The translations under genes were made by a program, and so were the position numbers. Shown here in pieces: positions 1 to 64,000 of a stretch of 64,000 nt of DNA. The DNA comes from a virus: UHGV virus genome UHGV-1364187; one strand, written 5' to 3'. Numbering within the stretch: position 1 is the stretch's first letter; each line of letters starts with the position of its first letter. The notes beneath the pieces were generated by a model. The model had not been told where the DNA came from, ran no database searches, and saw only the letters and a program-made list of their open reading frames with translations.

Positions 1-32
1 ATATCACATCTAATCCTATATATATTCAGAGA

Positions 33-69
33 GTATAAAAAAAGAAGTAGCACTTTATAGTGCTACTTC
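33..69 (-). terminator. rho-independent terminator (hairpin + T-run) overlapping helicase stop codon
   Basis: inverted repeat gaagtagcact/agtgctacttc with A-run on plus strand (T-run on minus) immediately 3' of the minus-strand helicase gene. Confidence 0.6.
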
Positions 70-1902
70 TTTTACTCTTGGTTCAATTGTTGCTGGAATT
101 ATCATTGCAACTGAACCATTATGTTCTTCTTCCTCAGTTGGTTCTTGAACTATACTTACAGAACCATTAGTTTGATTTCTATATTGTGATAATAAGTAAA
201 TATTATCTCTATTATGAAGTTTATCTTCTAATGGTAAACTTACACTTTCATCATTAAGATTCTCTTCTTGTTGTTGCATAACTTCGGCTCTTGTTCTCAT
301 TCTACTGCTAGAAGAAGTAAGACCTAAATTAGCAATATCATCTTTAAGAGTTTCTTTAAATACTGGAACAAATTTATCTATATCAACATCAAGTCTAATA
401 TGATTTGGTGATGTAAATGGTTGGCAAATATAATATCTAGGAGTACATTTACCTCTACATTTAAATCTATTAAATGACATATATTTATCACCTTTACTAT
501 CATATTCTACATCAATAATAGCTCCCCAATCAATTACATTAAGAATTAAAATTGACTCTGCTATTTGTGCTCTTCCTAATACTCTAGCTACATCTTGTAC
601 ATTATTCAATCTAGCATTATCAGTTTTAGCTGTAGCATCACGATTTAATTGTCCGAATGAAATTACAGGGATATCTTTTAATATAGCAAATGTTTTCATT
701 TCTTCTGCGACTTTTCCTAATTCAACTCTCATATCAGGACATTTATACGTAGATCTAATACAGTTAATATAATCAAAGATAAGAGCTACCATTTCAACTC
801 CTTCATCTTCTAAATCTTCTGCCAATGTATAAAAATATCCTGTATCAACTGAACCATTTGGTACATATTTTACAATGATATCTATTGGAGATTCGTCAGT
901 TAAACATAATTCTCCATCTTCTCTAAGCATTCTAATTACTTCATCAAGACTATAATTTTGTAATTCTGAGTCTGGCGTTAATGCTATATCGAATATACGT
1001 TCAATAGTTTCAGTAATTTGATTTTCCATTGTAAGTAATACAACAGCTGGTCTTTTTGTTGCATCTTTTGGTTGATAATATCTATTAGCTTTTTTCATTT
1101 GTAGTAATAAATTTGTCGCTAATAATGATTTACCAGTATTTGGACATGCAAAGTACATATATAAACGTCCACTTTCAAATCCACCATATGTAAGTTCATT
1201 CATACCCTGCATTCCACATAATAATCTATTATTATTTGATGATAATCTATCATAAGCATCAGTTACAACATTTTGAAATATACCATCTTTCAATGAAAAG
1301 ATTTGATCTGTCATAGATTGTGTTGCAACTCTTCTAAAATTAGATTTGATTTTATCTACCATAGTTTCAATTTCTTTAACAATTGCACCTTTAGATAGAT
1401 AATTACTTGACTTAAATCTAGTCAATACATCAATAAAATCATCTACATCATTGTAGATAAATGAGTATTTTAAAGTTTCTGATACTGTACCATTTACAAA
1501 TTCCAATTCTTCTGTAGATAAAATAAAGTCTTCATAATTTATATCTAAAACATTGTCGTCCATAAACCCATCGTTTATATATTTAATGATAACGTCTGGT
1601 TGTCTTAAATTTTTATCTAATCTTGCTTCTAGAGCTTTTTTAATAAATCTAATCCTCTTCATCTTCTCAGGATCAGATTTATAAATATCCATATTTATAA
1701 TTTCAAATAAGTTTCTTAAACTAATTAGGTGAGATCTCTTTACTGATAAATTTAATGATAGTGTATAGAAACACATAAGATTTAAAGATGTCAAATCAAA
1801 ATTGACATCTATTAAATTTACTTTAGATTTATCTTTTACTACATTATGTCCTTGTCCTGTTATTCTTTTTCTTCTTGTAAGTGACATACTTCCTACACTC
1901 AT
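55..1902 (-). CDS. dnaB: DnaB-family replicative helicase (ORF extends to 1926; probable start ATG 1902 with GGAGGGG RBS)
   Basis: RecA-fold motifs: GRLYMYFACPNTGKSLLATNL (Walker A-like), LTMENQ, ALIFDYINCIR, SFGQLNRD (DnaB arginine-finger QLNR motif); C-terminal tail carries IPATIE motif. Confidence 0.7.
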   Translation of the reverse strand: MSVGSMSLTRRKRITGQGHNVVKDKSKVNLIDVNFDLTSLNLMCFYTLSLNLSVKRSHLISLRNLFEIINMDIYKSDPEKMKRIRFIKKALEARLDKNLRQPDVIIKYINDGFMDDNVLDINYEDFILSTEELEFVNGTVSETLKYSFIYNDVDDFIDVLTRFKSSNYLSKGAIVKEIETMVDKIKSNFRRVATQSMTDQIFSLKDGIFQNVVTDAYDRLSSNNNRLLCGMQGMNELTYGGFESGRLYMYFACPNTGKSLLATNLLLQMKKANRYYQPKDATKRPAVVLLTMENQITETIERIFDIALTPDSELQNYSLDEVIRMLREDGELCLTDESPIDIIVKYVPNGSVDTGYFYTLAEDLEDEGVEMVALIFDYINCIRSTYKCPDMRVELGKVAEEMKTFAILKDIPVISFGQLNRDATAKTDNARLNNVQDVARVLGRAQIAESILILNVIDWGAIIDVEYDSKGDKYMSFNRFKCRGKCTPRYYICQPFTSPNHIRLDVDIDKFVPVFKETLKDDIANLGLTSSSSRMRTRAEVMQQQEENLNDESVSLPLEDKLHNRDNIYLLSQYRNQTNGSVSIVQEPTEEEEHNGSVAMIIPATIEPRVKEVAL

Positions 1903-1925
1903 TAATAATCCCCTCCATTTATTCA

Positions 1926-3107
1926 TTAGAGGTCTTCTATTATCTGTTTAACCTCTTCTGATGTTATACAATCATACCCTTCTTTAAGATTGATATAGAT
2001 TGCTATTTTTTCATATTTATCTAATTGTCCGTCAAGTAAAAATAAATATTGTTCTAATTCTTTATGCTGTTCTTTTACTTGTTCAACAATCTTTCTCTTT
2101 TTAGAATCACTTTGTTTTATTTTTACTCTATTGTTATTACTATAATACTTTTTTATAATCTCGATTTTGCTTAATTGTTCCTGATTTGGTACAATTAGGA
2201 ATTCTAATCTTAGAAATTCTATATCTTCTAAAATAGAATTGACATAAAAAATAATCTCATCTGGAGATCTATCTATCATATCATCCAGATTAAGAGTTAT
2301 ATATTTTCTACATTCTATTTGCTGGAAATAACAATAATGTTCACTTGTATTACAATTATAGAATGATATAAAGAAACCTTTTGCCCCTTCATCGCCAAAT
2401 GACCATCTATACGGTGAACCACAGTAATAGAAATATTTATCAAAACATCCTGTTGTATGAACATGTCCTGATAATATATAACCTTTACAATTACAGAAAT
2501 CATTCATAGTAAATACTTTATTTCGTGGATTAGTATTATCTAATGTAATTACTTTATCTTGATATACTGCACCTTTATACATACCATGAACAACAGCAAT
2601 ATCATATAAACCACTTTCTTTCATTATATTATCATAATATTCTTGTGGTTTATTATATTCTTCTGGTAAACATAATACTCTAATACCTTTAATGATTTCA
2701 AATCTAGCTTGTTCTACTATACGGATATCTAATTCTGGATCACTTAAATAAGAATAGAATAACTTCAATTGTCCAGAATCATGTTCTTTAGTACCATCTA
2801 TGATTAATAAAGTAGCATTTTTTCTTTTTACTTGTTCTACTATATCTTTCATCAACAATAATCCATACATTATAGTCTGAGAATTTGCCATTTCTTTTTT
2901 ATGAAAATAATCTCCAGCAATAACAAATATATCATAGTTTATATTTTCTAATGGTGATAGCATCTGATCTCTGATAACAGAATATTGGTAGGATAAATCC
3001 ATCCTACCAATATGTAAGTCTGCAGTAGATACTATAGTTAATATATTATTTGGTCTTACATTTAAATTTTCATCTTCTGGTCTTGTAAACACTGCAGGAA
3101 TAATCAT
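1926..3107 (-). CDS. calcineurin-like metallophosphoesterase, Mre11/SbcD-like nuclease
   Basis: phosphoesterase motifs ADLHIGRMD, IAGDYFH, GTKEHD, VVHGM, SGHVHT; N-terminus MIIPAVF. Confidence 0.65.
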   Translation of the reverse strand: MIIPAVFTRPEDENLNVRPNNILTIVSTADLHIGRMDLSYQYSVIRDQMLSPLENINYDIFVIAGDYFHKKEMANSQTIMYGLLLMKDIVEQVKRKNATLLIIDGTKEHDSGQLKLFYSYLSDPELDIRIVEQARFEIIKGIRVLCLPEEYNKPQEYYDNIMKESGLYDIAVVHGMYKGAVYQDKVITLDNTNPRNKVFTMNDFCNCKGYILSGHVHTTGCFDKYFYYCGSPYRWSFGDEGAKGFFISFYNCNTSEHYCYFQQIECRKYITLNLDDMIDRSPDEIIFYVNSILEDIEFLRLEFLIVPNQEQLSKIEIIKKYYSNNNRVKIKQSDSKKRKIVEQVKEQHKELEQYLFLLDGQLDKYEKIAIYINLKEGYDCITSEEVKQIIEDL

Positions 3108-3121
3108 AATATCAAACTCCT

Positions 3122-3607
3122 TTAAATTGTATATTTATATTTAGGTGTTAAAGTGAATATATAACTTAAAACATTATAGATTGTTGTGATCAATGTTGCA
3201 TATATTTCATATTGGATATTATCATTACAAGATCCGAACTTAGATTGTTGATCATAATATCCATTATATGTAAATTGATTATTCTTAAATTCAAACTTAA
3301 AATAATTATTTGCGTGGGAGATTTTTAATGTGATGGCATTAAGTCTGATATTAATAAAGAATGAATTCTTTTCTGCATTCTCAATATTATATGAGAAACT
3401 AAAATCTTCATCTTCTACTTTATCAATATCAAATGCCGAACATGCATACACAAGATCTGTTAATACTGTTGATAAGTTTAATGAATTTAAGTTCTTTACA
3501 TACTTTCGTATACATCTCCATATAATGAAAGCTTTCATTATAGGAACAAATATTTTTAATTTAGTATTGTTTAGTTTTGTTAAAGATTTTACTGTTTGTA
3601 ATATCAT
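3122..3607 (-). CDS. hypothetical protein
   Basis: 161-aa ORF co-oriented and contiguous with neighbours. Confidence 0.4.
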   Translation of the reverse strand: MILQTVKSLTKLNNTKLKIFVPIMKAFIIWRCIRKYVKNLNSLNLSTVLTDLVYACSAFDIDKVEDEDFSFSYNIENAEKNSFFINIRLNAITLKISHANNYFKFEFKNNQFTYNGYYDQQSKFGSCNDNIQYEIYATLITTIYNVLSYIFTLTPKYKYTI

Positions 3608-3608
3608 A

Positions 3609-4457
3609 TTACTCTTCCCCCTTTTTAAATATATTTGGAACTGTTATAAAATTATCAGATATAGTTCCAGCCTCATTTAATGTAGTATGAATAATATGTT
3701 CTTTATTATAAATTACATCTGGAATATTCATACCACGTTTTAATACTTCTATGTCAATATCATTACCGTCTGAATGAATAGCATATACATTTGACATAAA
3801 TTTTTTAACTTTTTCTTCATCACCATTAAATAATGATGTTACTCTATAAATAAATTTATCAATATTCATATGTGGATTATCAGGATAACTTTGTAAAGTT
3901 AAATCTTGATAGAATTGGTCAAATTCTGCTATATGTTTGGCTAATCCAACAAATTTGACAGATTTATCAAATTCAATATCAGATGAATCACCAGAATAGT
4001 ATATATAACCATTATAGTGATTTATAGCTAATGCATAACAGTTTTTATATTCCCCATGTTCTACTGGAACAAATAAAATTTCTGTGTCCATAATATCATT
4101 GTAATAATCTTTTACTTCATACATTAACGGATCAACTTTGCACATTCCAAGATATGCTACAATTGAACCTTTATCTGGAAAATATACGGTTGGCTTAATA
4201 CCTTTTATATAATTACAATATTCAATTAAAGAACCTAAACTGCCTACATGATCTGAATGAAGATGAGTAATAATAATATTAACTGTTTTAATATTATCAT
4301 CTATAAGTTTAAGTCTAAGAATCTGTTTAAAAATATCACCACCACAGTCTATAAGTGTAAATACATTATATTCTGGTAACACGAAAAATGCTGAATTGTT
4401 GTGTTGATCTTCATTAAAACAACTTCCTCTACCAATAAAATTTAATAATTGTTCCAT
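3609..4457 (-). CDS. metallo-beta-lactamase-fold hydrolase (possible phosphodiesterase)
   Basis: MBL signature ITHLHSDHVGSLG (HxHxDH) preceded by LIDCGG and followed by conserved His/Asp positions. Confidence 0.65.
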   Translation of the reverse strand: MEQLLNFIGRGSCFNEDQHNNSAFFVLPEYNVFTLIDCGGDIFKQILRLKLIDDNIKTVNIIITHLHSDHVGSLGSLIEYCNYIKGIKPTVYFPDKGSIVAYLGMCKVDPLMYEVKDYYNDIMDTEILFVPVEHGEYKNCYALAINHYNGYIYYSGDSSDIEFDKSVKFVGLAKHIAEFDQFYQDLTLQSYPDNPHMNIDKFIYRVTSLFNGDEEKVKKFMSNVYAIHSDGNDIDIEVLKRGMNIPDVIYNKEHIIHTTLNEAGTISDNFITVPNIFKKGEE

Positions 4458-4474
4458 AATTACATCTCTCCTTT

Positions 4475-5200
4475 TTAATAATTTGAATTATATATTGGAT
4501 TTAAATTTTGAGTAAATTGCAATCTAGCATAATAAGTATATACAGCTCCACTAAATGTCTGATATGCAAGATTCATAAACTCAATATTTTCATTAATAGA
4601 TAAATCTACTATATGATTATTTGCTAAAGGTTTTGTCTTAGATAATTGTAAGATAAAACATCCAGCAATTTCATATCCTTCTTTTATAAGCATATCCATA
4701 TATGCAGCTAATTGACACCAATACTTATAACCAATATGATTAGATGTCTTAAAATCCCCTACATATAATCTTCCATTAATCTTTAGTATTACATCTATAG
4801 TCCCACCATAATATTCACATACAGTAGGTCTTTCTATAGCAAATACTTCTACGTTATAATCTCTATTAAGTTGATTCCACCATGTTTTAAATCCAGAAAT
4901 ACAATTGAAAATTTGATTAGATATATTTCTTGGATATATAGAATAATCGACTTCATAATTACTATCAATCATGATCTTATCACAAAGATCATGAACTATT
5001 GTTCCAATATTAGCATAAAAGTCTAGTTCTTCTTCATAATTTTTATGTCTAAAACCAAGACTATTTGCCCAATTAGTAATATAATCATCATGCATCAATG
5101 ATAATATTTCTGTTACTCTTGGTACATTTCTTCCATTACATTGATATCTATCACAAGATATATATGGAGAGAAATTCATATAAGATAAAATGTTATTCAT
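4475..5200 (-). CDS. PD-(D/E)XK nuclease, RecB/Cas4/lambda-exonuclease-like
   Basis: GTIDVIL...VGDFKTS (D..D-x-K) and QLAAY (QxxxY) motifs; AAAGGAG RBS. Confidence 0.55.
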   Translation of the reverse strand: MNNILSYMNFSPYISCDRYQCNGRNVPRVTEILSLMHDDYITNWANSLGFRHKNYEEELDFYANIGTIVHDLCDKIMIDSNYEVDYSIYPRNISNQIFNCISGFKTWWNQLNRDYNVEVFAIERPTVCEYYGGTIDVILKINGRLYVGDFKTSNHIGYKYWCQLAAYMDMLIKEGYEIAGCFILQLSKTKPLANNHIVDLSINENIEFMNLAYQTFSGAVYTYYARLQFTQNLNPIYNSNY

Positions 5201-5254
5201 TTAACGTTCTCCTTTCATATAAGATTATTATAGTGTTCTAAATTAAGTAAAAAA

Positions 5255-5286
5255 TAAAAAAGATAGAGGGTTTCCTCTATCTTTTA
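5255..5286. terminator. bidirectional hairpin terminator
   Basis: agatagagg/cctctatct stem flanked by A-run and T-run. Confidence 0.55.
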
Positions 5287-5694
5287 TTCTACTTCATACA
5301 CATCATATTGTGCATGTGAGATATTATAATCAAACCCTATTACATATTTTCTATCAGGATCATCTATAAGTTTTTGTATCTCTTTTGGTACTATATTAAT
5401 TATATTACCAACTCCAAAAGATATACATGTACTATCATAATTATCTTTATTTGTACTTGGTACTATCACCTTATGTTTTTTCACTTTACAAGTACAGTTA
5501 TCTAATGTATATTGATTAATACTATATATATTATAATAAATTTTACTATCGTCTAATGTTTCTAATATAGGACCATTCTCTTTGAGTAACTTATCTAAAT
5601 AATGAATATACAATGCTCTATCTTGATTCATATATACTGTTCTTTCTAAACTATCTTTTAATTTATTTACATCTAATTCGAGATTTATTAACAT
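5284..5694 (-). CDS. hypothetical protein
   Basis: 136-aa ORF, overlaps upstream gene by 7 nt. Confidence 0.45.
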   Translation of the reverse strand: MLINLELDVNKLKDSLERTVYMNQDRALYIHYLDKLLKENGPILETLDDSKIYYNIYSINQYTLDNCTCKVKKHKVIVPSTNKDNYDSTCISFGVGNIINIVPKEIQKLIDDPDRKYVIGFDYNISHAQYDVYEVE

Positions 5695-5960
5695 GATAAT
5701 TCACTCCTTTTATTTTTCATATTTTGTTTACGAGCAATAGTAGCTCTTATTAAACATTCTCTTTTATTTTTCTTAATTACTTTTACAACTTTTTGATACC
5801 TTTTCTTACTTAGTTTACGTAATCTTACAGTTAAGTCCAGATGTACTGTAGATTTACTAACGCCGAATACTTCTGCTGTTTCTCTTAGAGTAGATTTGTT
5901 TTTTACATAATAATCCGCTTCATCTAAAATCCTTTGTTTAATACGTGCATTATTTCTCAT
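5688..5960 (-). CDS. spoIIID-like: SpoIIID-family HTH transcription regulator
   Basis: IKQRILDEADYYVKNKSTLRETAEVFGVSKSTVHLDLTVRL aligns closely with B. subtilis SpoIIID (IKERTIKIGKYIVETKKTVRVIAKEFGVSKSTVHKDLTERL); AAAGGAGG RBS; early-promoter motif 30-50 nt upstream. Confidence 0.8.
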   Translation of the reverse strand: MRNNARIKQRILDEADYYVKNKSTLRETAEVFGVSKSTVHLDLTVRLRKLSKKRYQKVVKVIKKNKRECLIRATIARKQNMKNKRSELSC

Positions 5961-5991
5961 AACTAAATCCTCCTTTAATAATCTATATTCA

Positions 5992-6014
5992 TATATATAA
6001 TATATAATTGAAAA
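5992..6014 (-). promoter_or_regulatory. conserved phage early-promoter-like motif (plus-strand text TATATATAATATATAATTGAAAA; functional sense 5'-TTTCAATTATATATTATATA)
   Basis: one of at least 12 near-identical copies located 30-60 nt upstream of minus-strand start codons. Confidence 0.55.
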
Positions 6015-6064
6015 TATTATTACTTGAACATTTACATAATAACTTGTTAAGGAGGAATTGTAAT

Positions 6065-7021
6065 ATGAATGAAACTCAGTTTTTAAAGAAACTTAATGAA
6101 ACATATTTATTTAATGTCACAGACAATTATAGAATTATGATGACTAAGGCTGTAGTTGAATCTGATAGATTGAATATCAGAGATGACAAATTTGAAGATA
6201 TTAGAGCTTCTGTTAGTAGAAGACAAGTAAACTCAGTTATTAGTAGAACTATGAAATCTCCAGATGTTGTATTTATTAAACCTAGTATTCCATTACCAAG
6301 AGCATTAAAAGTATTTACTGTAAAGGATATTAAAACTCCTGGTAACCCATTAAAAGTATTCATAGATATATCAGAAATTATCTATGAAAAAGATGGTGAA
6401 TTTAAAATCGCTTCTGTAGATAAATTAATCGCTTATCTCACATCAGCAATGATGCAATTAATCTACAATTCAGAGCCTAATAGACTTATTAGTAATACAA
6501 CATTAATTGCTCCACTTAGAAGTGGGTTTGCTCAATTGGTATCATACATAATAGATTATCTATATAAGACTAGTAATCTTGACGGTATGAGAGATATGAT
6601 TAAACATATGGCTTCAATGTATTTTGATATTAATATTCTTAAAAGAGATTATAATATATCAAAAGATAGTATAGATGCAGCTGCATTAAAAATATCTGGA
6701 TTATCTAATAGACAGTTGGATGTATTAGAAATCTATACAGAAGATGATACATTTGATAATATTAAAACATTTGTAGAAACATTAAATGAATTACTTAAAG
6801 TACAAAAACTAACTATAGATGTTTTTATGAAAAAATGGTTAGACTTATGTGGTTCTGGTACTCAATTTGCATTAGAATATTTCCCATCATTGTCAGATAT
6901 GTTTACTAATGCTTATTGTTTATCATATATCAATAACCAAAAGACTATAGAAAAGATTGTAGGAAAAGATTTATCTTTATATTCATCTAAGCTTATAGCT
7001 TTAGGAGGAGGATTGATCTAG
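6065..7021 (+). CDS. hypothetical protein (ORF from 6008; likely start ATG 6065 after AAGGAGG)
   Basis: RBS taaggagg 8 nt before ATG 6065; AACA-N6-TA late-promoter-like string at 6031-6044. Confidence 0.5.
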   Translation: MNETQFLKKLNETYLFNVTDNYRIMMTKAVVESDRLNIRDDKFEDIRASVSRRQVNSVISRTMKSPDVVFIKPSIPLPRALKVFTVKDIKTPGNPLKVFIDISEIIYEKDGEFKIASVDKLIAYLTSAMMQLIYNSEPNRLISNTTLIAPLRSGFAQLVSYIIDYLYKTSNLDGMRDMIKHMASMYFDINILKRDYNISKDSIDAAALKISGLSNRQLDVLEIYTEDDTFDNIKTFVETLNELLKVQKLTIDVFMKKWLDLCGSGTQFALEYFPSLSDMFTNAYCLSYINNQKTIEKIVGKDLSLYSSKLIALGGGLI

Positions 7022-10000
7022 ATGAAAGTATTTGATTTAATGAGTAAATTACATAAGAGCACAGATAGTGCTCTTATGGAAACTCAATTGGGACATATTC
7101 CATTAGTATATGAATTACAGAAAGAGAAATTTCCAAGCAATATTAAATATAGACATGAATTAAGAGATTCTAATTCTTATAGAGTTCTTAAACAAGACTT
7201 TGTTAGAACAGGATTAGATGATTCTAAATTTATGAATGCTAATGATTTGTATAAAAATGGTAAAGTAAGAAAGATTATTTGTGTAGATCAAAATGGTTAT
7301 AAAGTGAATGATTCTACTATAAATATAATAATAGATGAAAGAACGTTCTTTATAAATTCAACAGATCCATATGCTGAATTAAAATATTGTATAGTATTTA
7401 TGGAAGATATAGTATATGATAAATCGTCTGTTATATTCGGTATAACAAATGGTATGTTTGTTGGTGGTATTGGTACTAATGAATGTATATCGTCTAAGAA
7501 TCTATTTATGGAAGCAGTGTTTACAACAGATGGGTTAATAGAACCTAAACAACTTAATGCTAGATATAAAGTATTTAAAGAAAATATATATGTAGTAAAG
7601 AATGGTAAGTTTTTATCTCACGATGTAACTCATGTATATGGAAATGTATTCAAAATTAATGATTTTACCGATACGGATAACTGGTTTGTTTATATTATAT
7701 ACTACAAAGATGAAGAATGTATAGATAATGTAAATAAATTAGAAAGTAAAATTAGAATTTTAGATGGAATGTTTCAAGAACTCCCAAACTATATAGAAAA
7801 AATGAGTGATGATTTTGACTATAGAATAGATCCAAATAAATCATATAAAGAAAATCTTCATGATATATTGAATTATATTTCAAATTATAATCATGAAGGT
7901 TTATTACAATTATATCTAGAGAATAAGACTTCTATTATAGAAGAATATACTGGAAAGTATATGATATCTTTAACTAAACCTGGAGATATTTGTGCTTATC
8001 TCCCAAGAAGAAGAAATGGAAAACAATATAATTATATAATTATGTATGTAAATGGATTATTATATAAATATCATGATGAGATAGAATATAATATTACCAA
8101 TATTAAAATACCATTAAAAGAAATCAATCATGAAGACGAGATTTTAATACAATTCTTTTTAGATTGTGGTAATAATACTTATAATACGACTTTTACTAAA
8201 GGTGCAACAAATACTATAAATTTTAGATATATTACTACCAATCCAGCTAATATAGAATTATATTCTCCAGAGTTTGAAGGAAAACATCTTTATGATTTGC
8301 CAGTAGATGATACAAGACCATTAAAAGTCGATTATGAGTATACTATGAATGGAAAAGATATGGAAGTTGAATTAGAAAATCCATATCTATATGGTAAAGA
8401 ATTAGCAATAGTGAATAAAAGACAGTTTAGACATCAAAAGATGCAAATACCAATTAAATATAGAAATAAATTAAGATATAAAGCATATTCTATAAGTACT
8501 ATATTATCTACATATAGAAACAATATTCCAAATAATATAGATGAATTTAATGCTTTATTTAGTAATATGACAGCTACATTAGAAAGTATTATAGATATAC
8601 CTAATGAATTAAATTTTATAGGAGTAGACGAATTCCCACCAGAATATTCTACAGATACATTTGCTATAGAATTAGAAGGATGTTTCTGGGTAGAAAAAGA
8701 AGATATATATAATATAGTGCTATTATCTAATGCTGGATCTAGATTATATATAGATGATCAACTTATGACTGTAGATATAAATGGTAGATTTAATGTAGGA
8801 GATGTAGATAATGGTCCTAATAGATGTAATATATTATTAGATAGAGGATATCATAATATAAAGATAGATTATGTCAATAATGTAGAACATCCATTATTAC
8901 AATTAGCATGGAAAGGATCTACAGAACAATACTATTCTATGATGAATGGAGATTTCTTATATCAAGAATTACCAGACTATTATATTCTTAAATTAAATGA
9001 AACAGATTTTAAATACTGTTTAAATTTTGGTCATTTTATCATGTTCAATGATGGAAGAAGATTATATGATAATGAGGCTTATGTAAAATTACATGGTATA
9101 GACCAAGTATATGATCAATCATATATAATAATATCAAAACCAATTCCAGAAGGAGATTTTATTGATATTTTCTATGTTCCAGATATAATTCTAGAAGTGT
9201 ATAGAGAAGATAGATTACCGGAAGATGGATATATTACTGTAGACAAAGATAATATGCTTAATACAAATCATCCAGAATTGTGTAATGTATATGTCAATGG
9301 TAAACTTATTAATCCTAAGCACATGATTAATCTAAATACTAATACTATGAAAATCAAATCTAATATTCACACTAAATCTTCAGTATGCGTATTAAAGACT
9401 AATATGTATGATGGATATACAGACGCAATATTTGAATATTCAAATGATGTATGGACAGAAGTAACAAATGGAATGTCACTAGAAGTAAAAAATAAATATC
9501 TTGGTGATTATGAAGATATTATCGATGAAGAACCAGATTATTTCAAACCACCATGTGTAGATTTAATATGGGCAATTATTAAGAAATTCTGGATAGATAG
9601 ATTTGGAGTTATCGATGCTGAAATGTTATTCCAATACAATGATGATCCAAGAGTATTAAGAAAGACAAAATTCTTACATGATTATATAGAATCTACAGAT
9701 TATGAAGATAACTCTAATATAGAATATAAATTATATGATCAAGATTATCATAAGTATCATAAGTTTATATGTAAATCACCAACTGCACTAAAATTTGGAA
9801 AACATGAAAATTTAGATCCTAATAAGAAATATTCTATCTCTATGAGTGTATCTTTATATTTAAATTTATCTCAACCAACAGATAGATTTTATTGTGAATT
9901 ATATGGAAGTGGTGGTACTAAACAAATTCCATTATGCTATAACCAAGAAACTTCTTTAGATATATCTCAAGTACCAAAAGTATATATGCTTAGATTATAT

Positions 10001-10207
10001 CTAGATAATATACCAATTACATCAGACTTTAATAATCTTAGAGTAGTATGTAATTTTAAAAATAGTGAAGAATTTGTTAAATTTGAAGATGGTATATTCT
10101 TAGAAGAACATGAATTTTCTAATAGAAATATAGAATCTATCATCATAGATCCATCTGTTATTACAGGAGTTAAACTTCCATATGGAAGTGAATTTGATAA
10201 AGAATAA
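7022..10207 (+). CDS. large hypothetical protein (1061 aa), probably virion-associated
   Basis: long ORF translationally coupled to upstream gene (TAG ATG). Confidence 0.5.
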   Translation: MKVFDLMSKLHKSTDSALMETQLGHIPLVYELQKEKFPSNIKYRHELRDSNSYRVLKQDFVRTGLDDSKFMNANDLYKNGKVRKIICVDQNGYKVNDSTINIIIDERTFFINSTDPYAELKYCIVFMEDIVYDKSSVIFGITNGMFVGGIGTNECISSKNLFMEAVFTTDGLIEPKQLNARYKVFKENIYVVKNGKFLSHDVTHVYGNVFKINDFTDTDNWFVYIIYYKDEECIDNVNKLESKIRILDGMFQELPNYIEKMSDDFDYRIDPNKSYKENLHDILNYISNYNHEGLLQLYLENKTSIIEEYTGKYMISLTKPGDICAYLPRRRNGKQYNYIIMYVNGLLYKYHDEIEYNITNIKIPLKEINHEDEILIQFFLDCGNNTYNTTFTKGATNTINFRYITTNPANIELYSPEFEGKHLYDLPVDDTRPLKVDYEYTMNGKDMEVELENPYLYGKELAIVNKRQFRHQKMQIPIKYRNKLRYKAYSISTILSTYRNNIPNNIDEFNALFSNMTATLESIIDIPNELNFIGVDEFPPEYSTDTFAIELEGCFWVEKEDIYNIVLLSNAGSRLYIDDQLMTVDINGRFNVGDVDNGPNRCNILLDRGYHNIKIDYVNNVEHPLLQLAWKGSTEQYYSMMNGDFLYQELPDYYILKLNETDFKYCLNFGHFIMFNDGRRLYDNEAYVKLHGIDQVYDQSYIIISKPIPEGDFIDIFYVPDIILEVYREDRLPEDGYITVDKDNMLNTNHPELCNVYVNGKLINPKHMINLNTNTMKIKSNIHTKSSVCVLKTNMYDGYTDAIFEYSNDVWTEVTNGMSLEVKNKYLGDYEDIIDEEPDYFKPPCVDLIWAIIKKFWIDRFGVIDAEMLFQYNDDPRVLRKTKFLHDYIESTDYEDNSNIEYKLYDQDYHKYHKFICKSPTALKFGKHENLDPNKKYSISMSVSLYLNLSQPTDRFYCELYGSGGTKQIPLCYNQETSLDISQVPKVYMLRLYLDNIPITSDFNNLRVVCNFKNSEEFVKFEDGIFLEEHEFSNRNIESIIIDPSVITGVKLPYGSEFDKE

Positions 10208-10210
10208 AAA

Positions 10211-10250
10211 ATAAAAAGAAAGATAGGTACTAACCTATCTTTCTTTTATT
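10211..10250. terminator. bidirectional terminator between convergent genes
   Basis: aaagaaagataggt/acctatctttcttt 14-bp stem. Confidence 0.6.
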
Positions 10251-10604
10251 ATATTCTTCTCTAACATCAATCATCTTTTGACCTCTATACCGTCCGACGA
10301 TTAATTCTCTCTTAGCGATCCATTCATCACCTGCAATTTGCATATACTTTTCTAAAATGACGCATGTATATTTAGTCTTATTAATATTAACAACAATATC
10401 AAGTGTCTCATCACATTTACCATCTTTATAACTACAATTATTACATAATATTTTCTCTTCTTTAGATTCTTTAATATCACCTAATGAACCATCTGATACA
10501 TACAATTTATAATATAAACCTCTTGGTTCTCTATCCTTTAGTTCTAAATTAATATTATTACATCTTCCTTTTAATGTGAATTTCATTTCTTTTGATTTTA
10601 CCAT
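10230..10604 (-). CDS. hypothetical protein
   Basis: 124 aa; AAGGAGGAG RBS. Confidence 0.45.
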   Translation of the reverse strand: MVKSKEMKFTLKGRCNNINLELKDREPRGLYYKLYVSDGSLGDIKESKEEKILCNNCSYKDGKCDETLDIVVNINKTKYTCVILEKYMQIAGDEWIAKRELIVGRYRGQKMIDVREEYNKRKIG

Positions 10605-10628
10605 AATAAATACTCCTCCTTAAAATAA

Positions 10629-10658
10629 ATAGAGAATACTCTTAAGAGTATTCTCTAT
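10629..10658 (-). terminator. hairpin terminator
   Basis: perfect 15-bp palindrome atagagaatactctt/aagagtattctctat after the stop of the 10664 gene. Confidence 0.55.
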
Positions 10659-10663
10659 ATGTA

Positions 10664-11185
10664 TTATAATAATTCTTTTAATTCTTCTGTAATTGGTATT
10701 ACATCTTGTTGCAATTTACCATATTCATTATAATATTGAATTATAATAGACTTTTCTGTTAATGCTACCCCTGATAATTTCTCATTTTTTAGAATAAAAC
10801 CTATACTATACCCACTTTGTGTTTTTATAATATTTTTATAAGTGGGATGTTCACTATCACTCATTATATAATCTTTAATCTCTCTAAACAATGGTAATAC
10901 TTTAAAGTTTCTCACTTTATAAGTAGCAAGTTTCTTCAGGTTTTTTACAGCTTCTTTCTTTGTATCAGCCCATATACGAGTTTTATTTTTAAACCATTTT
11001 CCTACATATGGTTCATATTCCTCATATATTATAGTATAATAATGCTCATTTCCAGTAACATAGGGTCCTTCTAAATACTCACTTCTACAAGCTAATGAAT
11101 TAGGTCTCATATACATACAATCTTCGCCACTAACTTCGCATTCAGCATGAGACATATCATATCGTTTTGCCCATTTACAACTCAT
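10664..11185 (-). CDS. hypothetical protein
   Basis: 173 aa; CAAGGAGG RBS. Confidence 0.45.
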   Translation of the reverse strand: MSCKWAKRYDMSHAECEVSGEDCMYMRPNSLACRSEYLEGPYVTGNEHYYTIIYEEYEPYVGKWFKNKTRIWADTKKEAVKNLKKLATYKVRNFKVLPLFREIKDYIMSDSEHPTYKNIIKTQSGYSIGFILKNEKLSGVALTEKSIIIQYYNEYGKLQQDVIPITEELKELL

Positions 11186-11261
11186 TTTAAATAACCTCCT
11201 TGAATTAATTATTTAGATGAAAAATATAACACTAGGTTTTTACCATAGTGTTATATCTATA

Positions 11262-11495
11262 TTAATGCATCACAAACATAACCGTTCCGACAATAGCAGT
11301 TATGATTGCAAATATTAATGATTTATCTACAAATTTTCGTGTCTTTATTAAATTATCGACGTCAACATTTTCCCCATTGATGCTACTACGAATTATACTT
11401 AATGCTAATCTAGAATTACTAAGCATTGCAGATGCGATTATCATTAATGCCATCCCATAAATATTACTCATCATAAATAACCAACTCCCTCTCAT
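11262..11495 (-). CDS. small two-TM membrane protein, holin-like (probable start at MMSNIYG, about 11474)
   Basis: two hydrophobic helices (IYGMALMIIASAML; LIFAIITAIVGTVMFVM) separated by a charged loop; GAGGGAG RBS. Confidence 0.4.
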   Translation of the reverse strand: MRGSWLFMMSNIYGMALMIIASAMLSNSRLALSIIRSSINGENVDVDNLIKTRKFVDKSLIFAIITAIVGTVMFVMH

Positions 11496-11584
11496 TTTTA
11501 AATTATTTTAATTTAGAATATAGTTGTCTTGCTAATTTGTAACTATTATTTTTTTTACTGATTCGAATGATGTTGATTCTTCTA

Positions 11585-11986
11585 TCATGCTAGATAGATA
11601 AATGCAATAACTTCACGTTTAGCAATATTCATATTATGACCATGAGATCTAACAATATTTCTAAGTTGAAGTGTAAGTTTTAGTGTTGTACCTCTTGCAA
11701 TAATAGAATCATGTTTCATTAATTTAGATTCTACTCTTGCCTCTTCAGCATCACGTAATGATGTGCTTGCCATTACTTTGGTATCATCAATCCTTCTAGT
11801 ATCATAGACAATTTTCATTAATTCTAATCCCATTCCAGTAATAATGTCTTCATTCTTTGCAATGAAACCTTTTAATTCATTATGAAGTTGGACGAATTTT
11901 TCTTCATATTGTTCTTCTGTGAATTCTTTTCTAGTTGATTGTTCTGCTGCTACACCTGATAATAATTTTGCTACTGTTTTTATAAT
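11585..11986 (-). CDS. hypothetical protein with probable non-ATG (ATT) start
   Basis: reading frame of the annotated 82-aa ORF stays open a further 51 codons upstream to a TAA; AGGAG sits 7 nt before an in-frame ATT at 11986-11984; no in-frame ATG/GTG/TTG. Confidence 0.4.
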   Translation of the reverse strand: MIKTVAKLLSGVAAEQSTRKEFTEEQYEEKFVQLHNELKGFIAKNEDIITGMGLELMKIVYDTRRIDDTKVMASTSLRDAEEARVESKLMKHDSIIARGTTLKLTLQLRNIVRSHGHNMNIAKREVIAFIYLA

Positions 11987-12058
11987 TAAACAACTCCTTT
12001 AATATATAATATAGTTTTTATTTGAGTATAATACATATTATTTATACTATACTCACCT

Positions 12059-12080
12059 AAATAATATATAATTGAAAATT
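12059..12080 (-). promoter_or_regulatory. early-promoter-like motif copy
   Basis: AATAATATATAATTGAAAAT next to the 12101-12128 terminator hairpin. Confidence 0.45.
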
Positions 12081-12100
12081 TAGACCTTTACAAAAAATAT

Positions 12101-12132
12101 AGATAGAGAGATACATATCTCTCTATCTTTTT
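12101..12132 (-). terminator. hairpin terminator after the 12131 gene
   Basis: agatagagagata/tatctctctatct stem + T-run. Confidence 0.55.
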
Positions 12133-12610
12133 ATACATGTAATCCTAATCCTCCGCATACAGCATCAGTAGACATTACTACTAATAATGATATATTAGTT
12201 TTATCTGTCAAAGTATCAACATCTAATGAATATTCTGTTTCATTTGTATATATACCTTTGCAAAAAGTACCTTCATATTCTATTACATTGATTTTAAATT
12301 TTTCATCTATATCATTATACTTAAATGATTTACTATATAATATTTTAGTACCATCATTTAATACAATAAGATTATATGATGTAGTTGTTGTAGTACTACT
12401 ATCAGTAACATTACATGTTACTGAGTATATTGTATTATCCGATAATGTAATAGAAGATATATCTACTTCTATTGGTGTTGAACTCGAAATTGTTCCAGTA
12501 TATACACTAGTACTATCTACAATAATATTTATATTCATACTAGTAGAATCATCAGATGTAACAGATAGTGTATTATTTTCTATAATGCCAGGTGTAATAA
12601 AACATGACAT
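12131..12610 (-). CDS. hypothetical Ser/Thr-rich protein
   Basis: 159 aa. Confidence 0.4.
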   Translation of the reverse strand: MSCFITPGIIENNTLSVTSDDSTSMNINIIVDSTSVYTGTISSSTPIEVDISSITLSDNTIYSVTCNVTDSSTTTTTSYNLIVLNDGTKILYSKSFKYNDIDEKFKINVIEYEGTFCKGIYTNETEYSLDVDTLTDKTNISLLVVMSTDAVCGGLGLHV

Positions 12611-12677
12611 ATTTAATCACCTCTTTTTTAAATTTAATATAATAGAGAGATATATCTCTCTATTATATTTTTGTTAA

Positions 12678-13388
12678 TTAAGATTTAAATGGTGCTAATT
12701 GAGCAGAATACATAGTTTTGAATGTTGTAGATGTATCTAAGTCTGCTACTTTCTTAGCGATATGATAGAATGCCATAGTATTTAAACTATCTTCTAATTC
12801 TTCGGCATGAGCATCCAATAAAGCAACTGTAAGTTGACCTGATACTGCTAAAGATGGCACATGTAATCTATCTAGATATTTTTCGATGAATCCAACAGAA
12901 AGAATTTGATATGTTGATACTGTTTCATAATCAATATAATCGATTAATTCTTCCATAAGATCTTCACCTAAGATTTGATATTTGCATACAATATCAAAAT
13001 CTAATTCATCTTTCATTTCTCTAATGATTTCTGGATCTAATACTTGGAATCTTGCAACAAGATTAAGATCTAAGAAATTCTTAAAGTTTCTCATTAGATA
13101 AGAATCTAATTTTTGATATTTACAGATACATTGCCAATCTAATTTGTCTTTGTATCTATCGATATCACTTGTTGATAATACTTGATATTTTGATACTAGT
13201 CTATATGTAGTAGCTTTGAATTCTTCTGTATATTCATTAGCTGGATTTTCTAAAGTATCAAAAATAACTTTGATATCATCGGCATCCATCTCGAATCTAG
13301 AGAAGACATCAACACGTTCATCTACAGGAGTAGATGATTTTAAAACATGATTAATAAGATCATTATTAGCTTTAATTTTAGTAATCAT
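12678..13388 (-). CDS. hypothetical repeat protein (5 x about 23-aa KYQxL...D.LD repeats)
   Basis: repeats SKYQVLSTSDIDRYKDKLDW / CKYQKLDSYLMRNF / ARFQVLDPEIIREM / CKYQILGEDLMEEL / STYQILSVGFIEKYLDRL. Confidence 0.45.
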   Translation of the reverse strand: MITKIKANNDLINHVLKSSTPVDERVDVFSRFEMDADDIKVIFDTLENPANEYTEEFKATTYRLVSKYQVLSTSDIDRYKDKLDWQCICKYQKLDSYLMRNFKNFLDLNLVARFQVLDPEIIREMKDELDFDIVCKYQILGEDLMEELIDYIDYETVSTYQILSVGFIEKYLDRLHVPSLAVSGQLTVALLDAHAEELEDSLNTMAFYHIAKKVADLDTSTTFKTMYSAQLAPFKS

Positions 13389-13453
13389 TAGACTACCTCC
13401 TTTAAAATAGATTACTTATAAGTTAAAAAATAAAGAGTAGTATATCCTACTCT

Positions 13454-13810
13454 TTAATTAAAATAATCTTCTAACCATTGAACTTCTTCATCAGTCAATA
13501 ATGATAGATCTGAATTTAGAATATTATTATAATTTGTTCTACATGCATCATAAATACGTTGAATTAGATTTAATCTTTTACAATATAAAATCTTTGGTTT
13601 TGCATATTCTACAAAATACTGATGATCTGGAATAGTTTCAAGAACTTCAATGTTTACTTTATCAATTTCTATATTATTGATATTTTCTACAATTGAACAA
13701 TTTATAAGAATATCATGATCTGGATAATACTCTTTTAAGAACTCTTTTATATCATCAGTAAATTCTTTAACAATAAATACGTTACTGTTAAATACTATAT
13801 CTGTAAACAT
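13454..13810 (-). CDS. hypothetical protein
   Basis: 118 aa. Confidence 0.4.
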   Translation of the reverse strand: MFTDIVFNSNVFIVKEFTDDIKEFLKEYYPDHDILINCSIVENINNIEIDKVNIEVLETIPDHQYFVEYAKPKILYCKRLNLIQRIYDACRTNYNNILNSDLSLLTDEEVQWLEDYFN

Positions 13811-13853
13811 TAATACATTAACATATTTTATTCCGTTATCAACAGTAAATTTT

Positions 13854-14030
13854 TACACTTGAATAAAGATATTGTCATTATGACCGCTTGATAATTTATA
13901 TGTTGATATTACTGATGGAATTTGTAAAGATAATGATAGTGAGAAATTATAAAGTACATTTGGTAGTGGATCTTCTCCAATCTTAAATAATCCTCGTTGT
14001 GTTGCATCGTATAAAGTTTCTTTTTTCATA
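13854..14030 (-). CDS. small hypothetical ORF (about 58 aa) not in the ORF track
   Basis: ATG 14030 (MKKETLYDATQRGLFKIGEDPLPNVLYNF...) in otherwise empty intergenic space. Confidence 0.25.
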
Positions 14031-14061
14031 TTTATATCTCTTTTTTATTTATAAAATTTAT

Positions 14062-14091
14062 ATATAGAGTAGATTATAATCTACTCTATAT
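14062..14091 (-). terminator. hairpin terminator
   Basis: atagagtagatta/taatctactctat. Confidence 0.45.
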
Positions 14092-14235
14092 ATTTATATA
14101 TAATGGATAATAATAAGTAAAGTTTAATCTATATATGTTATAGTATAGATTTCTCCTTTCTTATCTATCTTTTAAGGGTTCTTAGTCAACGCCTTTAAAA
14201 GCCCCTTACTTTCTTGTTAGAAGTTTAATAAAACT

Positions 14236-15408
14236 TTACAATCTTGTCTTAAGAACTTCTAAAATCTTAAATTGTAAAGTTGATGGATTAATTAATTCAT
14301 CACCTCTCATATTTACAACATTATCAATATTTACTCCATAATTATTACACATACCAGATGCAGTTTCTTTATTAATCTTACCAATTTCAATATGGTAATC
14401 AAATCTACCATTTCTAAGTATAGCATCATCTAATTTATCTTTATAATTAGTAGTACCAATAAAGATACAATTATTTGGAGAGTTAATACCATCTAATACA
14501 TTAAGAAGATCACCAATTGTATCATATTTCATACTCTTCATATAATTATCAAATGGATTATATTGTTTATCTTTCTTATTATCATCTTTATCAGATCTTG
14601 TTCCTGTAGAACAATCTATATCTTCAAACAATATTACAGAATTAGTCATTCTTGAAATATTATTTATAAGATTATCATTAATATAATTAACTTTTATAAT
14701 TACTAATCTATATCCCATATAACTAGCAATAGCCTTAGCAAATGATGATTTACCAGTTCCAGGTTCTCCATATAATAGAATACCTATATTATGTTTTATT
14801 TGATGCTTTTTATAGATAAAGTCATCTTTCTTAAACTTCTCAAGTATATCTATAATCTGTTCTTTTTTGTCTGAGAATATATTATTCATTGAATATTTAT
14901 CATATTCATATTGATAAAAACTACCATTTTCTGAATATTGTCTAACATCTAATTTATTTACACTTTCTCCTCCTTTGTTTATATAATTAGTAATATATTC
15001 AAATTCTTGCTTCGCATTGACTCCACATATAGAAATATTTATTATATGATTACGAGAATCAGAAGCATCAAATGGAATATTACTAATTGTATATAAACAC
15101 TTATTATGCCATCCAGTGAAATGTAGATTAGAAGGTATATTATTGTCACTTGATGTTGATTTACTTTCATCTAAATATCTATTTGGTTTATAAAATTTAT
15201 TTAAATTTGGAAATAATTCATGCAAGACTTTACATGTATTGTTATAAGGTTCTAACCAAAACATATCATCAACTTGTATCTTATAACATATCTTTTGTTC
15301 AATTGATTTCTTCACTAATGGTGTAACTGTTCTTACAACACTATTTCCTAAGTTTGTTAATCCTGCTACTGCTGCTAATTTCATTAATTGTTTAACTTCT
15401 TTATTCAT
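14236..15408 (-). CDS. AAA+ ATPase, Bcs1-like classical AAA (paralogue 1)
   Basis: C-terminal AAA module: IGILLYGEPGTGKSSFAKAIA (Walker A), ILFEDIDCS (Walker B), IFIGTTNYKDKLDDAILRNGRFDYHIEIG (second region of homology); about 200-aa unique N-terminal domain. Confidence 0.75.
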   Translation of the reverse strand: MNKEVKQLMKLAAVAGLTNLGNSVVRTVTPLVKKSIEQKICYKIQVDDMFWLEPYNNTCKVLHELFPNLNKFYKPNRYLDESKSTSSDNNIPSNLHFTGWHNKCLYTISNIPFDASDSRNHIINISICGVNAKQEFEYITNYINKGGESVNKLDVRQYSENGSFYQYEYDKYSMNNIFSDKKEQIIDILEKFKKDDFIYKKHQIKHNIGILLYGEPGTGKSSFAKAIASYMGYRLVIIKVNYINDNLINNISRMTNSVILFEDIDCSTGTRSDKDDNKKDKQYNPFDNYMKSMKYDTIGDLLNVLDGINSPNNCIFIGTTNYKDKLDDAILRNGRFDYHIEIGKINKETASGMCNNYGVNIDNVVNMRGDELINPSTLQFKILEVLKTRL

Positions 15409-15428
15409 AATCTATAATCTCCTTATAA

Positions 15429-15608
15429 TTAATTATTTTTATTATCAAAAAATGTGAATTTACACCAAGTGATAAAACTTATTGTAACAGCTATCAATAT
15501 AATGATTCCTGGAATACTATCTTGTCAAACTTGACGTAATACTTGTACTGCTATAAAGTATAATATTGTCATACCGAAATTTAATAAAATTCTATTTTCT
15601 GTTTTCAT
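15429..15608 (-). CDS. small TM peptide ORF (27 aa) ending in TGA, followed in frame by a 31-codon open continuation with a second TM segment (possible readthrough product of about 59 aa)
   Basis: ATG 15608 MKTENRILLNFGMTILYFIAVQVLRQV-TGA-QDSIPGIIILIAVTISFITWCKFTFFDNKNN-TAA; the continuation has no start codon and ends 20 nt before the next gene's ATG. Confidence 0.3.
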
Positions 15609-15622
15609 ATACAATCCATACT

Positions 15623-16498
15623 TTAATTTCTTTCACATAATAATTTTAATTGTAATTCACTTTGATTATATGGTGCTTCCATATCTTTAAGAATCTTATC
15701 TGGATCGGCACCAAAATATCTACACATATTTTCTGCAACTTCTCTATTATGTATTGGTTTAACTTCAAAGATCATATCAAATCTACCACTACGTAATAAA
15801 GCTTCATCTAATTTTTCTATATGATTCGTAGTAGCAATAAACATAACTTCTTCTTGAGAGTTAATACCATCCATTACATTTAACAATCCAGCGATATTAT
15901 TTTTATCTTCTACAACTTCCCCATTATCATTAACATTATTAGTTTTCTTATCTAAATATCTATCTATATCTTCAAATACATATATTGTTTCTTCGTATTT
16001 TGGGAGAGTTTTTAATTTAAATGGATCATTTACAGTAATAATACGTCTATTTGTATAATATGCTATAGCTTTGATAAGACTAGTTTTTCCTGTACCTGGT
16101 TCGCCATATAATAAAACTCCAGTCTTATGTATAATATGTTTTTCTTTATAAAAATCTGTATTTGAATTAAATTTGTCTATAAATTTAATAAGTGGTGATA
16201 TATCATCAAAGAATAATTCATCTAAAGATTTACAATATACACGATTAATTAAACCGTTTATAGTATTTGTATTACTATCAAATTCTTGAACATATACAGA
16301 ATTTGGTCTTGATTTAATAGGTGGATGATATTCATCAATTTCTTTAAAAATTTCCAATTTATTATGTCCTATAATATAAAACTTACACGTATTAAAATTT
16401 TTCATTACCTTATTGTCAGTACCTATAGTTTTGAATTCACTTTTTATATCAAATATAATATATGATGATTTATATATACATATATGAATACCGCTCAC
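15623..16498 (-). CDS. AAA+ ATPase, Bcs1-like classical AAA (paralogue 2)
   Basis: TGVLLYGEPGTGKTSLIKAIA, IYVFEDIDR, MFIATTNHIEKLDEALLRSGRFDMIFEV. Confidence 0.75.
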   Translation of the reverse strand: MSGIHICIYKSSYIIFDIKSEFKTIGTDNKVMKNFNTCKFYIIGHNKLEIFKEIDEYHPPIKSRPNSVYVQEFDSNTNTINGLINRVYCKSLDELFFDDISPLIKFIDKFNSNTDFYKEKHIIHKTGVLLYGEPGTGKTSLIKAIAYYTNRRIITVNDPFKLKTLPKYEETIYVFEDIDRYLDKKTNNVNDNGEVVEDKNNIAGLLNVMDGINSQEEVMFIATTNHIEKLDEALLRSGRFDMIFEVKPIHNREVAENMCRYFGADPDKILKDMEAPYNQSELQLKLLCERN

Positions 16499-16561
16499 TA
16501 TATTATTTATACATTGTATTTTTTATCGTATATAAACCCAACTTTTTCTAAATTATTCTTT

Positions 16562-16597
16562 GTATTATTTATACACCATATGATATATCTGTCAAGT
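16562..16597 (-). promoter_or_regulatory. host sigma-A-type promoter (TTGACA-17-ATAAAT with upstream TG)
   Basis: minus-strand text cTTGACAgatatatcatatggtgTATAAATaat about 65 nt upstream of the AAA+ paralogue 2 start. Confidence 0.4.
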
Positions 16598-16639
16598 TTA
16601 CATCCTGCTATATTACAAGTAATTAGATATTTGGATTTA

Positions 16640-16750
16640 ATAAGATTCAATGATTTTTTTACTTAACGTTTTTATTAAATGCTTACATGTTTCTTTAGTT
16701 AAATCCTTAGCTACTGATTTGATTAAAGTGCTTTTCTTTTTCATAATAGA
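16640..16750 (-). CDS. small basic protein (36 aa) not in the ORF track
   Basis: AAGGAGAGAT RBS then ATG 16750 (MKKKSTLIKSVAKDLTKETCKHLIKTLSKKIIESY); early-promoter motif 40 nt upstream. Confidence 0.4.
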
Positions 16751-16786
16751 ATCTCTCCTTTAAAATATATTATACTATTTTCATAT

Positions 16787-16810
16787 TTATAATATATAAT
16801 TGAAAAATAT
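16787..16810 (-). promoter_or_regulatory. early-promoter-like motif copy
   Basis: TATAATATATAATTGAAAAATAT directly downstream (minus sense) of the endolysin terminator. Confidence 0.5.
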
Positions 16811-16838
16811 ATTAGAAGAGTAAAAATACTCTTCTAAT
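16811..16838 (-). terminator. hairpin terminator after the endolysin gene
   Basis: attagaagagta/tactcttctaat. Confidence 0.6.
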
Positions 16839-16841
16839 ATA

Positions 16842-18026
16842 TTATAATTGTTTAAATGATCCTTCTTGAATATATCCACGTATATCTTTATATTTACATG
16901 CGTATACAGAAATACCATTTATAATTTGTTTCTTAGTAGATGTAAGGATAGTATCTCCTTTTTTACCAGTACATAAAATTTTAAGATCTTTATCTCTTAT
17001 ATTAGCACTGTTTACTAATACAGCATTATATCTTTCATCTATTCTTTCTACATATTGAGCATATACCCAACCTCTATCAGTTTTATACCATCCACCTTTT
17101 TCTTCTAAAAGACTAATAACTTCACCATTTTTATATGTTCCTACAATGGTAGCGTTTGTTGAAGGTGTTTGTCTTATATTTAAAGATGGTGCGGCTATAA
17201 CTTTACCTGTTGCACCTGTGATATTTAATGATGTTGAATTGTTAGTATTAGAATCATTCATTATATCTAAAGCTATATCTTTAGAATACTTAGAACTAGA
17301 AGACATGAATCCAGATACATTATCAACTTTAACTCTATACCACCCATCAACAGTTTCGTATACATTTAATTCTGTTCCTGTTGGTAAAGATTTAATGACA
17401 TCATATACTTGATTAGGTCCTTTTCTTATATTCATATTATCTATCAATTTTATTCTCTTATCGATAGAATCTTCTAATGCTACGTTTCTTCCATTCATCA
17501 TATCTTGATATAAATCTTGAACTTTTAATTTAAACTCTTTCCAAGCATTTATATCAGATATATAAAATGCTGGGCAATTCTTTCCAGTAATATCATAATG
17601 TCTATATACATCATTAATTGTAAGGTGATATTTCTTTAGAAGATATGCAGTTAACCAAGCAGTGTTTTCCATAACCTTACTAAAGTTTGAATCTTTATTA
17701 ACACACATCTCTATTGAAATTGTAGTATAGTTTGGTTGTAATCCATTATGAAATAATTTCTTTCCAGTAGCAGTATATGATTTAGCTCCTACTGACCATG
17801 CTACTTCATTATCTGGAATTGCTTGTAATATGATTGTATCATCTACTAAATACTGTGTACTTGCATAAGTCGTAGTAGTTTCGTAATAATTCCTATTAGC
17901 TCTAGCATTAGCACGATTACCATAATTAGCTGTGTAATGAATTACTATACCTTTTCTTATAGTGCATTTAGTCATAGGTCTATTCCTAGTACTTGTTAAT
18001 AAATCTTGTGTTATTGTTGTTACCAT
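16842..18026 (-). CDS. endolysin: N-acetylmuramoyl-L-alanine amidase (Amidase_2/PGRP) with two C-terminal SH3b domains
   Basis: N-terminal amidase region (IVIHYTANYGNRANARANRNYY...EMC...HYDITGKNCP) and two SH3-like repeats (GWYRVKVDNVSGFM; GGWYKTDRGWVYAQYV). Confidence 0.8.
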   Translation of the reverse strand: MVTTITQDLLTSTRNRPMTKCTIRKGIVIHYTANYGNRANARANRNYYETTTTYASTQYLVDDTIILQAIPDNEVAWSVGAKSYTATGKKLFHNGLQPNYTTISIEMCVNKDSNFSKVMENTAWLTAYLLKKYHLTINDVYRHYDITGKNCPAFYISDINAWKEFKLKVQDLYQDMMNGRNVALEDSIDKRIKLIDNMNIRKGPNQVYDVIKSLPTGTELNVYETVDGWYRVKVDNVSGFMSSSSKYSKDIALDIMNDSNTNNSTSLNITGATGKVIAAPSLNIRQTPSTNATIVGTYKNGEVISLLEEKGGWYKTDRGWVYAQYVERIDERYNAVLVNSANIRDKDLKILCTGKKGDTILTSTKKQIINGISVYACKYKDIRGYIQEGSFKQL

Positions 18027-18046
18027 AATTAATCAACTCCTTTTTA

Positions 18047-19627
18047 TTAAGATGTAACTGTATCTAATCTATATACTGAACTTTTAGATACACATATTAC
18101 TCTGTTAAGACTATCTACATACATATCTAATACTACATCAGATATACTTGTTTCTACTTTTTTATTGTATTTTATATCTAAAGATATAATTTTATCATTT
18201 CCTTCTAATATATGAATATTGTATTTAGATATAGAAACAATTTTTCTTATAGAAGAAGAGCCAGTGTATATAGTCTCTTCTATACCAAGTAATGGATTAA
18301 GTCTATATATTTTATTATCAGCACCCATTAATATATATTTACCAGTGCAATCAAAACAATTTATACTCGTTATACCACTATATGTGATAGTTCTTGTTTG
18401 ATGCATTGTTGATAGTTTATTTCCTTCATATATAAACACTTGAGCACCACTTGAATACATTTTAGCATTAGATGTATATAATGGTTCAACACTACTACAT
18501 CCTTCAGAAAAGTATCTATTTGTATCTTTATAATCTAATACAGAATTGTTAATTATGTCACTAAGTGCAAATAAGTTGAAGTTATTTGATGAATTAGATT
18601 TTAGTAAAATATATTGTGTATCTGTGTGGTAACTAGGTGAAGAACCACTAATAAATTCTGGTATAGTCTTATCTGAAAATACAACGTCTTGTATCGATGT
18701 AACATTTGGAATACTAACAGTTGTTACATTCTTAGATGAATCTATAAATTGTATAGAATTAGAATTAATCAATAATATATACGGTTTTTTATCTACATCA
18801 TACGTTTTATAGAATATTCCTACTGGAGAAGATGATGCAACTTTAGATACAGTATTATCTATATTACCATTGATATCATAATAATATACATTACTACTTG
18901 ATGATATATAGAAATTAGCATCTTCATTACTTGTAACCTTACTATTTTCTTCTGGTAGATCTATAAGCTTAGTAAGTTTATATTTATCATGAATATCTGT
19001 ATCAAATGTATTAAGTTTAGCTATATTCACACATATATTATATATAGTAGATCCTTTAGGTGTACTTACACCTTTACTAGTAAGTGCTTCACATAACATA
19101 TCTAAATGATCTCTATATTGTTGCTGTAATTGTTTAAGTAATTCATTTAAATCGTATGCTTGTTTGCAAGATGAAATCTTAACACCAATATCAGATTTTG
19201 TTAATATATTACTCTTAACTATATTATCAAATTCTGTTTTAGTATAAGCATTTATAGAATCAAACTTGATATTTAATAATTCATTCTCTATCCATTCGTT
19301 ATCTGGTATATTGTCTCCAGGATCTTGTTTAAGATTCAATAATAACATTAATACATTTACCATTGAATCTATAGTAGGTTTATCATAAGTCTCAAAATAT
19401 TGTATATTATCTACAATATATTTTGCATCTTTTATATGAGAATCTATATAATCTTGATCGTAATAATCATCAGTTATACATCTCAGTGTTTTTTCTAATA
19501 CATAGTTATAGTATTCGTCTATTTCTTTCTTAGTATAACAATCTAAACTAGTTATGGGTTTTTCATTTTTCTTATCTTCTATTATTTTTATTATACGTTC
19601 GACGAAGTCGTCCTTTTGAATATCCAT
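18047..19627 (-). CDS. tail-fibre/receptor-binding-like protein (paralogue A)
   Basis: N-terminal YTKKEID-type repeat region, long Ser/Thr/Asn-rich beta region; paralogous to the 19645 gene. Confidence 0.5.
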   Translation of the reverse strand: MDIQKDDFVERIIKIIEDKKNEKPITSLDCYTKKEIDEYYNYVLEKTLRCITDDYYDQDYIDSHIKDAKYIVDNIQYFETYDKPTIDSMVNVLMLLLNLKQDPGDNIPDNEWIENELLNIKFDSINAYTKTEFDNIVKSNILTKSDIGVKISSCKQAYDLNELLKQLQQQYRDHLDMLCEALTSKGVSTPKGSTIYNICVNIAKLNTFDTDIHDKYKLTKLIDLPEENSKVTSNEDANFYISSSSNVYYYDINGNIDNTVSKVASSSPVGIFYKTYDVDKKPYILLINSNSIQFIDSSKNVTTVSIPNVTSIQDVVFSDKTIPEFISGSSPSYHTDTQYILLKSNSSNNFNLFALSDIINNSVLDYKDTNRYFSEGCSSVEPLYTSNAKMYSSGAQVFIYEGNKLSTMHQTRTITYSGITSINCFDCTGKYILMGADNKIYRLNPLLGIEETIYTGSSSIRKIVSISKYNIHILEGNDKIISLDIKYNKKVETSISDVVLDMYVDSLNRVICVSKSSVYRLDTVTS

Positions 19628-19644
19628 TTAAATCTCACCTCACT

Positions 19645-21264
19645 TTATATAGCAAATGTAACTTTATAAATCCCACTAGTAGTAATAATAACAAGTATAT
19701 TTTTAGAAGTATCAAAGTATATACTTGGATAAGATCCTATACTTCCAGTATCAAATCTCCATAATAATTTATTATTATGAGATCCATATATACTACTTGA
19801 ATATATAGTATATAGCATATCACTAACACCATCAAATGTAGCCATATTATGAAGACTTATAGCAAATGTAAAAGGGTACTTTGTCAGTTCTAATGATGTT
19901 AGATTAATCATATCATATGCACCATATATTATTTCTTTATTATATTTAAGAGCATTATTGGCAAAATCTGTTTTATAACTAGTTCCACTTTTAAGTTTAT
20001 CTATTACATTCTCTAAATTTGCAGATTGATCTTTTAAATCTAATTTATCTAATCTATCAGTATATTTAAATAGATAAGGATTAGAATTCATATATAATAA
20101 CACAGCATCAAATGATTGTTTATTATATACATGAAGTGTATTATCATTTATTTTAGTTGATGTTAATGTATTATCATATGTGTAAAGATTATATGAATAA
20201 TTCCATATAGTAGTTCCACTTTGGTTCATTCCGATACCACCAGTTTTATACCCACATAACATTTTACCATCATTCATTAATCCTATTGGTGCTAAACCTT
20301 GGTCTGTTAATGATAATGTGAGAGAACTTTTATCTACAATATGACTTGTTGTATATATATGACTAGATGAAAATACAATATGACCAGAATAATCATATTG
20401 TAATCTTGGTAAACTTATTGTAGCTTGTTGTAGTAAATTAAAGTCTGTATCATATACTAATACTGTAGTTTTTGATAATATATATAAATTTCCTGTAAAT
20501 GGATCAACTTTAGCTACAGGATATGTCAATGTAGAAATTCCACTAGAAGAAAAATCTACTACTTTCTCTATTGATTGTGGAGTTTGAGCATAGTACATTT
20601 CTTCTGACATAGGTTTATTAAATCCTAATATATCATCTCTATACACTTCCCATTTTTCACTACCACCTCTAGGAATACCAATGCCAGTGATAGCGGTGGC
20701 AGTTTTTGATTTCCCATCACTAGCAGATTGTTTTAAACTTTCTATTTTGCTATTTAATATTGTGTATTGATTAACTGATACTGGTTTATCTGTATCTGTA
20801 GTTAATCCGTCTACAATATCAGATGTTCTTAAAAATTCATTTAGTTTATTATCAACTTCTTTTTTTGTATAAAATCCAGTTACATCTGGTAATGCTCCAT
20901 TAACGGCATCCTGAATTAATTGTTTAACTTCATCTTTAGTATACACAGATCCAGCATCTAATTTACCAGCAATTAATTTTCTTAATGTAGCAAATCTCTG
21001 ATCTATCTGTTCTTTTGTATAGTTATCAAAAGATGTTATTTTATCTAACTTTTCTTGAATTAATCCTAATTTGAAATCAATGATTTCTTTTGTATAAGTT
21101 TTATCTACAGTAAGAACAATATCAAGATAATTATTGATCTCTGTAATTAATAAATCTATTTCTTCTTTTGTATAATAATCGTCTAATACTTTAGGTGGTT
21201 GAGATAGTTTTCTTAATAGTTCAACCAGTTCTTCATTTAATTCGGCTTCACTAATTCTTCCCAT
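19645..21264 (-). CDS. tail-fibre/receptor-binding-like protein (paralogue B) with Y-T-K-x-E-I/V-D heptad repeats
   Basis: DDYYTKEEIDLLITEI / DNYTKEQIDQRF / SVYTKDEVKQLI / GFYTKKEVDNKL repeats shared with the 25579 fibre; C-terminal beta-rich domain. Confidence 0.5.
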   Translation of the reverse strand: MGRISEAELNEELVELLRKLSQPPKVLDDYYTKEEIDLLITEINNYLDIVLTVDKTYTKEIIDFKLGLIQEKLDKITSFDNYTKEQIDQRFATLRKLIAGKLDAGSVYTKDEVKQLIQDAVNGALPDVTGFYTKKEVDNKLNEFLRTSDIVDGLTTDTDKPVSVNQYTILNSKIESLKQSASDGKSKTATAITGIGIPRGGSEKWEVYRDDILGFNKPMSEEMYYAQTPQSIEKVVDFSSSGISTLTYPVAKVDPFTGNLYILSKTTVLVYDTDFNLLQQATISLPRLQYDYSGHIVFSSSHIYTTSHIVDKSSLTLSLTDQGLAPIGLMNDGKMLCGYKTGGIGMNQSGTTIWNYSYNLYTYDNTLTSTKINDNTLHVYNKQSFDAVLLYMNSNPYLFKYTDRLDKLDLKDQSANLENVIDKLKSGTSYKTDFANNALKYNKEIIYGAYDMINLTSLELTKYPFTFAISLHNMATFDGVSDMLYTIYSSSIYGSHNNKLLWRFDTGSIGSYPSIYFDTSKNILVIITTSGIYKVTFAI

Positions 21265-21354
21265 AAGTATTCACACTCCTTTAATTTAGTTTATTTAGAT
21301 GTTTTCGTATAAAAAATAAAAGAGATATATATATAAAATCTCTCTTTTAAATGA

Positions 21355-22011
21355 TTATTTTTCTTTTGGTTCTATTGTTGCTGGAACAATTAATTGTTCA
21401 ATTCTATCAACTTTTTGTTGTAATTGGTTAATCTGATTGTACATAAATCTATTTTGTTCATATAAAGGTGTAATCATTGCACTGAATAACCTACCCATAT
21501 CATATACAATTTGTTGCGTATTGAAATGATATTCTGTTTCTCCTAAAGAATCATTTATATATGTTTCGTTAGTTTTATCATCAATAGATTCCATTATTTC
21601 TTTAGAATCATATATTGGATTTGGTAATTGAAAATTTGGATCGTGGTTTTGATCTGTATAACTTCCATTCATATAGATAGATGGTAACAATTCATAAGAT
21701 ATCCAATTCTTAAATTCTTTAGCACATGGCATCTTTGAAGCATAAATAAGATTGAATACATCTGGAAGTTTAATAAAGTTCGTCATTTGCTCTCTACTGA
21801 TAGAATCAGTGACGTTACGTTTCGTAACGTCATCACAATGATCATTAATAACCTTTCTAAAACTATTCTTACTATACCCTAAAATATCTAATACATCATT
21901 AGCACAGAATAATGTATCCGTTTGGTTACCATTTTCTGCTGGTATGATTCTTACACTTCCTAGATTGTTAAAGATAAATTCTTGTACTTTATTCATTTTT
22001 GATTCCTCCAT
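21355..22011 (-). CDS. Bro-N domain protein (antirepressor-like DNA-binding), paralogue 1
   Basis: Bro-N signature MNKVQEFIFNNLGSVRIIPAENGNQTDTLFCANDVLDILGYS...FIKLPDVFNLIYASKMP...EFKNWISYELLPSI; C-terminal LIVPATIEPKEK. Confidence 0.65.
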   Translation of the reverse strand: MEESKMNKVQEFIFNNLGSVRIIPAENGNQTDTLFCANDVLDILGYSKNSFRKVINDHCDDVTKRNVTDSISREQMTNFIKLPDVFNLIYASKMPCAKEFKNWISYELLPSIYMNGSYTDQNHDPNFQLPNPIYDSKEIMESIDDKTNETYINDSLGETEYHFNTQQIVYDMGRLFSAMITPLYEQNRFMYNQINQLQQKVDRIEQLIVPATIEPKEK

Positions 22012-22049
22012 TTATTTTAAATTTAATTAGAATATTTTTATTCTAATCA

Positions 22050-22077
22050 CTTATATAATATATATAATCAAAATTTT
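22050..22077 (-). promoter_or_regulatory. early-promoter-like motif (variant AATCAAAAT)
   Basis: TATATAATATATATAATCAAAATTTT with a 5'-UTR hairpin (22026-22047) before the Bro-N gene. Confidence 0.4.
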
Positions 22078-22087
22078 AAAATATTAC

Positions 22088-22693
22088 TTATTTTTCTTCT
22101 TCTATCGTTGCTGGAACAATAAGTTTACCTTGGACTATTGGATACTTAGGTAAATTTTCATAATCGTCACTACCATTATTAATCATAACAGTACAATTAT
22201 GATCTATAAGAGATTTATCTATTAAATATTCTCCTAATTGTTCTGGAGTTGCTAATATATCATCATTAAATACCATATGTTCTTGACCATTAGGTTTTAT
22301 TATCATATATACCATAGAATCATATGAATTAGTAGAAAAACCATTTAGATTACAACTATCTATATACATAGGACATACTTCAAATGTTCTATTTATAATA
22401 TTACCATTATTATATTGAACATTATCTATACAACTATATATTTCATATCTAGCATTTTCTAAATCTTCCCATTGAATATTACTATGCTCTTTTAAATATT
22501 GAATGGTATAATTTGTAACTTGTGTGTTATCTATAATATTTACTTCATCTTGAATATAAAATTCCATATATAAAGTGCTATTTTTATCGGTATGATATGA
22601 TTGAAATAGTGGATTATCACTTACAATACAAGTGCTCATTCCTACTTCATCTTTTGATACTAATACATAAAAAATTTTATTCATAATATACAT
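22088..22693 (-). CDS. hypothetical protein with C-terminal LIVPATIEEEK tag
   Basis: 201 aa. Confidence 0.45.
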   Translation of the reverse strand: MYIMNKIFYVLVSKDEVGMSTCIVSDNPLFQSYHTDKNSTLYMEFYIQDEVNIIDNTQVTNYTIQYLKEHSNIQWEDLENARYEIYSCIDNVQYNNGNIINRTFEVCPMYIDSCNLNGFSTNSYDSMVYMIIKPNGQEHMVFNDDILATPEQLGEYLIDKSLIDHNCTVMINNGSDDYENLPKYPIVQGKLIVPATIEEEK

Positions 22694-22747
22694 CTCCTTA
22701 TATAGGTAATAAAAAGAGATATCTAAATGATATCTCTTTATTTTTTA

Positions 22748-23470
22748 TTAAAATCCAATTGTCCCATTAATTTTAAACGGTCCAATATTAAATGAACCCT
22801 CTATTTTTGACTGTTTAAAAAGATCAAACATAGAATGTTTATTATTTTCAGTATTATTAGTATTAGGTTGTTCATTTGCTACATTTCTAGGAACAATAAC
22901 AGCTGGTGTGATCATTTCATTATTTCTAATCTCATAATGTGTGCCATAATATTCTTGTCCAAGTCCTTGCTCAACACCAGCAAAATTAATATTTGAACAT
23001 CCACTATCTATAACATCTCCATCTACCATTTGATTAACAACATTTTCTAATGACCCCATAGGGTTTGTTATCGGATATAGTCTACTTAAATCACATTTAC
23101 AATCATAATCACATTGAACATATAGTTCTGGTTTTGATGGATATGGATTTCCATATAGATCACATTGTTGTACTTGAACTATTCTTCCTTTATAACTACA
23201 TGGAATAATATTTGCATCATCAGTTAATACTGAACTAGTTTTATCACAAAATACAACAGTACAATTATCTGATATATCATATCCTAACATTTTAAGATTT
23301 GTCAATAGTTTTTCTGCAAATATAGAATTTCCTAATTCAATTCTGATTGAAGAAGATAATGGAAAATCTTTAATATATACTTCTTTAGCACTTTCTGGAT
23401 CAAATGTACAATCGTCAGATATGATAAATTTGCCTAGTGAATAATTTAATACATATAACATTTCTACCAT
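22748..23470 (-). CDS. hypothetical Cys-rich protein with MITPAVIVP motif
   Basis: 240 aa. Confidence 0.45.
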   Translation of the reverse strand: MVEMLYVLNYSLGKFIISDDCTFDPESAKEVYIKDFPLSSSIRIELGNSIFAEKLLTNLKMLGYDISDNCTVVFCDKTSSVLTDDANIIPCSYKGRIVQVQQCDLYGNPYPSKPELYVQCDYDCKCDLSRLYPITNPMGSLENVVNQMVDGDVIDSGCSNINFAGVEQGLGQEYYGTHYEIRNNEMITPAVIVPRNVANEQPNTNNTENNKHSMFDLFKQSKIEGSFNIGPFKINGTIGF

Positions 23471-23527
23471 AATTTTATTTATCCTCCTTAAAAAAATAGA
23501 GAGAAGTTTAACTTCTCTCTATATATT

Positions 23528-24421
23528 TTATACTCTTTTGAATAGTAATTCATCACTACTAAATCCAGCTGCGTTTTTATGTCCTCCACCCCCATATGAT
23601 TCAGCAATAGAAGCACAATCAACATTTGGATCTTGTGAGAATATACTATATGTGTATTTTTCACCATTAAAGCAATAAACCATGCAAATTGGATATTCTT
23701 TGATTTTATCTCCAAAAATCCAACTATTTGTTTTCTTATTAACAGCTAAACATTTAAGTCCTCTAATTTCAGTTTCATATCCATAGTCATTAAGATATTT
23801 AGCATTAGAAGTATCAATATACCTTTTAATAGTTTGACCATTGTTGATAATAGCTTGTAATATAATACCACGATTATCTTCTGATATTCTGTTCCATATA
23901 GGTTTACTACATTCATAACCCACAGAATCCATTCCAAGTTTGAAATAAGTTGTTTTGTCTCCATACTTAAATACCCATCTATCATAATCGTCAACGAGTC
24001 TAATGAAATATGGAACTACTTTCTCTAATTCTTGTTCATTCTCTAATATCGTAACAGGAAGTTTATTAGTGTAGATGTATGTTAATAATGCACCACATCC
24101 TAGATTTGATCTAATACCTGCTATATTTTTCAAATCTTGATATTTATCTATAAGCTCGATAGAAGATTTATGATGATCAATCCATACCACAACACATCCA
24201 CGAGCAATTAGATCTCTTAATACATGACATGTATTTTCTGTAAAGGAATAATCTACAAACCAAACTTCATCACCATCTTTTACTGTATCTAATGGTAATG
24301 GATCTGTATAATTTACTTCAAAGAAGTCTTCTTTGTTATAGTAATCACAAAACCAAGCTACAATATCTCCTGCTAAATTTCCGTCTAAATCATTGTGATA
24401 AAAGCATTTAATTTTTCTCAT
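23528..24421 (-). CDS. nrnA-like: DHH/DHHA1 phosphoesterase, NrnA-like nanoRNase/pAp phosphatase
   Basis: DHH motifs FYHNDLDGNLAG, WFVDYS, WIDHHKSS and DHHA1 GGGGHKNAAGF. Confidence 0.7.
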   Translation of the reverse strand: MRKIKCFYHNDLDGNLAGDIVAWFCDYYNKEDFFEVNYTDPLPLDTVKDGDEVWFVDYSFTENTCHVLRDLIARGCVVVWIDHHKSSIELIDKYQDLKNIAGIRSNLGCGALLTYIYTNKLPVTILENEQELEKVVPYFIRLVDDYDRWVFKYGDKTTYFKLGMDSVGYECSKPIWNRISEDNRGIILQAIINNGQTIKRYIDTSNAKYLNDYGYETEIRGLKCLAVNKKTNSWIFGDKIKEYPICMVYCFNGEKYTYSIFSQDPNVDCASIAESYGGGGHKNAAGFSSDELLFKRV

Positions 24422-24714
24422 TATAATCTCTCCATTTCTTTTTCTAATTTTGATATTTCTTTATTATTATCATGAAATCTTTTTGGTAAGTTAGCTTTGA
24501 TATAATTTTCTACTAACTTATTTTCTTTAGAATTTAGATCTTCTAAGAAATCAACATCTTGTAAGTTATATCTGTATACAGCTTTAAAATATAATCTATA
24601 TACTATTCTAGAATTGATAGTATTTAATTGACCAATTCTATTTTTTAACTTATTGGATTTACTATCATTACTTAATGTGCGTCTTGTTACATCAAATATA
24701 AACATAAATATCAC
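24421..24714 (-). CDS. hypothetical protein
   Basis: 97 aa; TAATG overlap with downstream gene. Confidence 0.4.
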   Translation of the reverse strand: MIFMFIFDVTRRTLSNDSKSNKLKNRIGQLNTINSRIVYRLYFKAVYRYNLQDVDFLEDLNSKENKLVENYIKANLPKRFHDNNKEISKLEKEMERL

Positions 24715-24740
24715 TCTTCTATTTTATTATATATTTTTTA

Positions 24741-25091
24741 TCAATCTACAAGATTAATTAAACCTATAGATGTATTGATATCTATTTTTACATTTTTAAA
24801 ATGATTATTCATTTCTGATAATATTTTATTACGAATATTTATCATATCTGAATAATCTTTTAGAATATTATAAGCTTCTGATGGTGACATTGATACATAG
24901 TCTTTAATATCTTTATCTGTATAAATTTCACCATCACATATAAGATCATTATTGAAATAGAATGAATAATATCCACAATCTATCTTCAATAATGCTTCTA
25001 ATCTTGATAAAGAATTTTGATTATATTGGTAATTAATACCTACTAGTACTTCTTTATCAGCATTCATAAACTGTTCTATTAATTTATTCAT
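24741..25091 (-). CDS. hypothetical protein
   Basis: 116 aa; AAAGGAG RBS. Confidence 0.4.
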   Translation of the reverse strand: MNKLIEQFMNADKEVLVGINYQYNQNSLSRLEALLKIDCGYYSFYFNNDLICDGEIYTDKDIKDYVSMSPSEAYNILKDYSDMINIRNKILSEMNNHFKNVKIDINTSIGLINLVD

Positions 25092-25094
25092 GTT

Positions 25095-25451
25095 TATATT
25101 GTATACTCCTTTCTTTTAATACCATTCTAATGTATAAGGTATTGTATTTGTATTAATTTTTGGTATAAAACTACAACCTTCTTCATAAAGTTCATTTAAA
25201 TACTCTTCTATTAATTGCTCATTTATTTTGTATCATTTTGGTAATTTTGCATCGATGATCAATGTTCTTTCACTAATTACATCATAATACTTATTTAATC
25301 TTTCAAACATTATAATTTCTTTTATATCTCTCCCTTTATCTTTAAATTTACAATTTACAGACTTAACTACTCTATCATATATTCTATCATTTATTTTTTG
25401 TAGAATATGAATCTGTGATAGTAAATATCCTTTCCTAGATTTTGTAAGCAT
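25095..25451 (-). CDS. small protein (72 aa) ending in TGA, followed in frame by a 45-codon open continuation (possible readthrough)
   Basis: ...IIDAKLPK-TGA-YKINEQLIEEYLNELYEEGCSFIPKINTNTIPYTLEWY-TAA; the continuation lacks any start codon and fills the gap to the next gene. Confidence 0.3.
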
Positions 25452-25477
25452 AAAATCATCTCCTTTATAATTTTATT

Positions 25478-25506
25478 CATATTTATAATATATTATTGAA
25501 AATCAT
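25478..25506 (-). promoter_or_regulatory. early-promoter-like motif copy
   Basis: TATAATATATTATTGAAAATCAT 27-55 nt upstream of ATG 25451. Confidence 0.45.
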
Positions 25507-25578
25507 TTTATATGTAAGTTCACGTCATTTTAACATGCTAATAATTAAGTAAATATATTAAAAAAGGAGTGATTAAGA

Positions 25579-28500
25579 ATGGCTATTACAAATTTTACTA
25601 ATAAAGCTAAACGTTTCTCAGTATTAGTATTACCATATGAGAAAAAAGACATGGCTGTAGCTAAAGAGTTAATTATTGATTATGATAATGGTCATATCTA
25701 TGTAGTAGATAAAACTGGTACTAGAATTATTAGTATCACAAAAGATTTACAAGATTCTATTGATAATATCATAAACAATGGTGGGAATATTATCAATGTA
25801 ACAAATCCTAGTGATAATACAACACAAATTTTAAACGACGTATTAAAGAATATATATAATTATGTCAATGCTTCAGTAGAAGGATTATGTATTAAGAAAC
25901 CAGCTAGATTATTATGTGATACTAATATAGCTGTACTTAATGGATTACCTGGAGATATTGATAATGTAACAGTTAATGATGGAGATGATATTCTCCTTAT
26001 TGCACAAGATGATAAAAGATTAAATGGTAAATGGAAAGTAAATGCTAGTGGTGATTGGAAAAGATCAGATGATCTTAATTCTCAAACAGAACTTGTTAGA
26101 AGTGCATTCTTCTTTATTGATGAAGGGGATAAATATAAAAGTACTGGATGGTTATTAACAACTGATAATCCAGTTATTGATTCTTCTGATTTAGAGTTTG
26201 AAATATTTTCTAGACAAGAAGACATTCTAGCTGGAACTGGTTTAGTAAGAACTGGTAATGAATTTTCATTAGCGGAATGTGTTATTCCTGGAACTGCAAC
26301 TAAAGTAAGATGGGACCAATATGGTAGAATTGTAGGATGGGAAAATCCTACAACATTATTTGAATATGGTATCACTGATGCTGTTCCGTTATCACATATA
26401 GGTTCTGGTGGAGATCAACATGCTATTGTCACTGTAGATGAGCATGGTTTTTCGTCTAAAGAAGATAAACAAATGCTTGACTCTCTCATGCCAACCATTG
26501 AAGATTTGGAAATAAAAACAAACGAGAAATTAAATATTAAGTCAGAAATTGAATTTATATCACAAGATCCGATAGAAATTCAATTACAAGGAGAAACAGA
26601 GATTGTAAATGACCTACTTACAGATTCTGCAACTAAAGCTTTAGCTGCTGGACAAGGTAAAGTATTATACGATTTATTAAACTATCTATTTCAAAATACT
26701 AATGAGGATGGAACTCCATATACAAAATTATGGATGGGAACATTATCTCAATATTATAATCTATTAGAAAAAGATCCCGTTACTTTATACATGTCAACCG
26801 ATTATGTAAATGAAAATACAGCACTTTCTATGGGTTCTAATGTAGAAGAGATTATTATGATGCTTCAATTAATGCAATCTTCTAAAGTAAGTAAAGAGGG
26901 AGATATTGTTAATGGAGATCTTATTGTCGGTTCTTCTGTTAAAAACCAAAATCTTAAAGTGTATGGTAATATTTATATTAACGGTGTATTATTAGATCAA
27001 GCATTTGCACCAATAGATCATGAACATGATGATATGGTTTCACAAATAGACTTTGATGCTAAATTAAAGAAAAAAGCTGATAAATATCATACTCATGTTA
27101 TACCAGATGTTGAAGGTCTTAAAGAAGCTTTGGACAGTAAAGCTGCTATAGACCATACACATAATTTAATATATTATGATAAAGAAGAATTAGATTTCTT
27201 ATTATCTACAAAAGCTCCAGTAAACCATAAACATAAAGTAGCCGATATTATAGATTTATTTACTAAAGGTGATAGTACTGGTGCTAAAATGGAATTATGG
27301 TTAAAAAATATGATTAGTGATCCATTACATAGAACTGTAACCGATGCTCAAATTGCAAGATGGGAACAAATGGTTAATGGAACTAGTACTAATACTGGAG
27401 GAATATCTAAACTTGAATTAGACTCACATAATAACGATTCTAATGCACATCCAGATATTAGAGAATCTATTAGAGAAATTTTAGACGAGTTAGGCTCTGC
27501 AAGTTTAACTTCTAATTTAAATATTAAAGAATCTATTAATGAATTATATACAAAATTACCAACAGTAACAAATTCAGCAAAATTAATGAAAGAAGCTTGT
27601 AATGTAATTATAACACAGGATAATACAACTAACGTTCCTATTGGATTTACTGGATTTGATCCAGATATTCATACATTATTAGTATTTAAAAATAGTACGT
27701 ATTATCATCCAATAGAAGATTATACAATGAATGGAACTACAAGTATTGATTTAACTAAAGAAATTGTTCCATCTGGTACTATATTTACATTTGTTGTTTT
27801 ATGGGTAGAAGGCGACGTATTAGGTGGAGGATCTGGTTCTGGTTCAATATCTCAAGATATTTATGATCTATTAGATAATAAAGCTGATCTTGATCATGAA
27901 CACAAATTAAAAGATCTTATAGATGATCCATTACATAGAACTGTAACAGATGCTATGATTGATAGATGGAATAATGGAACAACTAGTAGTGGAAATAATA
28001 ACGGAATAGATGCAGCTATGCTTATTGCTGCCCATAATGTAGATACTACATCTCATGATGATCTCAGAACTAAAGTGGATGAAATTTATAACAATATGTC
28101 CAATGTTTTATTTAAGACAAAAGTTATAGAACTTATTCCGACAAGAGATAATCAAACAGAATTTAGTGTAAATATGAATGATTTAGCTAAAGAAAAATAT
28201 GGTCATTTTGTAATGTTTAATTCTACTGCTACATCAGATTATGTATTGTCTGATTATAAATTGAAATTTAATGAACCATGTAATTTAACTGATAAAATAA
28301 AATTAGTATTATTCTGGATTGATGGTAATATTCTAGTTCAAAATTCAGCAGCTGGATCTGTTGCTTGGGATTCATTAACACAAGCTGTTAAGAATACAAT
28401 TAATAATAAGATTGATAAAACAGAAGTATATACTAAAACAGAATTAGACACTCTTATAAATTCACTAGCAAGCACTACGATAACAGATGATTTACAAAGA

Positions 28501-28992
28501 CAAATTGATGATTTAAAAAATAACAGTACAAGTTCTAGTAATGTATATACAAAATCAGAAATTGATACAATTTTATTAAATAAAGCTAATAGTGGTGATA
28601 CTTATACTAAAACAGAAATAGATAATAAGTTTCAAACTATAGATAATGCAATAAATAGTGCTGCTAATATGGCAACTAAGACTGATCTTGATAATTATTA
28701 TACTAAAACAGAAATAGATAATAAGTTTCAAACTATAGATAATGCAATAAATAGTGCTGCTAATATGGCAACTAAGGCTGATCTTGATAATTATTACAAT
28801 AAGACAGAGATAGATAATAAACTATCTGGTTATTATTCTAAAACTGAAATTGATAATAAAATAAATGCTCTATCAAATAGAATAACAGCACTTGAATCTA
28901 GAAAAACATTAGTTCCTATTACAGAAGCAGAGTATAATGCGTTATCAACAGCAAATAAAAATGATACTACAAAAATATACGCAATATATTAA
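25579..28992 (+). CDS. tail fibre protein with His-x-His metal-site repeats and YTKTEID repeats
   Basis: spaced DHEHD/YHTHV/DHTHN/NHKHK/DHEHK motifs (compare T4 gp37/gp12 HxH iron sites), duplicated DPLHRTVTDA segment, C-terminal YTK(T/S)EID repeats; AACA-N6-TA string 33 nt upstream. Confidence 0.65.
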   Translation: MAITNFTNKAKRFSVLVLPYEKKDMAVAKELIIDYDNGHIYVVDKTGTRIISITKDLQDSIDNIINNGGNIINVTNPSDNTTQILNDVLKNIYNYVNASVEGLCIKKPARLLCDTNIAVLNGLPGDIDNVTVNDGDDILLIAQDDKRLNGKWKVNASGDWKRSDDLNSQTELVRSAFFFIDEGDKYKSTGWLLTTDNPVIDSSDLEFEIFSRQEDILAGTGLVRTGNEFSLAECVIPGTATKVRWDQYGRIVGWENPTTLFEYGITDAVPLSHIGSGGDQHAIVTVDEHGFSSKEDKQMLDSLMPTIEDLEIKTNEKLNIKSEIEFISQDPIEIQLQGETEIVNDLLTDSATKALAAGQGKVLYDLLNYLFQNTNEDGTPYTKLWMGTLSQYYNLLEKDPVTLYMSTDYVNENTALSMGSNVEEIIMMLQLMQSSKVSKEGDIVNGDLIVGSSVKNQNLKVYGNIYINGVLLDQAFAPIDHEHDDMVSQIDFDAKLKKKADKYHTHVIPDVEGLKEALDSKAAIDHTHNLIYYDKEELDFLLSTKAPVNHKHKVADIIDLFTKGDSTGAKMELWLKNMISDPLHRTVTDAQIARWEQMVNGTSTNTGGISKLELDSHNNDSNAHPDIRESIREILDELGSASLTSNLNIKESINELYTKLPTVTNSAKLMKEACNVIITQDNTTNVPIGFTGFDPDIHTLLVFKNSTYYHPIEDYTMNGTTSIDLTKEIVPSGTIFTFVVLWVEGDVLGGGSGSGSISQDIYDLLDNKADLDHEHKLKDLIDDPLHRTVTDAMIDRWNNGTTSSGNNNGIDAAMLIAAHNVDTTSHDDLRTKVDEIYNNMSNVLFKTKVIELIPTRDNQTEFSVNMNDLAKEKYGHFVMFNSTATSDYVLSDYKLKFNEPCNLTDKIKLVLFWIDGNILVQNSAAGSVAWDSLTQAVKNTINNKIDKTEVYTKTELDTLINSLASTTITDDLQRQIDDLKNNSTSSSNVYTKSEIDTILLNKANSGDTYTKTEIDNKFQTIDNAINSAANMATKTDLDNYYTKTEIDNKFQTIDNAINSAANMATKADLDNYYNKTEIDNKLSGYYSKTEIDNKINALSNRITALESRKTLVPITEAEYNALSTANKNDTTKIYAIY
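28603..28794 (+). repeat. near-perfect 96-bp tandem duplication (2 copies, 1 mismatch) inside the fibre gene
   Basis: actaaaacagaaatagataataagtttcaaactatagataatgcaataaatagtgctgctaatatggcaactaag(a/g)ctgatcttgataattatta repeated; encodes YTKTEIDNKFQTIDNAINSAANMATK(T/A)DLDNY twice. Confidence 0.8.
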
Positions 28993-29021
28993 TAACCGAA
29001 CATTAAGGTATAGGATACAAT

Positions 29022-29044
29022 ATTAAGGTATCTTATACCTTAAT
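29022..29044 (+). terminator. hairpin terminator after the fibre gene
   Basis: ttaaggtat-ctt-ataccttaa. Confidence 0.5.
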
Positions 29045-29071
29045 ATATTTTTATAAAAGGAGGTTAAATAT

Positions 29072-30397
29072 ATGGAAATATCATATGGAAATAAAAGAGT
29101 TCTAAAAGTGTTTAGACAAGATAAATGTGTTAGTATTGGAATTCCTAAATCTAAATTATTACTTCATTTAGATAGTATAGGAATGGAGAATACTAAACTC
29201 GAGACTAGAAATAAATTCTATGATATAAGTGGAAATAATAATCATTTTAATCTATATAATTTCGATTTTAATGATGAAAATGGTTGGTTAGAAAATAACC
29301 TTCATTTTAATGGTGAAACTACATATATTGAGAATTATACATTTAATACTATAAATGTATATACTATATCTATATCTTTTCATGTCCCACCTAATGGTAA
29401 TTTTGCTGGATCATTTCCTGGTATAAATAAAGTATATACTAATAATGGAACTTTATATATCAATGTGTCAAGTAGTTCAAAAATATCATTAAATAGTGTA
29501 ATAAAACCAAACAAATTCTACAATCTCATTATGACATATGAAGCTGGAAGATTTACTGTATATCTTAATGGAGAGAAACGTAGAGTGTATAGTAATGTGA
29601 ATAAAGGATATGTAACTAATTTCTGTTTAGGTAGAAGTGTTGATTTTACATATGGAGAATTTATGTTACATTCAGTGCAATATTATTCCAAAGCATTAAC
29701 TGCACAAGAATTAAAAACGTTAAGTGATTTAGAACAAAAAAGATATATAGTATATTACGATAAGAATATGGTTATGGATGTAAGAGGGTATAACTCTATG
29801 CTAAAATACGGAGGATTTATTAGTATTAGAGATAATAGTATACATCATAATCACTTAAGATGTAGCAAATGGTATACACATTTTCCTAAAACTAGATCTT
29901 ATGCTATGACTGGAACAAATAGTATGAATATAGTTGGAAGACCTTTACTTATGGATTCATTCACACTAGAATTTGTAATAAGTCATATAAAATACATGTT
30001 TGCTGAAGAAGTATTTTTAATGGGTAAATATAAAAAAGGAGAATATGGTATAGAAATAACTCTTAATGTAAGAGGGTTAATCTTACGTATTCATGGTAAA
30101 ACTCAATTAGAATATTTATATCCTATAAATTATACAAATAAAAGAACTTCTATTAGTATAGTATATGATAGAAAGAATCAACAATTGATATTATATCATA
30201 ATGCTAATAGAGTTAAATTATTTGAGAATGTAGATTATATATCAAATATAAATGATATGACTATGAATTTCGCAAGAAAAGATGGATATTTCCCATTCAT
30301 TGGAAATATCTGTTGTATAAGAATGTATAATGAAGCTATATCTAGTTCATGTATCAATGATAATTATGAACAAGATATGGATATTTATAGACAATAG
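29072..30397 (+). CDS. LamG-like (concanavalin-A-type lectin/glucanase fold) domain protein, fibre-associated
   Basis: DISGNNNHFNLYNF...NGW...LHFNGETTYIEN motif typical of Laminin_G_3 jelly-roll domains; second similar module downstream. Confidence 0.5.
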   Translation: MEISYGNKRVLKVFRQDKCVSIGIPKSKLLLHLDSIGMENTKLETRNKFYDISGNNNHFNLYNFDFNDENGWLENNLHFNGETTYIENYTFNTINVYTISISFHVPPNGNFAGSFPGINKVYTNNGTLYINVSSSSKISLNSVIKPNKFYNLIMTYEAGRFTVYLNGEKRRVYSNVNKGYVTNFCLGRSVDFTYGEFMLHSVQYYSKALTAQELKTLSDLEQKRYIVYYDKNMVMDVRGYNSMLKYGGFISIRDNSIHHNHLRCSKWYTHFPKTRSYAMTGTNSMNIVGRPLLMDSFTLEFVISHIKYMFAEEVFLMGKYKKGEYGIEITLNVRGLILRIHGKTQLEYLYPINYTNKRTSISIVYDRKNQQLILYHNANRVKLFENVDYISNINDMTMNFARKDGYFPFIGNICCIRMYNEAISSSCINDNYEQDMDIYRQ

Positions 30398-30411
30398 AAA
30401 GGAGGATATAT

Positions 30412-31128
30412 ATGGGAAAATATTCTATAAAACCAGGTATAATCCATATTGGAACTGATGCATTATCTCCATATGTTCATACAAGTACAGTAATAGTAGA
30501 CAAGAATACAAAACTTAAAACTATACTTGATGAAACTTATAGAAAATATTATGAAAGAAATAAACCTACATGGGAAAGGGTGACAGTAAATATATCACCA
30601 GATGATTGGATTGCTGCTGATGGTATGTATAAATATCATATAATCTCTTATAAAGATAGAGAATATATGAAGTATAATATTATATGTGAAACTGAAGTTA
30701 GTATTTCTAATATGCTAATATTATTAGCAAATGAAAGATACAAGTTTATTAAATCTGAATGTATAGATGGTGAGGTTTATACATATACTAATGTGAAACC
30801 TAAACATAATATACGATTAGACATATTAACTATATGGACTGGGAATACATTATATTTTCAAGGAACACCAAAAAATCTAAAAGTAAATTTAAAACAAAAC
30901 AAATTTACTGTTTTAGATGATGAAAATTGTATGTATAAAGTAAATGTTGGTGATTTAGATTTAGCAACAAATCATTTCGTTACATGTACTTTTGACAATT
31001 ATAATATGCAAAAGTTTTTACAAAGTAATAATAGATTTATAACAGCATCATATTCGTATGGAGAAATAACAATATATACAGAATTTCCATTTGATGCAAC
31101 TGTTATATTAATAATTCATAGATGTTAA
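30412..31128 (+). CDS. hypothetical protein
   Basis: 238 aa; AAAGGAGG RBS. Confidence 0.45.
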   Translation: MGKYSIKPGIIHIGTDALSPYVHTSTVIVDKNTKLKTILDETYRKYYERNKPTWERVTVNISPDDWIAADGMYKYHIISYKDREYMKYNIICETEVSISNMLILLANERYKFIKSECIDGEVYTYTNVKPKHNIRLDILTIWTGNTLYFQGTPKNLKVNLKQNKFTVLDDENCMYKVNVGDLDLATNHFVTCTFDNYNMQKFLQSNNRFITASYSYGEITIYTEFPFDATVILIIHRC

Positions 31129-31142
31129 GGAGGTTTATTATT

Positions 31143-34100
31143 ATGGCTAATCAAGATTTAGAAACGTTTGGGTATATTCTTCATCCAGGATTTGCTCAAA
31201 CAGCACAAGGTGAAAAATGTTCACCGTTAACTCATGTATCAACAGTATATGATGGTGATAAATCATTGACAGAGATTATAAAAGAAATTACAGACGAGAA
31301 GAATAAATTACCAGAAATTACTGTAGTAGAAGTAGAAGTTAATCCAGATGATTGGAATGAACAACCAGATGGATCATTTGAATATGATTATACAGATTCT
31401 ATATTAAACGATAAATTAATGACAGAAGTTCAAGCTGATAAAGAAAACATGAAAAAAATAGTAAATGATAAAATTAGATGGGCTTTAACTGAAGATATTG
31501 TTGGTAATACAGTACCAATATTCATTCAGAAAAAACCTACACAACGATTAATATTGAAATTATTAATATATAGCAAATATATTAAGATACCATTATCTAT
31601 CCAAGAACCAAATTGGGAAGCAAATAATGTATCTAAAGAATATTTGTATGCAGATGATGTAATATTAGCATCACATCTAGCATTATTCAGACTAGATAGA
31701 ACAAATATAAATAAATTCTTAGATAATAATTACTCTATAACAAAAACTAAAAAAGGTGAAGTTACAGTATATACAGATAATGCAGTATCGTTAGATAGTC
31801 AGGTTATTTTACTAGATACTGGTTTAACTGCATCTGATTTAGATGATGATAATGGAGGAACTGGAGGTGGAACAAGTACAACACCATCAACTCCAAAAGA
31901 TGATAAAGTTGGAGATGTATTAACAGCAGTTCAAAGATGTAACTTAACTGGTTCTCTAAAGGATTATGAAATTTCAGAAAATGTTGTCGAAAAAGGTATG
32001 GGAGAATATGTAAATGCTTTACCAAATCTCCATATACTAAAATCTAAAGATATTCTTATTACAGATACTAATAATAGTTTTGAAGATTTTGATAGTACAT
32101 ATTCATCATATGTAATATTAAAAGCTTCTGATTTTACTGGAGGAACATTCTCATTATCTGGAGAATCATTACGTAATTTTTCATATGTAGCATTTCCTAC
32201 AATAGATTATGTAAATGGTATATTTGCTATGGTAAGTTTCTTAACACCATATGCAAATGCACAAACACCATTAGTTAAAGATAGTGATGATATCTATAAA
32301 CTAATACCATTTACTAGTAGAATATTTGATACTAGTAATGTATTTGATTCTGCTAAAACAAATTCTATCAAAAATCGTGATAGTAGATATGCTTTAGGTA
32401 ATAATGGATTCTTTGGATGGATTAAAGAAGCTAATAGTGGAACAGAAATAGATGATATGTATAATGTAAACTGTAGGGTTACTAATCTAAGACATATGAA
32501 CAATAATATCGTAAATAATACTGTAACTGTAAAGACTAATGAACTTGTGAATAGTACATCTGACAGATTACCATTAACAGATCAAAAGAAACTTACAATT
32601 ATGAATGAACAGTATGATAGTATATCTACATTATTAGAAGACGAAGCTGAACTCAAATATATTATCAATCCATCTAGCGGTTCTTATGATATATCGCAAT
32701 CACAAAATAAACAATTATTGTCTAATAATGGTAGTGTGTATTATATTAAGTATTGTTCAAATAAGAGTTTAGGTGGTATTATTAAATCTGGAAATGCCCT
32801 ACTGTACGTAAATGCTATGCAAACAGGATACTTACAAATATTAGAAGCATATGCAGATATAAATCAATGTAGTAATACTGATATTTCAAATACTACACTA
32901 TATTCTTCATTATCTAATCCTAGTGAATTATTAGGATCTTCATATAAGAAATCTGCAATTGAATTAAGAACTTCATTAGAATTCGGAAATCCTTCATGTT
33001 TCAATTCTATTGTAGAAAAAAATGTGACTTATATTGGTCATGATAATGGATTAATATTAGTACTTGATAATACTACACTAGATGTAATTTATTCAATTAA
33101 TATTAAAAAGATAATTATTGATAATACAGATCAATTCTATAATAACTATAAGATCAATACTATAGATTGGTTTGATGATAATTGTTTTGCTTTTACGTGT
33201 GAATATAATCCATATGTATATTGTATTAATAAAACTGATGGATCATTAGTATGGGCACATAATAGCGGTATATCAGAAGGATTACAAGTAGTAAGTAGTT
33301 TAAACCAATCAGTTTATTTCTGTTATAGAAATAAAGATGATCAAATAAGATTAGCCGAATGGAAGAAGTTTGCTAATAATAACAATAGTGGAAACACAAA
33401 TACATCTAGTGGAGAAGATCCTTGGAGAAAAGTTTTAGATCTACCAACTAATGTAATGTTTAGTAGATCATGTGTATTGGGAGATAAAATTTACATTATA
33501 GGTGGATTACAACCAAGAGATATGTATATTTTTGATGGTAATAATTTAATAAAATCAAATATAGAATTGCCATATCCATTCATGGACGGTTGTGTTATTG
33601 GGTATGATGGTAAAATTCATATGCTAGGTGGATCAGTGACAGATAGTAAAAATCTACATTATACATTCGACGGTACTAAATGGGAAAAGATGAATGATTT
33701 ACCATACGATTTTACTAATGGTAGTGTAGTTAGTACATATAATACTTATTATAATACACCAATGATGTATCTTGTTGGAGGAACAGAATATAATACAAAT
33801 AATAAACTTACAACATATTATAATAATAGTGGAAAATACGAAGTGCGTACACATCCAGTTAGTTTTAAAAGAACATGCTCTGTATATTATAATGATGATC
33901 TTCATATTCTTGGAGGTCAAGACACATCAAAGAGTCATTATTATAATGGGTCATTATATAAATTAGAAGATATACCATATCAATTATATGGTGGTGATGC
34001 TGTAGTTTATAATGATAAGATTCATATCTTCGGTGGTGGAGGTGGAAAACGTCGTCATTATAGTTATGATGGAAATTCGTGGACTAGAGAGAAAGATTTA

Positions 34101-34184
34101 AATTTTGATTTTGATTGGAATTGTATGGTTATATATGATAACAAACTTTATGCAATAACAGATAATGCTATTTATACTTTATAA
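31143..34184 (+). CDS. Kelch-repeat beta-propeller protein, putative receptor-binding fibre (ORF from 31122)
   Basis: C-terminal Kelch motifs (LGDKIYIIGG, YDGKIHMLGG, MMYLVGG, NDDLHILGG, NDKIHIFGG, YDNKLYAI); Gly/Thr-rich linker; TAAGGAGG RBS before ATG 31143. Confidence 0.6.
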   Translation: MANQDLETFGYILHPGFAQTAQGEKCSPLTHVSTVYDGDKSLTEIIKEITDEKNKLPEITVVEVEVNPDDWNEQPDGSFEYDYTDSILNDKLMTEVQADKENMKKIVNDKIRWALTEDIVGNTVPIFIQKKPTQRLILKLLIYSKYIKIPLSIQEPNWEANNVSKEYLYADDVILASHLALFRLDRTNINKFLDNNYSITKTKKGEVTVYTDNAVSLDSQVILLDTGLTASDLDDDNGGTGGGTSTTPSTPKDDKVGDVLTAVQRCNLTGSLKDYEISENVVEKGMGEYVNALPNLHILKSKDILITDTNNSFEDFDSTYSSYVILKASDFTGGTFSLSGESLRNFSYVAFPTIDYVNGIFAMVSFLTPYANAQTPLVKDSDDIYKLIPFTSRIFDTSNVFDSAKTNSIKNRDSRYALGNNGFFGWIKEANSGTEIDDMYNVNCRVTNLRHMNNNIVNNTVTVKTNELVNSTSDRLPLTDQKKLTIMNEQYDSISTLLEDEAELKYIINPSSGSYDISQSQNKQLLSNNGSVYYIKYCSNKSLGGIIKSGNALLYVNAMQTGYLQILEAYADINQCSNTDISNTTLYSSLSNPSELLGSSYKKSAIELRTSLEFGNPSCFNSIVEKNVTYIGHDNGLILVLDNTTLDVIYSINIKKIIIDNTDQFYNNYKINTIDWFDDNCFAFTCEYNPYVYCINKTDGSLVWAHNSGISEGLQVVSSLNQSVYFCYRNKDDQIRLAEWKKFANNNNSGNTNTSSGEDPWRKVLDLPTNVMFSRSCVLGDKIYIIGGLQPRDMYIFDGNNLIKSNIELPYPFMDGCVIGYDGKIHMLGGSVTDSKNLHYTFDGTKWEKMNDLPYDFTNGSVVSTYNTYYNTPMMYLVGGTEYNTNNKLTTYYNNSGKYEVRTHPVSFKRTCSVYYNDDLHILGGQDTSKSHYYNGSLYKLEDIPYQLYGGDAVVYNDKIHIFGGGGGKRRHYSYDGNSWTREKDLNFDFDWNCMVIYDNKLYAITDNAIYTL

Positions 34185-34193
34185 AAAATAAAT

Positions 34194-34223
34194 GCACATG
34201 TGGGATTTGATTCTCACATGTAC
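34194..34223 (+). terminator. hairpin (imperfect) between fibre genes
   Basis: acatgtggga/tctcacatgt. Confidence 0.35.
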
Positions 34224-34257
34224 ATTTTAATAATATCTTAAAAGGAGGTAAAAATAA

Positions 34258-35985
34258 ATGATAGGAAGACAGATGAATATATATACTAGAAAGCCTGTTA
34301 TGCTTACAGTAACATGGAAAGCTAATGGTGTTGTATTAAAAGAAGAACAAGTAGAAATAGGAGATCCTGCAACACCTCCAACTAATGTAAGTATAGAAGG
34401 ATATGATTTTTTAGGATGGGATAAAGATTATTATAGAATTATGAACAATATGGTTATAAATGCTAAATTAAAGATTAAAACTTACACTGTAAGATTCTTT
34501 ATGAGTGGTATATTATTATCAACACAATATGTAGAATATGATAAATCTGCAAATCCACCAACAAATCTAACAATACCAGAGGGATATATTCATAAAGGAT
34601 GGGATAAAGATTATACACACATCAAGAGTGATACAGATATTAATGCTATTATAGATATTAAAAGATTCATGGTATACTTTTATGATAATTCTTATGATGC
34701 AAAATATAAGAGAAATGTATTAAAAACAGAAGAAGTCGAATATGGTAAAGATGCAACCCCTCCTACATCTATAAATACTCCAATAGAACAATATAAAGTT
34801 CTTTCTGGATGGATTATGAGTTCTATATCACAATATACATATAGAGAAGATCATAAAAACATTAAAGATGAAATGCACTTATATCCATTTATTACAAATG
34901 ATTGGTATTTTGCAGATGGTGTATATAATGAAGTAAGTTCATATAGCTTTACATCTCCTGTCACTGGAGCTGTAACACAAAGTTCATACTCTTGCTTCTT
35001 TGGAGATTTATATAAGAAAAATGTCCAAGGTGCTACAGGTTATGATCTAGAATATAAATATTTTAATACAGAATTGTCTAAATTATCATATGATACTTCA
35101 TATATTAATGCAGAAATTCAAAACTTGATGTATATATGTACTGTAGAAGTATTAAAGAGTGGTGCTATAACACTGACAGCAACAATTGATGGTATAACGC
35201 ATAGTACTACTATAAATGGAACAAGATTATATACTAAAGATGAATTGATATATAATGTAGGATTAAATTATAATATATTTACAGATAATCCTACAGGTGA
35301 TGATTTCTATAAACTAGAACAATGGTATGGTAATCCACTTATTCATATAATTCCATTATATGATGAATCTGGAAACTTTGTAAAGAACTTTGCTGGATAT
35401 GGAGAATCATCTACTCCTTATAATAGTAACAATCTTGTACAAATAGAGAGTGCTGAAAATATGATAGTGCGTACAGAGGATTATTATCTACATGCTGATG
35501 ATTTCGCTGATAGAACTCATCCTATTCTATTAGATGCTATTATGAAACCTGGAACATTCTCTATTACATTTAAAGGAACACCATATTTTGGTTCTCCTAT
35601 AACATGTAAGAAAGTTATAAATATTGCAGATAAAGGTATTTCTTCTATAGAATATAATGGAAATGCTATAACTGAATTAGAAATTCCAGTTAGTCAAACT
35701 ACAACTTTAAATTACAAAGTTAAGAGATCTGTTAATGGATCTTCAGAACAATGGTTTGATACAACACAAAGTACATGGAATGGTAAGAGTGTAAAAGATA
35801 TTGTAACTGTAGGAGTATTTGCTGGATATAGTTATGATCCATATACACAAGTTCCTAGAATGGATATAGAAATTACATCAGGTGGAATAGCTATAACACC
35901 TAAACTTACTGGATATGCGTTATTAGAAATAAAATGTAATGATAATAGTGAATATACAAGACATGTATTATTAATAATCAAATAA
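34258..35985 (+). CDS. protein with three Listeria-Bacteroides (Flg_new) type repeats
   Basis: VEIGDPATPPTNVSIEGYDFLGWDKDY / VEYDKSANPPTNLTIPEGYIHKGWDKDY / VEYGKDATPPTSINTPIEQYKVLSGW. Confidence 0.55.
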   Translation: MIGRQMNIYTRKPVMLTVTWKANGVVLKEEQVEIGDPATPPTNVSIEGYDFLGWDKDYYRIMNNMVINAKLKIKTYTVRFFMSGILLSTQYVEYDKSANPPTNLTIPEGYIHKGWDKDYTHIKSDTDINAIIDIKRFMVYFYDNSYDAKYKRNVLKTEEVEYGKDATPPTSINTPIEQYKVLSGWIMSSISQYTYREDHKNIKDEMHLYPFITNDWYFADGVYNEVSSYSFTSPVTGAVTQSSYSCFFGDLYKKNVQGATGYDLEYKYFNTELSKLSYDTSYINAEIQNLMYICTVEVLKSGAITLTATIDGITHSTTINGTRLYTKDELIYNVGLNYNIFTDNPTGDDFYKLEQWYGNPLIHIIPLYDESGNFVKNFAGYGESSTPYNSNNLVQIESAENMIVRTEDYYLHADDFADRTHPILLDAIMKPGTFSITFKGTPYFGSPITCKKVINIADKGISSIEYNGNAITELEIPVSQTTTLNYKVKRSVNGSSEQWFDTTQSTWNGKSVKDIVTVGVFAGYSYDPYTQVPRMDIEITSGGIAITPKLTGYALLEIKCNDNSEYTRHVLLIIK

Positions 35986-35991
35986 AAAATA

Positions 35992-36030
35992 AAATACATA
36001 GAGAAGATTAAATTTCTTCTCTATGTATTT
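35992..36030. terminator. strong bidirectional terminator between convergent genes
   Basis: aaatacatagagaaga/tcttctctatgtattt 16-bp stem with flanking A- and T-runs. Confidence 0.7.
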
Positions 36031-36034
36031 TTTA

Positions 36035-37195
36035 TTATTCTTCATTTTTTAATATATCTAACCCTACATAATTAGAAAATGTATCAGAAAGTCTATCACT
36101 AACATTATCAAGAATACTAATACATTGTTCTAAATAATTTCTTATATATAATGAATTATATACATAAACGTTTCCGTTATATAACAATAATACCGTCGTA
36201 GCACCATATTTTTCTAGAACTTTTTCTTCTTCTATTTCGTTAAATTGTTTAATGATTTCTGATATATTATCTTTAGCCTGTTTTAATAAATCTTCTCTAT
36301 AAAAATCATTTTTATTTACTATATCCATAATAGTATTAATACTATTCATAGATGTATACATAAATATTATTCCAGATTTAATTTGGAAATCTGAATCATT
36401 TAATGGATAAACTATTGGAGCTAAATCTAATTGGGATACATTACCAACTACTTCTCCATCTTTATATATATAATCATTATTTATAAACAACATTTCGTCT
36501 GTAAGTAAGATGGCTTTAGACATCATTAAATCTTCGTATGGTATAATCATATTAGTTGGAACATAGCCATCTACATTGTACATATTTGTTGTAGATACTG
36601 ATGCTACATTAGTTCTTAGATCATTAATAAGATATATTGATCCGTTATGATAAATATAAAATCTAGTATCTTGACCATTATAATAATCACTATAAACAGT
36701 CTTGATAATATCATACATAAAAGATTGTATCTGTTGATTTTTAACAATACTTTCCATACAACATTTTGTTTCTAATAATAACATTTCTTTCATATACATT
36801 CCTGGAATACAGAATGTTCTAATCATACCATCTTTGATTTCACATCTATATTGTGGGTATGAATCAAAGATATTAAGTTTTCTAGTTTCAAATCTAATAC
36901 CTTCTAATTCTCCATTATCATTTGTATATTCAGATACATATAAGAATGAATCTTTTAGTTGTAAATCTAATGATGTAATAGTTCCTTCTCCATTATCATA
37001 ATATACATGATATGTTTCGTTATCTTGATCAAATATCACTTCGTCGATATCATAAATTTCTATGATATTATTATCTATAATAATTCTATCTACTGTATCT
37101 ATTGTATCTAGTTCTAATTTAATATTTCCATCTTCCATTCTTTCTAATTTAGCCTTTTCAGTTTCACACATAAATGCAATTCTTTTATCACTCAT
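36035..37195 (-). CDS. hypothetical protein (ORF to 37222; likely start MSDKRIAF after GAGGAGG)
   Basis: 395-aa ORF. Confidence 0.45.
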   Translation of the reverse strand: MSDKRIAFMCETEKAKLERMEDGNIKLELDTIDTVDRIIIDNNIIEIYDIDEVIFDQDNETYHVYYDNGEGTITSLDLQLKDSFLYVSEYTNDNGELEGIRFETRKLNIFDSYPQYRCEIKDGMIRTFCIPGMYMKEMLLLETKCCMESIVKNQQIQSFMYDIIKTVYSDYYNGQDTRFYIYHNGSIYLINDLRTNVASVSTTNMYNVDGYVPTNMIIPYEDLMMSKAILLTDEMLFINNDYIYKDGEVVGNVSQLDLAPIVYPLNDSDFQIKSGIIFMYTSMNSINTIMDIVNKNDFYREDLLKQAKDNISEIIKQFNEIEEEKVLEKYGATTVLLLYNGNVYVYNSLYIRNYLEQCISILDNVSDRLSDTFSNYVGLDILKNEE

Positions 37196-37401
37196 ATTAT
37201 TTATCCTCCTCAGATAATTCATTAATAAATTTTACTATAATATACTTGCTATCTCCCATTAAATCTAATGTCATCTGTCTTGTAGTATGAATTATAATAT
37301 CATAACCATATTCTGTAACAATATCATATCTGATAAGTTTGTCACTATCATCAACTATAATAAGTGAAATATTAAAAAGTGATTGTGCACCAAATTCTGT
37401 A

Positions 37402-37503
37402 TTAACAGTAAGTACCATTGATTCGTTGAATACTTAATATTTTACCATTAATAGTTATATACTTCTTGATATAATCATCTCTTATATCAAAATATTCTTT
37501 CAT
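37402..37503 (-). CDS. small ORF (33 aa) with AGGAGTG RBS, overlapping the start of the 37197-37418 ORF out of frame
   Basis: MKEYFDIRDDYIKKYITINGKILSIQRINGTYC; the downstream 73-aa ORF (37197..37418) starts inside it at ATGGTACTTACTGTTAA. Confidence 0.3.
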   Translation of the reverse strand: MKEYFDIRDDYIKKYITINGKILSIQRINGTYC

Positions 37504-37530
37504 AATAAAATCACTCCTTATATATGTATT

Positions 37531-37558
37531 CAATTATATAATATATAATTGAAATTAG
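37531..37558 (-). promoter_or_regulatory. early-promoter-like motif copy
   Basis: CAATTATATAATATATAATTGAAATTAG adjacent to terminator 37554-37592. Confidence 0.5.
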
Positions 37559-37592
37559 TATTACTCCATTGTTGGAGTAATACTAATTTTTT
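37554..37592 (-). terminator. hairpin terminator + T-run
   Basis: attagtattactcca/tggagtaatactaat. Confidence 0.65.
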
Positions 37593-38331
37593 ATAACTCA
37601 TGGTAATGATAATACTTACCATTAAGTTCCCCATTTAATTTAGACAATACATGCAAACTATCCATTTTCATATCAAATAGATAATCATCCATACATTCAA
37701 GAATTCTGGCTCCTTTAATTTCACATGTTTTATATGTGTCATTAATAAGTGCTATATCACTTATTTTTCTAGCCAACCTCTCTAATCTATCTCGATTCCA
37801 ATCAATGAACTTGTCTCTAAATATAACGACCGCTTCATAATCTTGAGAATCGATATTCCAACCAGAAAGCTGTTCACATGCCATTCTTCCTTCAGAGAAC
37901 ATATTCATTGCCAATGTATATAGCCTATTGCATTCATTACAATTTGATGCACAATTATCTATACATTCCTGTGCTTCTTGTGCAAATTTAATACATGGTT
38001 CTTTCCAACAAGATATTGAAAAGGACAAAAAATCTGACGCTAACTTTAATCTCCCCACATTACTAACACCATCCATTGTAATTATCTGTGCGTTTCTCAT
38101 ATGATGATCAATATTTACATGAACAGGATGTGTAGTTAATGATGGATAAGATTCCTCAACTCCATTTTGTTTAATAGTCTTCATTTTCTTATTGCAAATA
38201 AATGTCACTACAATTGCAATTACAGAAAACATTCCTGCAACAAGTTGGGAAGCAATATCTGTAAAATCTATCATGTTTACGGGTATTAGAATAATAAAAT
38301 TTTGGATTATGAACGGATCTAATACCTCCAC
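37591..38331 (-). CDS. membrane protein with N-terminal TM segments and Cys-rich C-terminal domain
   Basis: hydrophobic N-terminus (FIILIPVNMIDF...MFSVIAIVVTFIC), multiple CxxC/CxxxC. Confidence 0.45.
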   Translation of the reverse strand: MEVLDPFIIQNFIILIPVNMIDFTDIASQLVAGMFSVIAIVVTFICNKKMKTIKQNGVEESYPSLTTHPVHVNIDHHMRNAQIITMDGVSNVGRLKLASDFLSFSISCWKEPCIKFAQEAQECIDNCASNCNECNRLYTLAMNMFSEGRMACEQLSGWNIDSQDYEAVVIFRDKFIDWNRDRLERLARKISDIALINDTYKTCEIKGARILECMDDYLFDMKMDSLHVLSKLNGELNGKYYHYHEL

Positions 38332-38418
38332 ACCCCCTTTAATTACTTGTTACCCATAAAGTTTCAATTTTATATCAATAACTTTATATTAAAATATAAC
38401 ATTTGGAGGTATGCTTAA

Positions 38419-38757
38419 ATGATTGAAATTGTTATATCTACAATAATAGTATTAGTATTACTAAATGAATTTAGAAAGATATTAGAATATTTATATACAG
38501 AAGAAAAATACATAATCGCTAGCACATTAGATTTCCTTAGAGATAATCCAACTGAAATCAGATACACTAAAGGAATACATTATATGATTGATTATATAGT
38601 AAATAATATAATGATATCTTATTTACCTAATGATATATATAAAACTTCCATACATAAAATTATATTCTCTTGTGTAGTACGTAAATACTTAAAAGATCTT
38701 ATAAATGATAATATTGCTGAAGTTGTAAAAATTATCGTGGATGAAAAATACAGATAA
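38419..38757 (+). CDS. small protein with N-terminal TM helix
   Basis: MIEIVISTIIVLVLLNEF...; GGAGG RBS. Confidence 0.4.
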   Translation: MIEIVISTIIVLVLLNEFRKILEYLYTEEKYIIASTLDFLRDNPTEIRYTKGIHYMIDYIVNNIMISYLPNDIYKTSIHKIIFSCVVRKYLKDLINDNIAEVVKIIVDEKYR

Positions 38758-38760
38758 ACC

Positions 38761-40074
38761 CTAATATGGTTTATCTGTAGTTATTCTGTTTTTATTTAAT
38801 TCTTCCATTATAATAGTTTGTTCATGTACAAATTCAGTATCTAAATATAAAGCTATATATGTAGTTATACCTTTAAAAGGTTCAGAATAAGTTCCAATGC
38901 ATGTTTCCCAGTCCATAGATACTTGTAGTTCTTTATCTGAATTAAATGTTTTTATATCTATAAACTCTCTAGGACTTATACCAAGTTTTAATGCTTGTCT
39001 TATAAGAGGAGTTACATGAATACTATCAAATAATTCTATAAACGGAATTTTTGGTATCTCATCTTGATCAAATTCTGCATAATCTACGTTAAGATAATTA
39101 TTCCATCCTTTTTCATTTACTGTAGGTATATGTAGTGTAGTTATTTCTCCCACAATAACAGTTTCTTCACTACCTTGAGATAATTTATGAATAATCTCAT
39201 GTTCTGTTCTAGAATAATATGCATACCATCTAGGTGCTGGAATCTTGACTCCTATATTAAAATCTATCATATATGAATCAGATACATGATTTTTTGTTTG
39301 TCCATCATCAAGACTCATTCTCTCTGTTAGGTCTATATCTATTGAAAAATTTCTCATTCTAACAAAGAATTCATTAATACCATTCGTGCGTCTAAATTTA
39401 TATAATATCGGTAATTCTGATTTGGAATTAAGGTATCTTACAAATTTAGCACATTCTGATACATCACCACTTTGTATATTAAATCCTACATCTTTAGCAA
39501 ATTGAATCATTACATGTAATGGAATATGGAAATCTAAATCTATCTTGAATCTCCTCTTTGTTCCAATAGGTAATACAACACCAAGTCTTTCAAATAAATC
39601 TACTTGTTTTGATCTAGTATCAACTTTAATTTTTACATTATAATTCAATTCTACTAATTTAAGTCCTAGTGCTAAGAATAAATGTCTATCATAATCTTTT
39701 ATGAATGATGTATCTAATCTTCCCATTTGCATTGCTAAATTTACACCAAATCTTACATCATTATGATCATTATTATTGAAATCATAATTTATTCTTGGTG
39801 TAATAGCAATAGCTGGAGTTGGTTTACTTATAAAATTATAAGATTTATCCATTTTTCTATACTCATCCAATATATGTTTTTCATTAATATATACTGTCTT
39901 AAAGTAATCTTTTGGTAATCCACTTAATATGAAATCTTTAATATATTCAGTTGCTATTGATTCTGTGTGGATTAATGATGGTGAAGCCATACTCATATTT
40001 AAATTTACTTCTTGTTTCTTTTTTAATATATCTGCAGGATTACATTTCTTTAGATTAGGATTTCTATTAATCAT
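38761..40074 (-). CDS. hypothetical protein
   Basis: 437 aa. Confidence 0.45.
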   Translation of the reverse strand: MINRNPNLKKCNPADILKKKQEVNLNMSMASPSLIHTESIATEYIKDFILSGLPKDYFKTVYINEKHILDEYRKMDKSYNFISKPTPAIAITPRINYDFNNNDHNDVRFGVNLAMQMGRLDTSFIKDYDRHLFLALGLKLVELNYNVKIKVDTRSKQVDLFERLGVVLPIGTKRRFKIDLDFHIPLHVMIQFAKDVGFNIQSGDVSECAKFVRYLNSKSELPILYKFRRTNGINEFFVRMRNFSIDIDLTERMSLDDGQTKNHVSDSYMIDFNIGVKIPAPRWYAYYSRTEHEIIHKLSQGSEETVIVGEITTLHIPTVNEKGWNNYLNVDYAEFDQDEIPKIPFIELFDSIHVTPLIRQALKLGISPREFIDIKTFNSDKELQVSMDWETCIGTYSEPFKGITTYIALYLDTEFVHEQTIIMEELNKNRITTDKPY

Positions 40075-40144
40075 TATATCACTCCTTTATCATAAAAAAT
40101 AAAAGCATTTACGTTAATGTTCCACGTAAATGCTTTTTATTATA

Positions 40145-40492
40145 TTAGAAGTGTTTCTGTTCTTTTATTCTCTTAATCTTCTCTAATTGTTCTTGAGAAT
40201 AGTTCTTTCTAGATAATCCAATAAGTGTATTAATATTAATAATAGTATCTCTTGAGTGGTTCATTGCTTTATTAAACATACCATTATTTCTAGAGATATA
40301 TAATGCATTTCTTGGATTAAGAACTTTAAATGCTTCTTCATAGAATGCTTTGTTATTAATTAGGAATATAGATAACGTATCACCATCAAAATCTGCAGCC
40401 ATAGTCTTTAAGATCTGTAATGGTAATGCCATTGTATATGTGTCTAATATTCCTACTACATGCATTTGTAAAATACTTCCATATGAAATTGT
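40145..40492 (-). CDS. rpoC-like: multisubunit RNA polymerase beta' N-terminal fragment, exon 2 (contains catalytic AADFDGD)
   Basis: PTISYGSILQMHVVGILDTYTMALPLQILKTMAADFDGDTLSIF aligns with bacterial beta' [43 protein letters not shown]. Confidence 0.7.
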   Translation of the reverse strand, partial: TISYGSILQMHVVGILDTYTMALPLQILKTMAADFDGDTLSIFLINNKAFYEEAFKVLNPRNALYISRNNGMFNKAMNHSRDTIININTLIGLSRKNYSQEQLEKIKRIKEQKHF

Positions 40493-40986
40493 AGGCTCCG
40501 TCTTCACATAGAGTCGTGACTTCTATGCAGTTCTCTTATGAACTTCTATGAGTATTACTCATAAGGAGAGACTATATCTTCATCTTTTACTATTCTTATA
40601 TTATTTCAAATATAAGATACTACTAGCAGTCAGATGCCTTGCACTTCGGATATACTATATCCTACTCTACTCACTTCGTCTATATCTAATTTATTAGATA
40701 TACCTTATTTTTAACTAGATTACTAGTATATTAGCTTTCGATAGTCGTTGAACCTTCTCCTATATAATTTATATAAGAGCTTGGCTGCTGATTGGACATT
40801 GTTTGTTACTTGGCACGATACTTAGGCTCTCACCATATATCATCTTAATGATTATTTCTGTCTTTCGACTGCCATTCACGCTTACCTGTTACAGTTACGT
40901 TGTAGCTCATTAAGCATTAGCCCTTCCCAGACAAGTTCACAAGGTTTTTCTCCGTACATTTCTGTAGGGAGGACCCATCCACAAAT
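40493..40986 (-). mobile_element. group I self-splicing intron (ORF-less, about 0.49 kb, T4 td-like core) interrupting the beta' gene; boundaries approximate
   Basis: minus-strand P, Q, R and S core elements found in canonical order (coordinates in the intron finding); less AT-rich than flanks; stop codon of the upstream ORF lies inside it. Confidence 0.7.
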
Positions 40987-42147
40987 AGGTCGATTTATTA
41001 AAATAGGTATACCTTGACCGTCATCTATTAAAGATTGAATAATATTTCTAACTCTTTGGTCTTCTTGAATAGTGGCATAATACCAAATATTATGTGCTTC
41101 ATCATAAGACATATTATAAGATTTTACTAAAACATTTATAATTCTCTGTTCTAATAATCCTACTAATGCAAAGTATGATAATTTTACTTGGTCTACTTTT
41201 AATGTATCATCTGGAATGATTACACATCTAGAAGAGAAGTTAAATCTTCCTCCGAATACTCCTCTAAATATACCTTTCTTTCCAGATAATATATTTTCAA
41301 CTTCAGCATAAACTTTATTAAGTTTATATTGTAAATCGTATAATAATTGTAATTTAGGTTTCTTCTTTCTATGAATACGTAATGTATTCATATTGATATC
41401 ATGAACTAATTTTACAATCATATTATACAATCCATTAATATCGTTGAATACAAAGTTTCCACCATCAAGTTTGAATGGTCTTAATAGTGTCGTAAATATT
41501 GGTATAGAATGAGTAAATATCTTATCTTTATTCTCTAACAAATCAAGATAAGTATCAGTCTTAGCTTTCTTATTAGAAGAATTATTGTAATAATAATCTA
41601 AAACTGTTTCAAAGTTATCTCTTAACCATAATATACCTTTTCCTTTATATGGTTCATCTTTAACTTGTTTATTTTCTTCTATTGTAAATCCATCTTCATT
41701 CTTATTGTCTATTGGTTTTATGATATTATAAAGTTTCTCTGTTCCAATAATAGTCTCTAATTCTTTATATAGATTAGGATGGATTATACAATATTCATCT
41801 TTCAATACTGTCCAACCAAATAAGTCATAATTATCATCAACAAACTTTACTTTAGTATTACATATAGGACATGTCATGCCATTATTAATTTTACCCATAG
41901 TGTAACCACATGAACATTTATATTTGTTAATGAACGGGTTAGAGTCATTTAATGTAGAACCAAATCTAGTACTAAAAATACCATTTGGTTCTTTTAAATC
42001 CTTCTTAATGTTTTGATGTTGAAAGATAATGAACCCGTTACCAGTACGAAGATCATTATCTTTCTCTTTATCCAAGTCAATTCTTTCTAGTAATGTTTCA
42101 ACTTTAAATAAATTTCCAAGTTCATCTACAAGATGTGGATAATTCAT
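40987..42147 (-). CDS. rpoC-like: multisubunit RNA polymerase beta' N-terminal fragment, exon 1 (zinc-binding region)
   Basis: CSCGYTMGKINNGMTCPICNTKV zinc finger; ...PILINRP joins exon 2 (TISYG...) to restore the conserved LNR(A)PT(L)H...NADFDGD segment. Confidence 0.65.
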
Positions 42148-42213
42148 ATTTATATCATCTCCTTCAATAATATAATATATAAGTTAATAATAAGTTACAT
42201 ATACATTAATTTT

Positions 42214-42687
42214 CTAATGTATATGTAACTTATTATATTTATATTTATATTCTATAGACTTAGAATCTCTTTCTTGCTTCTTTTCTATCCACTCTTGAAC
42301 TTTATCTTTTATTTTATACTTGTTCACTAAACAACAGATTACATTATATGTGTCATTCATTGAATAGAAAAACCTAGATTTATAATTATTATACAAATAA
42401 GATTTACTAACAAGTTGTTGAAATCTTGATAAATTATAAATACACTGTTTAAGACTATATTCACGTCTTGATATTCTTATTCTCGCTTTCTTTTCGATTT
42501 TATGTCTAAGTCTATATAAACATGTGTAAACATCACATATTTCTTCAGAAAGATGATATATATCAATTTCTTGTTCAGATAAGCAATTTATCAATTCTGA
42601 TAACTCTTCTTGCATCTTCATAAAAATAAAATCATCACCACTCATATCAGTGATACTATGTTGTAATTTTGTATCTATTAAAAACAT
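42214..42687 (-). CDS. hypothetical protein
   Basis: 157 aa. Confidence 0.4.
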   Translation of the reverse strand: MFLIDTKLQHSITDMSGDDFIFMKMQEELSELINCLSEQEIDIYHLSEEICDVYTCLYRLRHKIEKKARIRISRREYSLKQCIYNLSRFQQLVSKSYLYNNYKSRFFYSMNDTYNVICCLVNKYKIKDKVQEWIEKKQERDSKSIEYKYKYNKLHIH

Positions 42688-42689
42688 TT

Positions 42690-43622
42690 CTATTCACATC
42701 CTTTATCAAAATACTTTCCTTTATAATAATTGCCAATTTTTATTGTATCTAAATTATATTCTGTGCATTTTTTACCGACAGTCAATCTAATATTTTTCTT
42801 ATGTAAAAGTTCTTCTGTTATTCCGATAGAATTCATATCTTCTTCAAAGTTAGTAAATGTTAACCATCTTTCACATATAGTATGTTCACTACACCATTCA
42901 GTATTATATACCATATATATTAATCTTGACCATTTTATATATAGTCTATTTTTGTTTTTATCACTAATAACTCTTCCTGTAGATGCTATACCACCACATA
43001 TGTTTTTATAAGTATGATCTATAACTTTTCCATTGTCCACACATCCAATATTATATTCTGTTTCATATCCAGATATTAAGAATTTTATTTTACACATTGT
43101 TATTTTTGTTCCATTTTTATTACGTGTACTATATGTTGAAGTTACAATGAATTCTAATCCATCTTTACTTGTATGAATTGTGGATTCAACAGTATTTAAT
43201 CTTTGTTTTGAATCTGAAATAGAACCATTTGTTATATTGCTTCTTGTGACATAATATATATTCTTAGATTCAATAAATTGTATTTTGTAATTACTACTTT
43301 GCGTATTATGTATCATCTTATATTTCTCATCCATATCCAATACTTTAAATTCTAATCCGTCATTATTTTTAAATATTTTACCTATAATATTTGATTTGTT
43401 ACATGGTCTATTGTATGTCTTATCTACTGCTAAATTATGCATTATTATATATCTTGATGCTTCGGTTTCATAATCAGTTTCTATAAATCTTATATTATAA
43501 TAATGATTATTATTTCCATCATATATACATCCAAGATGTTTTAATACAATAAATCTTCTTCCATATTTTCCTTCAAATTCTTTTCCAATGATATCGTTAT
43601 ACTCTACTACACTTCTTCCCAT
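42690..43622 (-). CDS. hypothetical protein with three about 55-aa internal repeats (ORF to 43682; likely start MGRSVVEY after AAAGGAGAG)
   Basis: repeats G(K/L)EF.VL...Y.I.F.E. Confidence 0.4.
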   Translation of the reverse strand: MGRSVVEYNDIIGKEFEGKYGRRFIVLKHLGCIYDGNNNHYYNIRFIETDYETEASRYIIMHNLAVDKTYNRPCNKSNIIGKIFKNNDGLEFKVLDMDEKYKMIHNTQSSNYKIQFIESKNIYYVTRSNITNGSISDSKQRLNTVESTIHTSKDGLEFIVTSTYSTRNKNGTKITMCKIKFLISGYETEYNIGCVDNGKVIDHTYKNICGGIASTGRVISDKNKNRLYIKWSRLIYMVYNTEWCSEHTICERWLTFTNFEEDMNSIGITEELLHKKNIRLTVGKKCTEYNLDTIKIGNYYKGKYFDKGCE

Positions 43623-43660
43623 TATAATACACTCTCCTTTAGTATTATTAAATATATACT

Positions 43661-43689
43661 CACATATATAATATATAATCAAAATGAAT
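43661..43689 (-). promoter_or_regulatory. early-promoter-like motif (AATCAAAAT variant)
   Basis: CACATATATAATATATAATCAAAATGAAT next to terminator 43686-43721. Confidence 0.45.
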
Positions 43690-43721
43690 ATTAGAATACC
43701 TTTTTTGGTATTCTAATATTC
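43686..43721 (-). terminator. hairpin terminator
   Basis: gaatattagaatacc/ggtattctaatattc. Confidence 0.6.
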
Positions 43722-43864
43722 ATTCTTTTCGTTCAAACAGCATATATATTTAGGAGATGATTTTTAATGGACTTAACTAACCCATTACAAATATGTTGTA
43801 TATATTATAAACTATTACTTTTTATATTTAGACAAATTAATAGATAGTATAGAATATATATATT

Positions 43865-45052
43865 CTATACTACATTTTTATGTGTTCTATATTTTACAAT
43901 ATCACTTATAGTACTAATATTATATCCAGTACTATATTTTATTTCAGTTAGTGTCATACCCTCTTGTTCATACATTCTTCTTATATCTCTTACAATATCA
44001 TCTGTTATACTTCTTCCAGGAGCATTGGATAAATCATATTGTTCATATATATCTCTATGTGCTCTACCGCTAGTAATATTCACAATAGTTTTTCTATTTA
44101 TATCAAGATGATGTGATATCATTGTTGGAGTATATCCATTGGAAAACAATATCATTATATTATGCACATCTTCATCTGTAATCTTAGTTGGAACATAAGC
44201 ATTAGATAAATCGTATTGATTTCTAATATCTAAATGTTTCTTTCCACCATATACAATATTAGTTACAGTTTTTCTATTTAAATTTAATTCATCTGCAATC
44301 TGATATGCTTGATACCCTTGAGAATATAATCTAAATATATCATGTAAAGTATCTTCTGGAAGTAATCTTGTAACTTGATCTAATTCTAATTCTTCATATA
44401 CATCTTTATGGCTAGAACCACATGATATATTTCTTACATTAACATATGAAACTCCAGTTTTTTCTGCAATTTCTTTAAGAGATAATGTTGTATCCTTAAT
44501 AAGATTACCAACTTCATAAGCTTTCTCTTTAGATATACATATAGCTTCTACTTCTGGTCTTAATTCTTCATATGAATGATGAACATTTTCTAATGGAGTA
44601 GCCCATTCAAGATTACATAACCAATTACACCATGTACAACCATTTATATGATTGACTTGATATTGTTCTGGATTTTCTATTGGAAGAAATGTCATCATTA
44701 CTAATCTATGAACAAAGTATATATGTTTCTTTCCATCAAGACATGATAATCCAACTCGTAGATATCCTTTATCTGTAGATTGTTGTTGCATGAATACATT
44801 ATTAAGTAATGAGAATATTCTTCCGTAATTACTTACCATATATCTTCCAGGAACAATTTCTTCTGAATTTATAAATACAAATATTTCATCTGGAGCCATA
44901 AGTGGGATATATGTATATTCTTGTTGATAATTTGAAAATTGTTCTGGTATATAATTTGGTGGTAGTTCTTTTCCAGTCTTAGAAATATATGCTGGAATTA
45001 TTAAATTTTTGATTTCTTGTCCTTCTTTATACTCTTTGTTTTTGTAATACAT
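43865..45052 (-). CDS. HNH homing endonuclease with NUMOD-like DNA-binding repeats
   Basis: HNH_3 core VHRLVMMTFLPIENPEQYQVNHINGCTWCNWLCNLEWATPLENVHHS; NUMOD4-like N-terminus; four repeated helix motifs (e.g. YQIADELNLNRKTVTNIVYG). Confidence 0.7.
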   Translation of the reverse strand: MYYKNKEYKEGQEIKNLIIPAYISKTGKELPPNYIPEQFSNYQQEYTYIPLMAPDEIFVFINSEEIVPGRYMVSNYGRIFSLLNNVFMQQQSTDKGYLRVGLSCLDGKKHIYFVHRLVMMTFLPIENPEQYQVNHINGCTWCNWLCNLEWATPLENVHHSYEELRPEVEAICISKEKAYEVGNLIKDTTLSLKEIAEKTGVSYVNVRNISCGSSHKDVYEELELDQVTRLLPEDTLHDIFRLYSQGYQAYQIADELNLNRKTVTNIVYGGKKHLDIRNQYDLSNAYVPTKITDEDVHNIMILFSNGYTPTMISHHLDINRKTIVNITSGRAHRDIYEQYDLSNAPGRSITDDIVRDIRRMYEQEGMTLTEIKYSTGYNISTISDIVKYRTHKNVV

Positions 45053-45128
45053 TTAAATCATCCTTTCTATTTTTAGATTATTTTTTTGTTAGTGTAATAT
45101 TAAAAAATAAATATAAACTAGGAACACC

Positions 45129-46382
45129 CTAGTTTATATTTAATATTCCAAATGCATCATTTAACATATCAGTAATGTCAGTAGTTTTAACAACACTATT
45201 ATGAAACGCTTTTAAGCTTCTTTGTTTGGTTGTTGAAGCGATTTTGCTCATAGCCATACCTATATGGGCTATACCTATTCTTCTAAATAGACTACTACCA
45301 CATACCTCACATATATCTTCACCTTCACATAATGCAGCGAATCTAAGATTAACAGTTTTATCTATAAATTGATTCTTTGTATCTGAAGTAATTTCAATTA
45401 CTTTATCTCCTTGTTGGACAAAACAATACATATATTGTTTAATATTCTTCTTTGTTAATTTAACTCTAATTGTACGTTTCGTTTTACAATCACTTCCCTT
45501 AGGAGAAATAGAAATATGTTGAAATCCACTGAATAATAATTTCTCCCAATATCCACCAATTTGAGTTTTGATAGCTCTCGCTGTTGCTCCAGGTGCAATA
45601 GAGTTAGCAAATATATGATAATCCTCTTTAGATATACCATCCATATAACATGATGTAGCTATATCATATTTACCTGTTACGTTATTATATACAGCACCTT
45701 TCATCATACACATATTCTTTAAGTTATTTTCAATATTACCTCTGGCTTTACAATCAAAGATTTCCATCGCATCATCATCTTTTAATATTTCTTTTGTTTG
45801 TGCTATTAATTGATTAGAAATATCTTCTGCTACAACTTCATCACCATCTTCAAGAGCTTTCTTATTCTCTTTAATAAGTTTAGTCTTTAATGGCTTAAGT
45901 TTATCTGATAAAGATAATATAGCATCATCATAATGAGCTGCTAATACTGTAGTTAATCTCATTAGTATTTGTGACTTTAATAAGAAATGTTTTAATGCAT
46001 CTAATGGTACTTTATCTTCCAATCTAGCATATGTAATATCAGATACAATATCATTAAATACATCATCATCTACAGAATAATTTATATACTTTTCTAATTC
46101 AAATAGTTCTTTCTCTATACATAGTCTATTAAATATCCATAACCCTACAGTAGTTGTAAATTCATTCTTATTTCTCTTTCCTTCAGGACCATAAGAATTT
46201 GGTGGAATTTTAATATAATTAAATGGTTCAAATCTTCTTTTATTGTTAAACTTTCCAAGTAATTCTATAATAAGACTTATAGTTAAATCTTTTTCTTCTA
46301 AAGATAATAGATAATCTATATCTTCTTGTTTTGTTATAAACACACCATCTTTTACTTTAGGCATATTATAATCTCCTTTCAT
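45129..46382 (-). CDS. rpoC-like: multisubunit RNA polymerase beta' C-terminal fragment (bridge helix + trigger loop)
   Basis: ATARAIKTQIGGYWEKLLF aligns with bridge helix DTALKTANSGYLTRRLV; KQRSLKAFHNS aligns with trigger-loop QLTMRTFH; ends with an ITDMLNDAFG (LPRVAELFEAR-like) helix. Confidence 0.5.
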   Translation of the reverse strand: MKGDYNMPKVKDGVFITKQEDIDYLLSLEEKDLTISLIIELLGKFNNKRRFEPFNYIKIPPNSYGPEGKRNKNEFTTTVGLWIFNRLCIEKELFELEKYINYSVDDDVFNDIVSDITYARLEDKVPLDALKHFLLKSQILMRLTTVLAAHYDDAILSLSDKLKPLKTKLIKENKKALEDGDEVVAEDISNQLIAQTKEILKDDDAMEIFDCKARGNIENNLKNMCMMKGAVYNNVTGKYDIATSCYMDGISKEDYHIFANSIAPGATARAIKTQIGGYWEKLLFSGFQHISISPKGSDCKTKRTIRVKLTKKNIKQYMYCFVQQGDKVIEITSDTKNQFIDKTVNLRFAALCEGEDICEVCGSSLFRRIGIAHIGMAMSKIASTTKQRSLKAFHNSVVKTTDITDMLNDAFGILNIN

Positions 46383-46454
46383 CTAATTTATATTAATTAG
46401 ATGTAAACAGACAAAAAATAAAAGAGCAGAAACTAATCTACTCTTTTATATGTA

Positions 46455-46910
46455 TTATTCGATTACTAATTTAGATTTAACAATAGTAATTGCTAATTCT
46501 TTATCTTTAAAAATCATCGGTAAGATATCTTTACCATCATATACTCTAAAGTCAGGTCCACATAATTCTGTAACGATTCCTTTGATTGCTGGAAGTATAT
46601 ACTTTTCTCTAGCAATATATCCATCATCGTAAGATTCAATCATCTTTACAATCTTTTGTCTTTGAATTGTATTTTCAACTTTACCATTTGTTGGTAATTG
46701 TTTTACCAATTTCTTAATATCGATAAGTGTTTTAAGAGGATTAGTTCTAAATAATTCCTCTGTAATCTTTTCTGCTTCTGTTTCTTTAAATCCTTCTGGA
46801 TTGAATAATGATACCTTTTTATTTGTTCTTTCTGTTTCCATAATTCTAATACCCTCCATAATTGCACCTAATAATTCTACTTCTTCTTGTGTGAATGCTT
46901 TTACTATCAT
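46455..46910 (-). CDS. hypothetical protein
   Basis: 151 aa; AAAGGAG RBS; promoter motif upstream. Confidence 0.45.
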   Translation of the reverse strand: MIVKAFTQEEVELLGAIMEGIRIMETERTNKKVSLFNPEGFKETEAEKITEELFRTNPLKTLIDIKKLVKQLPTNGKVENTIQRQKIVKMIESYDDGYIAREKYILPAIKGIVTELCGPDFRVYDGKDILPMIFKDKELAITIVKSKLVIE

Positions 46911-46952
46911 TTTTAAACAACTCCTTTAATATTATTATTGTATTATTTACAC

Positions 46953-46978
46953 TATTATAATATATAAGTGAAATATTA
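46953..46978 (-). promoter_or_regulatory. early-promoter-like motif (variant)
   Basis: CTATTATAATATATAAGTGAAATATT 43-65 nt upstream of ATG 46910. Confidence 0.4.
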
Positions 46979-46996
46979 GACTTTTACATAATATAA

Positions 46997-47036
46997 TAAC
47001 ACACTAAGTCACATAGGGGATGAGCTTAGTGTGTTA
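46997..47036 (-). terminator. hairpin
   Basis: taacacactaag/cttagtgtgtta with 16-nt loop. Confidence 0.45.
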
Positions 47037-47686
47037 TTAATTTGGTAGATTGATGGTTAAGCAAGCAAAGTGGATTGTTTGCTAAAAAAATAGTGTTTTT
47101 TTGGAGTAAGACAATATTTGATATTACTTTGTATTTTGGGATTTGACTTAAGACAAATACTTGTCTCAAATATATGTTATTATATTTTAAAAGTTTAATA
47201 TCCACCATAGATTTTACTCTATGGTGGATATACACACAAAAAAGGAAAGAAGAAAAAGAAAAAAAGTTTTAATATGGTTTACTAATATGTTATATTGTAT
47301 AAAAAGATAAAAACCTATACTATTATAGTATAGGTTTTTACAAATAAATTTAAAAGGAGATTGCTTAATACAAAAAGACTTATATCCCGATGGATTATAT
47401 ATATATGTTTATAATAAAAAAATAAGATAAGCCATAATAGCTTATCTTATTTTTCAAAAGAATTGTAGAGTTAAAAAAACAGCTAATTTAATATATAAAG
47501 GATTATTTATATGTTTATTAAAATTTAAACCTTAATAATCTCAGCTTGTATTATCATATTTTTATCTTCAGAATAATATATAATTAAAAAATTAGACCAT
47601 ACTATAAAAAGTATGGTCTAATTTAATATGTTTAGAACATTAATATAATAAAATAACGAAAAAATAAACTATAACCAGTAGAGTTC

Positions 47687-48523
47687 CTAATAGAAGCAGA
47701 GATAAGTTATATCAAGGCTCTTTGTATATTCGTTAAGTGGTTCGCTTGGAAAATGAAGAACCGTTAATGGTCTGATGGATTCATAATATATATACCCATT
47801 AATTTCGTGTTTATACCCAGTTAATAATGAAATAGCATTAATTTTTGCAGTATCTAATCCAGTTGTAGATGCAAACCATTCTCTACAATCATCTACTGTA
47901 ATTTTCAATTTCAATTGAACAAATGATTCAATCTCTAAAGTATTAGTTGAATCAAATACATTAGCATCAATAGGAGTACCGTCAACATATCTTTGAATAA
48001 GTTCTGGTTCTGTATCAAATGCTTTAAAATAATAAGCAATTTTTCCATTAGTAAGTGCTCTACCAAAATATCTAGTTCTATCTAAATCTGATAGATCATT
48101 AGGTGGAGTAATATATCTAAATGGAACTAAATCACTAGGTTTAATCCATTTTGAATAATCAACATCATATACTTGATGTTGTTCTTGTCCACATCCACCG
48201 ACACCAACAGCAAATAGACAAACTACTTCATCTCTTCTAACTCCAGGTTCTGGGTTAGGAGTATTTAAAGTGTTTTCTAATCCCAATACCGTATTATACG
48301 ATGGTGTTCTTGTTGGCACATCAATATTATAATGTTTCATCATAGTAAATGCTGAACCTGATACAATGACTTTATTATGTAAGCCTTGATGTAATACATT
48401 TCCTAAACCATCTTTAATAGTGATTAATGATCCAGGACGTTGTATATTAGCTTTATCTGCATTACGAACAGCATCTGATAAAATTCGCATTTGTTCTTGT
48501 TGTTCATCTGTAGGAATAGCCAT
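47687..48523 (-). CDS. hypothetical protein (possibly structural)
   Basis: 278 aa. Confidence 0.45.
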   Translation of the reverse strand: MAIPTDEQQEQMRILSDAVRNADKANIQRPGSLITIKDGLGNVLHQGLHNKVIVSGSAFTMMKHYNIDVPTRTPSYNTVLGLENTLNTPNPEPGVRRDEVVCLFAVGVGGCGQEQHQVYDVDYSKWIKPSDLVPFRYITPPNDLSDLDRTRYFGRALTNGKIAYYFKAFDTEPELIQRYVDGTPIDANVFDSTNTLEIESFVQLKLKITVDDCREWFASTTGLDTAKINAISLLTGYKHEINGYIYYESIRPLTVLHFPSEPLNEYTKSLDITYLCFY

Positions 48524-48573
48524 TATAATTCCTCCTTTATAAGTAATATAATATTATATAGATGTTTAGACGT

Positions 48574-51030
48574 TTAAATACGAGTTATCTCTATCATGTC
48601 TTCTGGAATACAACTATCATTATAAGTATTGATAACTTTTATATCTAATTCATGTTGGAACATAAAATGGTTTATATCATCAAACTCATAGAATATTTTA
48701 AACCATATTTCTTCTCTGTTAATTCCAATAAATTCTGGATCATCTGGTTTATCTCCAAGATCTAATCCCCAACCAATACTAATTTCATCTCTAATTGGAA
48801 TTTTATCATCTAATGTATTATATACTTCAAACATTGGAGTTTCATCAAACTCAGTGTATGTTTTTACATCAAAAGCACTAATCCATCTCATGGTATCAAT
48901 AACTTTTATTTTATTACCAATAACATCATCAAATCTATACACTGTATTGATCTTGTCTAATTGAATTTTATAAGATTTATAAAAGTTTATTACAGTATAG
49001 ATATATTGTTTTACTACATTACCTATCATTGGCATATTCATGAATAGATAATCAAATTCACTACAATTAATATAATCTTCTAATGAAGATAATATCTCAA
49101 TCATAGTATCAGAAATAGCATTCTCTTTTTCTTTTCCGTCTAATAATCTTATATTACTAATATGATTATAAATATCTATATTATTATATAAGAAGTATTC
49201 TGTATATGTTTTAGCCATACTACCATCTGGTAATTGATATACTTTATTTGATACGTCTGTTACCATTAATGCATTATATATATCTTCATATATTCTGTAT
49301 ATATCAGCATCGTTAGCATTTTTCATTTGATATATAATATGATCATAAATCTTCTTATTAGTAAGGAATATATTAGTTAATTGATTGAATGTAAGAATTT
49401 GTTCTGTTGGTATAATAAATTCATCTATTCCTAGTTGTTCTAAAGTTACATGATTATTCATTAGATATTCTGATAATTTGGTAAAATCTAATTGAAAATT
49501 AAATCCCATAACAGATAATACTTTAGACGGTGCATCAGACACAATATCATCTTGTAAACCTGATTGTTCATAATTAAGTAGATATAAATACATTATAGCA
49601 TGTTTAATATTGATAGATGCTTCTGATATCTTATACACTTTAATATTTAGATTGTCTTCTAAGAATACATCATCCATAATCATATTAAAGAAATAACATG
49701 TTTCAAATGTAAGTTTATCCATTTCATATATAGTATCTATAGATAAGTATTTACTTCTTTCTATATTAAATTCTCTAGATATGATTTGTTTATATATAGT
49801 ATCTTTATCATTACCTCCACACCAGAATGGATCATCCTTTGTCATATCCTCATATGATACATAACATTTATCATCTCTGATATAGTTATCAAGTATACCA
49901 TCTATTGGAACTTTGATAAATTTAAGTTCAAAATTATTTACATAATCATCAACAGTTTCATATTGACCAGTTTCTTGATTGATTTCTGTAACCGTATCAA
50001 ATAAATATTCACCGTTTTCATCAACTTTTCTAGCTCTAAGAATATAATATTTAAACAATTCTACATTCTTAAATCCGAATAATGAACATATATCAACCAT
50101 GTTCTTTGTAGTAGATTTAAATGTAAGAAGAGTATTCATATTCTTTAACATCGCTAATTGATATTTCATAGGTATTTCCTCAAAATATGTTATACCACTT
50201 GATTCAAATATATATTTTACAGTTCTAAGATCAAATACATCTTTACGAATAATCATATCTGGTATATCCATTAATAAATCACACATAGCTTGAATCTTTA
50301 TGAAGATTATTATAAATTTATTATAATAATCATTTTTATAAAGCATAGCATCTTTATATAAACATGTAAGAGCATAAGTTCTTGCATTCTCTATTTTTTC
50401 CCTATATCTATTCTTTATTTCTGTTATAGATACTTGTGGCATATAAATAATACCAAATCTAGGTAATGTTCTTAATAGATATGGATCTATACTTAATGAT
50501 CCTAAATAATTAAGATATTCAGCATCAGGATATAATTCTCTATATTTATCTAATATACCCAATCCTTCTAATACATTTAATTCACTAGTAGTCATTTTAT
50601 GTAATGGTATTTTATTATTAACACCAGCTATTTGTTCCGTTATTTTTATACCATCATCATCCAACGGTGGTAATCCACAAAATGTTCTATAATAATCATT
50701 CTGTTCTTCATAATTATTTATAAAATCTCTAACAGCAATTTTTAATAATTTATCATGGTATTCTTTTGGAATATTAGCATGGAATACATATGGATCATCT
50801 GCTGTTAGTCCAACCTCATTAAGCTGAGCTACAGTATAATTAAACATATCAAATGATGCTAAACCTCTTCTACATTGTATATATGTATTTGCAATTCTTG
50901 ATATGTCTAATGTTTCGTATTTTCCGACTTCATCTTCATCTTTTAATATAGTATCCATCATTAATGTTTTCCCTACATGTATTAACGTGTCTACCATAGG
51001 ATAATCTGTTTCTATTTTATTATATGACAT
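48574..51030 (-). CDS. large hypothetical protein (ORF to 51087; likely start MSYNKIETD after AAATGGAGG)
   Basis: about 818 aa. Confidence 0.5.
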   Translation of the reverse strand: MSYNKIETDYPMVDTLIHVGKTLMMDTILKDEDEVGKYETLDISRIANTYIQCRRGLASFDMFNYTVAQLNEVGLTADDPYVFHANIPKEYHDKLLKIAVRDFINNYEEQNDYYRTFCGLPPLDDDGIKITEQIAGVNNKIPLHKMTTSELNVLEGLGILDKYRELYPDAEYLNYLGSLSIDPYLLRTLPRFGIIYMPQVSITEIKNRYREKIENARTYALTCLYKDAMLYKNDYYNKFIIIFIKIQAMCDLLMDIPDMIIRKDVFDLRTVKYIFESSGITYFEEIPMKYQLAMLKNMNTLLTFKSTTKNMVDICSLFGFKNVELFKYYILRARKVDENGEYLFDTVTEINQETGQYETVDDYVNNFELKFIKVPIDGILDNYIRDDKCYVSYEDMTKDDPFWCGGNDKDTIYKQIISREFNIERSKYLSIDTIYEMDKLTFETCYFFNMIMDDVFLEDNLNIKVYKISEASINIKHAIMYLYLLNYEQSGLQDDIVSDAPSKVLSVMGFNFQLDFTKLSEYLMNNHVTLEQLGIDEFIIPTEQILTFNQLTNIFLTNKKIYDHIIYQMKNANDADIYRIYEDIYNALMVTDVSNKVYQLPDGSMAKTYTEYFLYNNIDIYNHISNIRLLDGKEKENAISDTMIEILSSLEDYINCSEFDYLFMNMPMIGNVVKQYIYTVINFYKSYKIQLDKINTVYRFDDVIGNKIKVIDTMRWISAFDVKTYTEFDETPMFEVYNTLDDKIPIRDEISIGWGLDLGDKPDDPEFIGINREEIWFKIFYEFDDINHFMFQHELDIKVINTYNDSCIPEDMIEITRI

Positions 51031-51139
51031 TATATTTACCTCCATTTCATTTATCAATTTACTTATATGTAAAAATGTTCTAAACATATGATATTACAAC
51101 ATAATAGTAAATTGATATAGAAAGAGGTGTAAAAAAAAT

Positions 51140-51802
51140 ATGAATGAATTTCCAGGAATAAAAATATTCGAAGGTATAAATCCAACATTAACTTCGCCTT
51201 ATTCCCCATTTTCATTGTCTTTTTATCAAACAAGAAAAACATTGATTGATATAGATCTATATCAGCGATTTTTATCTAATGCTATAAAACAATTCAGGGG
51301 AACAGAAGTTTATAAACATTATAAAGCGTTCTTGATGGGATTAGGATTAGATAAGTCACAAATGCATTCTAATATAAATTCAGAAATGGCTAATTTAGAA
51401 ATGCATCATAATGTTCTTACAATATTTGATATAGCTATTATTCTTACTGAGCATACATTAAATCAATATGGATATATATCATCATTTGATTTAGTAAACA
51501 TGCTTAGAAAAGAACATACCGAACATAGAGTACAACTTATCATGATTGATTTAACGACTCACCAATTATTTCATAATACTGGAGAAATATATTTTCATCC
51601 AAATATGTGTGTTGGAAATTGGTGGGAATTCTTAGAATTATACAAAGATGGTGTAACACCAGATATAGCTAAAAAAGTTATAAAATATATAGATAGAGCT
51701 GAAGAGTTAGAAGGTTCTATTGATGGTAAGTATTCTGAACTTAGAAAAAATGTAAAAGATTGGAGTGTTTATAATGAGTCCTTCAAGCATAATGAATTTT
51801 AG
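51140..51802 (+). CDS. hypothetical protein
   Basis: 220 aa; AACA-N6-TA string about 30 nt upstream. Confidence 0.45.
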   Translation: MNEFPGIKIFEGINPTLTSPYSPFSLSFYQTRKTLIDIDLYQRFLSNAIKQFRGTEVYKHYKAFLMGLGLDKSQMHSNINSEMANLEMHHNVLTIFDIAIILTEHTLNQYGYISSFDLVNMLRKEHTEHRVQLIMIDLTTHQLFHNTGEIYFHPNMCVGNWWEFLELYKDGVTPDIAKKVIKYIDRAEELEGSIDGKYSELRKNVKDWSVYNESFKHNEF

Positions 51803-52235
51803 TAATATTCTTAATATTGTAACTATAATAATGTCACTATATATGATACATTTTTTAAATTGCATGCTAAAATATGTAAACGATAAAAACAAAATTAGAA
51901 AATATGAGATTGATATAAACTGTAAAGTTACACAACAAGAAGTTGAAGAGGAATTGGATGGATTTATTAGAGCTAGATGGGAAGAATATTTTATTTGTAA
52001 ATTAGGATGGAAAGAAACATATGCTCCTAATTCTAAAGAACAAGAAAAAGTGTTATCAGATATGGCAACTATTATAAGTTGTACAATATCACCATTATTA
52101 ATGACAAGATTATCACGTTTTTATAATCCTGAAAAAGATAAAGATGGAGTATCTGGTATTGATAAAGTAATAGCCGAAAAAATCCATATTATTGTTCTAA
52201 ATTATAGCTTAGAAAACAGTAAACCTACAAAATAG
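51765..52235 (+). CDS. hypothetical protein with N-terminal hydrophobic segment
   Basis: 156 aa, overlaps upstream gene. Confidence 0.4.
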   Translation: MFIMSPSSIMNFSNILNIVTIIMSLYMIHFLNCMLKYVNDKNKIRKYEIDINCKVTQQEVEEELDGFIRARWEEYFICKLGWKETYAPNSKEQEKVLSDMATIISCTISPLLMTRLSRFYNPEKDKDGVSGIDKVIAEKIHIIVLNYSLENSKPTK

Positions 52236-52266
52236 ATAAAAAATAAAGGTATATAGTCTAAAATGA

Positions 52267-53064
52267 CTATATACCTTTATTTGTTAGTATTCTCATATAA
52301 TATGAAAGAATCATTTCCATAATTCTTCTATTATATGATATATCCATTATATTTGGATCAAATGAATATAACTCTTGTAATCCATAATTCATATAAAACG
52401 GACTATTTATTCTAAATAAACTAGAGTCATTGAATTCTCTATAGAAACCAGGTTCTACTCTAAAATTCATATATTCATTAAGAAAATTAGATAGAATTTG
52501 CACTGCGTCCAATATATTCAGTTCAGCAGCTTCAAATACACACTTGAGTAATTCGATAAAGTAATTTTCATGTACTGGTAATATTTGATCAGATATACCT
52601 TTCACATCAAAATTCTCTAACATTCTTACTCTATCACAAAAATAATAGTATTCATATCTGAATATTCTGTAAAATGATGTGTATATATTCTTACATACAA
52701 ATTCCACTTTATCAAAAGTAGTATATCTTGGTTCTTTTGATATTACAAATATAGCATCTTTTCTTATAGCTAATACTTCTTCATCTTGAATACCATTAGC
52801 TTCAAAAAACATTTGTCTATATTCCTTAAATCCATTATTAAGTTCTTTCTTTATAACTTCATTATCTCTTTGTAGCTTTCCAATCACAATACTTCTATCT
52901 TTGAGAGAAGCATAATAATCGTACTCACTTTGAGATATAAGTCCTTTTGATAAGAGAATACTGATATTAGCTTTCCTCATATCATATTCTCTTATATAAG
53001 TAGATATAAGGAAATCTATATCTTTATTAATATAGACGTCCTTCAGGTAGCTCCGTGACACCAT
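52267..53064 (-). CDS. hypothetical protein
   Basis: 265 aa; AAGGAGG RBS embedded in the 3' end of the upstream gene. Confidence 0.45.
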   Translation of the reverse strand: MVSRSYLKDVYINKDIDFLISTYIREYDMRKANISILLSKGLISQSEYDYYASLKDRSIVIGKLQRDNEVIKKELNNGFKEYRQMFFEANGIQDEEVLAIRKDAIFVISKEPRYTTFDKVEFVCKNIYTSFYRIFRYEYYYFCDRVRMLENFDVKGISDQILPVHENYFIELLKCVFEAAELNILDAVQILSNFLNEYMNFRVEPGFYREFNDSSLFRINSPFYMNYGLQELYSFDPNIMDISYNRRIMEMILSYYMRILTNKGI

Positions 53065-53551
53065 TATGCAATGCCTCCTTAGCTATATACTTTACGTAAT
53101 TTTCTTTATCAATATCAAAGTTATACAACCCATTAACAGACATTGACATATTATATTGTGTAGGTGTAAAGTTATAATCTTCAACATCATTGATCATAAT
53201 GGGAATAACTCCATATCTATGTTGTATAAATTTATATACAGATTCTATAATAGCATCAAAATATCCACCATTATCCCTATAGACAAGAAGATATATATTT
53301 TTACCTTCATAAAATGGCATCATCGCTTTCATTAACTCATTTATACCATTTGATTGTAAAATATAGTTTGCATAATTTATATCAAATTCTCTTTCTTTTC
53401 CTTCTTCTAATATAAAAGAACCAGTAGGTATTATATTCAATCTCTCAAATCCTTCTAAAGGACTTAAGAGATTGAATACTAAAAGGTTCTTTACATATGG
53501 TTCTCCAGTTTGAAAATCAACTAATGTAGTATGATCTCCTATGAAAATCAT
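53027..53551 (-). CDS. hypothetical protein
   Basis: 174 aa. Confidence 0.45.
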   Translation of the reverse strand: MIFIGDHTTLVDFQTGEPYVKNLLVFNLLSPLEGFERLNIIPTGSFILEEGKEREFDINYANYILQSNGINELMKAMMPFYEGKNIYLLVYRDNGGYFDAIIESVYKFIQHRYGVIPIMINDVEDYNFTPTQYNMSMSVNGLYNFDIDKENYVKYIAKEALHNGVTELPEGRLY

Positions 53552-53599
53552 AAATAATCACCTCTAAAAGAATCAATAATGTTCATGATTAATCTCTCC

Positions 53600-54265
53600 T
53601 TATCGTTGAATTATAGCTGGAATTTGTAATTGTTGATTATTATAACCAACAGCCATTCTTAAGAAGTATTGATTATACTCTTGTAATGTATAATTTGATG
53701 GTACTGGAGGATTTAATTCTCTAATAAGTTTAAGAATTAGCCCATCATTAAATTCTACAGTAGGAACCATCTTCCAAGCTTCAAATAAATCATGACTTGT
53801 ATATAAATCAAACATATATAATGTCATTGCTATATTAATGAAGTAATTTTGCATCCAACTAAATTGAATATATTGATCTCCACATACGATACCAAATGTC
53901 TGTGCTAAATATGCTTTAAATACATTTACATAATTCGTCTGTGCTTCATCTGGTGTTGCGTATAATATAATATTCTTTCCTATAGTTAATGCTTTAAGAA
54001 TACTAGCTATATAGTCCATGCACTCTTTTCTATTTAAATGCTCATAATACATTGTACAAAAACCGTCCATATCATTATTAACTTCGTGCATAAAACATTC
54101 GTAAGTTGGTGTTAATATACTAGCTACCAATGCTCCACATTGATTTACAAATTGTGGATCTACATTTTGACTAATTGCCACAACCACATTATTCTGTGGA
54201 TCTTGTCTAACGAAATCAAATACTACATTAGTATCTGATGTAAAATAAAGTGTTCCTGTAATCAT
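53600..54265 (-). CDS. hypothetical protein
   Basis: 221 aa. Confidence 0.45.
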   Translation of the reverse strand: MITGTLYFTSDTNVVFDFVRQDPQNNVVVAISQNVDPQFVNQCGALVASILTPTYECFMHEVNNDMDGFCTMYYEHLNRKECMDYIASILKALTIGKNIILYATPDEAQTNYVNVFKAYLAQTFGIVCGDQYIQFSWMQNYFINIAMTLYMFDLYTSHDLFEAWKMVPTVEFNDGLILKLIRELNPPVPSNYTLQEYNQYFLRMAVGYNNQQLQIPAIIQR

Positions 54266-54266
54266 A

Positions 54267-54572
54267 TTAATTCTCCTCTCCTAAATCACAAGTTCCAATA
54301 CATTGTGGACATCCATACATTTTAATATAATCATCTTTACCTAATCTTTTAATACACACATAATGGTCGTTTTTCCAACCAATTCTATCGTCACTAAAAC
54401 TGTCTTCTTTAATCACAATATCATCTATATCAAATAATAAATCACCATTATTAGGTCTCCAGTATGTGTCTACAATATATTGTTTCATTTCTTCTATTGT
54501 ATTAAAGTATTTAACACATTTCATTGACTCTTCTAACATATGCCTAACTGGACGATATTTAATCATATACAA
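54267..54572 (-). CDS. hypothetical small protein with C-terminal CPQC...C motif
   Basis: 101 aa. Confidence 0.4.
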   Translation of the reverse strand: MYMIKYRPVRHMLEESMKCVKYFNTIEEMKQYIVDTYWRPNNGDLLFDIDDIVIKEDSFSDDRIGWKNDHYVCIKRLGKDDYIKMYGCPQCIGTCDLGEEN

Positions 54573-54608
54573 TTCCCCCCTTATTTTTTATATAAAATAG
54601 AGAACTTT

Positions 54609-56036
54609 TTATAAGTTCTCTAATCTTCTTTGATTAACTTTCTTTTTGTTTGGTACAAAGTTTTTAAGACTATCCTCTTTATCAGATTTTGTATCATCTT
54701 CATCTTGTTCGTCTTCATCTTGTTCTATCTCTTCTGTAGGTTCTAATCCATAAGAAGAATAATCTGGTTCTTCATCATCAGAACCCATCATTGCATCTTG
54801 AATAGATTTTGGATCTAAAGAAACATTATCATCTTCATCATCTTTTGTTACACTATATGTTTCTCTATCGTCTTGATAGAAATAATCATTCTTCTCTCTA
54901 GCAGAATAATCAGTTCGTGTTTCATGGTATTCATATGTGGTTGGTTCTGTATAATATGGCATTGTTGTTTGAATATTTTCTTGTTTTATAAAGTCTTTAA
55001 GAGCATCTCCAACAACATCACCAATAGTTTGTTGTGTATTATCTTCAATAACTCCAATAGGACCACGTTCTTCTTGTTTCTTTCTTTGTTCCTCTTTTTG
55101 TTTTCTTCGTTGTTCTTGTTCATATTTCTTAATTTCTTTAGGTGTCATCTTAACTTTTCTTGTTTTAATTACACCTGCAACTTCTTTCTCTTGAATAGTT
55201 TCTGTAGAACCATCAGATTCTGACATAACTTTTCCTCCAATAACTAATTGTGATACTAAACTCATATCATTCTCCTCCTTCATAATTTTTATTTCTTGCT
55301 TATGAATTGCACTAGCTAATTTTCTAGCTTGATAATGCATTCCACATTTTGTGCAATATAAATGATTAAATCCTTCATCGTAGTCTATTTCACCACCACA
55401 AGGAAATCCATTTATCATATTATTACAATATAATTTAGAGCCATCTAATTCAAATAGCATTGCATAATCTATTAAGACAACTCCAAAACCAGGTCTTACT
55501 CCATAGTTAAACATATAATTAGTTCCTATATCTTCCATAACATACTTACCCAATATCTTAGTAGTTATAAGATCATATATGTCTGGTGCTATAGATATAT
55601 ACTCTTCTCTTGATTGAACAGCTTTTACTCGTTCATAATTACCAACTACACCAGTATTTGCCTCTACCTCAAATGATTTACATACGTAAGGTTTAATAAA
55701 ATTCTGATTATAGTTTTCAGCATAGTTAGCCTTAATACCAACTTTATCTAAAGCTATTTTAAAACAATTTACATTACATTCATATGGTGCATATACTACT
55801 CTATTAGTACCACCACCTATTTTATGACATCCTCTTTTTATAAGTAATTGATTAATCATATCCTTCTTTTGATCAATCTTAGATGCATATTTTACAGAAT
55901 TGACTATCCATTGTAATGAATCTATATCATTATAATCTAACCAATTATATAGACTCGGTGCAGCCAATGTTTCAAAATTAAATTCTAATGGGGACATTTC
56001 TTTAGAATATAATATTGATCTAGGATTAAGTTTCAT
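54609..56036 (-). CDS. atypical protein-kinase-like fold protein with zinc ribbon and highly charged KE/DE-rich C-terminal region (tentative)
   Basis: Gly-rich loop IGGGTNRVVY, FKIA lysine, DIGTNYMFN and VVLIDYAML (DFG-like); CTKCGMHYQ; QEQRRKQKEEQRKKQEE and acidic tail. Confidence 0.3.
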   Translation of the reverse strand: MKLNPRSILYSKEMSPLEFNFETLAAPSLYNWLDYNDIDSLQWIVNSVKYASKIDQKKDMINQLLIKRGCHKIGGGTNRVVYAPYECNVNCFKIALDKVGIKANYAENYNQNFIKPYVCKSFEVEANTGVVGNYERVKAVQSREEYISIAPDIYDLITTKILGKYVMEDIGTNYMFNYGVRPGFGVVLIDYAMLFELDGSKLYCNNMINGFPCGGEIDYDEGFNHLYCTKCGMHYQARKLASAIHKQEIKIMKEENDMSLVSQLVIGGKVMSESDGSTETIQEKEVAGVIKTRKVKMTPKEIKKYEQEQRRKQKEEQRKKQEERGPIGVIEDNTQQTIGDVVGDALKDFIKQENIQTTMPYYTEPTTYEYHETRTDYSAREKNDYFYQDDRETYSVTKDDEDDNVSLDPKSIQDAMMGSDDEEPDYSSYGLEPTEEIEQDEDEQDEDDTKSDKEDSLKNFVPNKKKVNQRRLENL

Positions 56037-56042
56037 TATTCA

Positions 56043-56846
56043 TCATCCCCTTGGTATAGAATTTAAGAAAGCCATTTTCTTTCTTTGTAATTGTTCTTGT
56101 ATTGACGCTGGTGGAGCTATTTCCATATCATCAATACTAGTATTTTGCATAGTATTATTCTTATTGTAAATACTACCGAAATAATTTGATTGATTATGCA
56201 TATTAAGTAATTTATTATATGCTTCTCTATTATATAGATTATTAAGTTGTCTTTGCTGCATACGAAGTTGTTGTTCGTTTAGTCTTATAGCTTCTTCTCC
56301 GTATGATTCAAAGAAATCTGATAATCCACAATCCCCTAATTGATTATCCATACGTTCTCTTTCTCTACACATATTCGTATATTGATTTTGTTGTTGTATA
56401 GGGTATTGTTCATTCATAGTTCTAATACTCATTAGTCTCATAGTATTTTGATCTTCTCTTTGATCATCTGTCATTCTTTGTTCTTGAATAAATTGAGGAT
56501 CATACTGTTTTAGATGTTCTTCCATATCATCTTTATGAAGCCCCAATGCCTTATTAACTCTTTTACTGACTTCTTTAAACTGATTTGCATTTTGGATTTG
56601 TGCTTGCCTCATTTGTGCTTCCATTTGTCTCTGTCTTTGTTGAGCCAAATAAGGATTATACAATCCAGTATGCATACCACCATAATACTGACCCATTCCC
56701 ATCATTTGATTTGGTGGTTGATTGTAACCCGTTCCCATATTAACCATATTGCCTATAGATTGAGGCATCATGGGGTGTTGATATGGTATATTCATTTGAT
56801 TTTGTTGATGAAATGCACTCATTATAGGTGAATTATAATTAATCAT
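56043..56846 (-). CDS. Q/N/M/P/G/Y-rich low-complexity (prion-like) protein
   Basis: N-terminal half is compositionally biased (e.g. NQMNIPYQHPMMPQSIGNMVNMGTGYNQPPNQMMGMGQYYGGM) plus QRQRQMEAQMRQAQIQ. Confidence 0.5.
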   Translation of the reverse strand: MINYNSPIMSAFHQQNQMNIPYQHPMMPQSIGNMVNMGTGYNQPPNQMMGMGQYYGGMHTGLYNPYLAQQRQRQMEAQMRQAQIQNANQFKEVSKRVNKALGLHKDDMEEHLKQYDPQFIQEQRMTDDQREDQNTMRLMSIRTMNEQYPIQQQNQYTNMCRERERMDNQLGDCGLSDFFESYGEEAIRLNEQQLRMQQRQLNNLYNREAYNKLLNMHNQSNYFGSIYNKNNTMQNTSIDDMEIAPPASIQEQLQRKKMAFLNSIPRG

Positions 56847-56877
56847 TATATCTAAACCTCCTTTAGATTATATCTCT

Positions 56878-56906
56878 CATATATATAATATATAATTAAA
56901 ATAATT
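56878..56906 (-). promoter_or_regulatory. early-promoter-like motif copy
   Basis: TCATATATATAATATATAATTAAAATAAT then hairpin 56905-56933. Confidence 0.45.
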
Positions 56907-57012
56907 AATGCTCAATGAAAAATAGAGCATTAATATTTCCTATAAGTATAAGTTATGAGGGGTTTAAAAAATAAAACTAGAGAGATTTTACACTCTCTAG
57001 TTTTTTATTAAT

Positions 57013-57708
57013 TTATTCTGGCATTTCTTCAAATTCTATTTGTTGAAACTTACTGCTAAAAATGATACGGTCTTTATACAATTCACTATATTCTTTTACC
57101 ATAGCTACAAGTGATTTTGGTAATGTATATGATAGACTATTCATAAATCTATTAAAATTAACAATATCCTTTTCACAGTCTATTCTATTAAGGCACATAT
57201 CATATATACATGATAATACATATACACTATATTCATACATATACGTTTCATCAATTTGTTCTATACAACATTGTCTATAAATATATTGATCTAGATTATT
57301 AAGAATCATATCTAAAGTTTCTCTTGTAGTAAATAACTCTTGTGGATTTCTTGATGGTTCTCTATTATATAGTGGATTATCATCACAATCATACACACTA
57401 TGACCATTGATATTGTATAAAGTTCTATCACAATCACCTACAGGGTTATTAACTAAATTGAATGCTGTAATACATAGCATTTTTATAGTACTAAATAATT
57501 TATGTGAAAATATATTATTTGGTAAGGATTTCAAAGAATAGTTTTCAGTAATAATAGGATCATTATTTGATATATTATCTTCGTATTCACTAAATGGACT
57601 CATTATAGCAAACAATTTATTGTCTGGTGTTCCTATTTGTGGAGCAATAATTACTGCTGGTGTTACCATTTCTTTTTTATTTACTTTTACTTCGTTCTTT
57701 TTACTCAT
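57013..57708 (-). CDS. hypothetical protein with N-terminal MVTPAVIIAP tag
   Basis: 231 aa. Confidence 0.45.
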   Translation of the reverse strand: MSKKNEVKVNKKEMVTPAVIIAPQIGTPDNKLFAIMSPFSEYEDNISNNDPIITENYSLKSLPNNIFSHKLFSTIKMLCITAFNLVNNPVGDCDRTLYNINGHSVYDCDDNPLYNREPSRNPQELFTTRETLDMILNNLDQYIYRQCCIEQIDETYMYEYSVYVLSCIYDMCLNRIDCEKDIVNFNRFMNSLSYTLPKSLVAMVKEYSELYKDRIIFSSKFQQIEFEEMPE

Positions 57709-57720
57709 ATTACATTCCTC

Positions 57721-58176
57721 CTATAAATTAGATTTAATAAATAATAGATCATTCTTAATACTATTAAGAATGATTGATAGTTTGGTTAAACTACTAATTT
57801 GATTGTCGTTAAATTTAAATACATGTTTCAGTATCTTTTTAATCTCATTTTCTAGCATAACCATAATCAGATCAATACCAATTTCATCAATCTGAACTGA
57901 TTTGATTGATAGATTATCTAGAATATTATTAACAACGTTGAATTTATCTACAGTAGATTCTAACGGATTAAATAATCTATAGAGATGGTTACTAACAACA
58001 TTATTAGCAACTATTGATTTGTATACAGCATTAATAGTAATACCATTAGGATATTTACCATTAAGTGTATAGATTTTATTAAGATAATCGGAGATATCAG
58101 TTTTCATAACTAATACCCCACAACTATCACCACTACAATCTGAACTATTACCATAACCATAAATACTATTATACAT
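57721..58176 (-). CDS. hypothetical protein (ORF to 58236; likely start MYNSIYGYG after AGAGGAGGAG)
   Basis: 151 aa. Confidence 0.4.
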   Translation of the reverse strand: MYNSIYGYGNSSDCSGDSCGVLVMKTDISDYLNKIYTLNGKYPNGITINAVYKSIVANNVVSNHLYRLFNPLESTVDKFNVVNNILDNLSIKSVQIDEIGIDLIMVMLENEIKKILKHVFKFNDNQISSLTKLSIILNSIKNDLLFIKSNL

Positions 58177-58906
58177 ATCTTCTCCTCCTCTTAATTTGTG
58201 TTTTATAATTATCCATATTGACTGTTGTATTATCAATATAGAAATTAGCTGGAATTTGATAATCTTCTCTACAAAATCTTTGATGATAAGAATCTTGTAG
58301 AATAAAATTATCTAGATCTTGTTTTGTTTGTACATCTACCATATCATTATATTCTGATATGACTTGAATTAGTAATGGATCTACTATACGTATCCCATTG
58401 CTTTTTGTAAAACATTCACTAGCTTTCTTTTGTGAAGCTGGTGAATGATTAACATGTCCTTTTTGATGGTAAAAATTAGCATATAAATTATTATAGTATA
58501 TAGCACAGAATAACTCAATAATGAATTGTTCATTCTTTACTTCTTGTCCACTAGAATTATACATATGACCATTATACATACAATTTATCCAACTAAATAT
58601 CCATTTAGTAATTCCATATATACAATATTGACTATCACCAAAGATATTAATCTTATATCCAATTCTATAATAATCAATAGCTCTATATACAGCAAGTAAT
58701 AATGCTCTATTTTCTGTCATATTATTAGTACAATCCCTAAGTATATAAGACTTATAATCGACTACATTTCGATTTCCATATTCATCTGTTAAAACACATA
58801 CAGCTCCTGGACATCCTATAGTCTCTCCTGTTGATTCTACCTTATGAATAGAACCATCACAAAATATATTACATGTTTCTGGATTGAAAATGTCTCTATA
58901 ATCCAT
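58169..58906 (-). CDS. rnhA-like: ribonuclease H (RNase HI family)
   Basis: IFCDGS...GCPGAVCVL...TNNMTENRALLLAVYRAI...INIFGDSQYCIYGITKWIFSWINC...KGHVNH pattern matches the RNase H DEDD core. Confidence 0.7.
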   Translation of the reverse strand: MDYRDIFNPETCNIFCDGSIHKVESTGETIGCPGAVCVLTDEYGNRNVVDYKSYILRDCTNNMTENRALLLAVYRAIDYYRIGYKINIFGDSQYCIYGITKWIFSWINCMYNGHMYNSSGQEVKNEQFIIELFCAIYYNNLYANFYHQKGHVNHSPASQKKASECFTKSNGIRIVDPLLIQVISEYNDMVDVQTKQDLDNFILQDSYHQRFCREDYQIPANFYIDNTTVNMDNYKTQIKRRRRYV

Positions 58907-58925
58907 ATTATATTTACCTCCTTTT

Positions 58926-58954
58926 CATATATATAATATATAATTGAAAAATAG
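58926..58954 (-). promoter_or_regulatory. early-promoter-like motif copy
   Basis: CATATATATAATATATAATTGAAAAATAG then hairpin 58955-58981. Confidence 0.5.
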
Positions 58955-58981
58955 CTTAGATAACCAAAAAGGTTATCTAAG
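58955..58981 (-). terminator. hairpin
   Basis: cttagataacc/ggttatctaag. Confidence 0.5.
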
Positions 58982-59038
58982 TTTAATGAGATTATTACGA
59001 GTGGAAAAAGTTAATTATAATCACCTATTACAAAAATG

Positions 59039-59503
59039 TTATTTACATTTTTTAAGTTTAACTTTTTTACCTAAGTTCTTAATCTTTTTCTTCACGTTTT
59101 TGATTTTATTTTTAGCTTTGCATTTTCCTGCTTCAGATTGACATCCACTAGCTTCTTTTGCACAAGCTTCAATAAAAGCTTCAAATTGTGCTTTTGATGG
59201 GATAACAACAGCTACAGTATTAATATCCATATCGATTCCATTAGCTTCACAAATTTTACATAAAGCTTTATATTCATCACATTCTGAGTAACTTTCTGAT
59301 AAATATTTTGTCACTTCAACTAATTCATCTAACCCAATACAATATTCATTCTGTGCTGTTCTAATAACTCTTGCTGTTTCTGGTGTTACTTCTAATGATA
59401 CCTCTTCTTCAACAGTTGCATATACATCATCAGTATTATATAATTCTTGATCTTCATCTGAAACTGTTGTACTTTCTAAAATACTTCTAAGATAAGAATT
59501 CAT
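59039..59503 (-). CDS. hypothetical protein, acidic N-terminus, Cys-rich core, poly-basic C-terminal tail
   Basis: C-terminal KAKNKIKNVKKKIKNLGKKVKLKKCK. Confidence 0.4.
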   Translation of the reverse strand: MNSYLRSILESTTVSDEDQELYNTDDVYATVEEEVSLEVTPETARVIRTAQNEYCIGLDELVEVTKYLSESYSECDEYKALCKICEANGIDMDINTVAVVIPSKAQFEAFIEACAKEASGCQSEAGKCKAKNKIKNVKKKIKNLGKKVKLKKCK

Positions 59504-60277
59504 TTACTTTTCCTCCTTTTTAACTATTACAGCTGGTATAACTAAACCTTGTTCAGTATACTCATTTCCAGCTATATTATTTGTATGTTGATTTTGGTCA
59601 ACATTTAAAATATTTCGTATAGTGTCCATTGTCGGTAATTTGTTTCCACCACCAAATTCTACATACAATTCACTCTTCTCTAAGATATCATAATTAATCT
59701 TAGTTTTATAAGTCATTTCTTCTATACGCTGTAAAATATCAAGTTGTTCTGGTGGGAAAAATGGTCTATATAAATCAACAAACTTCTTATAATTACCCAA
59801 TACTTTGTCTGTCGGTACAAATAGATATCCATTATGAATTAATTGATGTGGTGTTTCTGATACAGATATTAATCCTATAATTCCATAATAGTGTACATAC
59901 ATAACTTCTTTAGCTACCAATTCTATTTCCAATGGTTCATTATATGCAACTCTTTTATTAAATACTATTAGACATATATCATATAATGATAATGGATCAT
60001 GATGTAAATGGATTTTAATCTTAGAAGTCTCTTCATTGGTCACATTCTCATAAAAACAACATTTATTCATGTCCATATTCTCTCTAAGATACTGAATAAG
60101 CATTTGATACTCTATAGAATGTCTTACCATTCTTTCTAAATCTTTCATAAATTTTTTGAATGATTTATCATCAAATAAGTCATAATCTTGAATATCAAAT
60201 GGTGGTAATTCTCTGATATGCAATATTGTACTTTTATCGTTTAATTGAATAGGTATTAAATTATTCGGATCTCGCAT
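59504..60277 (-). CDS. hypothetical protein with C-terminal LVIPAVIVKKEEK tag
   Basis: 257 aa; AAAGGAG RBS. Confidence 0.45.
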   Translation of the reverse strand: MRDPNNLIPIQLNDKSTILHIRELPPFDIQDYDLFDDKSFKKFMKDLERMVRHSIEYQMLIQYLRENMDMNKCCFYENVTNEETSKIKIHLHHDPLSLYDICLIVFNKRVAYNEPLEIELVAKEVMYVHYYGIIGLISVSETPHQLIHNGYLFVPTDKVLGNYKKFVDLYRPFFPPEQLDILQRIEEMTYKTKINYDILEKSELYVEFGGGNKLPTMDTIRNILNVDQNQHTNNIAGNEYTEQGLVIPAVIVKKEEK

Positions 60278-60353
60278 TATATCAGCTCCTTTCTTACGTA
60301 TATGTTGAAATATACTGTTTACCGAACATATAGATAAAAAGGGAGATGATAAT

Positions 60354-60536
60354 ATGCCAGGAACATATAAATTTTACATAGGAAGATGTGTGGAATGTGA
60401 TAAAGAAGATTTCTTTCCAATATACTTATATAAAAACTCCAATACATCAACATGTGAATATTGTGGAGGTACGGTATATATAGATAAATCGGAAACATTT
60501 AAAGGAAAAATATACATAAACAGAGAAAAAAGATAA
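60354..60536 (+). CDS. small zinc-ribbon protein (CxxC...CxxC)
   Basis: AAGGGAGATG RBS, MPGTYKFYIGRCVECDKEDFF...CEYCGG; followed by terminator 60542-60575; TTGAAA-17-TATAGA upstream. Confidence 0.5.
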   Translation: MPGTYKFYIGRCVECDKEDFFPIYLYKNSNTSTCEYCGGTVYIDKSETFKGKIYINREKR

Positions 60537-60541
60537 AAAAT

Positions 60542-60575
60542 AAGTATAGTGGGCATTTGCCCACTATACTTTTCA
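60542..60575 (+). terminator. hairpin terminator + T-run
   Basis: agtatagtgggca/tgcccactatact. Confidence 0.6.
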
Positions 60576-60685
60576 TATGTTAGAAACCCACAAATGGTTG
60601 TGGTTATATATTTTTTAATATATGAGCTAACACCTAATAGGAAACAATTTAACAGCAAGATAAAGGTCATTACGATCATTAACTT

Positions 60686-60713
60686 CATATATATAATATA
60701 TAATTGAAATTTT
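60686..60713 (-). promoter_or_regulatory. early-promoter-like motif copy
   Basis: CATATATATAATATATAATTGAAATTTT with hairpin 60714-60751 upstream. Confidence 0.45.
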
Positions 60714-60827
60714 AAAGATATACATTATGGACATCCATAATGTATATCTTTATATTGTTAAACAATAAAACAGTAATAAGAGGATTTTATAGAATGTTAA
60801 ATCAGATATATCTGATTTATATTTATG

Positions 60828-61946
60828 TTATTCGTCTTGTAAATCTTTATCTTCTTGTTGTTCTAAATATAGCTCTAAATATTCTTCATTTGTCATAATA
60901 TGTTCATCTACAACTTCGTCTATGAATTCCTTTTCATCATTACATACAATCTTTTGTTTATACTCAGGTAATAATAGATTGTCAATATCAAAATCTTCAC
61001 CAAAATTATCAGTAATATATTTAAATATAGATTCTTTGATACTTGAATATGAGTCTATATTTAATAATATCTCTTCTAATGTGTATGTTATATAACAATC
61101 AACTGTATTACCCAAAGGTCTATATAAATCACTTATAGTATTATCTGATATAGATTCTTGTACAGACATAACAGCTTTAGCTAATGAATTTAAATCCCAT
61201 TCATTTCCAGCCCATTCAACTTTTTTCTTTATCATTGGAATAAAGCTATTATCAAAACTATAAGTACATTTGTTAATATTACATATATCTATATACGGTA
61301 TATTCTTTAAATGTAATGTGACATTGATAAATTTTGGTAATCTTCTCATTGGAATAATTCCATCTACAGATGACCATAGATCTAATATATTATCAATATG
61401 AAATATACTAATATCATCATTAATCTTATTAAGATATTCATCTTCACATTCATAAACAAATCTATCTTTTATCATAATCTCATCGTTAATTAAATCTTTA
61501 AAGAATCTATAATCTAATTGATATAGACTATCAATTACTAGCTGTAGTATATTATTATTTGTATCTTGGATAGATTTTATCATATCTTTATAATCAAATA
61601 TAGATCCACCTATTATAATAGTATACTCATTATCTTTCAGAACGACTTCAGTTTTAAGTTCATTCTTATTAGACAAAAACTCTATTAATGAATCTTTTAT
61701 ATTTTCAAAAGCTTTTATTACAATAACGACATTACTATGAACAAGTAAATCTTCATTATTCTCTATTGTAGATATCATATTTGGTTTATTTGATTGATCA
61801 TTAAAAGAACAATAAGAACACAAAAGATATGTGTTCTTAATTGTTATTAATGATCTATTATCATGAATTTTACCAAGTTCTATTTCTTCACTTTTTTTAG
61901 TTGAAGATTTGATATTGCTTAGTACTTTCTTAATAGATCTCTTCAT
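60828..61946 (-). CDS. hypothetical protein
   Basis: 372 aa. Confidence 0.45.
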   Translation of the reverse strand: MKRSIKKVLSNIKSSTKKSEEIELGKIHDNRSLITIKNTYLLCSYCSFNDQSNKPNMISTIENNEDLLVHSNVVIVIKAFENIKDSLIEFLSNKNELKTEVVLKDNEYTIIIGGSIFDYKDMIKSIQDTNNNILQLVIDSLYQLDYRFFKDLINDEIMIKDRFVYECEDEYLNKINDDISIFHIDNILDLWSSVDGIIPMRRLPKFINVTLHLKNIPYIDICNINKCTYSFDNSFIPMIKKKVEWAGNEWDLNSLAKAVMSVQESISDNTISDLYRPLGNTVDCYITYTLEEILLNIDSYSSIKESIFKYITDNFGEDFDIDNLLLPEYKQKIVCNDEKEFIDEVVDEHIMTNEEYLELYLEQQEDKDLQDE

Positions 61947-62346
61947 TATATTTCCCCCTATATAAGTCTACCATTTTTTGATAGACTTCTGATACTTCAT
62001 CTCCCCACTCTGGTTCTAATGGTCTAATGAGTTTTTGTATATCTTTAGTCGTAATGATTTCGTTTCTTTGAACAATTTGATTCATTGTTCTTACATAAAG
62101 TTCAATAGATGTTTCTACACTATCATATTCAATAGGCATAACAAATTGTGTTTCTTCAGATTTAATATTTCCTGGATTTCTATAATCAGAAATTAATTTT
62201 GGATGTTTTCTATTCTCAAATTCAAATATAGCCATAATAAGATATGGATCTACGTTATAGTAATCACAATATTTCTTTACTATTGGTAATAACCAATGGA
62301 TCTTCTTATTTGTTGATAAGAAGATTATCTCTTCTTTAAACTCCAT
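61930..62346 (-). CDS. hypothetical protein
   Basis: 138 aa. Confidence 0.4.
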   Translation of the reverse strand: MEFKEEIIFLSTNKKIHWLLPIVKKYCDYYNVDPYLIMAIFEFENRKHPKLISDYRNPGNIKSEETQFVMPIEYDSVETSIELYVRTMNQIVQRNEIITTKDIQKLIRPLEPEWGDEVSEVYQKMVDLYRGKYNEEIY

Positions 62347-62364
62347 TTTACATCACTTCCATTT

Positions 62365-62988
62365 TTAATATTTTAAACTATTCCATTCTGGGAATGGTTT
62401 TTGTTCTACTACTGGTTTATCAATAGTATCTTTGATTGTATGTGCTAATTGAATATTATCTTTTACAATTCTTAGAATAGTTTTTTTAGAATTAAAATCG
62501 ATATTCTTAATAGCTTCATAACAAGGTTCGATATATTTGATAAATCTATCAATATATTCAACCAATTCTTTATTAGAACTAAATACACCACCAGCTTCAA
62601 AACTTACTGCTAACTTGGTATTGATAAGTGTATTAAGATCTTCTAGTACTTTAAATTGATCCTTGATTGATTTTGTTTTATTGAAATAAAAGTTTTCATT
62701 AATATACTTTTGAATTTCGTCCGTACATGTAAAATCAGATTCAATATGTACACCTTTTAAAATTTCTCCTGTTCTGTCTGTAATAAAAGACAAGTTGTAT
62801 AACGGATTACTATTATATATAATAGCAGTAATGAATTTAGAATCTGTTTGTGCAATCCCTTTTAAATTCTCTGTTCTATATCTTTGTTTACCAATAAATG
62901 TAAACTCTGGACGTTTATTGATTTTATCTGCTAGAACATAAAGTTCTTTAAGCATTTTCATCTTGTCTACTAATACTGATTGTGACAT
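62365..62988 (-). CDS. hypothetical protein (ORF to 62997; likely start MSQSVLV after GGAGG)
   Basis: about 207 aa. Confidence 0.45.
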   Translation of the reverse strand: MSQSVLVDKMKMLKELYVLADKINKRPEFTFIGKQRYRTENLKGIAQTDSKFITAIIYNSNPLYNLSFITDRTGEILKGVHIESDFTCTDEIQKYINENFYFNKTKSIKDQFKVLEDLNTLINTKLAVSFEAGGVFSSNKELVEYIDRFIKYIEPCYEAIKNIDFNSKKTILRIVKDNIQLAHTIKDTIDKPVVEQKPFPEWNSLKY

Positions 62989-63048
62989 GATAATCATTCC
63001 TCCTTATATTAATATTAGTTATTATAGTGTTTTTTATATAATTAAATA

Positions 63049-63076
63049 TTATTTCGATTATATATTATAAATATGA
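63049..63076 (+). promoter_or_regulatory. early-promoter-like motif in plus-strand functional orientation
   Basis: TATTTCGATTATATATTATAAATATG 49-76 nt upstream of ATG 63125. Confidence 0.45.
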
Positions 63077-63124
63077 TAGATAAATGAGATATCTATACTA
63101 TTATATTATGAGGAGGTACTTATT

Positions 63125-63811
63125 ATGAATAAAGTACAAGAGTTTATTTTCAACAATCTAGGAAGCGTTAGAATTATACCATCCGAGAATGGTAACCAAA
63201 TTGACACACTATTCTGTGCCAAAGATGTAGCATCTATTTTAGGGTACAGTAACACAAAAGATGCAATTTTAAGACATTGTAAGGGGGTCGTGAAACACGA
63301 CCTCCCTTCAAATGGAGGAAATCAATTAACAAACTTTATTAAACTTCCAGATGTATTCAATCTTATTTATGGATCTAAAATGCCTTTCGCTGAAGAGTTT
63401 AAAGATTGGATCTCTTATGAATTATTACCATCTATTTATATGAATGGTAGCTATACAGATCAAAATCATGATCCAAATTTCAAATTACCAAATACAATAT
63501 ACAATAGTGCAACAGATACATATGATCTAGCACAAAATGTAGATAGTGAATTTGAAATTCCGTGGAATGAAGAAACTTTAAACCAATTCCCAGAATGTAT
63601 GAGAAGATATCAACAAAATCCAAATATTCAATTAAATAAACATGATTCTATGATGTTATATGGTGTAAATCTTATGATGAATGAATATCAACAAAGACAT
63701 TTTGAGTATACAATAAATATAATTAACCAATTACAAAATCAAATCAATCAAATGCAACAAGATGTAAATAAAGTCAAACAATTAATCGTTCCAGTAACAA
63801 TTGAAAAATAA
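63125..63811 (+). CDS. Bro-N domain protein, paralogue 2
   Basis: N-terminal about 120 aa roughly 85% identical at DNA level to the 21355 gene (MNKVQEFIFNNLGSVRIIPSENGNQIDTLFCAKDVASILGYS...); C-terminal LIVPVTIEK. Confidence 0.65.
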   Translation: MNKVQEFIFNNLGSVRIIPSENGNQIDTLFCAKDVASILGYSNTKDAILRHCKGVVKHDLPSNGGNQLTNFIKLPDVFNLIYGSKMPFAEEFKDWISYELLPSIYMNGSYTDQNHDPNFKLPNTIYNSATDTYDLAQNVDSEFEIPWNEETLNQFPECMRRYQQNPNIQLNKHDSMMLYGVNLMMNEYQQRHFEYTINIINQLQNQINQMQQDVNKVKQLIVPVTIEK

Positions 63812-63835
63812 TATAGTTCATAGGAGATGATTTTA

Positions 63836-64000
63836 TGTTAGTATTAGGAAAATTCGATTATGTATATTCAGATCAACAAAAAGATGCATTAAGAAACGCA
63901 ATTACTAATAATATTGAAGTTGGTGATATTAAAAATCCAGGCATTCCATTGAATCTTATGGAAACATATATTGAACTTAGGTCTTATGGGTATGATATTG
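63836..64000 (+). CDS. hypothetical protein, 5' partial (runs off window)
   Basis: GGAG RBS then ATG 63836 MLVLGKFDYVYSDQQ... Confidence 0.35.

What the first reader, a model, noticed from the sequence alone, without database searches (positions are those of the whole stretch)
40145..42147. Split multisubunit RNAP beta' gene interrupted by an ORF-less group I intron
The upstream ORF encodes the beta' zinc finger and ends ...PILINRP before running into a stop. 490 nt further on, the next ORF encodes PTISYGSILQMHVV...AADFDGD, the universally conserved catalytic loop. Joining them restores the contiguous beta' segment. The intervening minus-strand RNA contains the group I core elements in the correct order: P (GUCUGGGAAGGG, 40921-40932), Q (AAUCAGCAGCC, about 40780-40793), R (GUUCAACGACUA, 40741-40754) and S (AAGAUAUAGUCU, 40568-40580). 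The S element is identical to that of the T4 td intron. Exact splice sites are ambiguous because CCU occurs at both junctions. The enzyme itself is of the unusual phage type, with beta' encoded as separate N- and C-terminal polypeptides.
Basis: partly seen in the sequence, partly recalled or inferred. Interest (0 to 1): 0.65.

Follow-up and report, generated by a model that had tools for sequence, protein, structure and literature searches.

The report
Group I intron in phage RNA-polymerase gene
A 491-base RNA element of the self-splicing type (a group I intron with no gene inside it) interrupts the catalytic-subunit gene of a giant gut phage's own RNA polymerase; the call is correct, but such introns are already known in giant-phage polymerase genes.

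Summary
On the minus strand, exon 1 (42147..40987) ends at ...INRP and exon 2 (40495..40145) begins PTISYGS...AADFDGD. The 491 nt between them (40986..40496) is a group I intron of the phage IA type. Rfam RF00028 matches end to end at 40.4 bits, E = 1e-8. That is below the gathering score of 50, and both window-scale Rfam scans miss it. The 5' splice site follows a U paired with G in P1, and the intron ends in G. A hand-built P1-P9 structure with the P3/P7 pseudoknot is 98% paired across three same-site introns, and 19 pairs show compensatory changes. A P5 extension carries a canonical 11-nt GAAA-tetraloop receptor. Uninterrupted orthologues (79% identical) read ...NRPPTISYGS..., exactly the predicted spliced product. 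The intron has no endonuclease gene. The host gene is the N-terminal beta' subunit of an AR9-like non-virion RNA polymerase, on a 256-kb gut-metagenome phage contig. In AR9 the orthologous gene g270 is annotated as a two-piece CDS enclosing the HNH gene g271, about 35 codons downstream of this site. PhiPA3 also has an intron in an RNAP gene. This is therefore a new member, at a new insertion site, of a known kind. Splicing itself is inferred, not shown.

The parts
40987..42147 (-). Exon 1 of the non-virion RNAP beta' N-terminal subunit gene (387 codons, ATG at 42147, AAGGAG Shine-Dalgarno upstream). It encodes the zinc finger CSC-x12-CPIC and ends ...ILINRP (CCU at 40989..40987).
40496..40986 (-). 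ORF-less group I intron, 491 nt, 35.6% GC against 26.4% for the window. Intron position n corresponds to window coordinate 40987-n.
   Evidence: Rfam RF00028 40.4 bits, E 1.1e-8, model 1-253; structure and covariation; junction from orthologues
40145..40495 (-). Exon 2 (116 codons plus stop). It begins CCU ACA (PTISYGS...) and contains the catalytic AADFDGD. There is no Shine-Dalgarno and no ATG of its own.
40972..40991 (-). P1. Exon GACCU (40991..40987) plus intron AUU pair with the internal guide GAUGGGUC (intron 8-15). The U(-1)-G11 wobble marks the 5' splice site after 40987.
   Evidence: The U-G pair is conserved in all three same-site introns.
40950..40971 (-). P2 hairpin (intron 16-37) capped by a GAAA tetraloop (25-28)
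   Evidence: 3 pairs with compensatory changes
40938..40944 (-). P3 5' strand (intron 43-49); pairs with 40643..40637 (intron 344-350)
40920..40934 (-). P4 and P5 5' strands including the 'P' element (intron 53-67). They pair with 40797..40785 (intron 190-202), which includes the 'Q' element.
40798..40919 (-). P5 extension (intron 68-189; helix names are mine). An 8-bp helix P5a leads to a three-way junction with hairpins P5b and P5c (GAAA loop at 121-124). It is followed by hairpin P5d, which carries a canonical 11-nt tetraloop receptor: UAUGG at 150-154 and CCUAAG at 161-166.
   Evidence: 5 of the 8 P5a pairs are compensatory
40753..40784 (-). P6/P6a hairpin (intron 203-234)
40742..40753 (-). 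'R' element GUUCAACGACUA. GACUA (intron 241-245) is the 5' strand of P7, preceded by a bulged C240. G241-C417 is the candidate guanosine-binding pair.
   Evidence: identical to the T4 nrdB intron
40644..40741 (-). Peripheral insert between P7 and P3' (the P7.1/P7.2 region typical of subgroup IA), containing the conserved GAAGUGAGUAGAGUA. It is about 40 nt longer than in the L008 intron. The detailed pairing was not resolved.
   Evidence: the same motif occurs in the AR9 g270 intron
40581..40636 (-). P8 with a long extension (intron 351-406)
40569..40580 (-). 'S' element AAGAUAUAGUCU. UAGUC (intron 413-417) is the 3' strand of P7, which forms a pseudoknot with P3.
40496..40563 (-). P9 (intron 424-440), two further hairpins (444-457 and 460-480), and a tail ending in the terminal G491 at 40496. 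The 3' splice site follows that G.
   Evidence: Intronless orthologues fix the exon 2 start.
40882..40884 (-). In-frame TAA that ends the 34-codon read-through from exon 1 into the intron. It lies inside the P5 extension.

Best explanation
The gene for the N-terminal beta' polypeptide of this jumbo phage's non-virion multisubunit RNA polymerase is interrupted by a 491-nt ORF-less group I intron of the phage IA type. The intron sits between the second and third codons of the conserved NRP|PT motif, 34 codons upstream of the catalytic DFDGD.

Inferred mechanism, following the standard group I pathway:
1. The primary transcript folds into P1-P9, with the P3/P7 pseudoknot. The fold is stabilised by GAAA-tetraloop/11-nt-receptor contacts from an unusually large P5 extension.
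2. An exogenous guanosine bound at P7 attacks after U(-1), at the U-G wobble of P1.
3. The freed exon 1 then attacks after the terminal G491. A short P10 (exon 2 CUACA with intron UGUGG) helps position this step.
4. The result is an mRNA encoding a contiguous 503-aa beta'N (...ILINRP-PTISYGS...AADFDGD...).

Shown here: the RNA family match, the conserved and covarying structure, the splice-site nucleotides, the exact match of the predicted product to uninterrupted orthologues, and the absence of an intron ORF.
Inferred: that splicing occurs and is autocatalytic. Also inferred: that the intron arrived by homing and later lost its endonuclease gene, or never carried one.
For: RNA family match:
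- Rfam Intron_gpI matches the full model 1-253 at 40.4 bits, E = 1.1e-8, over 40996..40546 (-).
- RNAalifold on the window plus L008 independently recovers P1, P2, P3, P4, P5, P6, P8 and P9, with 16 compensatory pairs.
- The hand structure with P7 has 97 pairs. 98% of cells are paired and 19 pairs change on both sides. No shuffle out of 500 reaches these values, and slid controls give 0-3 such pairs.
- MFE z-score is -2.6.

Junction:
- The spliced protein hits phrog_2987 as one stretch, residues 60-477, E = 6e-56.
- It aligns without a gap to phiR1-37 g274 and Goe21 rpoC_2 across the junction.
- Intronless orthologues P0001 (79% identity) and P0003 read NRPPTISYGS and NRPPTIAYGS.

Same-site introns and spread:
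- Related introns sit at the identical site in L008 (405 nt) and L009.
- All three intron-bearing alleles keep exon GACCU to pair with the guide GGGUC. The intronless allele L010 has CGCCCU there.
- The intron is 100% identical in three other ENA assemblies. A fourth contig ends inside it and matches perfectly over the 342 nt it holds.

No independent expression of exon 2:
- Exon 2 has a GTG start and no Shine-Dalgarno. 40 of the 56 ORFs of at least 100 aa that I scored in the window have one.

Kinship and precedent:
- blastn links the intervening sequence to stretches in Staphylococcus, Listeria and Bacillus phage genomes, most of them unannotated there.
- The R-plus-GAAA motif is found in more than 119 IMG/VR contigs.
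- AR9 g270 is annotated as a two-piece joined CDS that encloses the HNH gene g271, and its intervening DNA has the same group I core motifs.
- PhiPA3 has an RNAP-gene intron (PMC11620839).
Against: - The Rfam score is below the curated gathering threshold (40.4 against 50). Both window-scale scans report nothing.
- There are no RNA data, so splicing is inferred.
- Covariation rests on only three sequences, one of them partial, and the structure was derived from these same sequences.
- Exon 1 translation runs 34 codons into the intron, through P1-P5. This could interfere with folding if transcription and translation are coupled.
- The P7.1/P7.2 region and P10 were assigned by eye only.
Confidence: 0.93

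Rival explanations
1. Gene fission: the two ORFs are translated as separate polypeptides, giving a further split of beta', and the spacer RNA is not removed.
For: Phage multisubunit RNAPs of this type are already split into N- and C-terminal polypeptides (annotation; PMC5312081). A GTG-initiated ORF covering exon 2 does exist.
Against: - The exon 2 ORF has no Shine-Dalgarno and no ATG, while most genes here have AAGGAG.
- The break would fall inside the conserved NRPPT motif.
- Of the 120 best homologue clusters, 117 are contiguous at 498-555 aa.
- The spacer is a complete, covarying group I ribozyme.
- The 34 read-through codons are not conserved between relatives. The stop comes after about 19 codons in L008 and 6 in L009.
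Confidence: 0.03
2. Decayed intron or pseudogene: the intron can no longer splice and the gene is dead in this metagenome-assembled phage.
For: - The score is below the Rfam gathering threshold.
- There is no homing endonuclease.
- There are large peripheral insertions.
- P5c has an A-A mismatch in the window copy.
Against: - All core helices form standard pairs in the window copy.
- Compensatory changes against L008 and L009 indicate selection on the fold.
- The tetraloop and receptor motifs are intact.
- Both exons remain open and 79% identical to intact orthologues.
- The identical sequence recurs in three other assemblies, plus a truncated fourth.
- The gene encodes the catalytic loop of a polymerase that AR9-type phages depend on (PMC5312081).
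Confidence: 0.03
3. A different kind of intervening element: a group II intron, an intein, or a translational bypass or recoding site.
For: AR9 also carries group II introns (my recollection of the abstract of Lavysh et al. 2016, Virology; that paper was not read here).
Against: - Within the 901-nt scan the only hit better than E = 1 is Intron_gpI.
- An in-frame stop after 34 codons rules out an intein.
- 491 nt is too short for a group II intron (my own knowledge of that family, not tested here).
Confidence: 0.01

Closest known systems
Intervening sequence in Bacillus phage AR9 g270 (non-virion RNAP beta' N-terminal subunit), which encloses the HNH endonuclease gene g271
   Same: - Same (orthologous) host gene; tblastn gives 30% identity.
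- Its DNA shows the same core motifs: UUGUCUGGGAAG, CAGCAGCCAAG, GGUUCAACGACUAUCGAAA and GAAGUGAGUAGAGUA.
- Same kind of phage, with an AR9/phiKZ-type split RNAP.
- The neighbourhood is similar: a g264-like vRNAP subunit gene followed by a free-standing endonuclease gene.
   Different: - The AR9 insert lies inside the DYDG|D catalytic codons, about 35 codons downstream of the site used here.
- It encloses an HNH homing endonuclease ORF, whereas this intron has none.
- This intron has a roughly 120-nt P5 extension with an 11-nt receptor. I did not map the corresponding part of the AR9 insert.
T4 nrdB and td introns (annotated 'group 1A' in the T4 record); Staphylococcus phage introns of the Twort-like group are linked only by blastn similarity
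   Same: - Core sequence elements: R is identical to T4 nrdB, and S matches T4 td at 11 of 12 bases.
- There is a peripheral insert between P7 and P3'.
- The intron interrupts an essential gene next to active-site residues.
- blastn finds similarity to stretches of Staphylococcus phage genomes.
   Different: - The host gene is a polymerase subunit rather than a nucleotide-metabolism gene.
- It has no endonuclease ORF; td carries I-TevI and nrdB carries I-TevIII.
- It has large P5 and P8 extensions.
PhiPA3 gp210 intron in the virion RNAP beta-subunit gene (Birkholz et al. 2024, PMC11620839)
   Same: A putative group I intron interrupting a jumbo-phage multisubunit RNAP gene at strongly conserved residues.
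   Different: - A different subunit (beta of the virion RNAP) and a different phage lineage.
- It carries an HNH endonuclease shown to nick a competitor's gene. No endonuclease is present here, so no such weapon function can be assumed.

Membership tests
Group I intron (Rfam RF00028) | Match to the covariance model at or above the curated gathering score (50 bits) | tested here: not met
   40.4 bits, E = 1.1e-8, full model 1-253. There are no hits at window scale. The shortfall comes from two roughly 100-nt insertions (the P5 extension and P7.1/P7.2) and a divergent P8. The E-value is still far beyond chance.
Group I intron (Rfam RF00028) | Core helices P3-P9 in canonical order, with the P4-P6 and P3-P7-P8-P9 domains and the P3/P7 pseudoknot | tested here: met
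   All helices form standard pairs in the window. 98% of cells are paired and 19 pairs are compensatory across three same-site introns; slid controls give 0-3. P7 itself is invariant, so it is uninformative for covariation.
Group I intron (Rfam RF00028) | 5' splice site after a U that forms a U-G wobble in P1 with an internal guide sequence | tested here: met
   U at 40987 pairs with G11. The U-G pair is kept in all three introns.
Group I intron (Rfam RF00028) | The intron ends in G (omega-G), and excision restores the reading frame | tested here: met
   G491 lies at 40496. The joined product NRP|PTISYGS equals the intronless orthologues P0001 and P0003. The L008 intron also ends in G.
Group I intron (Rfam RF00028) | Guanosine-dependent self-splicing | not testable with these tools
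   This needs in vitro transcription with GTP, or RT-PCR or RNA-seq from infected cells.
Subgroup IA (phage td/nrdB type) | Extra helices P7.1/P7.2 between the 5' strand of P7 and the 3' strand of P3 | tested here: inconclusive
   A 98-nt insert sits at exactly this place and carries motifs shared with the AR9 g270 insert. R is identical to the T4 nrdB 'group 1A' intron. The pairing of the insert was not resolved, and no subgroup-specific model was run.
Mobile (homing) group I intron | An intron-encoded homing endonuclease | tested here: not met
   The intron holds no meaningful ORF, only a 49-aa antisense ORF. The nearest endonuclease gene is free-standing, 2.9 kb upstream. It does not co-occur with the intron in relatives.
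AR9/phiKZ-type non-virion RNAP beta' N-terminal subunit | Homology to AR9 gp270 / phrog_2987, a zinc finger, the catalytic DFDGD, and termination shortly after it (split beta') | tested here: met
   phrog_2987 at E = 6e-56, against 7.5e-12 for the paralogous phrog_2986. tblastn hits AR9 g270, MarsHill 'non-viral RNA polymerase beta-prime subunit' and phiR1-37 g274. DFDGD lies at residues 422-426 of 503. Orthologues are 498-555 aa. The beta' C-terminal partner was not looked for.

The most novel reading that the evidence does not exclude
The ORF-less intron might be mobilised in trans, or protected from a competitor, by the free-standing NUMOD4-HNH endonuclease encoded 2.9 kb upstream (43865-45052). 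That gene lies between the two RNAP subunit genes. This would be a case of 'collaborative homing', the proposed route by which free-standing endonucleases and ORF-less introns become mobile introns (a concept recalled from my own knowledge of cyanophage and T-even phage work, not checked here). It would occur in a polymerase gene where intron endonucleases are known to act as weapons between co-infecting jumbo phages.
Probability: 0.05. Interest if true: 0.5.

Novelty: new member of a known kind. Interest (0 to 1): 0.25.

Why it matters
For annotation: gene callers split this essential gene into a 421-aa ORF with a spurious 34-residue tail and an orphan 106-aa or 120-aa ORF. The public assemblies and the protein database carry it that way. 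Standard Rfam scanning does not flag the intron.

For biology, the finding adds three things:
- a second, distinct intron insertion site in the non-virion RNAP beta'N gene of AR9-like jumbo phages;
- an intron-plus/intron-minus series (window, L008 and L009 against P0001 and P0003) that could be used to study intron gain and loss in gut jumbo phages;
- a compact ribozyme with a textbook tetraloop receptor.

It does not change what is known about group I introns or phage polymerases.

Tried and rejected
- Whole-window Rfam scans (gathering; E-value mode) found nothing. This is a filter effect, not evidence of absence.
- The search for related loci with the spliced protein in IMG/VR found no relative.
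- DNA pattern scans for the P5-extension motif found nothing in IMG/VR or JGI metagenomes. The close relatives came from the protein-cluster route instead.
- I looked for further introns in the window. There is no second close R or S element. Small-window Rfam scans of two suspicious gaps, 46880-47720 and 16300-17000, gave only chance-level hits. There are no tRNAs.
- I tested whether the neighbouring HNH endonuclease travels with the intron. It does not. A homologue's C-terminus lies upstream of the intron-minus allele L010, and none lies within 2.5 kb of the intron-plus loci L008 and L009.
- I tried to explain the N-terminally short AAA+ ORF at 15623-16498 by finding its missing N-terminus in the upstream gap. 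No convincing similarity turned up.
- A literature search for the S-element string found nothing. The T4 comparison was done directly on the T4 record instead.
- I did not build my own covariance model. The intron, at 491 nt, exceeds the practical size limit, and the case did not need it.
Full report
**1. What is in the sequence**

The window has 26.4% G+C. It is part of a 256.5-kb contig from an ENA metagenome assembly, ERZ27229639.

On the minus strand, an ORF runs from 42147 to 40882 (421 aa) and a second from 40507 to 40145 (120 aa, GTG start). The first carries a beta'-type zinc finger (CSC-x12-CPIC). Its similarity to RNA polymerase beta' ends at ...GIPILINRP. It then reads 34 further codons, ICGWVLPTEMYGEKPCELVWEGLMLNELQRNCNR, to a TAA at 40884..40882. 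The second ORF contains PTISYGSILQMHVV...AADFDGD.

Pfam sees RNA_pol_Rpb1_2 split across the two ORFs. Profile positions 1-62 match the first and 106-163 match the second.

- P at 40932..40921;
- Q at 40793..40783;
- R at 40753..40742;
- S at 40580..40570.

The exact R and S strings are each unique in the window.

**2. Is it a group I intron?**

A routine Rfam scan of the whole window finds nothing, either at gathering thresholds or in E-value mode. Scanning only 40300-41200 gives Intron_gpI (RF00028) at 40.4 bits and E = 1.1e-8, from model position 1 to 253, at 40996..40546 on the minus strand.

The score is under the curated 50 bits. This is because the alignment has to absorb two insertions of about 100 nt each, one in P5 and one between P7 and P3', and because P8 fits the model poorly. 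The conserved joining segments match almost letter for letter: AAUCAGCAGCCAA, GGUUCAACGACUA and GAUGAAGAUAUAGUCU.

**3. Splice sites**

I number the intron from the base after exon 1, so position n corresponds to window coordinate 40987-n.

- P1 pairs exon GACCU plus intron AUU with GAUGGGUC (positions 8-15). This puts the U at 40987 in a U-G wobble with G11.
- The intron ends in G491 at 40496.
- Joining 40987 to 40495 keeps the frame and gives a 503-aa protein reading ...ILINRP-PTISYGSILQM...AADFDGD....
- That protein hits phrog_2987 ('RNA polymerase beta subunit') in one uninterrupted stretch, residues 60-477, E = 6e-56.
- It aligns without a gap across the junction to phiR1-37 g274 (NRNPSINIGS) and Goe21 rpoC_2 (NRNPTISIGS).

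The decisive evidence comes from the protein database. It holds uninterrupted orthologues of 503 and 504 aa, 79% and 77% identical, that read ...VLINRPPTISYGSILQM... and ...IINRPPTIAYGSILQM... (P0001 and P0003).

So both CCU codons are retained, and the splice sites are not ambiguous.

By eye, exon 2 positions +2 to +6 (CUACA) can pair with intron positions 4-8 (UGUGG) as a P10. The L008 relative has CAAC with GUUG in the corresponding place.

**4. Relatives with an intron at the same site, and covariation**

Among the 120 best homologue clusters, three are truncated at NRP: P0002 (the window's own ORF), P0005 and P0006. Their contigs show the following:
- L008 has a 405-nt intron at the identical codon boundary, with a U-G wobble and a terminal G. 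Its spliced product is 505 aa.
- L009 has a third intron, with a roughly 57-nt insertion in the P1 loop. Its contig ends inside the intron.

All three intron-bearing alleles have exon GACCU opposite the guide GGGUC. The intronless allele L010 has CGCCCU there.

RNAalifold on the window plus L008, with no guidance, recovers P1, P2, P3, P4, P5, P6, P8 and P9. It finds 16 pairs changed on both sides.

I then wrote out a structure that adds P7 as a pseudoknot with P3. It has 97 pairs in 17 helices, and every pair but one (A117-A128 in P5c) is a standard pair in the window copy. On the three-sequence alignment:
- 98.0% of cells pair, against 91.1% in shuffles;
- 19 pairs show changes on both sides, against 7.7 in shuffles;
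- no shuffle out of 500 reaches any of these measures;
- sliding the 3' partners by 1-3 columns drops pairing to 34-44% and compensatory pairs to 0-3.

Caveats: there are only three sequences, one is partial, and the structure was derived from these same sequences. The MFE z-score of the intron is -2.6.

**5. Anatomy**

The helix names in the P5 extension are my own.

- P2 (16-37) is capped by a GAAA tetraloop.
- The P5 extension (68-189) consists of an 8-bp helix, in which 5 of the 8 pairs are compensatory across the three introns. It leads to a three-way junction with two hairpins, one capped by GAAA (121-124).
- A further hairpin follows whose internal loop is the canonical 11-nt GAAA-tetraloop receptor: UAUGG at 150-154 and CCUAAG at 161-166.
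- P7 is GACUA (241-245) paired with UAGUC (413-417), with C240 bulged. This makes G241-C417 the candidate guanosine-binding pair.
- Between P7 and P3' lie 98 nt containing GAAGUGAGUAGAGUA, the position of P7.1/P7.2 in subgroup IA. I did not resolve its pairing.
- After P9 there are two more hairpins before the 3' splice site.
- The only ORF of at least 40 aa that starts inside the intron is a 49-aa antisense ORF. There is no homing endonuclease gene.

**6. Kinship of the intron**

- blastn links parts of it to Staphylococcus phage genomes (812, phiIPLA-RODI and others), Listeria phage LPJP1, Staphylococcus jumbo phages LY01 and MarsHill, and Enterocloster, Thomasclavelia and Lactococcus phages. 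Most of these stretches carry no annotation there.
- The motif GTTCAACGACTATCGAAA occurs in more than 119 IMG/VR contigs, among them contigs whose lengths equal those of the AR9 and phiR1-37 genomes.
- Similarity to those contigs is modular rather than end to end.
- The R element is identical to that of the T4 nrdB intron.

**7. The host gene and its setting**

The best phage matches of the spliced protein are phiR1-37 g274 ('RpoC, N-terminus'), Goe21 rpoC_2, BpSp, AR9/PBS1 g270, and Staphylococcus jumbo phage 'non-viral RNA polymerase beta-prime subunit' genes. AR9 gp270 is a subunit of the non-virion RNAP (PMC5312081).

The protein ends 77 residues after DFDGD, as its orthologues do at 498-555 aa. 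It is therefore the N-terminal half of a split beta'.

On the minus strand, the genes upstream of it, nearest first, are:
- a MazG-like 157-aa gene;
- a repeat-containing 330-aa gene;
- a free-standing NUMOD4-HNH endonuclease with HTH repeats (43865-45052);
- a homologue of AR9 g264, a virion-RNAP subunit.

AR9 has a 'Hef-like' endonuclease gene, g265, at the corresponding place after g264.

**8. Why splicing rather than two polypeptides**

- Exon 2 has no ATG and no Shine-Dalgarno. Of the 56 ORFs of at least 100 aa that I scored, 40 have one, usually AAGGAG.
- The break lies inside a conserved motif.
- 117 of the 120 best homologue clusters are contiguous.
- The read-through peptide is not conserved. 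The stop comes after 34, about 19 and 6 codons in the three introns.
- The RNA structure is under selection.
- The intron is base-for-base identical in three other assemblies, and in the 342 nt held by a fourth, truncated contig.

Splicing itself, and whether it is autocatalytic, remain inferences.

**9. Comparison with what is known**

- In AR9, the orthologous gene g270 is annotated as a two-piece CDS that encloses the HNH gene g271.
- By alignment to the intronless Goe21 allele, the AR9 insert sits inside the DYDG|D codons, about 35 codons downstream of the site used here. It carries the same core motifs.
- AR9 g189, another RNAP subunit gene, also contains an intron (PMC5312081).
- PhiPA3 has a putative group I intron with an HNH endonuclease in a virion-RNAP beta gene. 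That endonuclease acts against the co-infecting phage PhiKZ (PMC11620839; reviewed in PMC12908238).

The present case is therefore a new member of a known kind. What is new is the insertion site (NRP|PT), the lack of an ORF and the large receptor-bearing P5 extension.

**10. The one more adventurous reading**

The neighbouring free-standing HNH endonuclease might mobilise the ORF-less intron in trans. My check does not support this. A homologue of that endonuclease lies upstream of the intron-minus allele L010, and none is found within 2.5 kb of the intron-plus loci L008 and L009. I give this reading about 5%.

**Verdict**

The biology is ordinary for phages of this type. The main value is for annotation and as an intron-plus/intron-minus comparative series.

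Noticed in passing
window 43865-45052 (-): A free-standing 395-aa NUMOD4 + HNH_3 endonuclease with several C-terminal helix-turn-helix repeats. It is 37% identical, over 105 aa, to the HNH encoded inside AR9 g270 (g271). It lies between the g264-like virion-RNAP subunit gene and the intron-bearing gene, and AR9 has a 'Hef-like' endonuclease gene at the syntenic position. It does not co-occur with the intron in relatives.
   Followed up: partly
window 42690-43682 (-); also L010 254-1962, L008 3-722, L009 22-1756: A 330-aa ORF with internal repeats (GKxFxxxxGxxFxVL-like). It has no Pfam or PHROG family. Relatives carry several tandem paralogous copies at the same position upstream of the polymerase gene.
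   Followed up: partly
window 46911-47686: A 777-nt spacer between two minus-strand genes with no credible ORF. It is packed with stem-loops followed by T runs (terminator-like). Only chance-level Rfam hits were found.
   Followed up: partly
window 15623-16498 (-) and 14236-15408 (-): Tandem paralogous AAA+ ATPase genes (phrog_7485). The upstream copy starts with GTG, has no Shine-Dalgarno, and begins at profile position 112, so it lacks about 90 N-terminal residues that its neighbour has. A 344-nt ORF-poor gap precedes it. No intron signal or recoverable N-terminus was found. It may be a truncated or frameshifted gene.
   Followed up: partly
window 45129-46382 (-): A homologue (32% identity) of AR9 g264, a virion-RNAP subunit, uninterrupted here. 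The listed ATG has no Shine-Dalgarno. The ATG six codons downstream is preceded by AAGGAG and is the likelier start.
   Followed up: partly
window 40496-40986 (-), whole-window Rfam scans: A methodological point. Rfam at gathering threshold, and even in E-value mode over 64 kb, reports nothing. The same intron scores E = 1e-8 when 901 nt are scanned. Phage introns with long peripheral insertions are easily missed by routine scans.
   Followed up: yes
window 40508-40580 (-); Thomasclavelia phages TR-TP1 (63765-63838) and TR-TP2 (29388-29461): The 3' end of the intron (S element to P9.2) is 82-84% identical to unannotated stretches in Thomasclavelia, Enterococcus, Vibrio and Staphylococcus phages. 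The 5' and middle parts match other phages. This suggests a modular or mosaic relationship among phage group I introns.
   Followed up: no
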